From Thermofilum pendens Hrk 5 (lineage in GTDB: Archaea; Thermoproteota; Thermoprotei; Thermofilales; Thermofilaceae): a DNA stretch of 32,000 nucleotides. Made by a program: the position numbers and the translations under genes. The notes under the pieces were generated by a model that saw only the letters and a program-made list of their open reading frames with translations, made no database searches and was not told where the DNA came from. Shown here piece by piece: positions 1 to 32,000 of the stretch (positions within the stretch are counted from its first letter, which is position 1; each line of letters begins with the position of its first letter). The DNA is taken from the NCBI RefSeq assembly GCF_000015225.1, contig NC_008698.1:1749890-1781889 (forward strand). The letters are read 5' to 3'.

Positions 1-1059
1 GGCTTTGAGTGTGTTCACGTCGCTTTTAACGGTTTGCAGATCTCCCTGCATCTTCTGGATTAGACCTCCCTGGGAGGACACCTGGGAGCTTACCTGGTTG
101 ACCGTGCTAGTCAGGGAGGAGACAGTGTTCGACAGGTCGACGACTTTCCTCTCGATAGGTCCCGTCGTGAGCAACTTTATCCACCACTTCACCAGGTTCT
201 GGACGAAGAGGGGTCCATCGAGCTGGACGCCGTAGTAGTAGGAGGACCAGGCCGGCTCGTAGTCTCCGTAGAGGGACTCACCGGCCACGACGACCAGGCT
301 GTTAACGTCGCTGAAATACTCGGCCGCGTACATCACGAAGTCGTGGTCCCCGGTTCCCTTACCGTAGGTCATCGGGTCGTACACGTAGGGTAGGGGCGGG
401 GTGTTATCGCCTATATAGGCCTTGTGGGCCCAGACTATTCTGATAAGCCCTGGGAAGGTCTCCTTGACGGGGTCGTGGTACTTCCCCTGCGCGTCCTGCC
501 ATATAACACAGCCGGGGCCGTGCATTATGATTGGCCTCGTGATGCCCTGCTTGATGATGTTCGTGAAGAGCCCTGGAACATTGTCTGGTTCCACGAAGGC
601 GAGCATCCTGTAGTACGCTTTTGCAGTCATGTTAGGATTATCGCTGTATACAGCGCCGTGCTCGAGCCTGAGCTTCGTGCCTATACCTGCGAGCAAGTCG
701 TTGAGCTGCAGGACGGTCTTCTGACCGGGGCCGTAGTCGCTGTCTCCTCCAACGTATAGAACCTTGTTGCCCGAGAACAGCCAGTTCTTGATCGCCTGTA
801 TCTCGTCGGGGGAGAAGGCGACCGTGGGCTGCCCTAGTAGCAGGATGTCCACGCCTTTAAGTACGTCCGGCGTTATTGTTCCGTTGATAACTTTCCACTG
901 GACGTAGGTTATGTTCCCCATGATATACTTCAGGTACTTGTTACTCTCGCCGTGCCCTAAGTCTACAGCGATCGTAACTGGCTGGGCGGCAACGTTGCCT
1001 GCGAGGGCTACGAGAACGAACAAGGCTACAAGTACCAGCAGGAGGTTCCTGTTGCTCAT
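1..1059 (-). CDS. Secreted protein, C-terminal end cut by window edge (353 codons visible); signal peptide, GldG/DUF4350-like domain, Ser/Gln-rich coiled-coil-like tail
   Basis: Absent from supplied ORF track because no stop lies inside the window. Manual reverse-complement translation from ATG (1059-1057) stays open to nt 1: MSNRNLLLVLVALFVLVALAGNVAAQPVTIAVDLGHGESNKYLKY...GGLIQKMQGDLQTVKSDVNTLKA. Hydrophobic signal-like N-terminus. TATA-like box at 1086-1100. Confidence 0.75.
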   Translation of the reverse strand, partial: MSNRNLLLVLVALFVLVALAGNVAAQPVTIAVDLGHGESNKYLKYIMGNITYVQWKVINGTITPDVLKGVDILLLGQPTVAFSPDEIQAIKNWLFSGNKVLYVGGDSDYGPGQKTVLQLNDLLAGIGTKLRLEHGAVYSDNPNMTAKAYYRMLAFVEPDNVPGLFTNIIKQGITRPIIMHGPGCVIWQDAQGKYHDPVKETFPGLIRIVWAHKAYIGDNTPPLPYVYDPMTYGKGTGDHDFVMYAAEYFSDVNSLVVVAGESLYGDYEPAWSSYYYGVQLDGPLFVQNLVKWWIKLLTTGPIERKVVDLSNTVSSLTSTVNQVSSQVSSQGGLIQKMQGDLQTVKSDVNTLKA

Positions 1060-1085
1060 GCTTATCAAGAAGAAGACTCCCGGGG

Positions 1086-1100
1086 TATATATAAATAAAA
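1086..1100 (-). promoter_or_regulatory. TATA-like box for the 1-1059 gene, abutted by CCCGGGG (1079-1085); the A/T hairpin AAATAAA-GCGT-TTTATTT just upstream may also terminate the preceding gene
   Basis: Minus strand reads GTTTTATTTATATATACCCCGGGAGTCTTCTTCTTGATAAGCATG. The A/T box centre lies about 30 nt upstream of the ATG. Confidence 0.5.
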
Positions 1101-1115
1101 CGCTTTATTTTATAG

Positions 1116-3236
1116 CTACTCCCTGCGCCTCCTCAGCAACGCCACTACAAGGATTGCCGCCGCGACTACAACTAGCGAAGCCCCCACGAGTAGGAGTGGC
1201 GATAAGGGTTGCGCAGGCTTCACCTCCTGTGCAGGCGGTTGCTCGGCTACCGGTGGTTGTTGCGTCTGCGGAGGAGTGGACGGTTGCTGGGTCTGGTTAG
1301 CCGGAGGCTGCTGGGGCACCTGTTGCTGTGGCGGAGCTTCGTAGCTCACGGTGTACTCTCCGGCCGCCTGGTTCCCGCTCCAGTCGTAGGCCGTGAACTT
1401 TAGCTTTACGCTCTGCACGTTTTCGAGGGGCGGGATTGTCAGCTTGTAAACGTAGGAAGTCACGGGCGCCGCGATCGTCGTGGGAGAGTAGAGCTGAGGC
1501 GTTAGCTGGTACTCCTTGCCTCCCGCGGTGTAGCTAGCCGTGAAGTTCTTTACGCCCCACCCTTGGTCGCTCACCTCTACGAAGAGGTTGACTGTGGAGC
1601 CCGGCTGGGGCTTCTCTGGGAGCATCATCTTCACCTTTATGCTCGGCGGTTGCGTGTCGGGAGAGTTGTAGACAGCTACTTCGAGCCTACCCTTGTACGG
1701 CAGCTTTACGTGGAGAGCCAGGTAGACTTTATCGCGGACTACGAGCTTGTCGAGAAGCTGGAGGTCCGCCCCTCCCTCGGCTCTCAGAACCTTGACGTTG
1801 ACGTCCCCGGCCCACGGCAGGCACCACACGACGTTGTTCTCGAGGTTGAGGTACGGCAACCTGTTCTCCACGGTGAAGACGTACGCGTTCCCCGACTGCA
1901 GGAACACTGCAGGCGTGAATACCTGGTTCGATACGCCGTAGTTGTTCCTAGGCGGGTATATGCCCACCGGGATAGAGTTCTGCGCGAGCTTTCTCGTGTC
2001 GTTGGCAAACCCTATGAACGTGCTCGGCTTTACCGGGAAGTCGAGTGCGCCGCTCGAGAGGTCTAGCACGTAGTAGTCGAGCCCATCGTATATCGCTGAA
2101 CCCATTCCGAGGGTGGTTATCGTGATGAAGTACGTCGTAGAGCCCGTCCTCGTGCTAGTATACTTGACGAAGAGATCCCTGTGGACGTGCCCCGAGAACA
2201 CGTAGTTGACCCTGTAGTCCTCCACCATTCTGAGGAAGGTTCTAACGGCCTCCATGTTCGTGCTCCAGTACGAGGATACCGGCGAGTTCGGGTTCTTCTG
2301 GGGGTCGTAGGGAGCGATGACGTTTTGGTCGTCGTAGCGCGTCTTCAGCTCTCCCTGGAAGTAGAACACGGGGTGGTGGACTAGGACTATCTTCACGGGG
2401 ACCGCCTTGTTGCTCTCGAGAACCTGCCCCGCCCACTGGAGTTGCTCCATGGGCGGGTAGCCCTGCTCCGGCGAGAAGAGTCCTACCACGAGGAGCTTGT
2501 CGCCGATGAGCCTGTACCAGTAGGTGTCCCCGTAGTATTTGTAGAAGTTGTCGGGCGGGTGGTCGTGGTTGCCGGGGACGGCGAATATCGGGAAGCTGTA
2601 GAGGAACGCCTGCTCGTACGAGACCGCCTGCGCGTACTGGTCCTCCGAGGCTGTGTCGGCTATGTCCCCCGTATCTATTACCAGGTCGGGCCCGAGGAGC
2701 GATGCCACTAGGTAGCCGGCGAAGCGGTTCATGTCCCCGGTTATCACGTCTGGTTGCCCGGCTCCGTAGTGCTGGTCGCTTACGTGGACTATTCTCAGCT
2801 TCGTGGGGGTGCTCGGAAGCACCCAGACGCTTCTAGGCATCTCCACGGTAGACTGCCCCTTAATCACCAGGTCGTAGAGCCCTCCCTCGACGTTCGAAGG
2901 CAATGTAACGGTATACGTAGACCCGGACCCGCTGACGCTCACGGTGTAGTTCCTTATCTTCAGGCCGGAGTCGTAAACCACGGTGTATATGTAGGCAGAG
3001 GCTACTGCTCCGGGCTGGTACCCATCCTTGAAGACTACCTGGAAGGAGCCACCCGGGAAGACAACCGCCGGCTTCCCGAGGCCGACGTTCTTAGCCGGGG
3101 CTACTGTGGAGAGCTTGAGAATACCCGGTAGCTGTGGTTGAGCCCAGGCTATCGGCGCCGCGGGGAGTAGTAGAACTACGAGGATGAAGGCGATGAGGAG
3201 TCCGCAGGTTTTTCTAAGGGCTTTTTCGCTCCTCAT
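1116..3236 (-). CDS. Extracytoplasmic, C-terminally membrane-anchored calcineurin-like metallophosphoesterase (706 aa)
   Basis: Signal peptide (LLIAFILVVLLLPAAPIAWA-QP). All five metallophosphoesterase motifs are present: VHVSDQHYG, DTGDIAD, PGNHD, VLVHHP, SGHVHRD. Beta-rich flanking domains, a Pro/Gln stalk, one TM helix and an RRRRE tail. Confidence 0.9.
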   Translation of the reverse strand: MRSEKALRKTCGLLIAFILVVLLLPAAPIAWAQPQLPGILKLSTVAPAKNVGLGKPAVVFPGGSFQVVFKDGYQPGAVASAYIYTVVYDSGLKIRNYTVSVSGSGSTYTVTLPSNVEGGLYDLVIKGQSTVEMPRSVWVLPSTPTKLRIVHVSDQHYGAGQPDVITGDMNRFAGYLVASLLGPDLVIDTGDIADTASEDQYAQAVSYEQAFLYSFPIFAVPGNHDHPPDNFYKYYGDTYWYRLIGDKLLVVGLFSPEQGYPPMEQLQWAGQVLESNKAVPVKIVLVHHPVFYFQGELKTRYDDQNVIAPYDPQKNPNSPVSSYWSTNMEAVRTFLRMVEDYRVNYVFSGHVHRDLFVKYTSTRTGSTTYFITITTLGMGSAIYDGLDYYVLDLSSGALDFPVKPSTFIGFANDTRKLAQNSIPVGIYPPRNNYGVSNQVFTPAVFLQSGNAYVFTVENRLPYLNLENNVVWCLPWAGDVNVKVLRAEGGADLQLLDKLVVRDKVYLALHVKLPYKGRLEVAVYNSPDTQPPSIKVKMMLPEKPQPGSTVNLFVEVSDQGWGVKNFTASYTAGGKEYQLTPQLYSPTTIAAPVTSYVYKLTIPPLENVQSVKLKFTAYDWSGNQAAGEYTVSYEAPPQQQVPQQPPANQTQQPSTPPQTQQPPVAEQPPAQEVKPAQPLSPLLLVGASLVVVAAAILVVALLRRRRE
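1197..1334 (-). repeat. Low-complexity Pro/Gln-rich stalk-coding segment (46 aa) inside the metallophosphoesterase gene
   Basis: Encodes PPQQQVPQQPPANQTQQPSTPPQTQQPPVAEQPPAQEVKPAQPLSP immediately before the C-terminal TM helix. Confidence 0.7.
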
Positions 3237-3266
3237 ACAAACCTATAAGCGCTTTGCAACATTTAT

Positions 3267-3914
3267 TCATTGCTTTACAATCTTCTCGAGCGCTATCCTT
3301 GAAACTGAAAACGCTAGACCCTCGGGGTCTACCCATACGGGGTACACGCTGCTCCTCCCGAAGGCGTAGTCGCCGGTAAGCCTGGAGACGTACGGCTTTA
3401 CGAGGGGGAAGCTGTCCCCCAGGAGTCTGGCTACCCCTTCTCGTATCCCTGCGGGAACCCTTTCCCTCGGGATCTCCTCCAGGAGGTTACCTAAGACAGA
3501 CCTCAACCTCGCCGTCCAGACATCCGCGACGAAGCCGTTGTACAGCTCGCCCGGCGAGGAGAGGTAGCCCGGGATCGCGCCTATGTCCAGGCTTACCTCG
3601 CCCTTCTCGGAGACGTAAGCTACCCTACCGCAGTCCACCGTGTATACTCTTAGGCATACGATGTAGCCTCCCGAGAGGTTCCTGGCGGCCGTTACTCTGA
3701 AGTAAGCCCTCCTACCCTCGTATAGCACCGAAACCGTCCTGCTACCCGTCTTCACAGGGGTTATGGGGAGCCCTGCGAGCGCGGCTTTCACGAGCGCCTC
3801 CACGGCTATCTCCGACAGGCTTCTCCCAACGATGGACTCTACGAGACCCGCTACGTCGTCGCCCGAAGCCTGCACACCTTTCCAGGTAACCCTCAAAGCT
3901 TTATCTTTTCCCAT
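3267..3914 (-). CDS. Hypothetical protein (215 aa), overlapping the 3' end of xpd by 22 nt
   Basis: Intact ORF with protein-like composition. ATG at 3914 lies inside the last codons of the helicase gene. I recognise no motif. Confidence 0.65.
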   Translation of the reverse strand: MGKDKALRVTWKGVQASGDDVAGLVESIVGRSLSEIAVEALVKAALAGLPITPVKTGSRTVSVLYEGRRAYFRVTAARNLSGGYIVCLRVYTVDCGRVAYVSEKGEVSLDIGAIPGYLSSPGELYNGFVADVWTARLRSVLGNLLEEIPRERVPAGIREGVARLLGDSFPLVKPYVSRLTGDYAFGRSSVYPVWVDPEGLAFSVSRIALEKIVKQ

Positions 3915-5746
3915 GGAGGTTCAACAGAGTCGAGATCCTGCGACTTTACCTCCACCGCGAGCTCCCGCACGTAGTCCGGAAGCAACCCCATGTAGTTCCT
4001 ATACCTTGAATCGCCTAGAACTATGACCGCTTGGTCCCTCGGGCTTCTCAACGCCCTCCCGATAGCCTGGCTAGCCCTCCTCAGGGCTGGGTACACGTAC
4101 GCGTAAAGCCTCCCCTTCTCGGGGCCGTAGAGCTCCTCGTAGTACTTTATGTATAGGTTTGTCTTCGTCGTAGGCTTCTCGAACGGGATACCCGCCAGGA
4201 AGACGCACATTAGCTCCTCTCCCGGGAAGTCCGCGCCCTCTGCGAACCTGCCTCCCATCGGGGCCAGGAGGAGCCCCCTCCCCTCCGCGGCGAGGTTTTT
4301 GAACTTCTCGAGAGCTGCGCCTGCCTCCTGCCCGGACATATCCCTCCGCTCAACGACAACCTCGTAGCCGAGCCTTTCGGCCTCCTCCTTTAAGCCAGCC
4401 TCGAGAAGCCTCTGCAGAACCCTGTAGCTAGCAGTGAACACGGCGCTGTTCCTCTTAACCCTGCCTAAAACCCTGCCGACAGCCGAGACGTACCTCTCGG
4501 CCATCTCCTCGGAGAGCTCCTCACCCCGCGTCGTCAGGTCCTTTACGAGGTAGACAGAGGCGTTTGTCTCGTCGTAGGGGCTCGGAACGGTTACCGGGGT
4601 GTAGTCGCTTAACCCCACAGTCTCGGCGAAGGCTTCGATCGGCGAGAGAGTCCCGGACATGAAGATCACCCTTCTAAACCTCCTCCAGACGCCCGAGAGT
4701 ATCTCCCCGGACCTCATGTCCCATATATTGAGGTGGACTCTGCCGTCGACCTTCTCGGCTATGAGCGCTATGCCCTTCACGCCTTCGAGGTCGACGGCCT
4801 TCCGGAGGAATTCCGCCAAGTGGTGGGCGCTACTGCGGGGCCTCGCGCCGCTCCTGTACCTCTTCTCCCTGACAAGTTCGCCGAGCCGCAGAGTCTTTTC
4901 GATGATGTCTTCGTCGAAGCCGTCGAGGAGGTCCTCCGCACGGAAGACCTCGGACCCCTCCTCCGGTAGGGAGCCGTACTTCTCCCTAACCTTCGCCTCG
5001 AGCGCCTCCACGAACCCGTACACCTCTTCGTCCCCCATCTCGGCGGCTTCCTCCTTGGCCCTCGCGATAGTCCCCTCCGTCACGGTGTCTCCGCCGAGGT
5101 TGAGTTCTTGGAGGTTGTGCGCCTCGTCGACTACGAGTATGGACTGGCTAGTCGGGAAAGCTCCTCTAAGGGTCCACGAGAGATCTTCGTCCACGACGTA
5201 GTTGTAGCTCAGGGCGACGAGGTCCGCGACTTTGAGCAACTCCCGCTGGAGGAAGTACGGGCAGACCCCCTCTCTTCTCGCCCACTCGAACACATCCCTG
5301 TAAGTTAGGGCGCCCCTCTCAAGGAGCTCGGAGTAGTCCACGCCTTCCTGCAGCCTCCTGTAGTACTTGCACCTCCTCCTTTCGCGGCTACATATGTACG
5401 ATACCTCGCTGTAGTCGAGTTGCCCGCCCCTCTCCCCGGCCAGCAGGCACATGTCCTTCTTCCCGCGCAACCCGACTGCGACGAACCTCGCGCCCGACTT
5501 CTCCCTGAAGACCCTGAACTCCTCGACCGGCCTGTCGGTCTCGCTACCCGTCCTCACCGCCCATACGACCCTCCCCCCGCGCTCCATGAATGGTAGAAGG
5601 GCGTAGATGACGACCGGTGTCTTGCCGAAGCCCGTAGGCGCCTCCAGCACGACGTTCCCGCGTTTCAACAGCTCTACGATCTTCTCGGCAACCTCCAGCT
5701 GGTGCCTCCTGGGCTTGTAGGGAAACGCGTACCTGCCGGTAACCAA
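3893..5746 (-). CDS. xpd: XPD/Rad3-family 5'-3' DNA helicase with 4Fe-4S domain
   Basis: Walker A LEAPTGFGKT, DEAH box VVDEAHNL, four Fe-S cysteines (DMCLL, YICSRERRRCKYY, GVCPYF), motif III MSGTLSP, motif V GRFAEGADFPG, motif VI QAIGRALRSPRD. TTG start at 5746. Confidence 0.9.
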   Translation of the reverse strand: MVTGRYAFPYKPRRHQLEVAEKIVELLKRGNVVLEAPTGFGKTPVVIYALLPFMERGGRVVWAVRTGSETDRPVEEFRVFREKSGARFVAVGLRGKKDMCLLAGERGGQLDYSEVSYICSRERRRCKYYRRLQEGVDYSELLERGALTYRDVFEWARREGVCPYFLQRELLKVADLVALSYNYVVDEDLSWTLRGAFPTSQSILVVDEAHNLQELNLGGDTVTEGTIARAKEEAAEMGDEEVYGFVEALEAKVREKYGSLPEEGSEVFRAEDLLDGFDEDIIEKTLRLGELVREKRYRSGARPRSSAHHLAEFLRKAVDLEGVKGIALIAEKVDGRVHLNIWDMRSGEILSGVWRRFRRVIFMSGTLSPIEAFAETVGLSDYTPVTVPSPYDETNASVYLVKDLTTRGEELSEEMAERYVSAVGRVLGRVKRNSAVFTASYRVLQRLLEAGLKEEAERLGYEVVVERRDMSGQEAGAALEKFKNLAAEGRGLLLAPMGGRFAEGADFPGEELMCVFLAGIPFEKPTTKTNLYIKYYEELYGPEKGRLYAYVYPALRRASQAIGRALRSPRDQAVIVLGDSRYRNYMGLLPDYVRELAVEVKSQDLDSVEPPWEKIKL

Positions 5747-5774
5747 GCCTACCGGCTATCCCGTGCACGCCACC

Positions 5775-5783
5775 TTAAAAACG
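5775..5783 (-). promoter_or_regulatory. TATA-like box for xpd
   Basis: Minus strand reads CGTTTTTAAGG, about 33 nt upstream of the TTG start at 5746. Confidence 0.4.
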
Positions 5784-5828
5784 TAACGAACTCGTTGAAA
5801 GCCTCCGACTGCCAAATTCTTAGCACAA

Positions 5829-5839
5829 GGTTTTTACAC
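5829..5839 (+). promoter_or_regulatory. TATA-like box for sua5
   Basis: GGTTTTTACAC overlaps the track's start at 5841 and lies about 43 nt upstream of the in-frame GTG at 5877. This favours 5877 as the real start, though the spacing is longer than at the other promoters here. Confidence 0.45.
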
Positions 5840-5840
5840 T

Positions 5841-6941
5841 TTGGGGAGATGCGTTTTTCGCGCGTCGGGGAGGAACGTGAAGGCTAAGGTTTGGCGAGTG
5901 GATCCCTCGGAGCCTGATGCTAAGAGCATCGAGGAGGCGGCGTCCATACTCAGGAAGGGGGGCGTGGTAGCCTTCCCCACGGAGACCGTGTACGGGCTTG
6001 GCGCCGTGTACCATATGCGTGACGCGGTTATCAGGGTGTTCAAGGTTAAGAGGAGGCCCCCCGACAACCCGCTCATACTGCACATTTCGAGCTTTTCGCA
6101 AATATACACGCTGGCATCCGAGGTCCCCGAGGCTGTGCACAGGCTCGCAGAGAAGTTCTGGCCCGGACCCCTGACAGTGGTCCTCCCGAAGACGAGCAGG
6201 GTTCCCTACGAGGTTACCGGGGGCCTCGAGAAGGTTGCCGTCCGGATGCCGGCGCACAACGTCGCGCTGAGGCTGATAGAGGCTGTCGGAGACCCTATCG
6301 CGGCTCCCAGCGCGAACCTATCCGGGAGACCTTCGCCGACCACAGCCCAGCACGTTCTAGCCGATCTAGGCGACGAGATAGACGGCGTGCTCGACGCCGG
6401 GGAGACACTGTACGGCGTTGAAAGCACGGTGATAGACCTCACCGCCGACCCCCCTGTTCTCCTGCGCCCCGGGGCGGTGCCATTAGAGGAGGTCGAAAAG
6501 GTTCTAGGCAAGGTGTGCGTGCCGGCCTTCGCGCGGGGGCTTGGCGAGGCTGAAAGGGCTCTCGCGCCCGGCACGAGGTACCGCCACTACTCCCCGAGGG
6601 CCCAGCTGGTGCTCGTCGAGCTGAAGGACTACTCGGACCTATCCAAGTTGGTAGACAGGGTTAAGAGGCTGGTTGCGGAGAACGCTGGCAGGGGGTTAAG
6701 AGTCGGCGTGCTCTGCACGGACGAGACCCGGGAGCACTACTCGGGGCTGGGTGCTGTCGTCCTGAGCCTCGGGTCTCGGAGAGACCCCTTCGGCATAGCT
6801 AGGAGGCTGTACTCGTCCTTTAGGGAGATGGACTCACTAGGCGTGGACGTAATCGTCGCGGAGGGGGTCGACGAGAGGGGGCTGGGGCTAACCATCATGA
6901 ACAGGATGCGGAAAGCCTCGACGAAGAGAGTGGTGGTCTAG
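5841..6941 (+). CDS. sua5: L-threonylcarbamoyladenylate synthase Sua5 (YrdC domain plus C-terminal Sua5 domain); true start probably GTG at 5877
   Basis: GGVVAFPTETVYGLG, PLILHI, SANLSGRPSPT and the RHYSP linker motif, with a C-terminal Sua5-type domain. Confidence 0.9.
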   Translation: MGRCVFRASGRNVKAKVWRVDPSEPDAKSIEEAASILRKGGVVAFPTETVYGLGAVYHMRDAVIRVFKVKRRPPDNPLILHISSFSQIYTLASEVPEAVHRLAEKFWPGPLTVVLPKTSRVPYEVTGGLEKVAVRMPAHNVALRLIEAVGDPIAAPSANLSGRPSPTTAQHVLADLGDEIDGVLDAGETLYGVESTVIDLTADPPVLLRPGAVPLEEVEKVLGKVCVPAFARGLGEAERALAPGTRYRHYSPRAQLVLVELKDYSDLSKLVDRVKRLVAENAGRGLRVGVLCTDETREHYSGLGAVVLSLGSRRDPFGIARRLYSSFREMDSLGVDVIVAEGVDERGLGLTIMNRMRKASTKRVVV

Positions 6942-7630
6942 CCGCCCCTCCTCTCCGGAGACCTCCCCAGCGCCCTTAGGACGTCGCTGTCCGTTACCTC
7001 GGAGAAGTCTCGGTAGAACTCGCCCACCGCGTAGAGAATGAGCGGAACCGTGACGGCGACAACCTTGTCCGCGTACCTGGACACGACGCCCAGCACGTCC
7101 CGGGCGATAACGGGCGTAGCTACTACCACCTTCTCGGCTCCCGCCTTCCTGGCGGCAATGCTGGCAGCGATCACCGTTGCACCGGTGGCCACCCCATCGT
7201 CTACGACTACCGCCGTGAAGCCTCTCAGGTCGAGGGCGGTTCCGCGGAACTTCTCGACGTAGCTGGCAACGACCCTTCTCTGGTACTCTACCTCGCTCCT
7301 TATGTAGTCCTCGCCGATGCCTAAAGCATCGACTATCTCCCTGTTGATGTAGACCGCGTCTAGCTCGGCGACGGCGCCTATGCCTAGCTCGGGGTTCCCG
7401 GGCGCTCTGAGCTTCCTCGAGACAACGACATCCAGCTGTACGCCCAGAGCCTCGCTCACGGATTTAGCGACCACAACCCCTCCCCTGGGAATGCCTAGAA
7501 CCTTCACGTCGGGACCGCCTACCCCCTCCGCGAGGAGCTTCTCGGCCAGTTGCTTCCCGGCGTCCTCCCTGTTGCGAAAAACCCTAACCACAATAGTCCA
7601 CCTTGGGGTTTCCCGATAAACGTTTCGCAC
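6938..7630 (-). CDS. Phosphoribosyltransferase-family protein (COG1926-like); true start possibly GTG at 7591
   Basis: PRPP-binding loop VVVDDGVATGATV and N-terminal FRNREDAGKQLAEKL pattern. A TATA-like TTTAT sits inside the first 13 codons of the track ORF. Confidence 0.8.
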   Translation of the reverse strand: MRNVYRETPRWTIVVRVFRNREDAGKQLAEKLLAEGVGGPDVKVLGIPRGGVVVAKSVSEALGVQLDVVVSRKLRAPGNPELGIGAVAELDAVYINREIVDALGIGEDYIRSEVEYQRRVVASYVEKFRGTALDLRGFTAVVVDDGVATGATVIAASIAARKAGAEKVVVATPVIARDVLGVVSRYADKVVAVTVPLILYAVGEFYRDFSEVTDSDVLRALGRSPERRGG

Positions 7631-7654
7631 ATCATGCAGGAGAAGGGGGAACCG

Positions 7655-7717
7655 TGCGGTCAGCGACGGAGTTGTAGCTCACCAATCGCTACGAACCCCG
7701 AGACTTCATCACGCAAC
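7655..7717 (-). ncRNA. Weak candidate C/D-box sRNA
   Basis: Minus strand has C box GUGAUGA (7712-7706) and D box CUGA (7663-7660), a 53-nt C-to-D span. The site is intergenic, just after the oligo-T tracts of the upstream gene. Internal D'/C' boxes are poor (CGUA / UUGGUGA) and the second guide would be 15 nt. Confidence 0.25.
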
Positions 7718-7721
7718 CCGT

Positions 7722-7743
7722 AAAAAGTGGTTATTCAGAAAAA
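7722..7743 (-). terminator. Two oligo-T tracts downstream of the CBS gene
   Basis: Minus strand after the TAA stop reads ACTTTTTCTGAATAACCACTTTTTA (two T5 runs). This is typical of archaeal intrinsic termination signals. Confidence 0.5.
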
Positions 7744-7745
7744 GT

Positions 7746-8873
7746 TTACTCCAGGATCTTCCTGAGCCTTGCTAGCGAGATCCTCTTCTCCCTCTTCTTT
7801 TCCTTCGACTTCGAGAAAACCTTGTACGCCGAGTCTAGCGCTTCGTACACTGTCTCGACAGCGTCCCACCCAGAGGACCTCGCGCTATAGCTGTCGACGT
7901 CGAGCTTGATGGATACTATCGCGTCGTACCTCCTCCTGTTCCCCGACTTCTCCCTAGACTTTAGCACTACGCTCATTTCGAGTAACCTAGCCCTCCTCGA
8001 GACCTCCGAAGCTATATCCAGGCTCTTCCTGTATATGAGGTTCCTCTGGATGAAGTCCAGCTCGTCCACCCCTTCTACCCTTAGAGGGACCTTTGCTTCC
8101 TCGATCGCGGGCAGAAGCCTCCTCAGTAGCAGGTAGGGCGATATGATCCCGTAGACCTTCCCGGAGGAGTCGACGACGACAGACCCCTCGGCTATGTCTT
8201 CCACCGAGGGGTAGCCGTCTACGTGAACCGTCCTAAAGTTCGCTGTAGCTATTTTCGCGACCGGCTGTTCGAGGAAGTAGGAGGTCTCGCCCTTCACCTC
8301 GCCCAGCCTCTCACGCCTCAGGGGAGTATTGTACACGAAGTTCACTAGATCGTAGACTCTGACCACCCCCACGGCCTTCCCGTCCTCGGCTACCGGTACG
8401 AGCCTCAAGCCCAGGTCCACGATGAGCTTCCTAGCCTTCTCCAAGGGATCGCTGGGGGCCAGTGGGTCGAGCCTGTAGGCAATATGCCTCGCGGTAACCC
8501 TCGAAGAGAGACCCATACCTGCGAGCAACCTTCTCGCCGAGACTATCCCCACGACCCTTCCACCCTCCACTACTGCTAGCCCGGGTTGCCCCGTCTTGAC
8601 GAGCATCCTCGCTACCTCTGTCAAGGGGAGGGACGGCTCCACCACGGGCGCCTTTTCGAGGACACTCCCAAGCTTCGTGCCCGCTTGGTACCTTGTCCTC
8701 AAAAGCGAAAAGATAGACACTATCCCCGCGTACCTCCCCTCCCCGTCGACCACGGGCACTGCGGGGAGCTCAAACCTCCACATGCGTTCAGCGGCAACAG
8801 AAACGGTGTCGTTTAAGCCTAGGGGGTCTATCTTCGTGAAAACCCCCTGGGAAGGGGGCCCAGTAAAGCTCAT
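7746..8873 (-). CDS. Four-CBS-domain (two Bateman modules) protein with C-terminal HPF/RaiA-like domain
   Basis: Four CBS-like repeats (for example PAVPVVDGEGRYAGIVSIFSLL, GLAVVEGGRVVGIVSARRLL, RLVPVAEDGKAVGVVRVYDLV, SVVVDSSGKVYGIISPYLLL). Residues 262-375 follow the beta-alpha-beta-beta-beta-alpha pattern of HPF. Confidence 0.85.
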   Translation of the reverse strand: MSFTGPPSQGVFTKIDPLGLNDTVSVAAERMWRFELPAVPVVDGEGRYAGIVSIFSLLRTRYQAGTKLGSVLEKAPVVEPSLPLTEVARMLVKTGQPGLAVVEGGRVVGIVSARRLLAGMGLSSRVTARHIAYRLDPLAPSDPLEKARKLIVDLGLRLVPVAEDGKAVGVVRVYDLVNFVYNTPLRRERLGEVKGETSYFLEQPVAKIATANFRTVHVDGYPSVEDIAEGSVVVDSSGKVYGIISPYLLLRRLLPAIEEAKVPLRVEGVDELDFIQRNLIYRKSLDIASEVSRRARLLEMSVVLKSREKSGNRRRYDAIVSIKLDVDSYSARSSGWDAVETVYEALDSAYKVFSKSKEKKREKRISLARLRKILE

Positions 8874-8897
8874 AGCATGTTAGGATTTGCAGGAGAG

Positions 8898-8906
8898 ATA
8901 TAAAAA
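8898..8906 (-). promoter_or_regulatory. TATA-like box for the CBS/HPF-like gene
   Basis: Minus strand reads GGTTTTTATATC, centred about 29 nt upstream of the ATG at 8873. Confidence 0.5.
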
Positions 8907-9003
8907 CCTGAGCATGCAGTGCGTGAGTATTGTGCACGGCACTTACCTTGGTCTTTGTGCGCGAGCGTCGTGGCGCGGAATAATTTTCTGTACACAATAA
9001 GGG

Positions 9004-9014
9004 TTTTTTATTAA
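9004..9014 (+). promoter_or_regulatory. TATA-like box for the ferredoxin-AOR operon
   Basis: GGTTTTTTATTAAG centred about 24 nt upstream of the GTG at 9033 (leaderless arrangement). Confidence 0.5.
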
Positions 9015-9032
9015 GTGAACTGTTGGTAAGGT

Positions 9033-9428
9033 GTGCCTAGGCTGGTAATAGTAGACGTGGATAAGTGCGTGGGATGCATGTCCTGCATGTTCGCATGCTC
9101 GAGGAGGTTTGGCGAGGGTGGGCTCGCGAAGTCCGCGATACACGTTTCGAGCATAGGGGGCGTGGAGAGAGGGTTTAAGGTCGTCGTGTGCAGGGCTTGT
9201 GAGAACCCTCCCTGCGCGGCTGTATGCCCTACGAACGCCCTGGTTAGGAGGGAGGGAGGGGGAGTCGTGTTAAACCCGAGTAAGTGCGTGGGATGCGGTA
9301 ACTGCGCGAGGGCTTGCCCCATAGGGGCCGTGCAGTGGGACTACGAGAGCATGAAGCCCATAATATGCGTTCACTGTGGCTACTGCGTCAACTACTGCCC
9401 GTACGGCGTTTTATCCCTTTCGAGGTGA
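9033..9428 (+). CDS. Polyferredoxin with four 4Fe-4S cluster motifs (16 Cys), likely electron-transfer partner of the downstream AOR
   Basis: CVGCMSCMFAC, CRACENPPCAAVCP, CVGCGNCARACP, CVHCGYCVNYCP. Stop lies 6 nt before the AOR ATG. Confidence 0.9.
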   Translation: MPRLVIVDVDKCVGCMSCMFACSRRFGEGGLAKSAIHVSSIGGVERGFKVVVCRACENPPCAAVCPTNALVRREGGGVVLNPSKCVGCGNCARACPIGAVQWDYESMKPIICVHCGYCVNYCPYGVLSLSR

Positions 9429-9434
9429 GGCGGG

Positions 9435-11222
9435 ATGTCGGAGCCTATACCTAGGAAGGTGCTCTACATAGACCTTTCCTCGAAGAGATACTGGGTGGAG
9501 GACAGGCTGGACCTCTTCGAAGAGTACCTAGGCGGGACCGGCGTCGCCACGAAGCTCCTCGAGGAGGAGCTCCCCAGGAACGTTGACCCGTTGGGGCCGG
9601 AGAACGTCATCGTGTTCGCGGTGGGGCCTTTCAACGCGCTGTACCCGACGGCCTCAAAAACAGTTGCGATGTTTAAGAGCCCGCACACGGGTAACCTCGG
9701 CGAGAGCCACGCGGGCGGTAGGAGCGCGGTGGCGATAAGGCTCGCTGGGTACGGCGCCATAGTGATCAAAGGGGCGAGCGACCTGCCCGTGTGGGTGTCG
9801 GTTCACGGGGACAAGGTGTACTTCAGGGATGCGAGAGCCATATGGGGCATGACTAGTAGCCACACGGTTGGGCGGATTCTGCGCGAGGTAGAGCCCGGGT
9901 CCGGAGTAAGGACGATAATGCGCATAGGTAGAGCCGGGGAAAGGATGATCAGCTACGCGAACGTGATCACGGAGACTTACAGGCACTTCGGCAGGCTGGG
10001 GCTGGGCGCCGTCTTCGGAAGCAAAAAGCTGAAAGCACTAGTTGTGAGCGGGAAAGGCTCCGTAAGGGTGGTGGACAGAAAGGCCTACAGGGAAGTCTAC
10101 GACAAGATCTTCAAGCTGATAGTAGACAGTCCCCTCATGAAGAAGTACCACGAGATAGGGACACCTATAAACGTTAGGGTTCTGAACGCCCTCGGAGCTC
10201 TACCCTCCCTGAACCTCCAGAAGGCGAGCATAGACTCGGCTGACGCGATCTCCGGAGAGTACATCGCGACGAACTACCTTGGGAGGAGGGTCTCGTGCGC
10301 ACACTGCCCGGTTGCGTGCATACACTTAGCCGTGGTGAGGGAGCCGTACGAGGAGGAGCCGTACTTCTACAAGACCACGTTCATCGGGTACGACTACGAG
10401 CCGATATACGCGCTCGGCTCGATGCTCGGCGCCGGCGAAGCCAGAGACGTGTTGAGGCTTATAGACCTCGTGGACTCATACGGCCTAGACGCTATGACCA
10501 CGGGAGTCGTGCTCGCATGGGCCACTGAGGCGCTCAGCAGGGGGATAATCAGCGAGAAAGACCTCGCTGGGGTGAAGCTACGATGGGGCGACTACAACGC
10601 GTACATGAAGGCCGTTCAGTACATCGTCGAGCAACCGACCGAGCTGTACAGGGACCTCGCTAGGGGTGCCTTGTACGCGGCCAGGAAGTGGGGTGGAGAA
10701 GACTTCGCCCTCTCCTTCGGCGGAAACGAGATGGCCGGGTACCACACGGGCCCCGCCGCGTACGCTAACTTCGCGTTCGGGGCTAGGCACAGCCACCTCG
10801 ACAGCGCGGGCTACGACCTGGACCAGGAGACTATAGGGAGGACCCCGGAGCCCGGCGAGCTCGTTAGGAGGCTCTACGAGGAGGAGTCCTGGCGCCAAGT
10901 CCTGACGAGCTTAGTCGTCTGCCTATTCGCCAGGAAGGTGTACAAACCCGAAGTGGTCTCCGAGGCGTTGAAGCCTCTGGGGATAGAGATGAGCGTAGAC
11001 GACCTTTACAGCCTGGGCAGAAAGATCTACAGGGAGAAGTACAGGCTGAAGCTCAGGGAGGGCTTCAGGCCAGAGGACGTCTCCTTCCCGAGGAGGATCT
11101 TCGAGACGCCGACCCCCCACGGGCTCCTAAGTCCGGAGTACATGGAGAAAGTCAAGCTCGAATACGTGCGCCTAATCAGGGAGGTAACCGGGGAAGGCGC
11201 GTCAGGGCACCACGACGGGTAG
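9435..11222 (+). CDS. aor: Tungsten-type aldehyde:ferredoxin oxidoreductase family enzyme
   Basis: AOR N-terminal pattern (YLGGTGVATKLL). Cluster cysteines CAHCPVAC plus the distal VVCLFAR. Length of 595 aa is typical. GAGGTGAGG Shine-Dalgarno-like site at 9422-9430. Confidence 0.9.
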   Translation: MSEPIPRKVLYIDLSSKRYWVEDRLDLFEEYLGGTGVATKLLEEELPRNVDPLGPENVIVFAVGPFNALYPTASKTVAMFKSPHTGNLGESHAGGRSAVAIRLAGYGAIVIKGASDLPVWVSVHGDKVYFRDARAIWGMTSSHTVGRILREVEPGSGVRTIMRIGRAGERMISYANVITETYRHFGRLGLGAVFGSKKLKALVVSGKGSVRVVDRKAYREVYDKIFKLIVDSPLMKKYHEIGTPINVRVLNALGALPSLNLQKASIDSADAISGEYIATNYLGRRVSCAHCPVACIHLAVVREPYEEEPYFYKTTFIGYDYEPIYALGSMLGAGEARDVLRLIDLVDSYGLDAMTTGVVLAWATEALSRGIISEKDLAGVKLRWGDYNAYMKAVQYIVEQPTELYRDLARGALYAARKWGGEDFALSFGGNEMAGYHTGPAAYANFAFGARHSHLDSAGYDLDQETIGRTPEPGELVRRLYEEESWRQVLTSLVVCLFARKVYKPEVVSEALKPLGIEMSVDDLYSLGRKIYREKYRLKLREGFRPEDVSFPRRIFETPTPHGLLSPEYMEKVKLEYVRLIREVTGEGASGHHDG

Positions 11223-11906
11223 ATCCGGGTCGTCGAGAACTATTTCTGACTGGGACGGGTCGTAGTGGAGGGCGACAGCTCTCAGCACGACTCCCTTTTT
11301 CTTAGCCTCTCCGAGCAGGACCGCTACCTCGGGGTCCCCCTCCCCGTACGGCTTGAACGCCTTTACGCCCGGCAACGCCGCGACGAAAATTATCATAGCC
11401 TTGCCGCCGCCCTCCGCCAGTCTTATCAGCTCGGAGATCTGCCTCCTCCCTCTCAGAGTCGGGCAGTCGGGGTACATCGCGTAGGAATCCTCCCTCAGCA
11501 CCGCGCTCTTAACCTCGACGAAGACCTCCTCTCCGTTGCACACCAGCAGGTAGTCTAGCCTGGACGAGCCAAGCCGCGGAGCCCTAGCCTTCACGCTGCA
11601 CCCGCTCCACGGCTCGATACCCTGCTCGAAGAGACTTTCAAGGGCGTTCATCTGCAGGGCGGTGTCTATCAGGGCGGCTGACCCGGCGTCCTCGACCGCG
11701 AATAGCCTGTAAGCCGTCTTGGAGCGCTCCCTTCTGAGGCAGAAAGCCCTGCGCCCAGGGACCAGGAACTCTAGAAGCCTCCCGGTGTTGTTTATGTGGG
11801 CGCGGTAGGCCCGGCCCTCCACCTCTACGAGCACGACGAACCTGTTCTCCCTTCTGATCACCCTGCACTCGGAGGGTTCGGGGAGTCTTACGAGCCTCCA
11901 GGTCAT
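11202..11906 (-). CDS. sfsA: SfsA-family protein (sugar fermentation stimulation protein homologue, predicted nuclease fold)
   Basis: N-terminal RENRFVVLVEV...AHINNTGRL signature. Length 234 aa. ATGA overlap with the upstream gene. Confidence 0.85.
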   Translation of the reverse strand: MTWRLVRLPEPSECRVIRRENRFVVLVEVEGRAYRAHINNTGRLLEFLVPGRRAFCLRRERSKTAYRLFAVEDAGSAALIDTALQMNALESLFEQGIEPWSGCSVKARAPRLGSSRLDYLLVCNGEEVFVEVKSAVLREDSYAMYPDCPTLRGRRQISELIRLAEGGGKAMIIFVAALPGVKAFKPYGEGDPEVAVLLGEAKKKGVVLRAVALHYDPSQSEIVLDDPDLPVVVP

Positions 11907-12865
11907 CCCTCTTCGAGACCCCTGCTCGCCTCGACGAGTACCCTCAGCTTTTTCAAGACTATTTCCTCGTACTCTCTGCCCTGAAGGTACCCCTTCATCC
12001 CGCCGAACCCGCAGTCCGGCTTTATGAATGCAAGGCTCTCGCCGTACCTCTCGAGGGCGTCCCTCGCCAGCGCTACCACGTCCTCTAGGCGCTCCACCGA
12101 GGTATTCCTCGAGGATACAACGCCGTATCCGAGAACCTTCCCGGACTCCCTCAGCTCCGACGCCTGGTAGTACGCCCTGTTCTCGGGGATATCGCTGTGC
12201 TCGTGGTCGAGGAAGTTCGCATTGGACAGTTGCAGCAGTACAGTCTTGAGGAGGGGCGGGAGGCGGCTACAGACGTGTACACCCCTCATGGGGCTCCTGA
12301 ACCTCGCCAGGACGGAGTCCAGTGCGCGCGTTATCTCCTCCGCGGTGTAGCCGAACATCACGCTCTTAGACCCCACAATCACCGAGAGTACAGGCTCGTC
12401 GACGCAGACAATGAACGGGTTGAGAGTGCTGGCAACCTCCCTCGCGGTCTCCACGACATACTCGAGCACTGCTTGGAAGCCCTCCCTGTCTGCCAGCAAC
12501 GAGGTCCTGATGTCCCCTATACGCCCTCCCTCGGGGGTTATGCGTGACGCCACAGTGAAGGGTCCCGTGAACGCCAGCCTATACCTCGCGCCTAGGTCTT
12601 CCGCGACGTCCGCCGCGTAGGACATGTCCTCGGGGGTCTCGGGCTCAACCGAGGATACATCGCCCCGAAGCCTGTAGCCAAGCCCCTCCCTAACGACGAC
12701 GCCCTTCTTGACGAGCGGCTCTATGAACATGTAGACGAAGTCTCTGAGTTGCGGTAGAACGGGGTAAGTTATACCTATATCGACCTGGTCCTTCAGGGCC
12801 CTTGCGATGTTCTCGCGCGAGTAGTCGAGTGGGAAGCTCCCAACGAGGGTCGTCGCGACCTTCAA
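11903..12865 (-). CDS. Short cobalamin-independent methionine synthase-like (MetE catalytic-domain family) methyltransferase
   Basis: LVGSFP N-terminus. Zn-ligand-like HVCS and KPDCGFGG motifs. TTG start preceded by GAGAGGTGA. Confidence 0.7.
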   Translation of the reverse strand: MKVATTLVGSFPLDYSRENIARALKDQVDIGITYPVLPQLRDFVYMFIEPLVKKGVVVREGLGYRLRGDVSSVEPETPEDMSYAADVAEDLGARYRLAFTGPFTVASRITPEGGRIGDIRTSLLADREGFQAVLEYVVETAREVASTLNPFIVCVDEPVLSVIVGSKSVMFGYTAEEITRALDSVLARFRSPMRGVHVCSRLPPLLKTVLLQLSNANFLDHEHSDIPENRAYYQASELRESGKVLGYGVVSSRNTSVERLEDVVALARDALERYGESLAFIKPDCGFGGMKGYLQGREYEEIVLKKLRVLVEASRGLEEG

Positions 12866-12871
12866 GGGCGC

Positions 12872-13690
12872 TCACCTCTCGACCCTCAACTCTACACGCG
12901 ACGGTGAGCTACCCACGCCTTTAAGGCTTCCTACAAGCGCGAACACCACGTTCCTGAAGACGTCCTGCACGAACGGGTTAAGCTCTACGGGCTTCCCGTC
13001 GACCAGCAACTTCACCTTAGAGCTGAGCACTGTGCACTCGCCGTGCCCCGCCTCGCCTCGGGCAACGGCCTCCGCGAGGGCCACGCAACTCCCGTAGCGA
13101 CAAAAGCCGCAGTTTAGCCCCGGTAGAGGCTCGAACGCCTTTTCAAGCAGGAAGTCTACGAGCCGTTCACCCTCACTCTCCAGGTCGAAGACGGGTACCG
13201 GGAGCCCGGAGTGATCCTCCTTCGCCACTCGCCCCGTGATCGCCACAGTCAGGGGCGTCAGGAGCTCCCTAGCTTCCTCCACGTTCCTCGCAACGGCGAG
13301 CCTCACGCCCGGGAACTCCGACTTGAAGCCTTCGAACACGGCGAAGTCGAACCCCCTCAGCTGCGAGATCACCTCCCAGAGGCTAGCCCTCGACCTCCTA
13401 TACTCCTCCACCACGTCGTCCGAGACGGCTATCACCCTGTCAGCACCGGCGCCGAACAACCTTCCCGAGTCCTCGTCGTTAACGCTTATCCCCCCGTGGG
13501 CGTGCTTCACCGCGGCTACGCGTAGCCCCCTCCTCTTCAACTCGCCCACGATGTAGCTAGCGACGGTCGTCTTCCCAGAACCCTTGAATCCTATGACCGC
13601 GACTGCCCGCACACGAACCTCACTATCCCACCGCCATATAAACGTCGCGCACAATATGCCCAGCATACATATAAGGTTGCACAAGCCCAA
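12872..13690 (-). CDS. mobB: MobB-like P-loop protein fused to a putative Fe-S (CGFCxxGxC) domain; true start probably GTG at 13612
   Basis: AVAVIGFKGSGKTT P-loop at the revised N-terminus. C-terminal LNCGFCRYGSCVALAEAVARGEAGHGEC. TATA-like box 27 nt upstream of 13612. Confidence 0.8.
   Translation of the reverse strand: MGLCNLICMLGILCATFIWRWDSEVRVRAVAVIGFKGSGKTTVASYIVGELKRRGLRVAAVKHAHGGISVNDEDSGRLFGAGADRVIAVSDDVVEEYRRSRASLWEVISQLRGFDFAVFEGFKSEFPGVRLAVARNVEEARELLTPLTVAITGRVAKEDHSGLPVPVFDLESEGERLVDFLLEKAFEPLPGLNCGFCRYGSCVALAEAVARGEAGHGECTVLSSKVKLLVDGKPVELNPFVQDVFRNVVFALVGSLKGVGSSPSRVELRVER
13635..13643 (-). promoter_or_regulatory. TATA-like box for mobB
   Basis: Minus strand reads GTTTATATGG, centred 27 nt upstream of the GTG at 13612. 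It lies inside the track's longer ORF. Confidence 0.5.
13668..13676 (+). promoter_or_regulatory. TATA-like box for the SDR-moeB operon
   Basis: CATATAAGG centred 27 nt upstream of the ATG at 13699. Confidence 0.5.
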
Positions 13691-13698
13691 AAAGGGCG

Positions 13699-14493
13699 AT
13701 GGCGCTGAAGATAGACCTCTCCGGGAAGCTGTCGCTAACGACCGCTTCTTCTAGGGGCATAGGCTTTGGGGTGGCGAGGGTGCTCGCCCGCTGCGGTAGC
13801 GACGTCATACTGGTTTCGAGGAGCGCGGAGGGGCTTGAGAAGGCTAGAAGCGCGATCCTGAGTGAAAGCCCGGTCGACGTGTTCACTGTTCAGGCGGACT
13901 TGACGCGCAGGGAAGACCTGGAGAGGATGGTTAAAGAGGTGCTCGGCATAGGTGTTCCGGACGTGTTCTTCTACTCGACTGGGGGTCCTAGGCCTGGATC
14001 CTTCCTGGAGCTCTCCATGGACGACTGGGACTCCGCCTACAGGCTCCTCGTCTACCCGGCGGTATACATAACTAGGAGCATTCTGCCCGGGATGGTGGAG
14101 AAGAGGTGGGGGCGCCTAATCTACTTGTCCAGCCTGGCGATAAAGGAGCCGATGCCGAACCTGGCGCTGAGTAACGTTATGCGCATAGCTATTGCGGGGC
14201 TCGTGAGAACCCTTGCGCGAGAGGTGGGCAGGTATGGGATTACGGTGAACGGCATAATGCCTGGTACGATTAAGACCTCTAGGGTCGAGGAGCTTGCCGC
14301 AGATATTGCCCGCAGGCAGGGTGTATCCCTCGACGAGGCGTACAGGCAGCTCGCTAGAGACATACCTGCCGGAAGGCTCGGCTACCCCGAGGAGATCGGC
14401 TACCTAGTGGCGTTCCTGGCCAGCGACTACGCGTCGTACATCAACGGAGCAATGATACCGGTAGACGGTGGCAGGCAGGTCTCCGTCTTCTAG
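13699..14493 (+). CDS. Short-chain dehydrogenase/reductase-fold protein with a non-canonical active-site region
   Basis: TTASSRGIGFG dinucleotide-binding motif, ITVNGIMPG, and C-terminal INGAMIPVDGG. The expected YxxxK position reads SNVMR. Confidence 0.85.
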   Translation: MALKIDLSGKLSLTTASSRGIGFGVARVLARCGSDVILVSRSAEGLEKARSAILSESPVDVFTVQADLTRREDLERMVKEVLGIGVPDVFFYSTGGPRPGSFLELSMDDWDSAYRLLVYPAVYITRSILPGMVEKRWGRLIYLSSLAIKEPMPNLALSNVMRIAIAGLVRTLAREVGRYGITVNGIMPGTIKTSRVEELAADIARRQGVSLDEAYRQLARDIPAGRLGYPEEIGYLVAFLASDYASYINGAMIPVDGGRQVSVF

Positions 14494-14507
14494 CCTGTAC
14501 CCGGCGG

Positions 14508-15287
14508 GTGGTGCCGTTGAAGGATCTCTCCCCGGAGGAGCTCGAAAGGTACGACAGGCAGATCAGGGTTTGGGGCGTCGAGGCGCAGAAGAAGCTCAAG
14601 TCCTCGACCGTCCTGGTGGTGGGAGCAGGTGGGCTGGGGTCGCCCGTAGCGTTCTACCTGGTAGCCGCCGGGGTTGGAAAGCTCATAATCGTTGACGCAG
14701 AAGACGTTGAGCTGAGCAACCTGAACAGGCAAATACTCCACTGGACGAGTGACCTTGGAAAGGCAAAGGTTGAAAGCGCGAAGGAAAAGCTCGAAAAGCT
14801 AAACCCACACGTAGAGGTAGTAACACTTAAGCAGAAAATTAGGAGCCTCGAGGACGCCTTAAAACTCGTGGAGGATGCCGACGTCGTAGTAGACTGCCTC
14901 GACAACTGGTCCACGAGGTTCCTGCTTAACGAGGCCTGCGTGAAGCTCGGAAAGCCGCTCGTGCACGGAGCCGTAAGGGGGCTCTATGGGCAGTTAACGG
15001 TTGTAAAGCCCTTCGAAGGGCCCTGCCTGAGGTGTATCCTCCCCCGGGAACCGCCCGAGGAGAGACCCTTCCCGGTGGCAGGCCCGACCCCCGGCGTTAT
15101 AGGGTCGCTTGAAGCGCTGGAGGTCATCAAGATACTAACCGGCTACGGGGAGCCCATGGTGGGGCGGCTCCTGTTCTACGACGGGGTGAGAAACACCTTC
15201 GACGTCGTGAAAGTAGAGAGAAGGCCCGATTGCCCGGTGTGCGGTGTAAGCGTTCGCAAAGTAGCAAGTGGTGGGAAAACTAGCTGA
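14508..15287 (+). CDS. MoeB/ThiF/UbaA-type E1-like adenylyltransferase
   Basis: RYDRQI, VVGAGGLGSP, NLNRQ. Zn motifs CLRC and CPVC. Confidence 0.85.
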   Translation: MVPLKDLSPEELERYDRQIRVWGVEAQKKLKSSTVLVVGAGGLGSPVAFYLVAAGVGKLIIVDAEDVELSNLNRQILHWTSDLGKAKVESAKEKLEKLNPHVEVVTLKQKIRSLEDALKLVEDADVVVDCLDNWSTRFLLNEACVKLGKPLVHGAVRGLYGQLTVVKPFEGPCLRCILPREPPEERPFPVAGPTPGVIGSLEALEVIKILTGYGEPMVGRLLFYDGVRNTFDVVKVERRPDCPVCGVSVRKVASGGKTS

Positions 15288-16470
15288 GAGTTTCCCTCAC
15301 GCTCCCGGATAGGAGTAGGGCCGCGAGCGATACGAGCGCGAAGACCACTAGCGGTATGCTCGGGTCTCCTACGACGGCTCCTATCGACTGGTAAACGGCT
15401 ATCGCCACGAAGCCGACCATGTTTACGAACGCCAGCGTCGTCCCCGAGAACTCCGGGCTGTACGCCTCGCGGGAGAGGGGAGGTATCACCATGTGGGTTG
15501 CCGCCACCACGCCGAGTAGCAGGAAAATGGCTTCGAGCTCCGCGAGACCTAGGCTTAGCCTGCTAGCCACCAGTAGGCCGACCCACGCTAAGAAGTGTAG
15601 AACTATCCCGGCGAGCAGGACGGGCTTCCTCTTTTTCAGCACGGCGTCGCTGACGTAGCCGACTAGGGGTACGGATACTAGGAAGGCTAGCGCCAGGAGC
15701 AGTAGGAGGAGTGGGGTTTCCCGCCTGTACTCCGGGAAGTACCTAGACACGTAGATCGACGCCCAGAGCGACTGGAACGCCAGCACAGCCGAGTAAGTGC
15801 CCGCGAAGGCTAGCGCTAAAGCGATTGAATGCCGGGATCTAGCGACCACCTTCAACTGCCTGAGCGTCTCCGCGAGCCCCCTCTTCAAGGAGCCGCGGGA
15901 TATCCCGGGGTCGTTTATCCCCAGGAAAGCCGCGACGCTTAAGATAAAGGCGGCGACGGCGAGGTACAGGAAAACCGCCCGGAGCCCCACAGCGTCTACG
16001 GCCTCCCTGAGAGGCGCAGTGGCAAAAAGGGCTCCCAGGTTTCCCACCGCGAGGGCAAGCCCTGTGAGCGTTGCTCCGACGTTTTTCTCGGCGTACACGC
16101 CTATGACGCGCTGGAGGGAAACCCACACGGAAGCCGCGCCGACCCCTATCACGAGCCTACCCACTAGAATCAGCGTCGGGTCGCACGTTGAAGCTAACGC
16201 TGATCCCAGGCCGAGCAGGAGCATGCTGGTTCCCACGTACCTCTTCGCCCCGAGAGCGTCCGCCAGAATTCCGGCTGGAAGTTGCATAGCCGCGTACGTG
16301 TAGAAGTAGGCGGCGGCAACGATCGATGTGAAGGCTGCCGGCGGGAGGCCGTGAGCGCTGGCTATCCCTCCAAGCTCCTCCTGGACTACTCCCGTCATCG
16401 TCCTGTGGACGTACACCAGGAAGTACGCTACGTACAGTGAGGTAATCGAGTACAGTAACTTCCTCTCCAC
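15280..16470 (-). CDS. MFS-type transporter (about 12 TM)
   Basis: Hydrophobic 396-aa protein with two 6-TM halves. GTG start with an A/T box 28 nt upstream. Confidence 0.8.
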   Translation of the reverse strand: MERKLLYSITSLYVAYFLVYVHRTMTGVVQEELGGIASAHGLPPAAFTSIVAAAYFYTYAAMQLPAGILADALGAKRYVGTSMLLLGLGSALASTCDPTLILVGRLVIGVGAASVWVSLQRVIGVYAEKNVGATLTGLALAVGNLGALFATAPLREAVDAVGLRAVFLYLAVAAFILSVAAFLGINDPGISRGSLKRGLAETLRQLKVVARSRHSIALALAFAGTYSAVLAFQSLWASIYVSRYFPEYRRETPLLLLLLALAFLVSVPLVGYVSDAVLKKRKPVLLAGIVLHFLAWVGLLVASRLSLGLAELEAIFLLLGVVAATHMVIPPLSREAYSPEFSGTTLAFVNMVGFVAIAVYQSIGAVVGDPSIPLVVFALVSLAALLLSGSVRETLS

Positions 16471-16491
16471 GCGGAAATAGGGGATGGACTA

Positions 16492-16507
16492 GTTTAAAAA
16501 TTTTTAG
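16492..16507 (-). promoter_or_regulatory. Palindromic A/T box (TATA-like) for the MFS gene
   Basis: CTAAAAATTTTTAAAC on the minus strand, centred about 28 nt upstream of the GTG at 16470. Confidence 0.45.
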
Positions 16508-16540
16508 AGAACGAACGGGATCCTGCATACCTACGTCAAG

Positions 16541-17950
16541 TCAGTGGTGAGCGTGTCTTCTCCACTCTCCGGGCTCGTGTAGGTGGAAGAAGGCCCTCTC
16601 CACGACCTCTGAGAGGGCGGGGTGTATGTGCATGCCTTCGTATATAGGCTCCGCCGTCCCGTCGCCGGCGTACATCAGGTTCACTATTTCCTGTATCAGT
16701 ATGGATGCTTCTGGGCCTATTATGTGGGCTCCCAGGATTCTGAACGTATCCCTGTCTAGTATCACCTTCACGAAGTAGTCGTGAAGCATCATAGCCTCTC
16801 CCTTCGCTGTCTCCTCGTAGCCGGCGATGCCTACGAGTATGTCGTACTTCTTCGCCGCCTCCTCCTCTTTAAGCCCTACGCTCGCGACTTCCGGCTCTGT
16901 GAAGACAGCGTGGGGAACCGCGTGGTACCTCGCCTTTACGTTCTCCCCCCTGAAGGCGTTCCTGTACACTATCACGCTTTCGTAGTTAGCCTTGTGCTTG
17001 AACATCATCTTGCCCGTCGCGTCTCCGAAAGCCCATACACCGTCCTTAGTCGTCCTGAGATATTCGTCGACCAATATCCACCCCTTCTCGTCCGTCTTCA
17101 CGCCGGTCTTCTCGGGCCTTGTTATGTCGCTGTAGGACTCCCTGCCGGCGGCCATTAGTATGGCGTCAGCTTCGAACTCCACGTTATCCCCAGTAGCCTT
17201 ATTCTCAGCTACCACTATCTGCCTCTCCCCGCTCCTGCGAAACTCCACCACCTCGTGGAGCGTTCTGATGTCCATGTACCTTGAAAGATCCCTCGCCAGG
17301 AGCTCCGAGATCTCGGGCTCCTCCTCGGGGAGGATCCTCTCCCTCCTCTGCAGTACGGTGACCTGGCTACCCATCATCGCCAGGAAGAAGCCCAGCTCCA
17401 GCCCCACGAACCCTCCGCCTATAACGACCGTTCTCCTCGGGAGCTTCCGCAACTCCCTGAAGAAGTTGTCGTTCGTGTAGTACTTAACCTCCTCTACTCC
17501 TGGAGCCTTGACTACGTGGGGCCTAGACCCCGTGCAGAGGAGTATCGTGTCCCCCTCTATCTCCCTGCCCCCAACGTCCACTGTGTAGTCTCCGACAAAC
17601 GTGCCGTCAACTTGGTAGAGGTCTATCAGCGGGTGGTGTTTCAGCGAGTGCTCTATCTCCTTGCTCTCGGCGTATATCCTCCTCCACACGCGCTCCATGA
17701 CTCCTGTGAAGTCAACCCCCGCCAGGCTTACCTGGATGCCGAACTTCTCGGCTTCCTTTATGCGCCTAATGTTCCTGGCGACTTCCAGTAGCATCTTGGA
17801 GGGGATACAGCCCCTCGTTAAGCAGATTCCTCCGACCATGTTGTTCTCTATTACGGCGAACCTCAGCCTTTTTCCCTCGTTTATGAGCTCCGATACAATG
17901 TTCATAGCCGAGCCTGTACCGAATACTATCACGTCGTAGTGTTTTACCAT
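16541..17950 (-). CDS. Class I FAD-dependent pyridine nucleotide-disulfide oxidoreductase (Lpd / mycothione-reductase-like), substrate unknown
   Basis: YDVIVFGTGSAMN FAD motif. Redox-active GGICLTRGCIPSK (CxxxxC). Second Rossmann motif VVIGGGFVGLE. C-terminal HIHPALSEV His-Glu dyad. Confidence 0.85.
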   Translation of the reverse strand: MVKHYDVIVFGTGSAMNIVSELINEGKRLRFAVIENNMVGGICLTRGCIPSKMLLEVARNIRRIKEAEKFGIQVSLAGVDFTGVMERVWRRIYAESKEIEHSLKHHPLIDLYQVDGTFVGDYTVDVGGREIEGDTILLCTGSRPHVVKAPGVEEVKYYTNDNFFRELRKLPRRTVVIGGGFVGLELGFFLAMMGSQVTVLQRRERILPEEEPEISELLARDLSRYMDIRTLHEVVEFRRSGERQIVVAENKATGDNVEFEADAILMAAGRESYSDITRPEKTGVKTDEKGWILVDEYLRTTKDGVWAFGDATGKMMFKHKANYESVIVYRNAFRGENVKARYHAVPHAVFTEPEVASVGLKEEEAAKKYDILVGIAGYEETAKGEAMMLHDYFVKVILDRDTFRILGAHIIGPEASILIQEIVNLMYAGDGTAEPIYEGMHIHPALSEVVERAFFHLHEPGEWRRHAHH

Positions 17951-18009
17951 ACTACGCTCAAGGAAAATATCCCGTTAGGCTTATTTAACTCATTGGTATA
18001 AATTAAGCT

Positions 18010-18933
18010 ATGTCAGGCCTTAAAGAAGTCCTTCGGAGAAGGCTCCCGCTCCTGCTGATAGTAGCCGTAGTCATTCTCGGAGCCGTCCTGGTGTTGCTCC
18101 GCCAGGGAGCAACGCAGACCAGGCTGACACCCTATATCGCGCAGATAACGATAAAGGGAACCATAGACTACGCCTCCAGCTCTATATTCGGCGCCACGCC
18201 GGGCGTAGAGGAGTACATAAAGCTCGTAAAGCAGGCCGAGGAGGACCCGATGGCCAAAGCCGTACTACTCGTCTTCGACAGCCCCGGGGGAACAGTTACA
18301 GCCTCGGACGAGCTCTACCAGGCGGTCAAAGAGCTTTCCCAGAAGAAGGTTGTAGTCTCCTACGCAAAGGGGCTACTCGCGAGCGGGGCGTACATGGCTG
18401 CCCTCCCGTCCCGCGCGATACTCGCGAGCCCTACCAGCGAAGTGGGCTCCGTCGGCGTGATAGTGACTGTCCTTAACGTCGGGAACCTCCTCGGAAAGAT
18501 AGGAGTCACCGTGTATACCTTCAAGTCGGGAGAGCTGAAGGACGTAGGATCCCCCTACAGGCCGATGACCGAGGAGGACGCCAAGGTCTTGGAGGAGATG
18601 GTGAACTACTACTTCGGGCTGTTCAAGGGCAGGGTTCTCGAACACAGGGGCAACGTGAGCAGCGAGGTTTTCAGCGGGAGACCTTTCACGCCCGACAAGG
18701 CGTTGCAGGCTGGCCTGATAGACAAGGTGTGCACCTACCAGGAGGCTGTTAACTACACGCGGGCGCTAGCCAACCTACCGGAGACCGCTGAGGTAGTCGA
18801 GCTCAAGCCGAGGACCCCAACGCTCCTCGACCTGCTACTCGGAACTTACTCCGGCGCCGGCAACAGGCTCGTCATACCGAGCATCGTGGTACTCTACATG
18901 TGGCCGCCGCCTGTCGCCGTGATCCTTCCTTGA
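18010..18933 (+). CDS. sppA: Signal peptide peptidase SppA (S49 family, short type)
   Basis: N-terminal TM anchor, FDSPGG, nucleophile region LLASGAYMAA, and lysine region SGELKDVGSP. Confidence 0.85.
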   Translation: MSGLKEVLRRRLPLLLIVAVVILGAVLVLLRQGATQTRLTPYIAQITIKGTIDYASSSIFGATPGVEEYIKLVKQAEEDPMAKAVLLVFDSPGGTVTASDELYQAVKELSQKKVVVSYAKGLLASGAYMAALPSRAILASPTSEVGSVGVIVTVLNVGNLLGKIGVTVYTFKSGELKDVGSPYRPMTEEDAKVLEEMVNYYFGLFKGRVLEHRGNVSSEVFSGRPFTPDKALQAGLIDKVCTYQEAVNYTRALANLPETAEVVELKPRTPTLLDLLLGTYSGAGNRLVIPSIVVLYMWPPPVAVILP

Positions 18934-20336
18934 AGCTCGGGCATAGGTCCGTCCGCCCTGAAGTAGGCCCAGGCGGAGGAGGCGAGGAACAGGAGGGACA
19001 GGAGGACTTGCACCGAGTTCTGCATCACTATACCCACAGCCAGAGACGCGGAGAACCACGCGGATAGGTAAACCGGAAGAGCCTCCTTTTTCTCGGCGGC
19101 CTCCTTCTTTCCCTTCGGCGTGACCTCGAAGGAATAGCTAAGCCCGAGCAACCCCCTTACGGACGCGAGTGCGAGGACGGGGACAAGCGTAGCGATTATA
19201 GCCGCGAATCTACCCAGGTTCACCAGGCTCTCCTTTAAGCTCGACCCTACCCTGACGAGCTTCGAGTAGAGGTAGAGATACAGCGGTACGACGACAACGA
19301 ACGGTGCAAGCGCGAGGGACAAAGCCGTGAGGAGACCCCCTAAGCCCACCCGCGGCTCGAGCAACCCTAGAAACGGTAGCACTGCGACGGCTAGCGCCGG
19401 CGGAATAGTCAGCGCCGGTAGGGACATGTAGGCCAGCATTTCTAGCCGCACGTGTAGCGGTAGCCCTCCGTGCTTGAGTACGCGTAGAAACGACCTCCTA
19501 AGGACGTCGCTCGTGCCGTACGACCAGCGCCTCTGCTGTTTCTTGAACGCTCCTAGGGTCGACGGCACCAGGACTTTCAAGCGTGAACCGCTGAGCAGGC
19601 GTGTCCTGTACCCTCCCAGCGCGAGCTTCACCCCCATCCATATGTCGTCCTGCACGATGCCGTCGCCCCACCCGCCGACGTCCAGGACTACCTTCCGAGG
19701 GTAAACCGTCCCAGAGCCGAGCGGAAATACGTAAAAGCCAGCCCTCGATCTCAGCTCGTAGAGGACCTCCGTCCCTAGATCCGTGAAGAACTTGACGGCC
19801 TCCGCGAGCCTTGTCCTGTAGGCGTAGTACCCCTCCCACGGGACAACCAGCGCGCCGTCGCTTAGCGTGTTGCGGCAGAGCTTCTCGGCAACGCACGGAT
19901 CCACCACGGCGTCCGCATCGAGTATCATTAGGTGGCTACTCGAGGAGGAGGCAAAGTAGTCGTCTAGGGCGCCAGTCCTCCCGCCTCTGCGCTCCCTCCT
20001 CCGCCACACGGCTACTCCCGGCGCGTCACTCACGAGCCGGCTCAGCGCCTCCACGTACTCCGCGCTGTCGTCCGAGAGTATCGTTAGACGCGCGAAGCAG
20101 GGGGCGCGCGAAAAGGCTTCGAAGTCCCTCTTGGACACGCTTGCCACGAGGTCCAGCGGCTCGGAGTATACGGGCATGACTACTTCCAGCGACTGGGGTG
20201 CCTCGCCCCCCACCGGTGGGGCGTCCTCCCTCCTCAGGTAAGCCGCCGCGAAGATAACCAGCTCGTAGAGTAGCAAGAGGAGTAGGGGTACGGCGATGAG
20301 TAGGAGGACTATGATGCTTGCAAGCAGGGAGACCAC
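18894..20336 (-). CDS. Integral-membrane processive family-2 glycosyltransferase (cellulose-synthase-like, QxxRW type)
   Basis: VVMPVYSEP, ILSDDS, ILDADAVV (DxD), VQDDIWMG (TED-like), FKKQQRRWSYG (QxxRW). N-terminal TM segment(s) and about 5 C-terminal TM segments. Confidence 0.85.
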   Translation of the reverse strand: MVSLLASIIVLLLIAVPLLLLLLYELVIFAAAYLRREDAPPVGGEAPQSLEVVMPVYSEPLDLVASVSKRDFEAFSRAPCFARLTILSDDSAEYVEALSRLVSDAPGVAVWRRRERRGGRTGALDDYFASSSSSHLMILDADAVVDPCVAEKLCRNTLSDGALVVPWEGYYAYRTRLAEAVKFFTDLGTEVLYELRSRAGFYVFPLGSGTVYPRKVVLDVGGWGDGIVQDDIWMGVKLALGGYRTRLLSGSRLKVLVPSTLGAFKKQQRRWSYGTSDVLRRSFLRVLKHGGLPLHVRLEMLAYMSLPALTIPPALAVAVLPFLGLLEPRVGLGGLLTALSLALAPFVVVVPLYLYLYSKLVRVGSSLKESLVNLGRFAAIIATLVPVLALASVRGLLGLSYSFEVTPKGKKEAAEKKEALPVYLSAWFSASLAVGIVMQNSVQVLLSLLFLASSAWAYFRADGPMPELQGRITATGGGHM

Positions 20337-20337
20337 C

Positions 20338-20997
20338 CTAGTCCTCCGTGTCCTCCGGTAGGTTCTTCTCTCTTTCCAAGCCCGGTTGCCCAGTCCTCAC
20401 GCGTACGAGCGCGTCGAGGTATTCGCCGAAGAACGCCCAAGCCGCAAACGCTCCCACCAGGAAGCCTATCCCTATGGCTATTCCAAGGGCCAACGCCAGT
20501 TTTATCTCGTTGCTCAGAGAGGCGAGGTCGACTATGAGCAGTGTTACGACGAGCAGGCTCATCATGACGAAGAACCTCTCCGTCTTCCTCTCCATACGCA
20601 TCGACTTCACTAGCGCGTCTATCACGACGAACGAGAACAGCGAGAGAACAGCCACGCTTCCAATCCTGGATATGTAGGATAGTGCCTCGCGGTAGGCCTG
20701 AGAGTACTCCGGCACGAAGACTCTGACCACGAGCGCGGCAGAGGAGGTTAAGATACCCGCGTCCGCGACGAGCACGAGTAGCGTGCTCAGAGGTATCCTG
20801 GTGCCCTCGGGGAGGCTTTTCCTCAAGTACTCGTCCAGCCTGGCGACGCTCACCAGCCACCTTATGCTCTTATTGACGAGCTTTACTACGAGGAGCGTAA
20901 CGAAAAGTATGAGCGTAGCCAGGCCTACCTTGGGTGCCAGCGCTGCTATCTCGATTACGACCTGCTGGAAGAGCTGTACCACGTCCCACTCGGGCAT
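20338..20997 (-). CDS. Small polytopic membrane protein, resembling the conserved TM-helix region found N-terminal to MscS-type channels
   Basis: 219 aa with 4-5 hydrophobic segments and an acidic tail (EKNLPEDTED). Start lies 2 nt after the upstream stop. Its stop lies 1 nt before the GT2 start. Confidence 0.7.
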   Translation of the reverse strand: MPEWDVVQLFQQVVIEIAALAPKVGLATLILFVTLLVVKLVNKSIRWLVSVARLDEYLRKSLPEGTRIPLSTLLVLVADAGILTSSAALVVRVFVPEYSQAYREALSYISRIGSVAVLSLFSFVVIDALVKSMRMERKTERFFVMMSLLVVTLLIVDLASLSNEIKLALALGIAIGIGFLVGAFAAWAFFGEYLDALVRVRTGQPGLEREKNLPEDTED

Positions 20998-20999
20998 TT

Positions 21000-22328
21000 T
21001 CAGCCACCGATAAAGAGTGCCTCGAACCTATAAATAGTGTACAGCAAGAGGAGGAGGGCTACCAGCGCCAGGGTCTCGATAAACGTCCTAACGAACTCCC
21101 TGGAGGCCTGCACCGTGAAGACATAGCCCACCAAGCTTATCGAGTATATCATTCTGCTAAACTCGTAGGCCTTTCTCTCAGGTACTATCGCCGTCTCCGG
21201 AATCGCCACGAGAGCCAAGACTGTTGCGACCAGCTTCAAGGCCGCGGCTAGGAGGAGCCCGAGGAAGGGGCTTCTCGCCAGCGTTAGCGCAACGAGCGAT
21301 GCTACGAGAAGGCCCAGGTAGTTCCCCGCGGTCATGTAGGCGCTTGCGCGCACGCGCCCCATGTGCGAGTTTATCTCAGCGAAGATCTGCATTGCGAGGA
21401 GGTTTGCAGCCATGAACGTTAACGACGTGAAAAACGATAGCCCTACGTGCATGCCCGGCAGGGGTAGAAACGGTATCACGGCTGTTAAGACGGTGTTGGC
21501 TACGAGCCCGGCTACATATGCTTTGTAGCCCTTTATCACCAGGGAGCCGATCACTCCGCCGATGTTACCTGTAATGCTGAGTGCGAGGCTCACGTAGAGA
21601 GGGGCTCCCATGTCCTTGAGGAGGGGTGCCCAGGAGAGACCTACCAGGTTGCTCCCTGCCAGCATGAAGGTCAGGACGAGGAATGCCTGGCTACCGCGTA
21701 TCAGAACCTCCTCGGAGGCCCTTCCTCCCGTTTCCACTATCTGCTTAGGGTAGGCGGGTACGAGTAGCAACGCGACCGAGCTACCCAGGCCAACTACGAA
21801 TGCCGTCACATAGGAGACGTAGTAGCTCTGAGGCGCCGGTAGAACCGCGGAGACCGCGGTCATGTAGATGGCGCCTAGAAGGGAAGCCGCCGTGCCCGCC
21901 GCGGACCTCCACACAGAGACCTTCATAACTTCCCCCACGTCGCCGAAGTACGAGTATATCAGGGATCCCAGGAATATGCTGACAACGGCGGAGACAGCGT
22001 TCCCAAGCATGTACAGGAACGCTACCACTATGGGCTTCTCCAGGAAGAAGGGCAACGTGAGCCATACGAACCTCTCGGCTATGTGGGTGGCCAGGGACAG
22101 GACCTTGAACCTCCGCGTAGCCTCCTCAGGGTACTTGTAGAGACCCCACGATAAGGCCGCCCCGCTAATGGACGTCGGCAGGAAGACTAGTGCCATGTTT
22201 TCAAGGCTGTAGCCACTGTAAGCCATCATCGGGACGAACAGGCCGCGGGTAACCGCGACGTAGAAGCCTCCGAGAAGCGCTTCTAGGACTAGCAGAACTC
22301 TCGCTAAAGCCTTCTCGGTGTTCGACAC
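21000..22328 (-). CDS. Polytopic membrane protein (about 12 TM, MFS-like topology), candidate exporter
   Basis: 442 aa, hydrophobic throughout. GTG start 14 nt after the galU-like stop, preceded by GAGAGGGGA. Confidence 0.75.
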   Translation of the reverse strand: MSNTEKALARVLLVLEALLGGFYVAVTRGLFVPMMAYSGYSLENMALVFLPTSISGAALSWGLYKYPEEATRRFKVLSLATHIAERFVWLTLPFFLEKPIVVAFLYMLGNAVSAVVSIFLGSLIYSYFGDVGEVMKVSVWRSAAGTAASLLGAIYMTAVSAVLPAPQSYYVSYVTAFVVGLGSSVALLLVPAYPKQIVETGGRASEEVLIRGSQAFLVLTFMLAGSNLVGLSWAPLLKDMGAPLYVSLALSITGNIGGVIGSLVIKGYKAYVAGLVANTVLTAVIPFLPLPGMHVGLSFFTSLTFMAANLLAMQIFAEINSHMGRVRASAYMTAGNYLGLLVASLVALTLARSPFLGLLLAAALKLVATVLALVAIPETAIVPERKAYEFSRMIYSISLVGYVFTVQASREFVRTFIETLALVALLLLLYTIYRFEALFIGG

Positions 22329-22342
22329 GCGGATCCCCTCTC

Positions 22343-23242
22343 TCAGGGCTTGCCGGCGCCGATCCCCAGCTCGCTTAGAATCTCCGACAGCTTGTCCGCG
22401 CCCAACGCGTGTTTAAGTGAAACTAGGGCGGCTCTCAGGAAGGTTTCCCAGGTTCCAATGTCGATCCAGTCCGCTTCAGCCTCGTACGCGTAGAACTGGT
22501 AGCCACTCCTGATGAGTATCTGGATGGAGTCCGTCACCTCGAGCTCTCCTCTAGGGCTTGGCGTCGTCTGCTCTATGGCCCTGAATATCTCCGGGGGGAA
22601 GATGTAGAGCGACGTGTTCGCGAGGTACGAGAGGGGTTCGCGCGGCTTCTCGACTATGCCTTCAACCCTGTAGATAGACGTGTCCACCCTGCTTCCGATG
22701 ACTACCCCGTACCTCCGCGGATCCCTAACCCTCTTCACTGCGAGCATGGGGGACCTCAGCCTATCGAAGTATTCCAGCAACCTCCTCGGTATGTTCTCTC
22801 CAAGGAAAAGGTTGTCGGTAGCCGCCGCCATGAAGTAGTCATCCCCGACGAAGCCTTTAGCCATGTACACCGCGTGCCCAGTCCCGCGGGGCACCGGCTG
22901 ATTCACCCACGTGATGTAGGACTTCTCCACCTTCTCGTAGAAGTCCCTCAGCAACTCCGCGTAGTCGTTCTTGCCAGTTTTCTCCAGGTACTCTACGAAG
23001 TCCCAGTCCGGCGTGAAGTGATCCTCGATCACCCTCTTCCCGCGTCCAACGACGAAGCAAAACTCCCTTATCCCGGCTTCGTAGAACTGCTCGAAGACGG
23101 CCTGAATAACGGGCTTGAGGTACACCGAGTTGTTAACGCCGAAGAATACAGGGAGCATCTCTTTGGGCATCTCCTTGCTATACGGAACCAGTCGCGTACC
23201 CAGACCCGCCGCTAGAAGTACTCCTTTGGACAGCGAAGGCAT
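22343..23242 (-). CDS. galU: UTP-glucose-1-phosphate uridylyltransferase-like sugar nucleotidyltransferase
   Basis: LLAAGLGTRLVPYSKEMPKEMLPV N-terminal signature, VVGRGKRVIEDHF, and PRGTGHAV. Confidence 0.8.
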   Translation of the reverse strand: MPSLSKGVLLAAGLGTRLVPYSKEMPKEMLPVFFGVNNSVYLKPVIQAVFEQFYEAGIREFCFVVGRGKRVIEDHFTPDWDFVEYLEKTGKNDYAELLRDFYEKVEKSYITWVNQPVPRGTGHAVYMAKGFVGDDYFMAAATDNLFLGENIPRRLLEYFDRLRSPMLAVKRVRDPRRYGVVIGSRVDTSIYRVEGIVEKPREPLSYLANTSLYIFPPEIFRAIEQTTPSPRGELEVTDSIQILIRSGYQFYAYEAEADWIDIGTWETFLRAALVSLKHALGADKLSEILSELGIGAGKP

Positions 23243-23317
23243 AGATCCTCACGAGCACTATAAATCGGAAAATATAAACATCTAACACTCACAAGCAGAG
23301 CAACGCGCTACGAAAAG

Positions 23318-23327
23318 CATTTTTACC
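23318..23327 (+). promoter_or_regulatory. TATA-like box for the SOR gene
   Basis: CATTTTTACC centred about 32 nt upstream of the ATG at 23355. Confidence 0.45.
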
Positions 23328-23354
23328 TTGGCGAACCAATAGAATTCGATAAGC

Positions 23355-23732
23355 ATGCCTAAGAAATTCGGAGACCTAATATATACTCCGGAGACAGCGA
23401 GCGGAGAAGCCATTTCGAAAGTTGAGACGCACACACCCAGGATAGAGGCGCCGGACTCCGTGAAAGCCGGGGAACCCTTCTACGTAAAGATATACGTTGG
23501 ACCCCACCCGAACACCCTGCAACACTCTATTCGGTGGATCGAGGTATACTTCGAGGAGGAAGGGAGGCCGTTCAACCCGGTAATGCTGTCGCGAATACAC
23601 CTAGAGCCTGAGCTCGTAGAACCCGAAGTCACGCTGAAGCTGGTACTGAAGAAAAGCGGAGTGATCTACGCGTTGGAGTACTGCAACCTGCACGGAGTCT
23701 GGGAGGGGAGGAAGCAGGTTAAAGTTCAGTAA
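23355..23732 (+). CDS. sor: 1Fe superoxide reductase (neelaredoxin type) with E-T-H instead of E-K-H
   Basis: VETHTPRIE, HPNTLQHSIRWIEVYF and YALEYCNLHGVWE align with Fe ligands of the Pyrococcus-type SOR (GEKHVPVIE, HPNTTEHHIRYIELYF, YALSYCNIHGLWE, from memory). Confidence 0.9.
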   Translation: MPKKFGDLIYTPETASGEAISKVETHTPRIEAPDSVKAGEPFYVKIYVGPHPNTLQHSIRWIEVYFEEEGRPFNPVMLSRIHLEPELVEPEVTLKLVLKKSGVIYALEYCNLHGVWEGRKQVKVQ

Positions 23733-23765
23733 AAAAAGATAAATTTTCGAAAACATTTTTTATTC

Positions 23766-25058
23766 GTGTTAACGAGAAAGCAGAGAGTAGCGTACGGCTT
23801 TGCACGTTTTGGATCCACAATATTCATGGGGCTCTACGACTTTGCGAGCTTCTACATCTACTGGCAGGTCTTCCGGCTCGACCCCTTGCTGTCCGGCTAC
23901 ATGGGCGCGATAGGTAAGATAACCATTATGGTTGCAAGCCTGCTGGTAGGGTATCTCAGCGACTCCATATGGACCCGGTGGGGGCGGCGTAAGCCCTTCA
24001 TAGCTACTGGGGCGCCCCTCCTGGCTTTCTCAGGGTTCCTTCACTTCACCCCTATATATTTCCTTCAGGGAGCTACACAGGAAGCCTTGTTCCTGTGGGG
24101 CGCCGCTACAAGCTCCATGTTCCACTTCTTCTACGCGTGGCTTTTGACACCCTTCCAGGCGTGGCTACCGGAGATATCCGAGCCCTCCGAGAGGATAGAC
24201 ATTTCGATGCTACAGAACGTGGCTAATATACTCGGGAACATCGTCAGCACGGTTACGGGGTTCCTCGCAAAGATGCTGGTAGCACGTGGCCTTCTAATGC
24301 CGCTAGTAGGTGCGTACGCTTTGGTTCTCGTAGCGCTCTTTACGCCACCGGTAGTCCTGCTACCTGTTGAGAGGAGAGCGGAGCCCACGAGACCGTCCCT
24401 CAAAGACCTTCTAACCGTGTTCAGGTACAGGGAGTACATGAAGTGGATGGCTGTTCGAGGACTGATGTCCTCCAGCGTTCAAATGCTTACAATAACGATA
24501 ATCGCGTACATAGAGAAGGTGATCGGGGTAGAACACTCGCTTGCCTCGGCATCGTTCGGCGTTATACTCGTCGTCTTCGTAGCCGGCGCGTTCCCGCTAT
24601 GGGGTAGGCTGGGCAAGAGGGCGGGAAAGGGGAGGGCGCTCACGCTTTCAATGACGTTGCTGGGAGCTACGCTACTCATGACCCCGCTCCCCCACTTCGT
24701 CGACCCCGGTGTTTTCAGGGTGCTCCTAGGCTACGTGCTGGTAGCCCTCGGCGCTGTCGCCGTCTCAGCGTACGTCCTATTCCCCTACGCAGTGCTAGCT
24801 GACCTCGCGCACTGGTACGAGGTGCAGACCGGGGAAAAGCGGGCGGGTCTCTTCACGGGGTTCGAGGGGATACCTATCAACGTGTTCGAGTCGCTGGCCT
24901 ACCTAGTCACGGGGTTCCTAATGAGCTTGCCGCAGGTGCCTGGCTCCGAGTACACCTACGGGCTGATCCTGTGGGGACCCGTAGCTTCGCTGTTCACACT
25001 GGTAGCTCTCGCCATCCTAAGGAGAACGAACGTAGACCCCTTCCTCGCCAAGAAGTAG
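23766..25058 (+). CDS. GPH/MFS-family cation-coupled transporter
   Basis: 12-TM profile. SDSIWTRWGRRKPFI loop motif is typical of glycoside-pentoside-hexuronide-type carriers. Confidence 0.8.
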   Translation: MLTRKQRVAYGFARFGSTIFMGLYDFASFYIYWQVFRLDPLLSGYMGAIGKITIMVASLLVGYLSDSIWTRWGRRKPFIATGAPLLAFSGFLHFTPIYFLQGATQEALFLWGAATSSMFHFFYAWLLTPFQAWLPEISEPSERIDISMLQNVANILGNIVSTVTGFLAKMLVARGLLMPLVGAYALVLVALFTPPVVLLPVERRAEPTRPSLKDLLTVFRYREYMKWMAVRGLMSSSVQMLTITIIAYIEKVIGVEHSLASASFGVILVVFVAGAFPLWGRLGKRAGKGRALTLSMTLLGATLLMTPLPHFVDPGVFRVLLGYVLVALGAVAVSAYVLFPYAVLADLAHWYEVQTGEKRAGLFTGFEGIPINVFESLAYLVTGFLMSLPQVPGSEYTYGLILWGPVASLFTLVALAILRRTNVDPFLAKK

Positions 25059-25955
25059 TTGCACGCGAAAAAAGGTTTTTATCTTGACAACAATTACCGG
25101 TCTTCCGTGCTGGGAGAGGTATTCGCGCTTGTTGCGGCGCTGTCGTTTTCCGGGGCAGCCATCTTCTACAGAGCCGGCGTTAGGGGCTCGCAGGTAAACC
25201 CGATAGTTCTCAGTGGGTTACGCGGAATGTTCGCACTCGCGCTTCTATTGGTCGTAGGCTTTTTCTACCGCGTAGACTTCTCGAAGCCACCCGTATTCTA
25301 CCTGGCGGTCTTCCTGTCGATGCTCGGCTCGTTCATCCTCGGAGACTCCTCCTTCCTCTACGGTCTCCAGCGCGCCCCGCTTGGGGTCGTGTACCCAGTA
25401 GCGTACACGTTCTCGGTCTTCACAGCCCTGTTCTCGCACTTCATCCTGGGGGAAGAGCTGACGCTCAGAGACGCCGTGTCCTCGCTACTCATAGTGCTTG
25501 GAGTCGCTCTCGTGTACTCTGAAAACTTCTCGCTTGGAAAGCAAGCGCTCGTTGGCGCACTCGCGGGTCTCTCCGCGAGCGTCTCCTGGGGCGCCGGAGC
25601 AACGCTGATGGGGCTAGCATTGAGGTGGGGTAACGCTGTCGAGGTAAACATCTCGAGGCTATCCATGCTCGTAATCGCAACTCTCCCGCTGATACTGAAG
25701 AACTCCTCCGAGGTCTTCAGGCAGGTACGGGTCCACCTGCTCGCCCTCGGAGGGATCCTAGGGATAGGCGTGGGGCCACTTCTCTTCATGAATTCCATAA
25801 GCTTTATAGGGGCTTCCAGGTCGAGCATTTTCATCTCCTCGACCCCCGTCCTGACGGTGCTCCTCTCCAGGATCTTCCTAGGCGAAAAAACCGGTGGGAA
25901 ACTTTTGCTCGGAACTCTCGCCGTGAGCGCCGGGCTAGCTTTGCAGAGCTTGTGA
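25059..25955 (+). CDS. EamA/DMT-superfamily transporter (10 TM); true start probably GTG at 25107
   Basis: Two 5-TM EamA-like halves. The first 16 codons of the track ORF are hydrophilic and contain a promoter-like box. Confidence 0.8.
   Translation: MHAKKGFYLDNNYRSSVLGEVFALVAALSFSGAAIFYRAGVRGSQVNPIVLSGLRGMFALALLLVVGFFYRVDFSKPPVFYLAVFLSMLGSFILGDSSFLYGLQRAPLGVVYPVAYTFSVFTALFSHFILGEELTLRDAVSSLLIVLGVALVYSENFSLGKQALVGALAGLSASVSWGAGATLMGLALRWGNAVEVNISRLSMLVIATLPLILKNSSEVFRQVRVHLLALGGILGIGVGPLLFMNSISFIGASRSSIFISSTPVLTVLLSRIFLGEKTGGKLLLGTLAVSAGLALQSL
25074..25083 (+). promoter_or_regulatory. Internal TATA-like box indicating a downstream start (GTG 25107) for the EamA gene
   Basis: GGTTTTTATC centred about 28 nt upstream of the GTG at 25107. 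Confidence 0.45.
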
Positions 25956-25960
25956 AAAGA

Positions 25961-26932
25961 TCAGAGATCAAAGACTATTCCGGGGATTCTCGGGAAGGGT
26001 TGCACGATCCCTATGTGCCTTACGCCTGTAACCCAGAGCAGAAGCCTCTCAACGCCTATACCCGCGCCGGCACTCGGCAACAGTCTACCCTCCCTTGCCA
26101 GGTCTAGTAGAACCCTGTAGTTCTCCGGACGTACGCCGTCACGCTTCATCTTCGAAAGTATCTTCTCATATTCGTACTCCCTGCGAGCCCCCGACAGTAT
26201 CTCCCCGACCCTCGGAACGTAGAGGTCGTAGTTGTCCCACCTCCCCGTCTCGGGATCCTCGAAGTCGTAGAACTCCCTGGGAATGTTGACCACCCACACG
26301 GGCTCCTTTAAAGTGCTCCTCAGGCTCGTCTGCCACTCTTTGCCGTACTCCTCCTCCAGTTCCTTCGAATCGACGACCTTGAAGGGCGTCATTATCTCCG
26401 GTAGCTCCGACCCCAGGAAGCTGAGCTCGTGCTCCATCTCCCTCTTCAGCGACGAGACGTAGCTCTTCAGCATGTCTTCGACGAGGCTACGTATGTAGGA
26501 GGAGGAAGCCCCTCTAACCTCGAAGTCTAGCTGCGTGAATTCGTAGGCATGTATACCCGTAGAAGCCCTTTTCCTAGTCTCGATCCTGACGTTGGGAGAG
26601 AATACGAAGATCTTGGGGGAGAGAAGCGATACGAGGACTTGCTTGTGGACGATCATACTCTGCGTCGACCTAACTGTCTCCCCGTATATCTCGACCTCGA
26701 TCCTCTTCTCAATGCTGAAGTCAGGGTCGGGCCATAACGGGTCTGTCGACTTGGAAAACACTACCGGTAGCACCCAGTCGAAGCCCCGCTCGACTAGGTA
26801 CCTGGAGAGGAAGCTCAACGTATACGTCGTTATCCGGGCGATAGACCTTTTAACTTCGAGCTCCTCCTGGGAAAGCTCGTGGAGAGGCTTTACGCCGTAG
26901 TCCCTCAACAAAGTGAGGGTTTTCTGCTCCAT
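25961..26932 (-). CDS. Class IIb aaRS catalytic-core paralogue lacking an anticodon-binding domain (archaeal AsnRS-like asparagine synthetase A type)
   Basis: Motif 2-like NVRIETRKRASTGIHAYEFTQLDFE. Motif 3 GAGIGVERLLLWVTG. Only 323 aa, so there is no N-terminal OB fold. Confidence 0.75.
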   Translation of the reverse strand: MEQKTLTLLRDYGVKPLHELSQEELEVKRSIARITTYTLSFLSRYLVERGFDWVLPVVFSKSTDPLWPDPDFSIEKRIEVEIYGETVRSTQSMIVHKQVLVSLLSPKIFVFSPNVRIETRKRASTGIHAYEFTQLDFEVRGASSSYIRSLVEDMLKSYVSSLKREMEHELSFLGSELPEIMTPFKVVDSKELEEEYGKEWQTSLRSTLKEPVWVVNIPREFYDFEDPETGRWDNYDLYVPRVGEILSGARREYEYEKILSKMKRDGVRPENYRVLLDLAREGRLLPSAGAGIGVERLLLWVTGVRHIGIVQPFPRIPGIVFDL

Positions 26933-26945
26933 GGTTATCGTTCAA

Positions 26946-26977
26946 CGTTTTCGCGAGTTTTTAAAATCGTTTTCTCG
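26946..26977 (-). promoter_or_regulatory. TATA-like box flanked by direct repeats CG(A/C)GAAAACG, upstream of the AsnRS-like gene
   Basis: Minus strand reads CGAGAAAACG-ATTTTAAAAACT-CGCGAAAACG. Repeats are 22 bp apart. The box centre lies about 30 nt upstream of the ATG at 26932. Confidence 0.4.
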
Positions 26978-27083
26978 GTAAAACCTGAAAAACTTGCAAC
27001 TTATTCCAAAAGTCTTCCAGGAAAAGTTGTAAAAATTTCCCGGGACACGCGCCGCGGACGAAGACCGTAAACCTGCCTCTAGG

Positions 27084-27503
27084 CTACTCCTCTTCGTCGT
27101 GGACGTGTACCTCAGACGGCTCGACGAGCTGGAACATTATGTCGACAACCCTTAGGAATTCCTTCAGCGCGACGACTTTAACGCCGTCCTCCTTCTCCAG
27201 CAACAGGTAGCCCTTAGACTCGTACTCGAGGCACTCTTCCCGAGATCCGCACTCGGCGACATCCTCCGTTATCATGACCAGTGGCTGTACTCCGCTCGAA
27301 AGTAGTTTGTTCATCTCGCAGGGATCCTCTATCGCCGTGACCACCTCGTCGGCTTCGAGCTCTCTGATCAGCTTCAGCACTTCATCCGCGGAGTAGAGAG
27401 GCCCTACTCCTACCACCTGGACCTGGTCCTTTAAGGACTCCTCTAGGAGCCTCACGGCCTCCCTGAAGGCCGGGATGTCCAGGGCCCAGAGAACCTTCTT
27501 CAC
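27084..27503 (-). CDS. Hypothetical protein (139 aa) with acidic C-terminus
   Basis: GTG start immediately follows the TAA of the upstream gene (0-nt spacer). I recognise no motif. Confidence 0.65.
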   Translation of the reverse strand: MKKVLWALDIPAFREAVRLLEESLKDQVQVVGVGPLYSADEVLKLIRELEADEVVTAIEDPCEMNKLLSSGVQPLVMITEDVAECGSREECLEYESKGYLLLEKEDGVKVVALKEFLRVVDIMFQLVEPSEVHVHDEEE

Positions 27504-28244
27504 TTAGCCCACCAGCGACATTACGTCGATAACTTTCTGGTACTCGGAGACCACGCGGCTAATCCTCTCGACCAGGTCCTGAACCGTCGGCGCGTAGTCC
27601 GAGAGTATCACGTAGCCCTCCTCGTTTACATCGACGCGGCTCTTCACTAGGTGCGCCTTTATCCGAAGTTGTAACGCCTCGTCAAGCGGTGAAAAGTCTC
27701 TCTTGAACACTGGGTCGCTCTCGATTATATAGCCGTGCTCCTCGACGAAGACCTCGAAGCCGACGCGCGTATCGCGCTTCACGGACGCACCCGTAATGCT
27801 GAGCACGCCGTTCCAGGTGCGCGGCGCGGCGAGGAAGCCCGCCTCCCTCAGAATCCTGACGGCCGCCTGGACCCTCTCCGGGTACTCCTCCAAGCGGGAT
27901 TCCTCAACTCGCACGCTACTTTCCTTGTCGAGCAGGAGGACGTAATGCTTGGGCCCAAGGAGCCAGCCGAGTGGTATTACTGCTCCGTAGGGTTGACTGA
28001 CCCAGGCGAAGAGGCAGAGAGCCTTCCCCGGGGGCCAGTACGCGAAGGTCCCGGAAGGAACCCTGGAGGAGGTTGGTCCCCGCAGATCCAGGTTTGTTGA
28101 GAAGTAGACCTCCTCCTTCCAGAGCTCAGCGGTCGACTCTATGGGCAAGGCCTTTCTGAGGGCATCGTGGTAGGAAGGATCGGAGACGTAGACAGGTATC
28201 TCCCTCGAACCTCCGAAGATAATCCTCAGGTACATACCCATCAT
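27504..28244 (-). CDS. TM1367-type cyclophilin-like domain fused to an unknown C-terminal domain of about 125 aa
   Basis: WKEEVYFSTNLDL and GTFAYWPPGKALCLFAW match the remembered signature of the Cyclophil_like (TM1367) family (WGEEIYFST..., GDVGYWPPGKALCLFFG). Confidence 0.7.
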   Translation of the reverse strand: MMGMYLRIIFGGSREIPVYVSDPSYHDALRKALPIESTAELWKEEVYFSTNLDLRGPTSSRVPSGTFAYWPPGKALCLFAWVSQPYGAVIPLGWLLGPKHYVLLLDKESSVRVEESRLEEYPERVQAAVRILREAGFLAAPRTWNGVLSITGASVKRDTRVGFEVFVEEHGYIIESDPVFKRDFSPLDEALQLRIKAHLVKSRVDVNEEGYVILSDYAPTVQDLVERISRVVSEYQKVIDVMSLVG

Positions 28245-28283
28245 ACCCCTGTCGAGGCTTATTTACTTTTTCTCGCGCATTGA

Positions 28284-29291
28284 TCAGCGAGCGCCACGCC
28301 CAGCCGGGAGTACTCGCGCGCCACTACCGTTGCGTATGCGCGCTGCCCAGCTTTGGCTGAAGAAACCCGAGGATACCGCGTAGTTAAAGAGGGCCGGCAG
28401 GAGGTACCAGCTGTACTCAGTGCTGGAAGAGGCGGCTTCGACCGCCGCGTCTAGCCCTTCCAAGTAAAGGGCCACTTCCACCGCTAGTTCCTCCACGTCT
28501 AGATCCACTAGGGGGTGCTTGCGGAGAAACTGCCTCGAGGCGAACCAAAGCCTTTCGGCGTAACTCAGGAAGCCCGCCTCGGCCAGGTTCCTGGCTACCA
28601 GCAGTGCAAGGTACACGTCTGCCTCGCTCCTCAACTCTGAGAACATCCTCGCTACACCCTCGGCTACCAGTAGCGAGCCGTACCCGTCCTGGAAAGCGCC
28701 CGCTTTCAGCAACCTAGACAGGGCTACGACCCTCCTCGACCAGTCCCTAACCTTCTTTACCGACTCGACTGCTTCGCGCCAGACGGCTTCTTGCATCGGG
28801 TTCAACGCTGATGCTTCGGCGAGCGCTAGTGCCCGCCGAGAGGCCGGTAGGTAGCGGGAAAGCTCTATGGCCTCCTCCACCCGCCCGAGGTTCACCAGGC
28901 TTATAACCATCCTCGAGCGGGCCCTCCAGCTCCCTCTATCGAGTAGCGCTAGCGCTGCGCCCAGATACTCGGAGTAGCTCTTGTTAAGCTCTTTTGCAGT
29001 TTCGCTCAGCCTTGAGTACACGAAGACCTTTTTCGTGGCCGAGAGGGCGGGGAGCATCCTCTCGACTTCTCGAAGGCTTTCCTCCCACAGCATCGGCAGG
29101 TAAGCCGGCACTTCGGATAAAAGGTAGGCTTTGAGGTAGGGGTCCCTCACCGAGCGGAGGACGAAGCCGGGGTTTTGCCCCAAGAACGCCACGACCCTGG
29201 AGAACATCGCCCTCGCCAGGTCGCCCCTCCTCGACGCCGGCGCGCGCTCTACGTAACCCCTCATGTAGTCGACGTAGTCCGCTATGTTCAT
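28284..29291 (-). CDS. All-helical repeat protein (HEAT/TPR-like), function unknown; start may be M10 at 29264
   Basis: Recurrent helix-turn patterns (ALSRLLKAGAF, LVARNLAEAGF, ISLVNLGRVEEA). No catalytic motif seen. Confidence 0.65.
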   Translation of the reverse strand: MNIADYVDYMRGYVERAPASRRGDLARAMFSRVVAFLGQNPGFVLRSVRDPYLKAYLLSEVPAYLPMLWEESLREVERMLPALSATKKVFVYSRLSETAKELNKSYSEYLGAALALLDRGSWRARSRMVISLVNLGRVEEAIELSRYLPASRRALALAEASALNPMQEAVWREAVESVKKVRDWSRRVVALSRLLKAGAFQDGYGSLLVAEGVARMFSELRSEADVYLALLVARNLAEAGFLSYAERLWFASRQFLRKHPLVDLDVEELAVEVALYLEGLDAAVEAASSSTEYSWYLLPALFNYAVSSGFFSQSWAARIRNGSGARVLPAGRGAR

Positions 29292-29292
29292 C

Positions 29293-29301
29293 GGTAAAAA
29301 C
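29293..29301 (-). promoter_or_regulatory. TATA-like box (GTTTTTACC on the minus strand) for the helical-repeat gene
   Basis: Consensus-like box 2 nt from the track's ATG at 29291 and 33 nt upstream of the ATG at 29264. Confidence 0.4.
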
Positions 29302-29334
29302 TCGGGGGCGCGGCGAGGTATACCCTTATCTCGC

Positions 29335-29343
29335 GTTTTTACC
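29335..29343 (+). promoter_or_regulatory. TATA-like box (GTTTTTACC) oriented toward the epimerase gene
   Basis: Perfect inverted copy of 29293-29301. It would give a leader of about 45 nt containing TAGGAG (29395-29400) before the GTG at 29411. An alternative box GCTTTTATCG lies about 28 nt upstream of the GTG. Confidence 0.35.
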
Positions 29344-29410
29344 CGCGCTACGGGCTAACTACGTTTGTAAGAAGAAATGCTTTTATCGCTCGCTCTAGGA
29401 GTTAAAGAGC

Positions 29411-30481
29411 GTGGACATAGAAGCTTGGGTGTGCGAAGTCCCGCTTAGGGAGCCCTTAAGGATTTCTGCCGCGACCTATCACACCCAGCGCTCCATAGTT
29501 CTCCGCTTGAGGGACGGAGATCTAGAGGGTTGGGGCGAGGCTTGCCAGTCGAGGAGGGTTCTCGGAGAGAGCTTCGAGGACGCGCTGGAGTCTCTGAGAG
29601 CGAGCGTCGACGCAATCAAGAGGGCGGAGTACGACTCTTTGGAGAAGATTCACAGGTTCACCGAGGAGCTCAACGCTACCCCGTCGATAAAGGCCGCTGT
29701 TAACATGGCTCTCCTGGACCTCTACGCGAAGTCGGAGGGCAGGCCTCTGTGGAGGCTTCTCGGGGGCTTCAGGGAGGAGGTGAGGACGGACATCACGATA
29801 GGGATCATGCGGCCGGAGGAGATGGCGGAGAGGGCTCTGCGCTACGCTGAGAAGGGGTTCCGGATATTCAAGCTCAAGCTGGGCGAGAACCCGGAGGAGG
29901 ACGTTCTAAGAGTTAAGGCTGTGCGGGACGTCGTTGGAGACGCGACGATAAGAGTGGACGCGAACGAGGGGTGGACGCGCGAGGACGCCGTACGGGTGAT
30001 AGAGAGGATAGCCGACTACGGCGTTGAACTCGTGGAGCAACCGCTCAGACACGACGACATAGAAGGCCTTAGGGCCTTGAGGAGGGAAAGCCCGATACCC
30101 ATAGCTGTAGACGAGTCCGTGAAGACGGCGCGCGACGCGCTGCTGGTAGCCAAGAAGGAGGCGGCCGACATCATAAACATCAAGCTGATGAAAAGCAGGG
30201 GGATTACGGGCGCAATCAGGATAATCATGGTAAGCGAGGCGGCCGGGCTGAAGAACATGGTCGGATGCTTCTCCGAGTCTAGGCTTGGCATCACGGCTAC
30301 CGCTTACCTCGCCCAGGCATTCTCCAACGTGCTGTTCTACGACTTGGACTGCGACATACTGAGCGCCGACCCCGTGTTCACGGGAGGCTCTGAGCCTATT
30401 GGTGACAGAAGAAGAGCTTCCCCGAAGCCTGGGCTGGGAATCTCGCCGAGTAACTTCAACGTATTGAAGAAGATCCTCTAG
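29411..30481 (+). CDS. Enolase-superfamily enzyme, MLE subgroup (L-Ala-D/L-Glu dipeptide epimerase-like)
   Basis: KxK in FKLKLG. Metal ligands RVDANEGW, VEQP and AVDES. Second catalytic Lys in INIKLMKSRG. Confidence 0.85.
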   Translation: MDIEAWVCEVPLREPLRISAATYHTQRSIVLRLRDGDLEGWGEACQSRRVLGESFEDALESLRASVDAIKRAEYDSLEKIHRFTEELNATPSIKAAVNMALLDLYAKSEGRPLWRLLGGFREEVRTDITIGIMRPEEMAERALRYAEKGFRIFKLKLGENPEEDVLRVKAVRDVVGDATIRVDANEGWTREDAVRVIERIADYGVELVEQPLRHDDIEGLRALRRESPIPIAVDESVKTARDALLVAKKEAADIINIKLMKSRGITGAIRIIMVSEAAGLKNMVGCFSESRLGITATAYLAQAFSNVLFYDLDCDILSADPVFTGGSEPIGDRRRASPKPGLGISPSNFNVLKKIL

Positions 30482-30516
30482 AGAAAGTTATTTATTAATA
30501 GCGGTTATTACAATAT

Positions 30517-31026
30517 GTGAATCTAATGACGATACGCGAAGAAGCTAGAGTAAGGGGTTTGCGGCCTGTACATGTCTTCGTTGCATCAATGCTCGCAGAG
30601 TTTAGGGAGAACGGCGTCCTGAACTTCGGGATACTCAGAGCCGCTACGGAGAAAACTGGTGCGAAAATTGCGGAAATGCTCGACGAGGACACGCCTAGAA
30701 ACCTGGAGGGCGCCGTAAAGTTCCTCGCAGAAGCGCTCGAAGTCTCGAAAGACTTCGACGTGGAGAAAAACGGGAGCATTCTACGTTTACGCGTTAAGTC
30801 GAAGCTATGCAGGTTTTGCCCAAAGGGTGTCGGAGGGCTCGAACTGCCGGGACCTCTCTGCCCGTTCCCGGGGCTATTCAAGGGGTTCTTGGAGCACTCC
30901 GCGGGGCTAAAGCTCGCGTACCCCGAGAACTTCATGTACAGGGACCGAGACGGGTACTGCAACTTCCTGTTAGAAGTCATCGGCACGGGTTCCGATGCGT
31001 CGATGAAAATGTTTCAGCGCGTATAG
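30517..31026 (+). CDS. V4R-like (4-vinyl-reductase-type small-molecule-binding) domain protein; start GTG 30517 or ATG 30526
   Basis: C-terminal pattern CRFCPKG...LCPFPGLFKGFLE...DRDGYCNFLLE resembles V4R domains (C..C...C.f.G...G...E..C...G...C.f). The antisense 163-aa ORF is Ser/Pro-rich and judged spurious. Confidence 0.55.
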   Translation: MNLMTIREEARVRGLRPVHVFVASMLAEFRENGVLNFGILRAATEKTGAKIAEMLDEDTPRNLEGAVKFLAEALEVSKDFDVEKNGSILRLRVKSKLCRFCPKGVGGLELPGPLCPFPGLFKGFLEHSAGLKLAYPENFMYRDRDGYCNFLLEVIGTGSDASMKMFQRV

Positions 31027-31051
31027 CGAAAAGCTTTTCATCTCTAACCTG

Positions 31052-31918
31052 TTGACGCGCCCTGTGACCTTAGAGGGTTTAAGCTCTGTCGCCATTCTGG
31101 GGGCTGGCAAGATAGGCGGTGCTTTCGTTAGACAGATCCTCCAGAAGACTGGCATCAGGGTCTACGCCACCGGCAGGCGTGTGGAAACGCTTAGAGGGGC
31201 GGAGTCCCTGGGCGCTGTGGCAACGCGCGACAACGACGAAGCTGTGAGGAGGAGCGAGCTAGTGGTTATAGCAGTCAAGCCGTACCACTTCCCACAGCTA
31301 CTCTCTGAGGTTAAGCAGGAGAGCTGGAAGGGGAAGATCGTTGTGTCGCTCATGGCGGGCGTTAAGCTTGCAACGCTTAGAGCCGCGCTACACGGCGCGA
31401 AGGTCTTCCGCGCGATGCCCAACCTCAACGCCTACGTCGGGAAGTCCTCGACCGCTGTGAGCGAAAACCTCTACGACGATGCTAGCAGAACTGTGGAAGA
31501 GTTCCTAGGGCTTTTCGGCCAGGTTTACTGGGTCCCCGAAGAGTACCTAGACGTCTGGACAGGACTAGCAGGAAGCGGGCCAGCCTTTATAGCCGAGGTG
31601 CTGGACGCGCTCGCCATGGGCGCCGTAGCGGCCGGGATGCCCCGCGAGTTAAGCTACAAGGCTGTCCTCGACGTCTTGGAGGGGACGGCGATCCTCCTCA
31701 AGAACGGGTTCTACCAGCACCCGGCCATGCTGAGAGACGATGTGACCACGCCAGCCGGTACGACAATCAGGGGGCTAATGGTTCTGGAGTCAGGGGGCGT
31801 GAAAGCCACGCTGATGAAAGTCATAGAGGCGGCCGCCAGGAGGTCGCGCGAGATAGGAAACGAGATCGACTCCCGTATCAGGGAGAAGATAAACTCGAGG
31901 ATCGGCCACACCGCGTAA
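31052..31918 (+). CDS. proC: Pyrroline-5-carboxylate reductase; start possibly GTG at 31064
   Basis: ILGAGKIGGAF NADP motif, RAMPN, GSGPAF, and DDVTTPAGTTIRGL. Confidence 0.9.
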   Translation: MTRPVTLEGLSSVAILGAGKIGGAFVRQILQKTGIRVYATGRRVETLRGAESLGAVATRDNDEAVRRSELVVIAVKPYHFPQLLSEVKQESWKGKIVVSLMAGVKLATLRAALHGAKVFRAMPNLNAYVGKSSTAVSENLYDDASRTVEEFLGLFGQVYWVPEEYLDVWTGLAGSGPAFIAEVLDALAMGAVAAGMPRELSYKAVLDVLEGTAILLKNGFYQHPAMLRDDVTTPAGTTIRGLMVLESGGVKATLMKVIEAAARRSREIGNEIDSRIREKINSRIGHTA

Positions 31919-32000
31919 CGCTTGCGACAATCCCGGGGGGGGGTACTCGCTGGATCTTCGGCGCGGTAGCCCGGGAAAAAGATAAATTCCCGGGGTGAGA

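Follow-up and report, generated by a model that had tools for sequence, protein, structure and literature searches.

The minus-strand open reading frame that spans exactly positions 7746..8873 of the 32,000-nucleotide stretch of Thermofilum pendens Hrk5 DNA analysed here (the window) runs from an ATG start to a TAA stop codon at 7746-7748 and encodes a 375-residue protein, which we consider with high confidence to be the T. pendens orthologue of HibA (alias AHA), a ribosome hibernation factor of archaea. The encoded protein is identical to UniProt A1S180 (UniRef100_A1S180), carried in GenBank and UniProt under the names 'CBS domain-containing protein' and 'Signal-transduction protein with CBS domains', and we regard its catalogued identity, architecture, fold and family membership as established. 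The original prediction, made from the raw sequence, had read the protein as a candidate hibernation factor that senses nucleotides, with a CBS tetrad joined to an HPF/RaiA-like domain, a description that fold, profiles and literature support. Its gene coordinates and residue numbering were exact (residue 262 from nt 8090, residue 375 to nt 7749), and the C-terminal peptide that it quoted ends at residue 364, without the final 11 residues, ISLARLRKILE. The prediction also cautioned, rightly, that a description of the family might exist: the family has been published as HibA (PMC13324472) and as AHA (PMC12934967), A1S180 itself being named in the latter. The family is already known, described in 2025-2026, and a claim of novelty is not supported. 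The features discussed below are as follows.

7722..7743, minus strand: two T5 tracts, at most 27 nt past the stop codon; putative archaeal terminator, from sequence reading
7746..8873, minus strand: hibA/AHA gene, 375 aa plus stop; T. pendens Hrk5 ABL79210.1 / WP_011753475.1 / UniProt A1S180
7749..8087, minus strand: C-terminal HPF/RaiA-like domain (AlphaFold2 models, Foldseek, profiles)
8088..8114, minus strand: linker between the domains, residues 254-262 (AlphaFold2 confidence)
8115..8267, minus strand: CBS4, ~residues 203-253 (Pfam, AlphaFold2)
8271..8327, minus strand: extended CBS3-CBS4 loop, residues 183-201, TPLRRERLGEVKGETSYFL (alignment, conservation, AlphaFold2)
8328..8492, minus strand: CBS3, ~residues 128-182; motif GVVRVYD retains Asp175 (conservation, AlphaFold2)
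8514..8675, minus strand: CBS2, ~residues 67-120; residues 75-118 are the top-scoring Pfam CBS stretch (Pfam, AlphaFold2)
8694..8840, minus strand: CBS1, ~residues 12-60; motif GIVSIFS lacks the ribose-binding Asp (Pfam, AlphaFold2 secondary structure)
8898..8906, minus strand: TATA-like TTTTTATAT, centred ~29 nt upstream of the ATG; putative archaeal promoter, from sequence reading

Homology to the published family is colinear, phmmer aligning residues 35-366 of A1S180 with residues 33-381 of P. abyssi HibA (chain 9sr9_H) at E 4.7e-15, with an identity of just ~25%. The HibA proteins of P. abyssi and T. barophilus are likewise composed of four CBS repeats, a linker and an HPF/RaiA-like domain (392 aa vs 375 aa in A1S180), and the P. 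abyssi protein shares with A1S180 the G-E-(L/V)-x-G-E core of the CBS3-CBS4 loop, the beta2-beta3 hairpin insertion, the long basic C-terminal helix and the Asp of the CBS3 nucleotide motif; in the alignment, A1S180 has two residues fewer opposite SAL, the first archaeal insertion, which in HibA lies between beta1 and alpha1. We found 33 orthologues (identity 49-68%; query coverage 86-100%, at least 92% in all but one), which indicate that the hibA gene is under selection, and all those bearing a source organism name are from Thermofilaceae. Cryo-EM structures of HibA-ribosome complexes are available as PDB 9SR9-9SRF and 9T7H, the family was found in 47% of archaeal genomes, and the T. pendens genome (GCF000015225) was part of the genome set (Madru et al., Nat Commun 2026, PMC13324472). 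AHA (HVO_2384 of Haloferax volcanii) represents the same family under another name, and 'Thermofilum pendens (A1S180)' served as one of nine HPF-domain seeds for collecting AHA homologues across archaea (Souza et al., bioRxiv 2026, PMC12934967). For PDB 9L96/9L98/9L9C/9L9V, which contain a CBS protein of 406 aa whose tail resembles HPF, our literature search found no paper; that these entries represent an ARC complex was ruled out.

The extended loop between CBS3 and CBS4, modelled by AlphaFold2 as a beta-hairpin with a pLDDT of ~66, aligns to residues 188-210 of P. abyssi HibA and is the counterpart of the HibA 'PTC loop' (190-207) as well as of 'loop 3' of AHA, a protein that binds two AMP at CBS3/4 and whose loop 3 enters the PTC (Souza et al., PMC12934967). 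Residues T183, R187, G191, E192 and G195 are invariant or almost so across the family, and the core P-x6-G-E-(L/V)-x-G-E is kept both between A1S180 and P. abyssi HibA and within the family. At the same time, the loop is four residues shorter in A1S180, the limb contacting uL16 is gone, and P. abyssi Tyr195, which stacks on a universally conserved 23S adenine, is replaced by Leu190. Asp175 of CBS3, conserved to at least 90% across the family and without a corresponding Asp in CBS1, CBS2 or CBS4, is likely the ribose anchor of a predicted adenine-nucleotide site at CBS3/4. The Thr partner in the ribose-binding Thr/Asp pair of CBS3, present in P. abyssi HibA, is Arg172 in A1S180, and this Arg is conserved across Thermofilaceae. 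Given an Asp in CBS3 alone and the Thr-to-Arg exchange, nucleotide binding by A1S180 seems plausible, while two occupied sites, as in AHA, are not assured. P. abyssi HibA has an affinity order of AMP > ADP > ATP, and its ribosome-bound states are little altered by AMP or ATP (Madru et al. 2026, PMC13324472). The expectation from the sequence that ATP/AMP status is coupled directly to ribosome silencing thus goes too far; for the characterised members, too, such coupling is so far a hypothesis.

The residues contacting the 50S subunit in the PTC state of P. abyssi HibA, one of the poses of its CBS module beside those at uL5 and the L1 stalk, are identical in A1S180 at 4 of 28 positions vs 59 of 209 for the rest of the protein, and the 30S contacts are modestly enriched in positive BLOSUM62 scores (28/49 vs 25/63). 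As a comparison of sequences, this weak 30S enrichment without 50S enrichment does not prove the docking to be the same, nor does it disprove it. One could suppose that A1S180 is a true HibA/AHA member whose CBS module differs in Thermofilaceae, adopting another orientation on the 50S or binding another ligand, or none, such that energy sensing would be inapplicable. The poorly conserved 50S contacts, the Tyr195-to-Leu190 exchange, the four-residue loop deletion and the maintenance of Arg172 across Thermofilaceae all agree with this scenario, and the CBS modules of HibA and Dri bind the PTC in opposite orientations, implying that docking is evolutionarily plastic. Considering that Asp175 and the loop core are kept, and that HibA contacts mostly the rRNA backbone, where side-chain change is tolerated, we judge the scenario unlikely. 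We give a distinctly low probability to the Thermofilaceae branch being a functional variant that docks differently on the 50S or senses another ligand, an idea prompted by the short PTC loop, without the adenine-stacking Tyr and the uL16 limb, together with the Thr-to-Arg exchange in CBS3.

The HPF/RaiA assignment of the C-terminal domain rests on fold and profiles, because single-sequence Pfam and BLASTP searches give nothing. Since the CBS tetrad dominated the full-length Foldseek search, the C-terminal domain was modelled on its own (AlphaFold2, pLDDT 88.0). The elements assigned by DSSP on the AlphaFold2 model (beta1 264-267, alpha1 274-294, beta2 297-310, beta3 313-324, beta4 328-335, alpha2 338-374) follow the order of one strand, one helix, three strands and one helix expected by the original prediction, and 34 of the 36 top PDB matches of the separate model are bacterial or plastid HPF/RaiA/pY/YfiA structures, such as 6eri_BV (E 1e-5) and E. 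coli HPF 2rql (E 2.7e-5), with TM-scores, normalised by the target, that span 0.6-0.76 for E. coli HPF, YfiA and plastid pY. At the level of single sequences, Pfam PF02482 (Ribosomal_S30AE) matches neither full-length A1S180 nor residues 262-375 even at E <= 10, the NCBIfam search with the C-terminal domain returns nothing, and pairwise BLASTP of A1S180 against E. coli HPF yields no alignment at E <= 100. A shallow profile restricted to Thermofilaceae reaches E. coli HPF in the PDB at E 0.5, and by hhalign at a probability of 5.7%. Twelve of 30 relatives, however, match PF02482 weakly (E <= 1), and the Thermofilaceae C-terminal-domain profile recovers from 1.84 billion proteins 28 members of a wider family, 18 of them with CBS domains and 13 matching PF02482 at E <= 0.01. 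The profile built from these 28 proteins finds in the PDB HibA (6.6e-8), followed by 16 HPF/RaiA sequences from bacteria at E < 0.01 (3e-4 to 6e-3), and hhalign pairs it with E. coli HPF at a probability of 89% (E 2.2e-6). The segment-by-segment parallel with E. coli HPF drawn earlier is therefore invisible to pairwise BLASTP but stands by fold and by hhalign, which reproduces its register for beta2-alpha2; similarly, the S30AE similarity looked for is missing from the single sequence and emerges through the relatives and the family profile. The accompanying view of HPF/RaiA as bacterial or plastid proteins only is outdated.

These comparisons also bear on whether A1S180 might be a generic CBS signal-transduction protein with a C-terminal domain that is not ribosomal, for instance a dsRNA-binding or oligomerisation module. 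Database names that mention CBS or signal transduction only and the unmatched S30AE model would accord with this, as would the dsRBD matches (Loquacious, Staufen, RNase III) that Foldseek ranks under HPF at E 0.01-0.1; but the HPF/RaiA structures that make up nearly all the top matches have E-values 100 to 1000 times better, the profiles connect the domain to PF02482 and E. coli HPF, and the homology with ribosome-bound HibA extends end to end, making this reading very improbable. In the HPF domain of A1S180, the beta2-beta3 hairpin insertion is seen as a five-residue gap in E. coli HPF opposite KSGNR; in P. abyssi HibA this insertion touches uS12. The linker in front of the domain is the least confident internal stretch of the model, with pLDDT values under 50 at residues 257-259, in keeping with the mobility of the CBS module observed in HibA.

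For the N-terminal part, Pfam recognises CBS repeats in four stretches (E 3.4e-25, 88.6 bits vs a cutoff of 24) and the full-length AlphaFold2 model (pLDDT 88.2, pTM 0.80) places CBS units at ~12-60, 67-120, 128-182 and 203-253, both in agreement with the four repeats read within residues 1-255 at the outset. The best Foldseek matches of the full-length model are the CBS tetrads of SriA (9znf_4, E 7e-20), SriD and the N-lobe of Dri (9e7f_3, E 7e-17), then AMPK-gamma (E ~1e-13 to 1e-14), with MJ1225 also among them; the SriA, Dri, MJ1225 and AMPK-gamma matches cover 257-298 aligned columns, and the ranking, with SriA, SriD and Dri first, agrees with the published phylogeny. HibA entries are missing from these matches because the fold library stops at 2026-04-08. 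A weak Pfam IF3_N similarity over CBS3, found in 17 of 30 family members (best E 1.8e-5), was set aside as a fortuitous likeness to the CBS beta-alpha-beta unit, A1S180 scoring 18.5 bits vs the threshold of 26.9. We find it scarcely credible that A1S180 regulates some other process through its CBS tetrad and carries a degenerate HPF remnant, for example as a transcription factor like HhpR (CM-3 class), which is the top NCBIfam match (E 1.7e-7) and likewise has a long CBS3-CBS4 loop. NF053603 scores 30.7 bits vs a cutoff of 520, a generic CBS similarity only, and an HPF domain is absent from HhpR; that of A1S180 is not decaying (mean column identity in Thermofilaceae 64%, Y316 and W336 being invariant throughout the wider family), and the CBS fold matches are led by ribosome-bound SriA, SriD and Dri and include no transcription factor at their head.

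Returning to A1S180 as HibA/AHA, ribosome binding, docking geometry and nucleotide response in T. pendens are what we infer from its characterised relatives: ribosome binding, translation inhibition and stationary-phase protection have been demonstrated for P. abyssi/T. barophilus HibA and H. volcanii AHA (PMC13324472, PMC12934967). By homology to the P. abyssi and H. volcanii cryo-EM structures, the HPF/RaiA-like domain would be seated in the 30S subunit's mRNA/tRNA channel at the decoding centre, perhaps with its long basic terminal helix directed to the mRNA exit channel. The flexibly tethered CBS tetrad would then lie on the 50S subunit with the extended CBS3-CBS4 loop inserted into the peptidyl transferase centre, and the two domains might jointly clamp the inactive 70S ribosome, keeping out tRNA and mRNA and shielding it in starvation or stress. 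An adenine nucleotide probably occupies the CBS3/CBS4 interface, where it may tune binding or release, HibA preferring AMP over ATP.

We need to pay attention to how this arrangement compares with other hibernation factors. Bacterial and plastid HPF/RaiA proteins (YfiA, pY, PSRP1; PF02482) are homologous to A1S180 at the profile level and presumably share its 30S binding site; unlike A1S180, in which the HPF domain sits behind a CBS tetrad, they stand alone or precede a dimerisation domain, and A1S180 has the five-residue hairpin insertion, a far longer terminal helix and no 100S-forming C-terminal domain. Dri of Pyrobaculum calidifontis and SriA-D / ARC-A/P of Methanosarcina and Methanolobus, which include the closest structural relatives of the A1S180 tetrad, also extend a loop to ribosome active sites and bind AMP/ATP, but they have no HPF domain; Dri blocks the 30S with a second CBS tetrad, whereas Sri and ARC are stand-alone tetrads. 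A1S180 has one tetrad (~12-253) plus the HPF domain in place of the two tetrads of Dri, of which it matches the N-lobe by its CBS part only. AMPK gamma has the same four-CBS disk fold, with nucleotide sites 3 and 4 equivalent to the CBS3/4 site, yet it has no ribosome-binding domain and works in a kinase heterotrimer, its tie to A1S180 being one of ancestry, not function.

Reading the raw sequence has independently re-derived the 2025-2026 result that archaea join an HPF/RaiA domain of bacterial type, which silences ribosomes, to a CBS nucleotide sensor resembling AMPK-gamma, a result that took HPF-based hibernation beyond bacteria and tied such hibernation to how energy sensing in eukaryotes arose. 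It adds nothing biologically new for the window, and ABL79210.1 can be firmly re-annotated as the ribosome hibernation factor HibA/AHA. The lineage-specific differences (the shortened loop, the Tyr-to-Leu and the Thr-to-Arg exchange) could give direction to comparative structural work in Thermoproteota, where one problem is answered alternatively by HibA/AHA, by Dri or by stand-alone CBS modules; from the published pattern of exclusion between such factors, HibA is predicted to be the sole hibernation factor of T. pendens.

As for the surroundings of the gene, from the position of the TATA-like TTTTTATAT we infer a leaderless or near-leaderless hibA mRNA, and the T5 tracts of the putative terminator suggest that hibA is transcribed alone. 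Searches of the 32-kb window found no tRNA or Rfam elements, and its large ORFs include no second CBS-module gene. A conserved operon around hibA was also sought; the neighbourhood is common only to Infirmifilum and absent from other Thermofilaceae, and operon context was dropped as functional evidence. A phosphoribosyltransferase gene adjoins hibA in a pairing that Infirmifilum keeps; under the improbable reading of a functional variant, this neighbour might point to nucleotide salvage. According to its genome paper, T. pendens is reportedly heavily dependent on imported metabolites. In IMG, two close homologues of A1S180 carry the name 'CBS domain-containing protein/ribosome-associated translation inhibitor RaiA'.

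The minus-strand open reading frame hibA had been placed exactly at 7746-8873 by the original prediction (ATG start, 375 codons, TAA stop), as had its HPF/RaiA-like C-terminal domain at nt 8090-7749, residues 262-375; the peptide quoted for this domain ended at residue 364, leaving out the final 11 residues, ISLARLRKILE. Exact look-up of the protein returned the 100% identical ABL79210.1, WP_011753475.1 and UniRef100_A1S180 (T. pendens Hrk5/DSM 2475), named 'CBS domain-containing protein' or 'Signal-transduction protein with CBS domains' in the databases. Four CBS repeats had been proposed and Pfam gives four CBS stretches (E 3.4e-25), while the C-terminal 114 residues in a single-sequence search matched no Pfam or NCBIfam model. 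Among 33 orthologues at 49-68% identity, all those with a named source organism are from Thermofilaceae; two carry the IMG label 'CBS domain-containing protein/ribosome-associated translation inhibitor RaiA', and PF00571 and PF02482 occur together in three more distant matches.

Judged by its sequence and predicted structure, the protein is a ribosome hibernation factor of the already known HibA/AHA family. HibA, an HPF/RaiA-like domain fused to a four-CBS module, occurs in 47% of archaeal genomes according to a survey whose set includes GCF000015225 of T. pendens (Madru et al., Nat Commun 2026, PMC13324472). According to the same study, its C-terminal domain occupies the 30S mRNA/tRNA channel and its CBS module takes three positions on the 50S subunit, at the peptidyl transferase centre (PTC), uL5 and the L1 stalk, with a 'PTC loop' (residues 190-207) wrapping the conserved A2834; the CBS module by itself binds AMP, ADP and ATP at the CBS3/4 interface with Kd of 12, 65 and 113 uM, respectively, and hibA deletion slows recovery from stationary phase (PMC13324472). 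AHA of Haloferax volcanii belongs to this family, with two AMP at CBS3/4 and loop 3 inside the PTC (Souza et al., bioRxiv 2026, PMC12934967). Because 'Thermofilum pendens (A1S180)' is one of the nine HPF-domain PSI-BLAST seeds in the Methods of that work (PMC12934967), the window protein was already catalogued as a family member, and the caution that the family may have been described already was well placed. When the whole protein was searched against PDB sequences, 9sr9_H from the P. abyssi 70S-HibA structures (9SR9-9SRF and 9T7H) ranked first, in a colinear alignment of residues 35-366 with 33-381 (E 4.7e-15).

A 406-aa 'CBS domain-containing protein' chain, PDB 9l96_a (also 9l98, 9l9c, 9l9v), resembles the window protein at its N-terminus (E 1.3e-10) and the HPF-domain profile over its residues 288-390 (E 4.1e-4); it is apparently a further HibA/AHA homologue solved on the ribosome. 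A literature search for the code 9l96 found no paper mentioning it.

The parallel to E. coli HPF drawn in the original prediction is real homology, detectable only via intermediates or fold. Pairwise BLASTP of the C-terminal domain against E. coli HPF (sequence from NC_000913.3) gave no match, and a shallow profile made from Thermofilaceae only was weak (E 0.5 to E. coli HPF in PDB; hhalign probability 5.7%). Searched against 1.84 billion representative proteins, this profile recovered 28 proteins, mostly of 360-397 aa with the match C-terminal, some stand-alone (104-134 aa); 18 of the 28 have CBS domains and 13 match PF02482 (E <= 0.01). A profile made from the recovered domains (A4) matched P. 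abyssi HibA in PDB (6.6e-8), with 16 different bacterial HPF/RaiA/YfiA sequences next (E < 0.01), and aligned to E. coli HPF with an hhalign probability of 89% (E 2.2e-6). This alignment reproduces the beta2-alpha2 register first proposed; relative to E. coli HPF, the beta2-beta3 hairpin of the domain is longer by the five inserted residues KSGNR.

Given an alignment of 30 sequences, AlphaFold2 modelled the full-length protein confidently (mean pLDDT 88.2, pTM 0.80).

Features of the window protein in the AlphaFold2 model
Residues ~12-60: CBS1
Residues ~67-120: CBS2
Residues ~128-182: CBS3
Residues 183-201: beta-hairpin loop between CBS3 and CBS4, lower-confidence part
Residues ~203-253: CBS4
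Residues ~254-262: linker, poorly ordered
C-terminal domain: beta1 264-267, alpha1 274-294, beta2 297-310, beta3 313-324, beta4 328-335
Residues 338-374: alpha2 of the C-terminal domain, 37 residues long

The best fold matches of the whole model are ribosome-bound CBS tetrads, namely SriA 9znf_4 (E 7e-20), SriD and the Dri N-lobe 9e7f_3, with MJ1225 and many AMPK-gamma chains ranking next. When the C-terminal 118 residues were modelled on their own (pLDDT 88.0) and searched against PDB, ranks 1-34 and 36 were bacterial or chloroplast HPF/RaiA/YfiA/pY structures. The lowest E-values were those of 6eri_BV (1e-5) and E. coli HPF 2rql (2.7e-5), and TM-scores normalised to the target went up to 0.76; dsRBD domains appeared only from E ~0.01. 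The fold is thus the HPF/RaiA-like one that had been expected rather than an unrelated one, and together with the A4 profile and the colinear HibA match it supports the reading of a CBS tetrad joined to an HPF/RaiA-like domain in a hibernation factor.

Published HibA-ribosome contacts (Supplementary Data 1) were transferred to T. pendens via the phmmer alignment with 9sr9_H (35-366 vs 33-381). The PTC-loop core is kept (P. abyssi/T. pendens P189/P184, G196/G191, E197/E192, L198/V193, G200/G195, E201/E196) at positions invariant or nearly so across the family alignment. At the position of the adenine-stacking Tyr195 of HibA, T. pendens has Leu190, and it lacks I203-F206, the four residues with which HibA contacts uL16. 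Overall, 50S contacts show no preferential conservation (4/28 identical vs 59/209 elsewhere); 30S contacts are mildly enriched (identical 12/49 vs 10/63, positive 28/49 vs 25/63), those kept including F288/F274, K298-R299/R282-K283, E323-K324/E308-K309, R347/R332, R376/R361 and R379/R364. It is possible but improbable that Thermofilaceae HibA has diverged in how it engages the PTC or in which ligand it senses.

Each CBS unit has a G-h-h-(T/S)-x-x-D motif, four in all, but the Asp is kept only in CBS3 (GVVRVYD, D175, >=90% conserved), where Arg172 occupies the Thr position; one adenine-nucleotide site in the T. pendens protein is therefore plausible. CBS3 also bears a weak similarity to Pfam IF3_N (PF05198) over residues 144-183 (nt ~8325-8444), found in 17/30 family members (best E 1.8e-5; window protein 18.5 bits against a 26.9-bit threshold), which is probably fortuitous, though curious for a ribosome-binding protein.

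Genes around hibA
5841-6941, plus strand: Sua5 gene, same side of hibA as the phosphoribosyltransferase gene
6938-7630, minus strand: phosphoribosyltransferase-domain gene (PF00156), 116 nt downstream of hibA, same strand
9033-11222, plus strand: ferredoxin and aldehyde:ferredoxin oxidoreductase (AOR) pair, other side, divergent from hibA

This gene order is kept in Infirmifilum and not in other Thermofilaceae, and therefore there is no conserved operon around hibA; the adjacency of hibA and the phosphoribosyltransferase gene is likewise shared with Infirmifilum (L002 6176-6823) only. On the hibA strand, a TATA-like TTTTTATAT (8898-8906) precedes the ATG by ~29 nt and two T5 tracts come after the stop codon; this suggests independent, leaderless transcription of hibA, and the T-tracts argue against co-transcription with the phosphoribosyltransferase gene. 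The AT-rich divergent intergenic region 8874-9032 (159 bp) is common to hibA and the ferredoxin/AOR pair, and carries TTAATAAAAAA (read on the hibA strand, ~9004-9014) toward its ferredoxin/AOR end. Across the window, no tRNA or Rfam element was found, nor a second CBS-tetrad gene among the large ORFs.

Elsewhere in the window, a 323-aa protein (25961-26932, minus strand) is no more than the catalytic core of a class II aminoacyl-tRNA synthetase (PF00152 tRNA-synt_2, E 8.6e-29). No anticodon-binding domain is present; the protein may be a paralogue of aaRS, AsnA-like or of another kind, and not a true synthetase. An XPD/Rad3-type helicase gene (3893-5746, minus strand; DEAD_2, HBB, Helicase_C_2; called TTG start at 5746) overlaps at its 3' end by 22 nt the start of the next downstream gene (3267-3914, minus strand), whose 215-aa product has no Pfam match. 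For three sizeable ORFs (219, 442 and 335 aa) in 20338-22328 and 28284-29291, both minus strand, Pfam gave no match at E <= 1e-5; the 219-aa and 442-aa ORFs have a family-2 glycosyltransferase on one side and a nucleotidyl transferase on the other, and may be part of a surface-glycan cluster.

Follow-up and report, generated by a model that had tools for sequence, protein, structure and literature searches.

The four minus-strand genes at positions 18894–23242 of the window, a stretch of 32,000 nucleotides from the genome of Thermofilum pendens Hrk 5, may be read as a mosaic operon specific to Thermofilaceae, in which a GalU-type gene, a two-gene membrane module (442 and 219 aa) and the gene of a cellulose-synthase-like GT2 glycosyltransferase stand together as evolutionarily independent parts, with the GalU-type enzyme feeding a β-glucosyltransferase. 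We hold this reading tentatively, at a little below an even chance.

The ORF listing and direct reading of the sequence confirmed the four-gene layout as initially annotated, both in its coordinates (Table 1) and in its intergenic spacers of 14, 2 and 1 nt, in the order GalU, 442, 219 and GT2. Every internal start is preceded by a Shine-Dalgarno (SD)-like purine run, namely GAGGGG at 22335–22340, GGTGG at 21004–21008 and GGAGGA at 20342–20347, and GAGGA at 23246–23250 lies directly 5′ of the ATG of the GalU gene on the minus strand. The minus strand of the divergent region contains a TATA-like element, TTTATATT, at 23271–23278, approximately 33 nt 5′ of this ATG, and additionally TTTATA at 23259–23264. 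Layout and signals suggest that all four genes are probably co-transcribed; the terms "translationally coupled" and "one promoter" used at first are likewise deductions from the DNA. A further TTTATA is located at 21029–21034 within the 442-aa gene, approximately 34 nt before the start codon of the 219-aa gene, and because of this element the 219-aa gene may have an internal promoter of its own.

Table 1. Features of the four-gene locus and its upstream flank, in window coordinates
Feature	Position	Strand	Size	Remarks
GalU-type gene	22343–23242	minus	299 aa	ATG start
442-aa membrane protein gene	21000–22328	minus	442 aa	GTG start
219-aa membrane protein gene	20338–20997	minus	219 aa	ATG start
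GT2 gene	18894–20336	minus	480 aa	GTG start
Divergent intergenic region, putative promoter region	23243–23354		112 bp	Sole sizeable non-coding stretch; common to the superoxide-reductase gene
Superoxide-reductase gene	23355–23732	plus		Desulfoferrodoxin Pfam match, 8e-33

The 299-aa protein is a probable UTP-glucose-1-phosphate uridylyltransferase. Its translation contains the signature GLGTRLVPYSKEMPKEMLP, of the N-terminal GxGTRxLPxTK...PKEMLP type, and matches PF00483 (NTP_transferase fold) at 3.7e-34. The original GalU-like call is well supported by the PDB sequences, among which the best 14 matches are all full-length GalU/UGPase proteins, aligned over residues 4–281 with E-values of 3e-42 to 1e-23, while RmlA entries match in the C-terminal half only. 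Among NCBIfam models TIGR01099 (galU) scores highest, with 179.7 bits, which does not reach the equivalog cut-off of 326.8.

Motifs and the predicted model suggest that the GT2 is a membrane-embedded cellulose-synthase-like enzyme, for which polysaccharide synthesis and translocation are predicted activities. It matches PF13632 at 3e-35 and consists of one N-terminal TM helix, a GT-A domain, an interface helix carrying QQRRW and two TM helices, followed by a third interface-type helix, a gating loop (F403-E-V-T-P-K408) and two more TM helices, which gives one N-terminal and about four C-terminal TM helices besides the interface helices. The motif set first claimed for it (D, DxD, a (T)ED-like motif and QQRRW) is present and conserved: S88-D89-D90, D140xD142, Q229-D230-D231 and Q267-Q-R-R-W271 are invariant in 19 homologs except for R270, which is at least 90% conserved, and the T, P and K of the gating-loop motif FxVTPK are also invariant. 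The GT2 profile matches BcsA at E 2e-15 through the region after QxxRW, covering BcsA TM5 to TM8; specifically, profile positions 202–435 align with BcsA 304–526, and "yeVTPK" falls on "FAVTAK" of BcsA. The AF2 model (pLDDT 92.2, pTM 0.90) finds BcsA (E 1e-15, TMq 0.65), HAS, CesA and Cgs as its best Foldseek matches, in agreement with the synthase-type assignment made initially. Grouping with Dol-P-sugar synthases, which had been named beforehand as evidence against that assignment, is not seen among the best 50 Foldseek matches. We also rejected DPMS, GtrB and ArnC as identities for the GT2, whose matches to them are confined to profile positions ~41–162, the generic GT-A half, and which carries both QQRRW and FxVTPK.

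A role of the FxVTxK gating loop in β-glucan synthases has been described (PMC10592267), and HAS and chitin synthases have WGTR/KG in its place (PMC10592267, PMC6821405). Bacterial β-glucan synthases keep KAG and QxPH/Q without exception (PMC6821405); at these places the GT2 reads R120-T-G and x-P166-W167, which are conservative or different substitutions. With one N-terminal TM helix where BcsA has four, the GT2 shows no evident complete polymer channel. PcManGT from Pyrobaculum calidifontis matches the model with a target-normalised Foldseek TM-score of 0.71 (E 9e-11) and the profile at E 5.5e-10, and several members of the GT2 family show weak Pfam matches to GT21 (ceramide glucosyltransferase). 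The single N-terminal TM helix, the changes from QxPH to xPW and from KAG to RTG, the PcManGT fold and the radical SAM neighbours described below are points that run counter to a β-glucan product.

By hydropathy, the 442-aa protein contains 12 hydrophobic segments in a 6+6 arrangement with a central loop, so the "12-TM" label fits this core and misses a 13th segment in the conserved C-terminal extension. Searches of Pfam and NCBIfam returned nothing at threshold. MFS_1 appears below the gathering threshold of 33.4 bits, at 13–30 bits, in 8 of the 19 family members, and also in independent distant members, one of which covers model positions 2–343 of 347. The family profile finds no MFS match among PDB sequences at E<=10 and no detectable likeness to LtaA or any solved MFS protein, hhalign against local MFS alignments gave a probability of 0.3%, and the two halves of the family align with each other over 116 columns in register (E 0.1). 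The 442-aa protein may be an MFS-type transporter that has diverged very far, a suggestion that sets sub-threshold matches against negative profile tests.

The 219-aa protein comprises five helices, and its AF2 model is all-helical (pLDDT 75). Residues ~6–87 at the N-terminus resemble PF05552 ("MscS conserved TM helix") as one clear repeat-like unit; the window protein itself scores 17.2 bits, under the Pfam cut-off of 22, while 9 of 11 family members match, the best at 1.1e-5. Searched against 1.84 billion representatives, the family profile recovers ~45 full-length family clusters and, beyond these, proteins of 400–611 aa with 4–5 PF05552 repeats (E 4e-8 and weaker). These matches sustain the MscS-N-terminal-like helix region proposed at first. 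The MscS pore helix and β-domain (PF00924) are absent from the protein and its family in the Pfam scan, and the chain stops after the five helices. Because this channel domain is absent, nothing ties the protein to tension sensing, and the suggested link to membrane tension falls away. A fold comparison of the model with the PDB gave no significant match.

The phyletic pattern separates these parts. Homologs of the 442-aa protein occur in 33 loci across Thermoproteota, and a 219 homolog lies directly downstream in 26 of the 28 informative loci, the two genes being a median of 2 nt apart. Among the 26 loci that keep this adjacency, 22, all from other lineages, have neither GalU nor GT2; the two flank the pair only in Thermofilum and Infirmifilum loci, and the other neighbours of the pair share no glycan theme. 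The GT2 family is widespread, with one copy per fetched locus. In a survey of 87 GT2 loci, a 442 homolog is adjacent in 13, every such GT2 being at least 43% identical to the window GT2, and none of the three partners is present at the ~70 more distant loci (26–40% identity). Judged by these neighbourhoods, the 442/219 pair is an autonomous two-gene module and not a dedicated part of a four-gene system. The four-gene order is confined to Thermofilum/Infirmifilum-type loci, where the flanking genes are syntenic too; a lack of conserved order in relatives, named in the initial annotation as contrary evidence, is largely what is seen beyond the family level, and within these two genera the order is kept.

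Additionally, an orthologous B12-class radical SAM gene lies near the GT2 in 15 distant loci, in three arrangements, which hints at a lipid substrate. This neighbour is not Tes. The Grs lipid ring synthases fall in the B12 class of radical SAM proteins, and the likeness of the neighbour to Grs is at class level only. The tight packing of the pair with GalU and GT2 in two genera is a counter-point to a mosaic origin, and a real functional link is possible.

Under the mosaic reading, transcription of all four genes would begin at the TATA-like promoter 5′ of GalU, with the internal genes translated from their own SD-like sites. The GalU-type enzyme would convert UTP and glucose-1-phosphate to UDP-glucose. 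The GT2, a predicted inverting and membrane-embedded enzyme, would bind UDP-glucose at its cytoplasmic GT-A domain, where the DxD metal site, the FxVTPK gating loop and the QQRRW residue R270 would keep it in place, with D231 of the QDD finger helix as the putative catalytic base. At W271, where the C-terminal helix bundle opens, an acceptor would receive β-linked glucose; it would most likely be a β-glucan chain, short or long, that grows at this end and enters or crosses the membrane. The 442-aa and 219-aa proteins would most likely form a transporter complex and would be co-expressed with the GT2 without being a dedicated synthase subunit.

Three other readings bear on the same evidence. 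In the first, the acceptor of the GT2 on the cytoplasmic face would be a membrane lipid (archaeol, GDGT or polyprenyl phosphate), and the 442/219 pair would flip the resulting glucolipid outward. By analogy this is conceivable, though we regard it as unlikely: the gene set fits UDP-glucose supply, a lipid glycosyltransferase and an MFS flippase, as in Staphylococcus aureus (PMC8866510), and the minimal TM bundle with its single N-terminal helix, the weak GT21 matches and the radical SAM gene near 15 GT2s, of the same B12 class as Grs, point the same way. Archaeal glycolipid head-group genes, moreover, are not yet assigned, according to reviews. However, the pair and the GT2 occur together only in Thermofilaceae and apart elsewhere, an odd pattern for a synthase and a flippase dedicated to each other; the 442 family lacks detectable likeness to LtaA or solved MFS proteins; the set of FxVTxK, QxxRW and finger helix is typical of glucan-chain-elongating enzymes; and the radical SAM protein is not Tes and stands beside Grs by class only. 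The bolder form of this idea, in which the operon is the missing archaeal glycolipid head-group pathway, with the GT2 acting on archaeol or GDGT, in keeping with the B12-class (Grs-class) radical SAM genes beside its relatives in other lineages, and 442/219 being a new two-subunit lipid flippase that brings the sugar to the outer membrane face, seems to us distinctly unlikely.

A second reading, built on what the initial annotation offered as speculation, is one dedicated machine, in which the GT2 would polymerise β-glucan, the 442/219 pair complete or gate export and the 219-aa protein couple activity to membrane tension, as an OPG-like or surface-glycan system. The layout and enzyme calls behind it stand, and the very short spacers, the order kept in Thermofilum and Infirmifilum, the PF05552-like helix of the 219-aa protein and the missing BcsA-type N-terminal channel helices, which partner helices could in principle replace, are all compatible with it. 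We nevertheless consider it improbable, given that the order is limited to one family, that the pair stands alone in at least 22 loci and the GT2 partnerless in ~70, and that the 219-aa protein lacks the MscS channel domain and has PF05552-only repeat proteins as distant relatives. An Ignicoccus-like host had been considered conditionally; the host is a member of Thermofilaceae, with no sign of an Ignicoccus-type intermembrane compartment, so the two-membrane and OPG speculation loses its footing. The osmoregulated periplasmic glucan system (OpgH/OpgG) was rejected on the same ground of host, on an MdoH (OpgH) match that covers part of the N-terminal region and scores 16.4 bits where the cut-off is 550, and on the absence of an OpgG-like gene among the window ORFs scanned. 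A strong structural match to PcManGT and the widespread occurrence of the GT2 family, with one copy per fetched locus, would also suit a step in N-glycan or lipid-linked oligosaccharide synthesis, in which the GT2, anchored in the membrane and non-processive like PcManGT, would modify a dolichol-linked glycan as part of a housekeeping unit. But BcsA matches better in both sequence and fold, with alignments that reach through the gating loop and the C-terminal helices, the window ORFs include neither AglB nor another N-glycosylation gene, and the likeness to DPMS, GtrB and ArnC is that of any GT-A N-terminal half, which makes this an improbable account.

We found no characterised cellulose-synthase-type enzyme of Thermoproteota in the literature searched. 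The GT2 family appears to retain the complete machinery for handling UDP-glucose, gating loop included, on a reduced membrane scaffold, and would therefore offer a compact test of which parts of BcsA are needed for elongation and membrane passage. As a two-gene membrane module, the 442/219 pair is widely conserved in Thermoproteota of hot springs and had not been described before; its tight coupling leads us to predict a heteromeric transporter. The genes that attach sugars to archaeal lipids and move them outward lack assignment in reviews, and the operon and the linkage of GT2 with radical SAM provide concrete candidates. For annotation, the locus demonstrates that close packing within one family does not equal a conserved four-part system.

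Compared with known systems, the 219-aa protein resembles PF05552-repeat proteins and the N-terminal regions of large MscS-family members in its N-terminal repeat unit, and its model has a weak, non-significant fold likeness to AtMSL10 and MscK in their TM regions; it differs from them in lacking the PF00924 pore/β-domain, in having one clear repeat-like unit and in being always paired with a 12/13-TM protein. Another parallel is found in S. aureus, whose YpfP belongs to a non-GT2 glycosyltransferase family. There, the UDP-Glc pyrophosphorylase GtaB, the glycolipid synthase YpfP and the MFS flippase LtaA act together (PMC8866510), and the operon could be read as holding these three classes too, with GalU for UDP-glucose supply, the GT2 as the glucosyltransferase at the membrane and the 442-aa protein as the 12-TM MFS-like member. 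The operon differs in having an extra PF05552-like partner, a 442-aa protein that is not detectably LtaA-like and a linkage within one archaeal family.

PcManGT, which we take from its PDB title and a 2020 paper to be a mannosyltransferase and not a polymer secretor, is a crenarchaeal counterpart. It shares with the GT2 a membrane anchor and a minimal cellulose-synthase-like fold (PDB 6YV7-9), but has ~350 aa and binds GDP-mannose, while the window GT2 is 130 aa longer, carries the UDP-type FxVTPK loop and is ~18% identical. Relative to BcsA (~730–890 aa, ~16–18% identity), the 480-aa GT2 has one N-terminal TM helix in place of four, two of them channel-lining, in a six-helix channel; it lacks a PilZ or c-di-GMP domain and a BcsB-like partner, and reads xPW, RTG and QDD for the BcsA-type QxPH, KAG and TED. 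It nevertheless shares D, DxD, an ED-type finger helix and QxxRW with BcsA, plant CesA, CrdS (curdlan) and BgsA (mixed-linkage glucan), and has the FxVTxK loop, as BcsA does, after the third interface-type helix and ahead of the last two TM helices. In both profile and fold it aligns with BcsA from the catalytic core through to the C-terminal TM region, and a UDP-glucose supply gene accompanies the window GT2, as in cellulose-synthase-type systems.

The four minus-strand ORFs of the operon described in the initial annotation were recovered exactly in the ORF listing, and direct reading of the junction sequence gave spacers of 14, 2, and 1 nt between them. An SD-like purine run precedes each of the three downstream genes, and we infer that the four genes are co-transcribed and translationally coupled. 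The region upstream of gene 1 is held in common with a divergent superoxide reductase gene (Desulfoferrodoxin) and contains TTTATATT as a plausible archaeal TATA box. Since a TTTATA within the coding region of the 442-aa protein lies at the same spacing from the 219-aa start as the TATA-like box does from gene 1, an internal promoter for the last two genes is possible. Neither an Rfam family nor a tRNA was found when the window was scanned, and its remaining scanned ORFs have housekeeping functions unrelated to glycans. At its 3' end the GT2 gene runs into the 3' end of the gene for SppA (S49 peptidase), which lies convergent to it; in the family alignment the last ~15–19 GT2 residues reach past most homologs, and the predicted model gives residues 469–480 a pLDDT below 50. 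Among the divergent genes, the superoxide reductase gene is syntenic in Thermofilum and Infirmifilum, and the two transporter genes only in Thermofilum.

Features of the operon in the window, and neighbouring genes at compared homolog loci (L-handles) from other genomes or metagenomes
Feature	Position	Strand	Remark
Gene 1, GalU-type	22343-23242	-	299 aa
Gene 2, membrane protein	21000-22328	-	442 aa
Gene 3, membrane protein	20338-20997	-	219 aa
Gene 4, GT2	18894-20336	-	480 aa
SD-like GAGGGG	22335-22340		5-6 nt before 442-aa start codon
SD-like GGTGG	21004-21008		5-6 nt before 219-aa start codon
SD-like GGAGGA	20342-20347		5-6 nt before GT2 start codon
Shared upstream region	23243-23354		112 bp
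TTTATATT	23271-23278	-	~33 nt upstream of gene 1 ATG
TTTATA	21029-21034	-	~34 nt upstream of 219-aa ATG
442-family C-terminal extension and 13th segment	21000-21203		residues 376-442
GT2/SppA overlap	18894-18933		40 nt
Superoxide reductase, GPH-family MFS_2 sugar-type symporter, EamA transporter	23355-25955	+	divergent from operon
Radical SAM gene	L005:4546-6114	-
Radical SAM gene	L007:3260-4858	+
Radical SAM gene	L011:3737-5263	+	12 more loci among L057-L116
MOFRL gene	L009:5209-6651
MOFRL gene	L011:5645-6994		11 more loci, e.g. L084, L087, L101, L106
522-aa ORF	L042:8352-9559
522-aa ORF	L044:8352-9917
382-aa ORF	L014:9930-11075		Fervidicoccaceae

Gene 1 matches PF00483 (Pfam, 3.7e-34), and its best NCBIfam model is galU, with a score under the equivalog cut-off. 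Its best 14 solved-structure matches are all UTP-glucose-1-phosphate uridylyltransferases that align end to end (E down to 3e-42); RmlA enzymes align over the C-terminal half only. These matches bear out the earlier GalU-like call, and the product of gene 1 is predicted to be a GalU-type nucleotidyltransferase.

The product of gene 4 matches Glyco_trans_2_3 in Pfam (3e-35). In an alignment of 19 family members with 23–52% identity to the window protein, the conserved positions comprise P55/E59/P60, S88-D89-D90, R120-T-G, D140xD142, W167, G207-S-G-T210, Q229-D230-D231, Q267-Q-x-R-W271, and T406-P-K408, all of which are invariant except R270 (at least 90% conserved). The family profile aligns with residues 304–526 of the bacterial cellulose synthase BcsA (E 2e-15), a span that includes the catalytic core, the QxxRW motif with the TM helices that come after it, and the gating loop. 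Specifically, the family's 'yeVTPK' falls on 'FAVTAK' of BcsA; in the gating loop, the FxVTxK motif touches both the uracil and the diphosphate of UDP-Glc and is essential in BcsA and CesA8, while hyaluronan and chitin synthases carry WGTR/KG in its place (PMC10592267). The AlphaFold2 model of the GT2 (pLDDT 92.2, pTM 0.90) finds BcsA as its best PDB fold match (E 1e-15, TMq 0.65), with further matches to hyaluronan synthases, the Pyrobaculum calidifontis mannosyltransferase PcManGT (TMt 0.71), plant CesA, and cyclic glucan synthase. Dol-P-mannose synthase, GtrB, and ArnC align only with the generic N-terminal GT-A half of the GT2 profile, and none of them is among the top 50 fold matches; the GT2 therefore does not group with the Dol-P-sugar synthases, the placement that the initial annotation had set against a processive polymerase. 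Motifs, profile, and model together predict that the GT2 operates in the manner of a BcsA/CesA/CrdS-type synthase. A search of the literature on Thermofilum and cellulose synthase returned nothing relevant.

The two intervening genes encode membrane proteins. The hydropathy profile of the 442-aa protein displays 12 hydrophobic segments in a 6+6 layout. Matches of its family to MFS_1 all fall under the Pfam cut-off, yet are seen repeatedly in distant members that are independent of one another, one of them covering almost the full model. Profile-profile comparison with shallow local MFS_1/MFS_2 alignments gave no signal, a weak test given the template Neff of 1.3–1.8, and a search of the family profile against all PDB sequences found nothing relevant. 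From its sequence, the 442-aa protein is possibly a very divergent MFS-type transporter. In addition, the family is extended at the C-terminus by a strongly conserved stretch (IPETAVVPERRAYEYSR...GYTFTVQASREF), after which comes a 13th hydrophobic segment, more than a standard 12-TM transporter has. The 219-aa protein is modelled by AlphaFold2 with six helices (pLDDT 75), the five long ones corresponding to five hydropathy segments. Its model has no PDB match with E <1 in Foldseek, the family profile finds only noise among PDB sequences, and internal duplication is not significant in either family (E ~0.1). The MscS-N-terminal-like helix noted earlier holds at the family level: PF05552 is sub-threshold in the window protein and is seen in 9 of 11 family members. 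The proposed link to membrane tension is unsupported, since the 219-aa protein has no MscS pore or β-domain. A search with the 219-family profile among 1.84 billion representative proteins recovered ~45 full-length family clusters and next proteins of 400–611 aa (P0097–P0133), each matched 3–6 times by the N-terminal region of the profile. In Pfam these consist of 4–5 tandem PF05552 'MscS conserved TM helix' repeats only; such repeat proteins, which have no MscS channel domain, are the nearest outgroup of the 219 family.

The initial annotation had made its speculative reading conditional on an Ignicoccus-like host, a premise that proved wrong. Among named organisms, the nearest relatives of the GT2 and the 442-aa protein belong to Thermofilum (53–62% identity) and Infirmifilum (44–55%), both genera of Thermofilaceae in the order Thermofilales. 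Gene order in the window matches that of Thermofilum contigs, starting at a class II tRNA synthetase gene (PF00152) and running through EamA, MFS_2, SOR, the four genes, SppA, and a pyridine-nucleotide oxidoreductase gene to MFS_1. The four-gene order recurs in Thermofilum and Infirmifilum; because the flanking genes are syntenic there too, this recurrence is weak evidence. The wider conservation on which the integrated system depended was not found, as GalU and the GT2 flank the pair only in Thermofilum and Infirmifilum loci.

The membrane pair itself is widespread. Searching one genome per species gave 30 loci of the 442 family, in Desulfurococcaceae, Zestosphaera, Sulfolobales MAGs, a Thermoproteaceae MAG, Nitrososphaeria-labelled MAGs, and others, and separate searches added homologs on Fervidicoccaceae and Korarchaeota-labelled contigs. 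By HMM survey and neighbour clustering, a 219 homolog lies immediately downstream on the same strand at 26 of the 28 loci with enough downstream sequence (median spacer 2 nt, range -14 to +54). The exception is one Thermoproteota MAG lineage (L042/L044), in which the next ORF after the 442 homolog is an unrelated one of 522 aa, rich in lysine and isoleucine and weakly matching LAGLIDADG, which may be a mobile-element insertion; an intein-interrupted 219 homolog was rejected, as the ORF gave no HMM match even with filters off. At L014, a 382-aa ORF with weak metallopeptidase-like matches (eCIS_core, YgjP-like) overlaps the end of the 219 homolog and may be a lineage-specific third gene. Neighbours of the pair vary by lineage (rhomboid, metallophosphoesterase, EamA, aldo-keto reductase, PALP-PadR, enolase-superfamily, and ribosomal L10e), and those annotated in other lineages have no common theme, glycan or otherwise.

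Loci were also collected starting from the GT2. Five GT2 contexts at 29–37% identity lack all of the GalU, 442, and 219 partners. A metagenome scan added 80 GT2 loci, and in the combined survey of 87 loci the 442-aa gene adjoins the GT2 in 13, all with GT2 identity of at least 43% to the window protein; no GalU, 442-aa, or 219-aa gene occurs near the ~70 more distant loci. These gene neighbourhoods indicate that the operon is a lineage-specific mosaic of GalU, the 442/219 pair, and the GT2. The simplest reading of the pair is a heteromeric transporter whose genes were drawn into the operon. In Thermofilaceae it might flip or export the product, but its phyletic independence speaks against a dedicated role.

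Within three genes of the GT2, 15 of the 87 loci encode a radical SAM protein of 508–536 aa whose copies are orthologous (32–60% identity among three representatives). Three arrangements occur: the gene is divergent from the GT2, two small ORFs lying between them; it immediately precedes the GT2 in the same orientation; or a small ORF and a MOFRL gene come between the two. Its best family matches are weak B12-binding/radical SAM models (NCBIfam), and public sources name it only 'radical SAM protein'. The tetraether synthase Tes was considered and rejected, because there is no match to 7TOL. The GDGT ring synthases GrsA and GrsB are of the B12-binding radical SAM class (PMC13459092), and no archaeal glycolipid head-group gene is assigned in the literature searched. 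A DUF4147/MOFRL (glycerate-kinase-type) gene immediately precedes the GT2 in the same orientation at 13 loci, which may reflect lineage synteny or a functional link.

We tentatively propose, at somewhat less than even odds, that in the Thermofilaceae operon GalU feeds UDP-glucose to an inverting cellulose-synthase-type β-glucosyltransferase. In the GT2, the DxD site, R270, and the FxVTPK loop would bind the UDP-Glc supplied by GalU, D231 would act as the base, and W271, where the C-terminal helix bundle opens, would be the residue on which the acceptor stacks. We favour a β-glucan chain as the acceptor, since both the motif set and the closest matches in sequence and fold belong to enzymes that elongate glucans. 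Two features leave some room for a lipid acceptor, which we regard as unlikely: the GT2 has a reduced TM scaffold, and the radical SAM linkage of its relatives is a hint in that direction. Both remaining explanations are less likely than the β-glucosyltransferase operon. The integrated four-part OPG-like machine of the initial annotation is improbable, the four-gene 'system' not being conserved as such, and an N-glycan-type role like that of PcManGT, itself a fold match of the GT2, is slightly more doubtful still.

What is new here is a putative minimal archaeal cellulose-synthase-like GT2 with a gene for UDP-glucose supply, together with an undescribed conserved two-gene membrane module; known families suffice to predict the enzymology of the operon. 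Both the GT2 family and the 442/219 pair offer good, testable candidates for steps of archaeal envelope biology that still lack assigned genes.

Compared with known systems, the GT2 shares the defining catalytic and gating motifs of BcsA/CesA/CrdS-type synthases, whereas it departs from them in the KAG and QxPH motifs and in the partner and regulatory subunits, and a full channel is not evident. BcsA has four N-terminal TM helices and a PilZ domain, while the GT2 has one such helix and no PilZ domain, and it carries RTG for KAG, xPW for QxPH, and QDD for TED. For the whole gene set, although the proteins are non-homologous in the relevant parts, the nearest functional analogue is GtaB/YpfP/LtaA of S. 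aureus, in which LtaA is an MFS flippase (PMC8866510).
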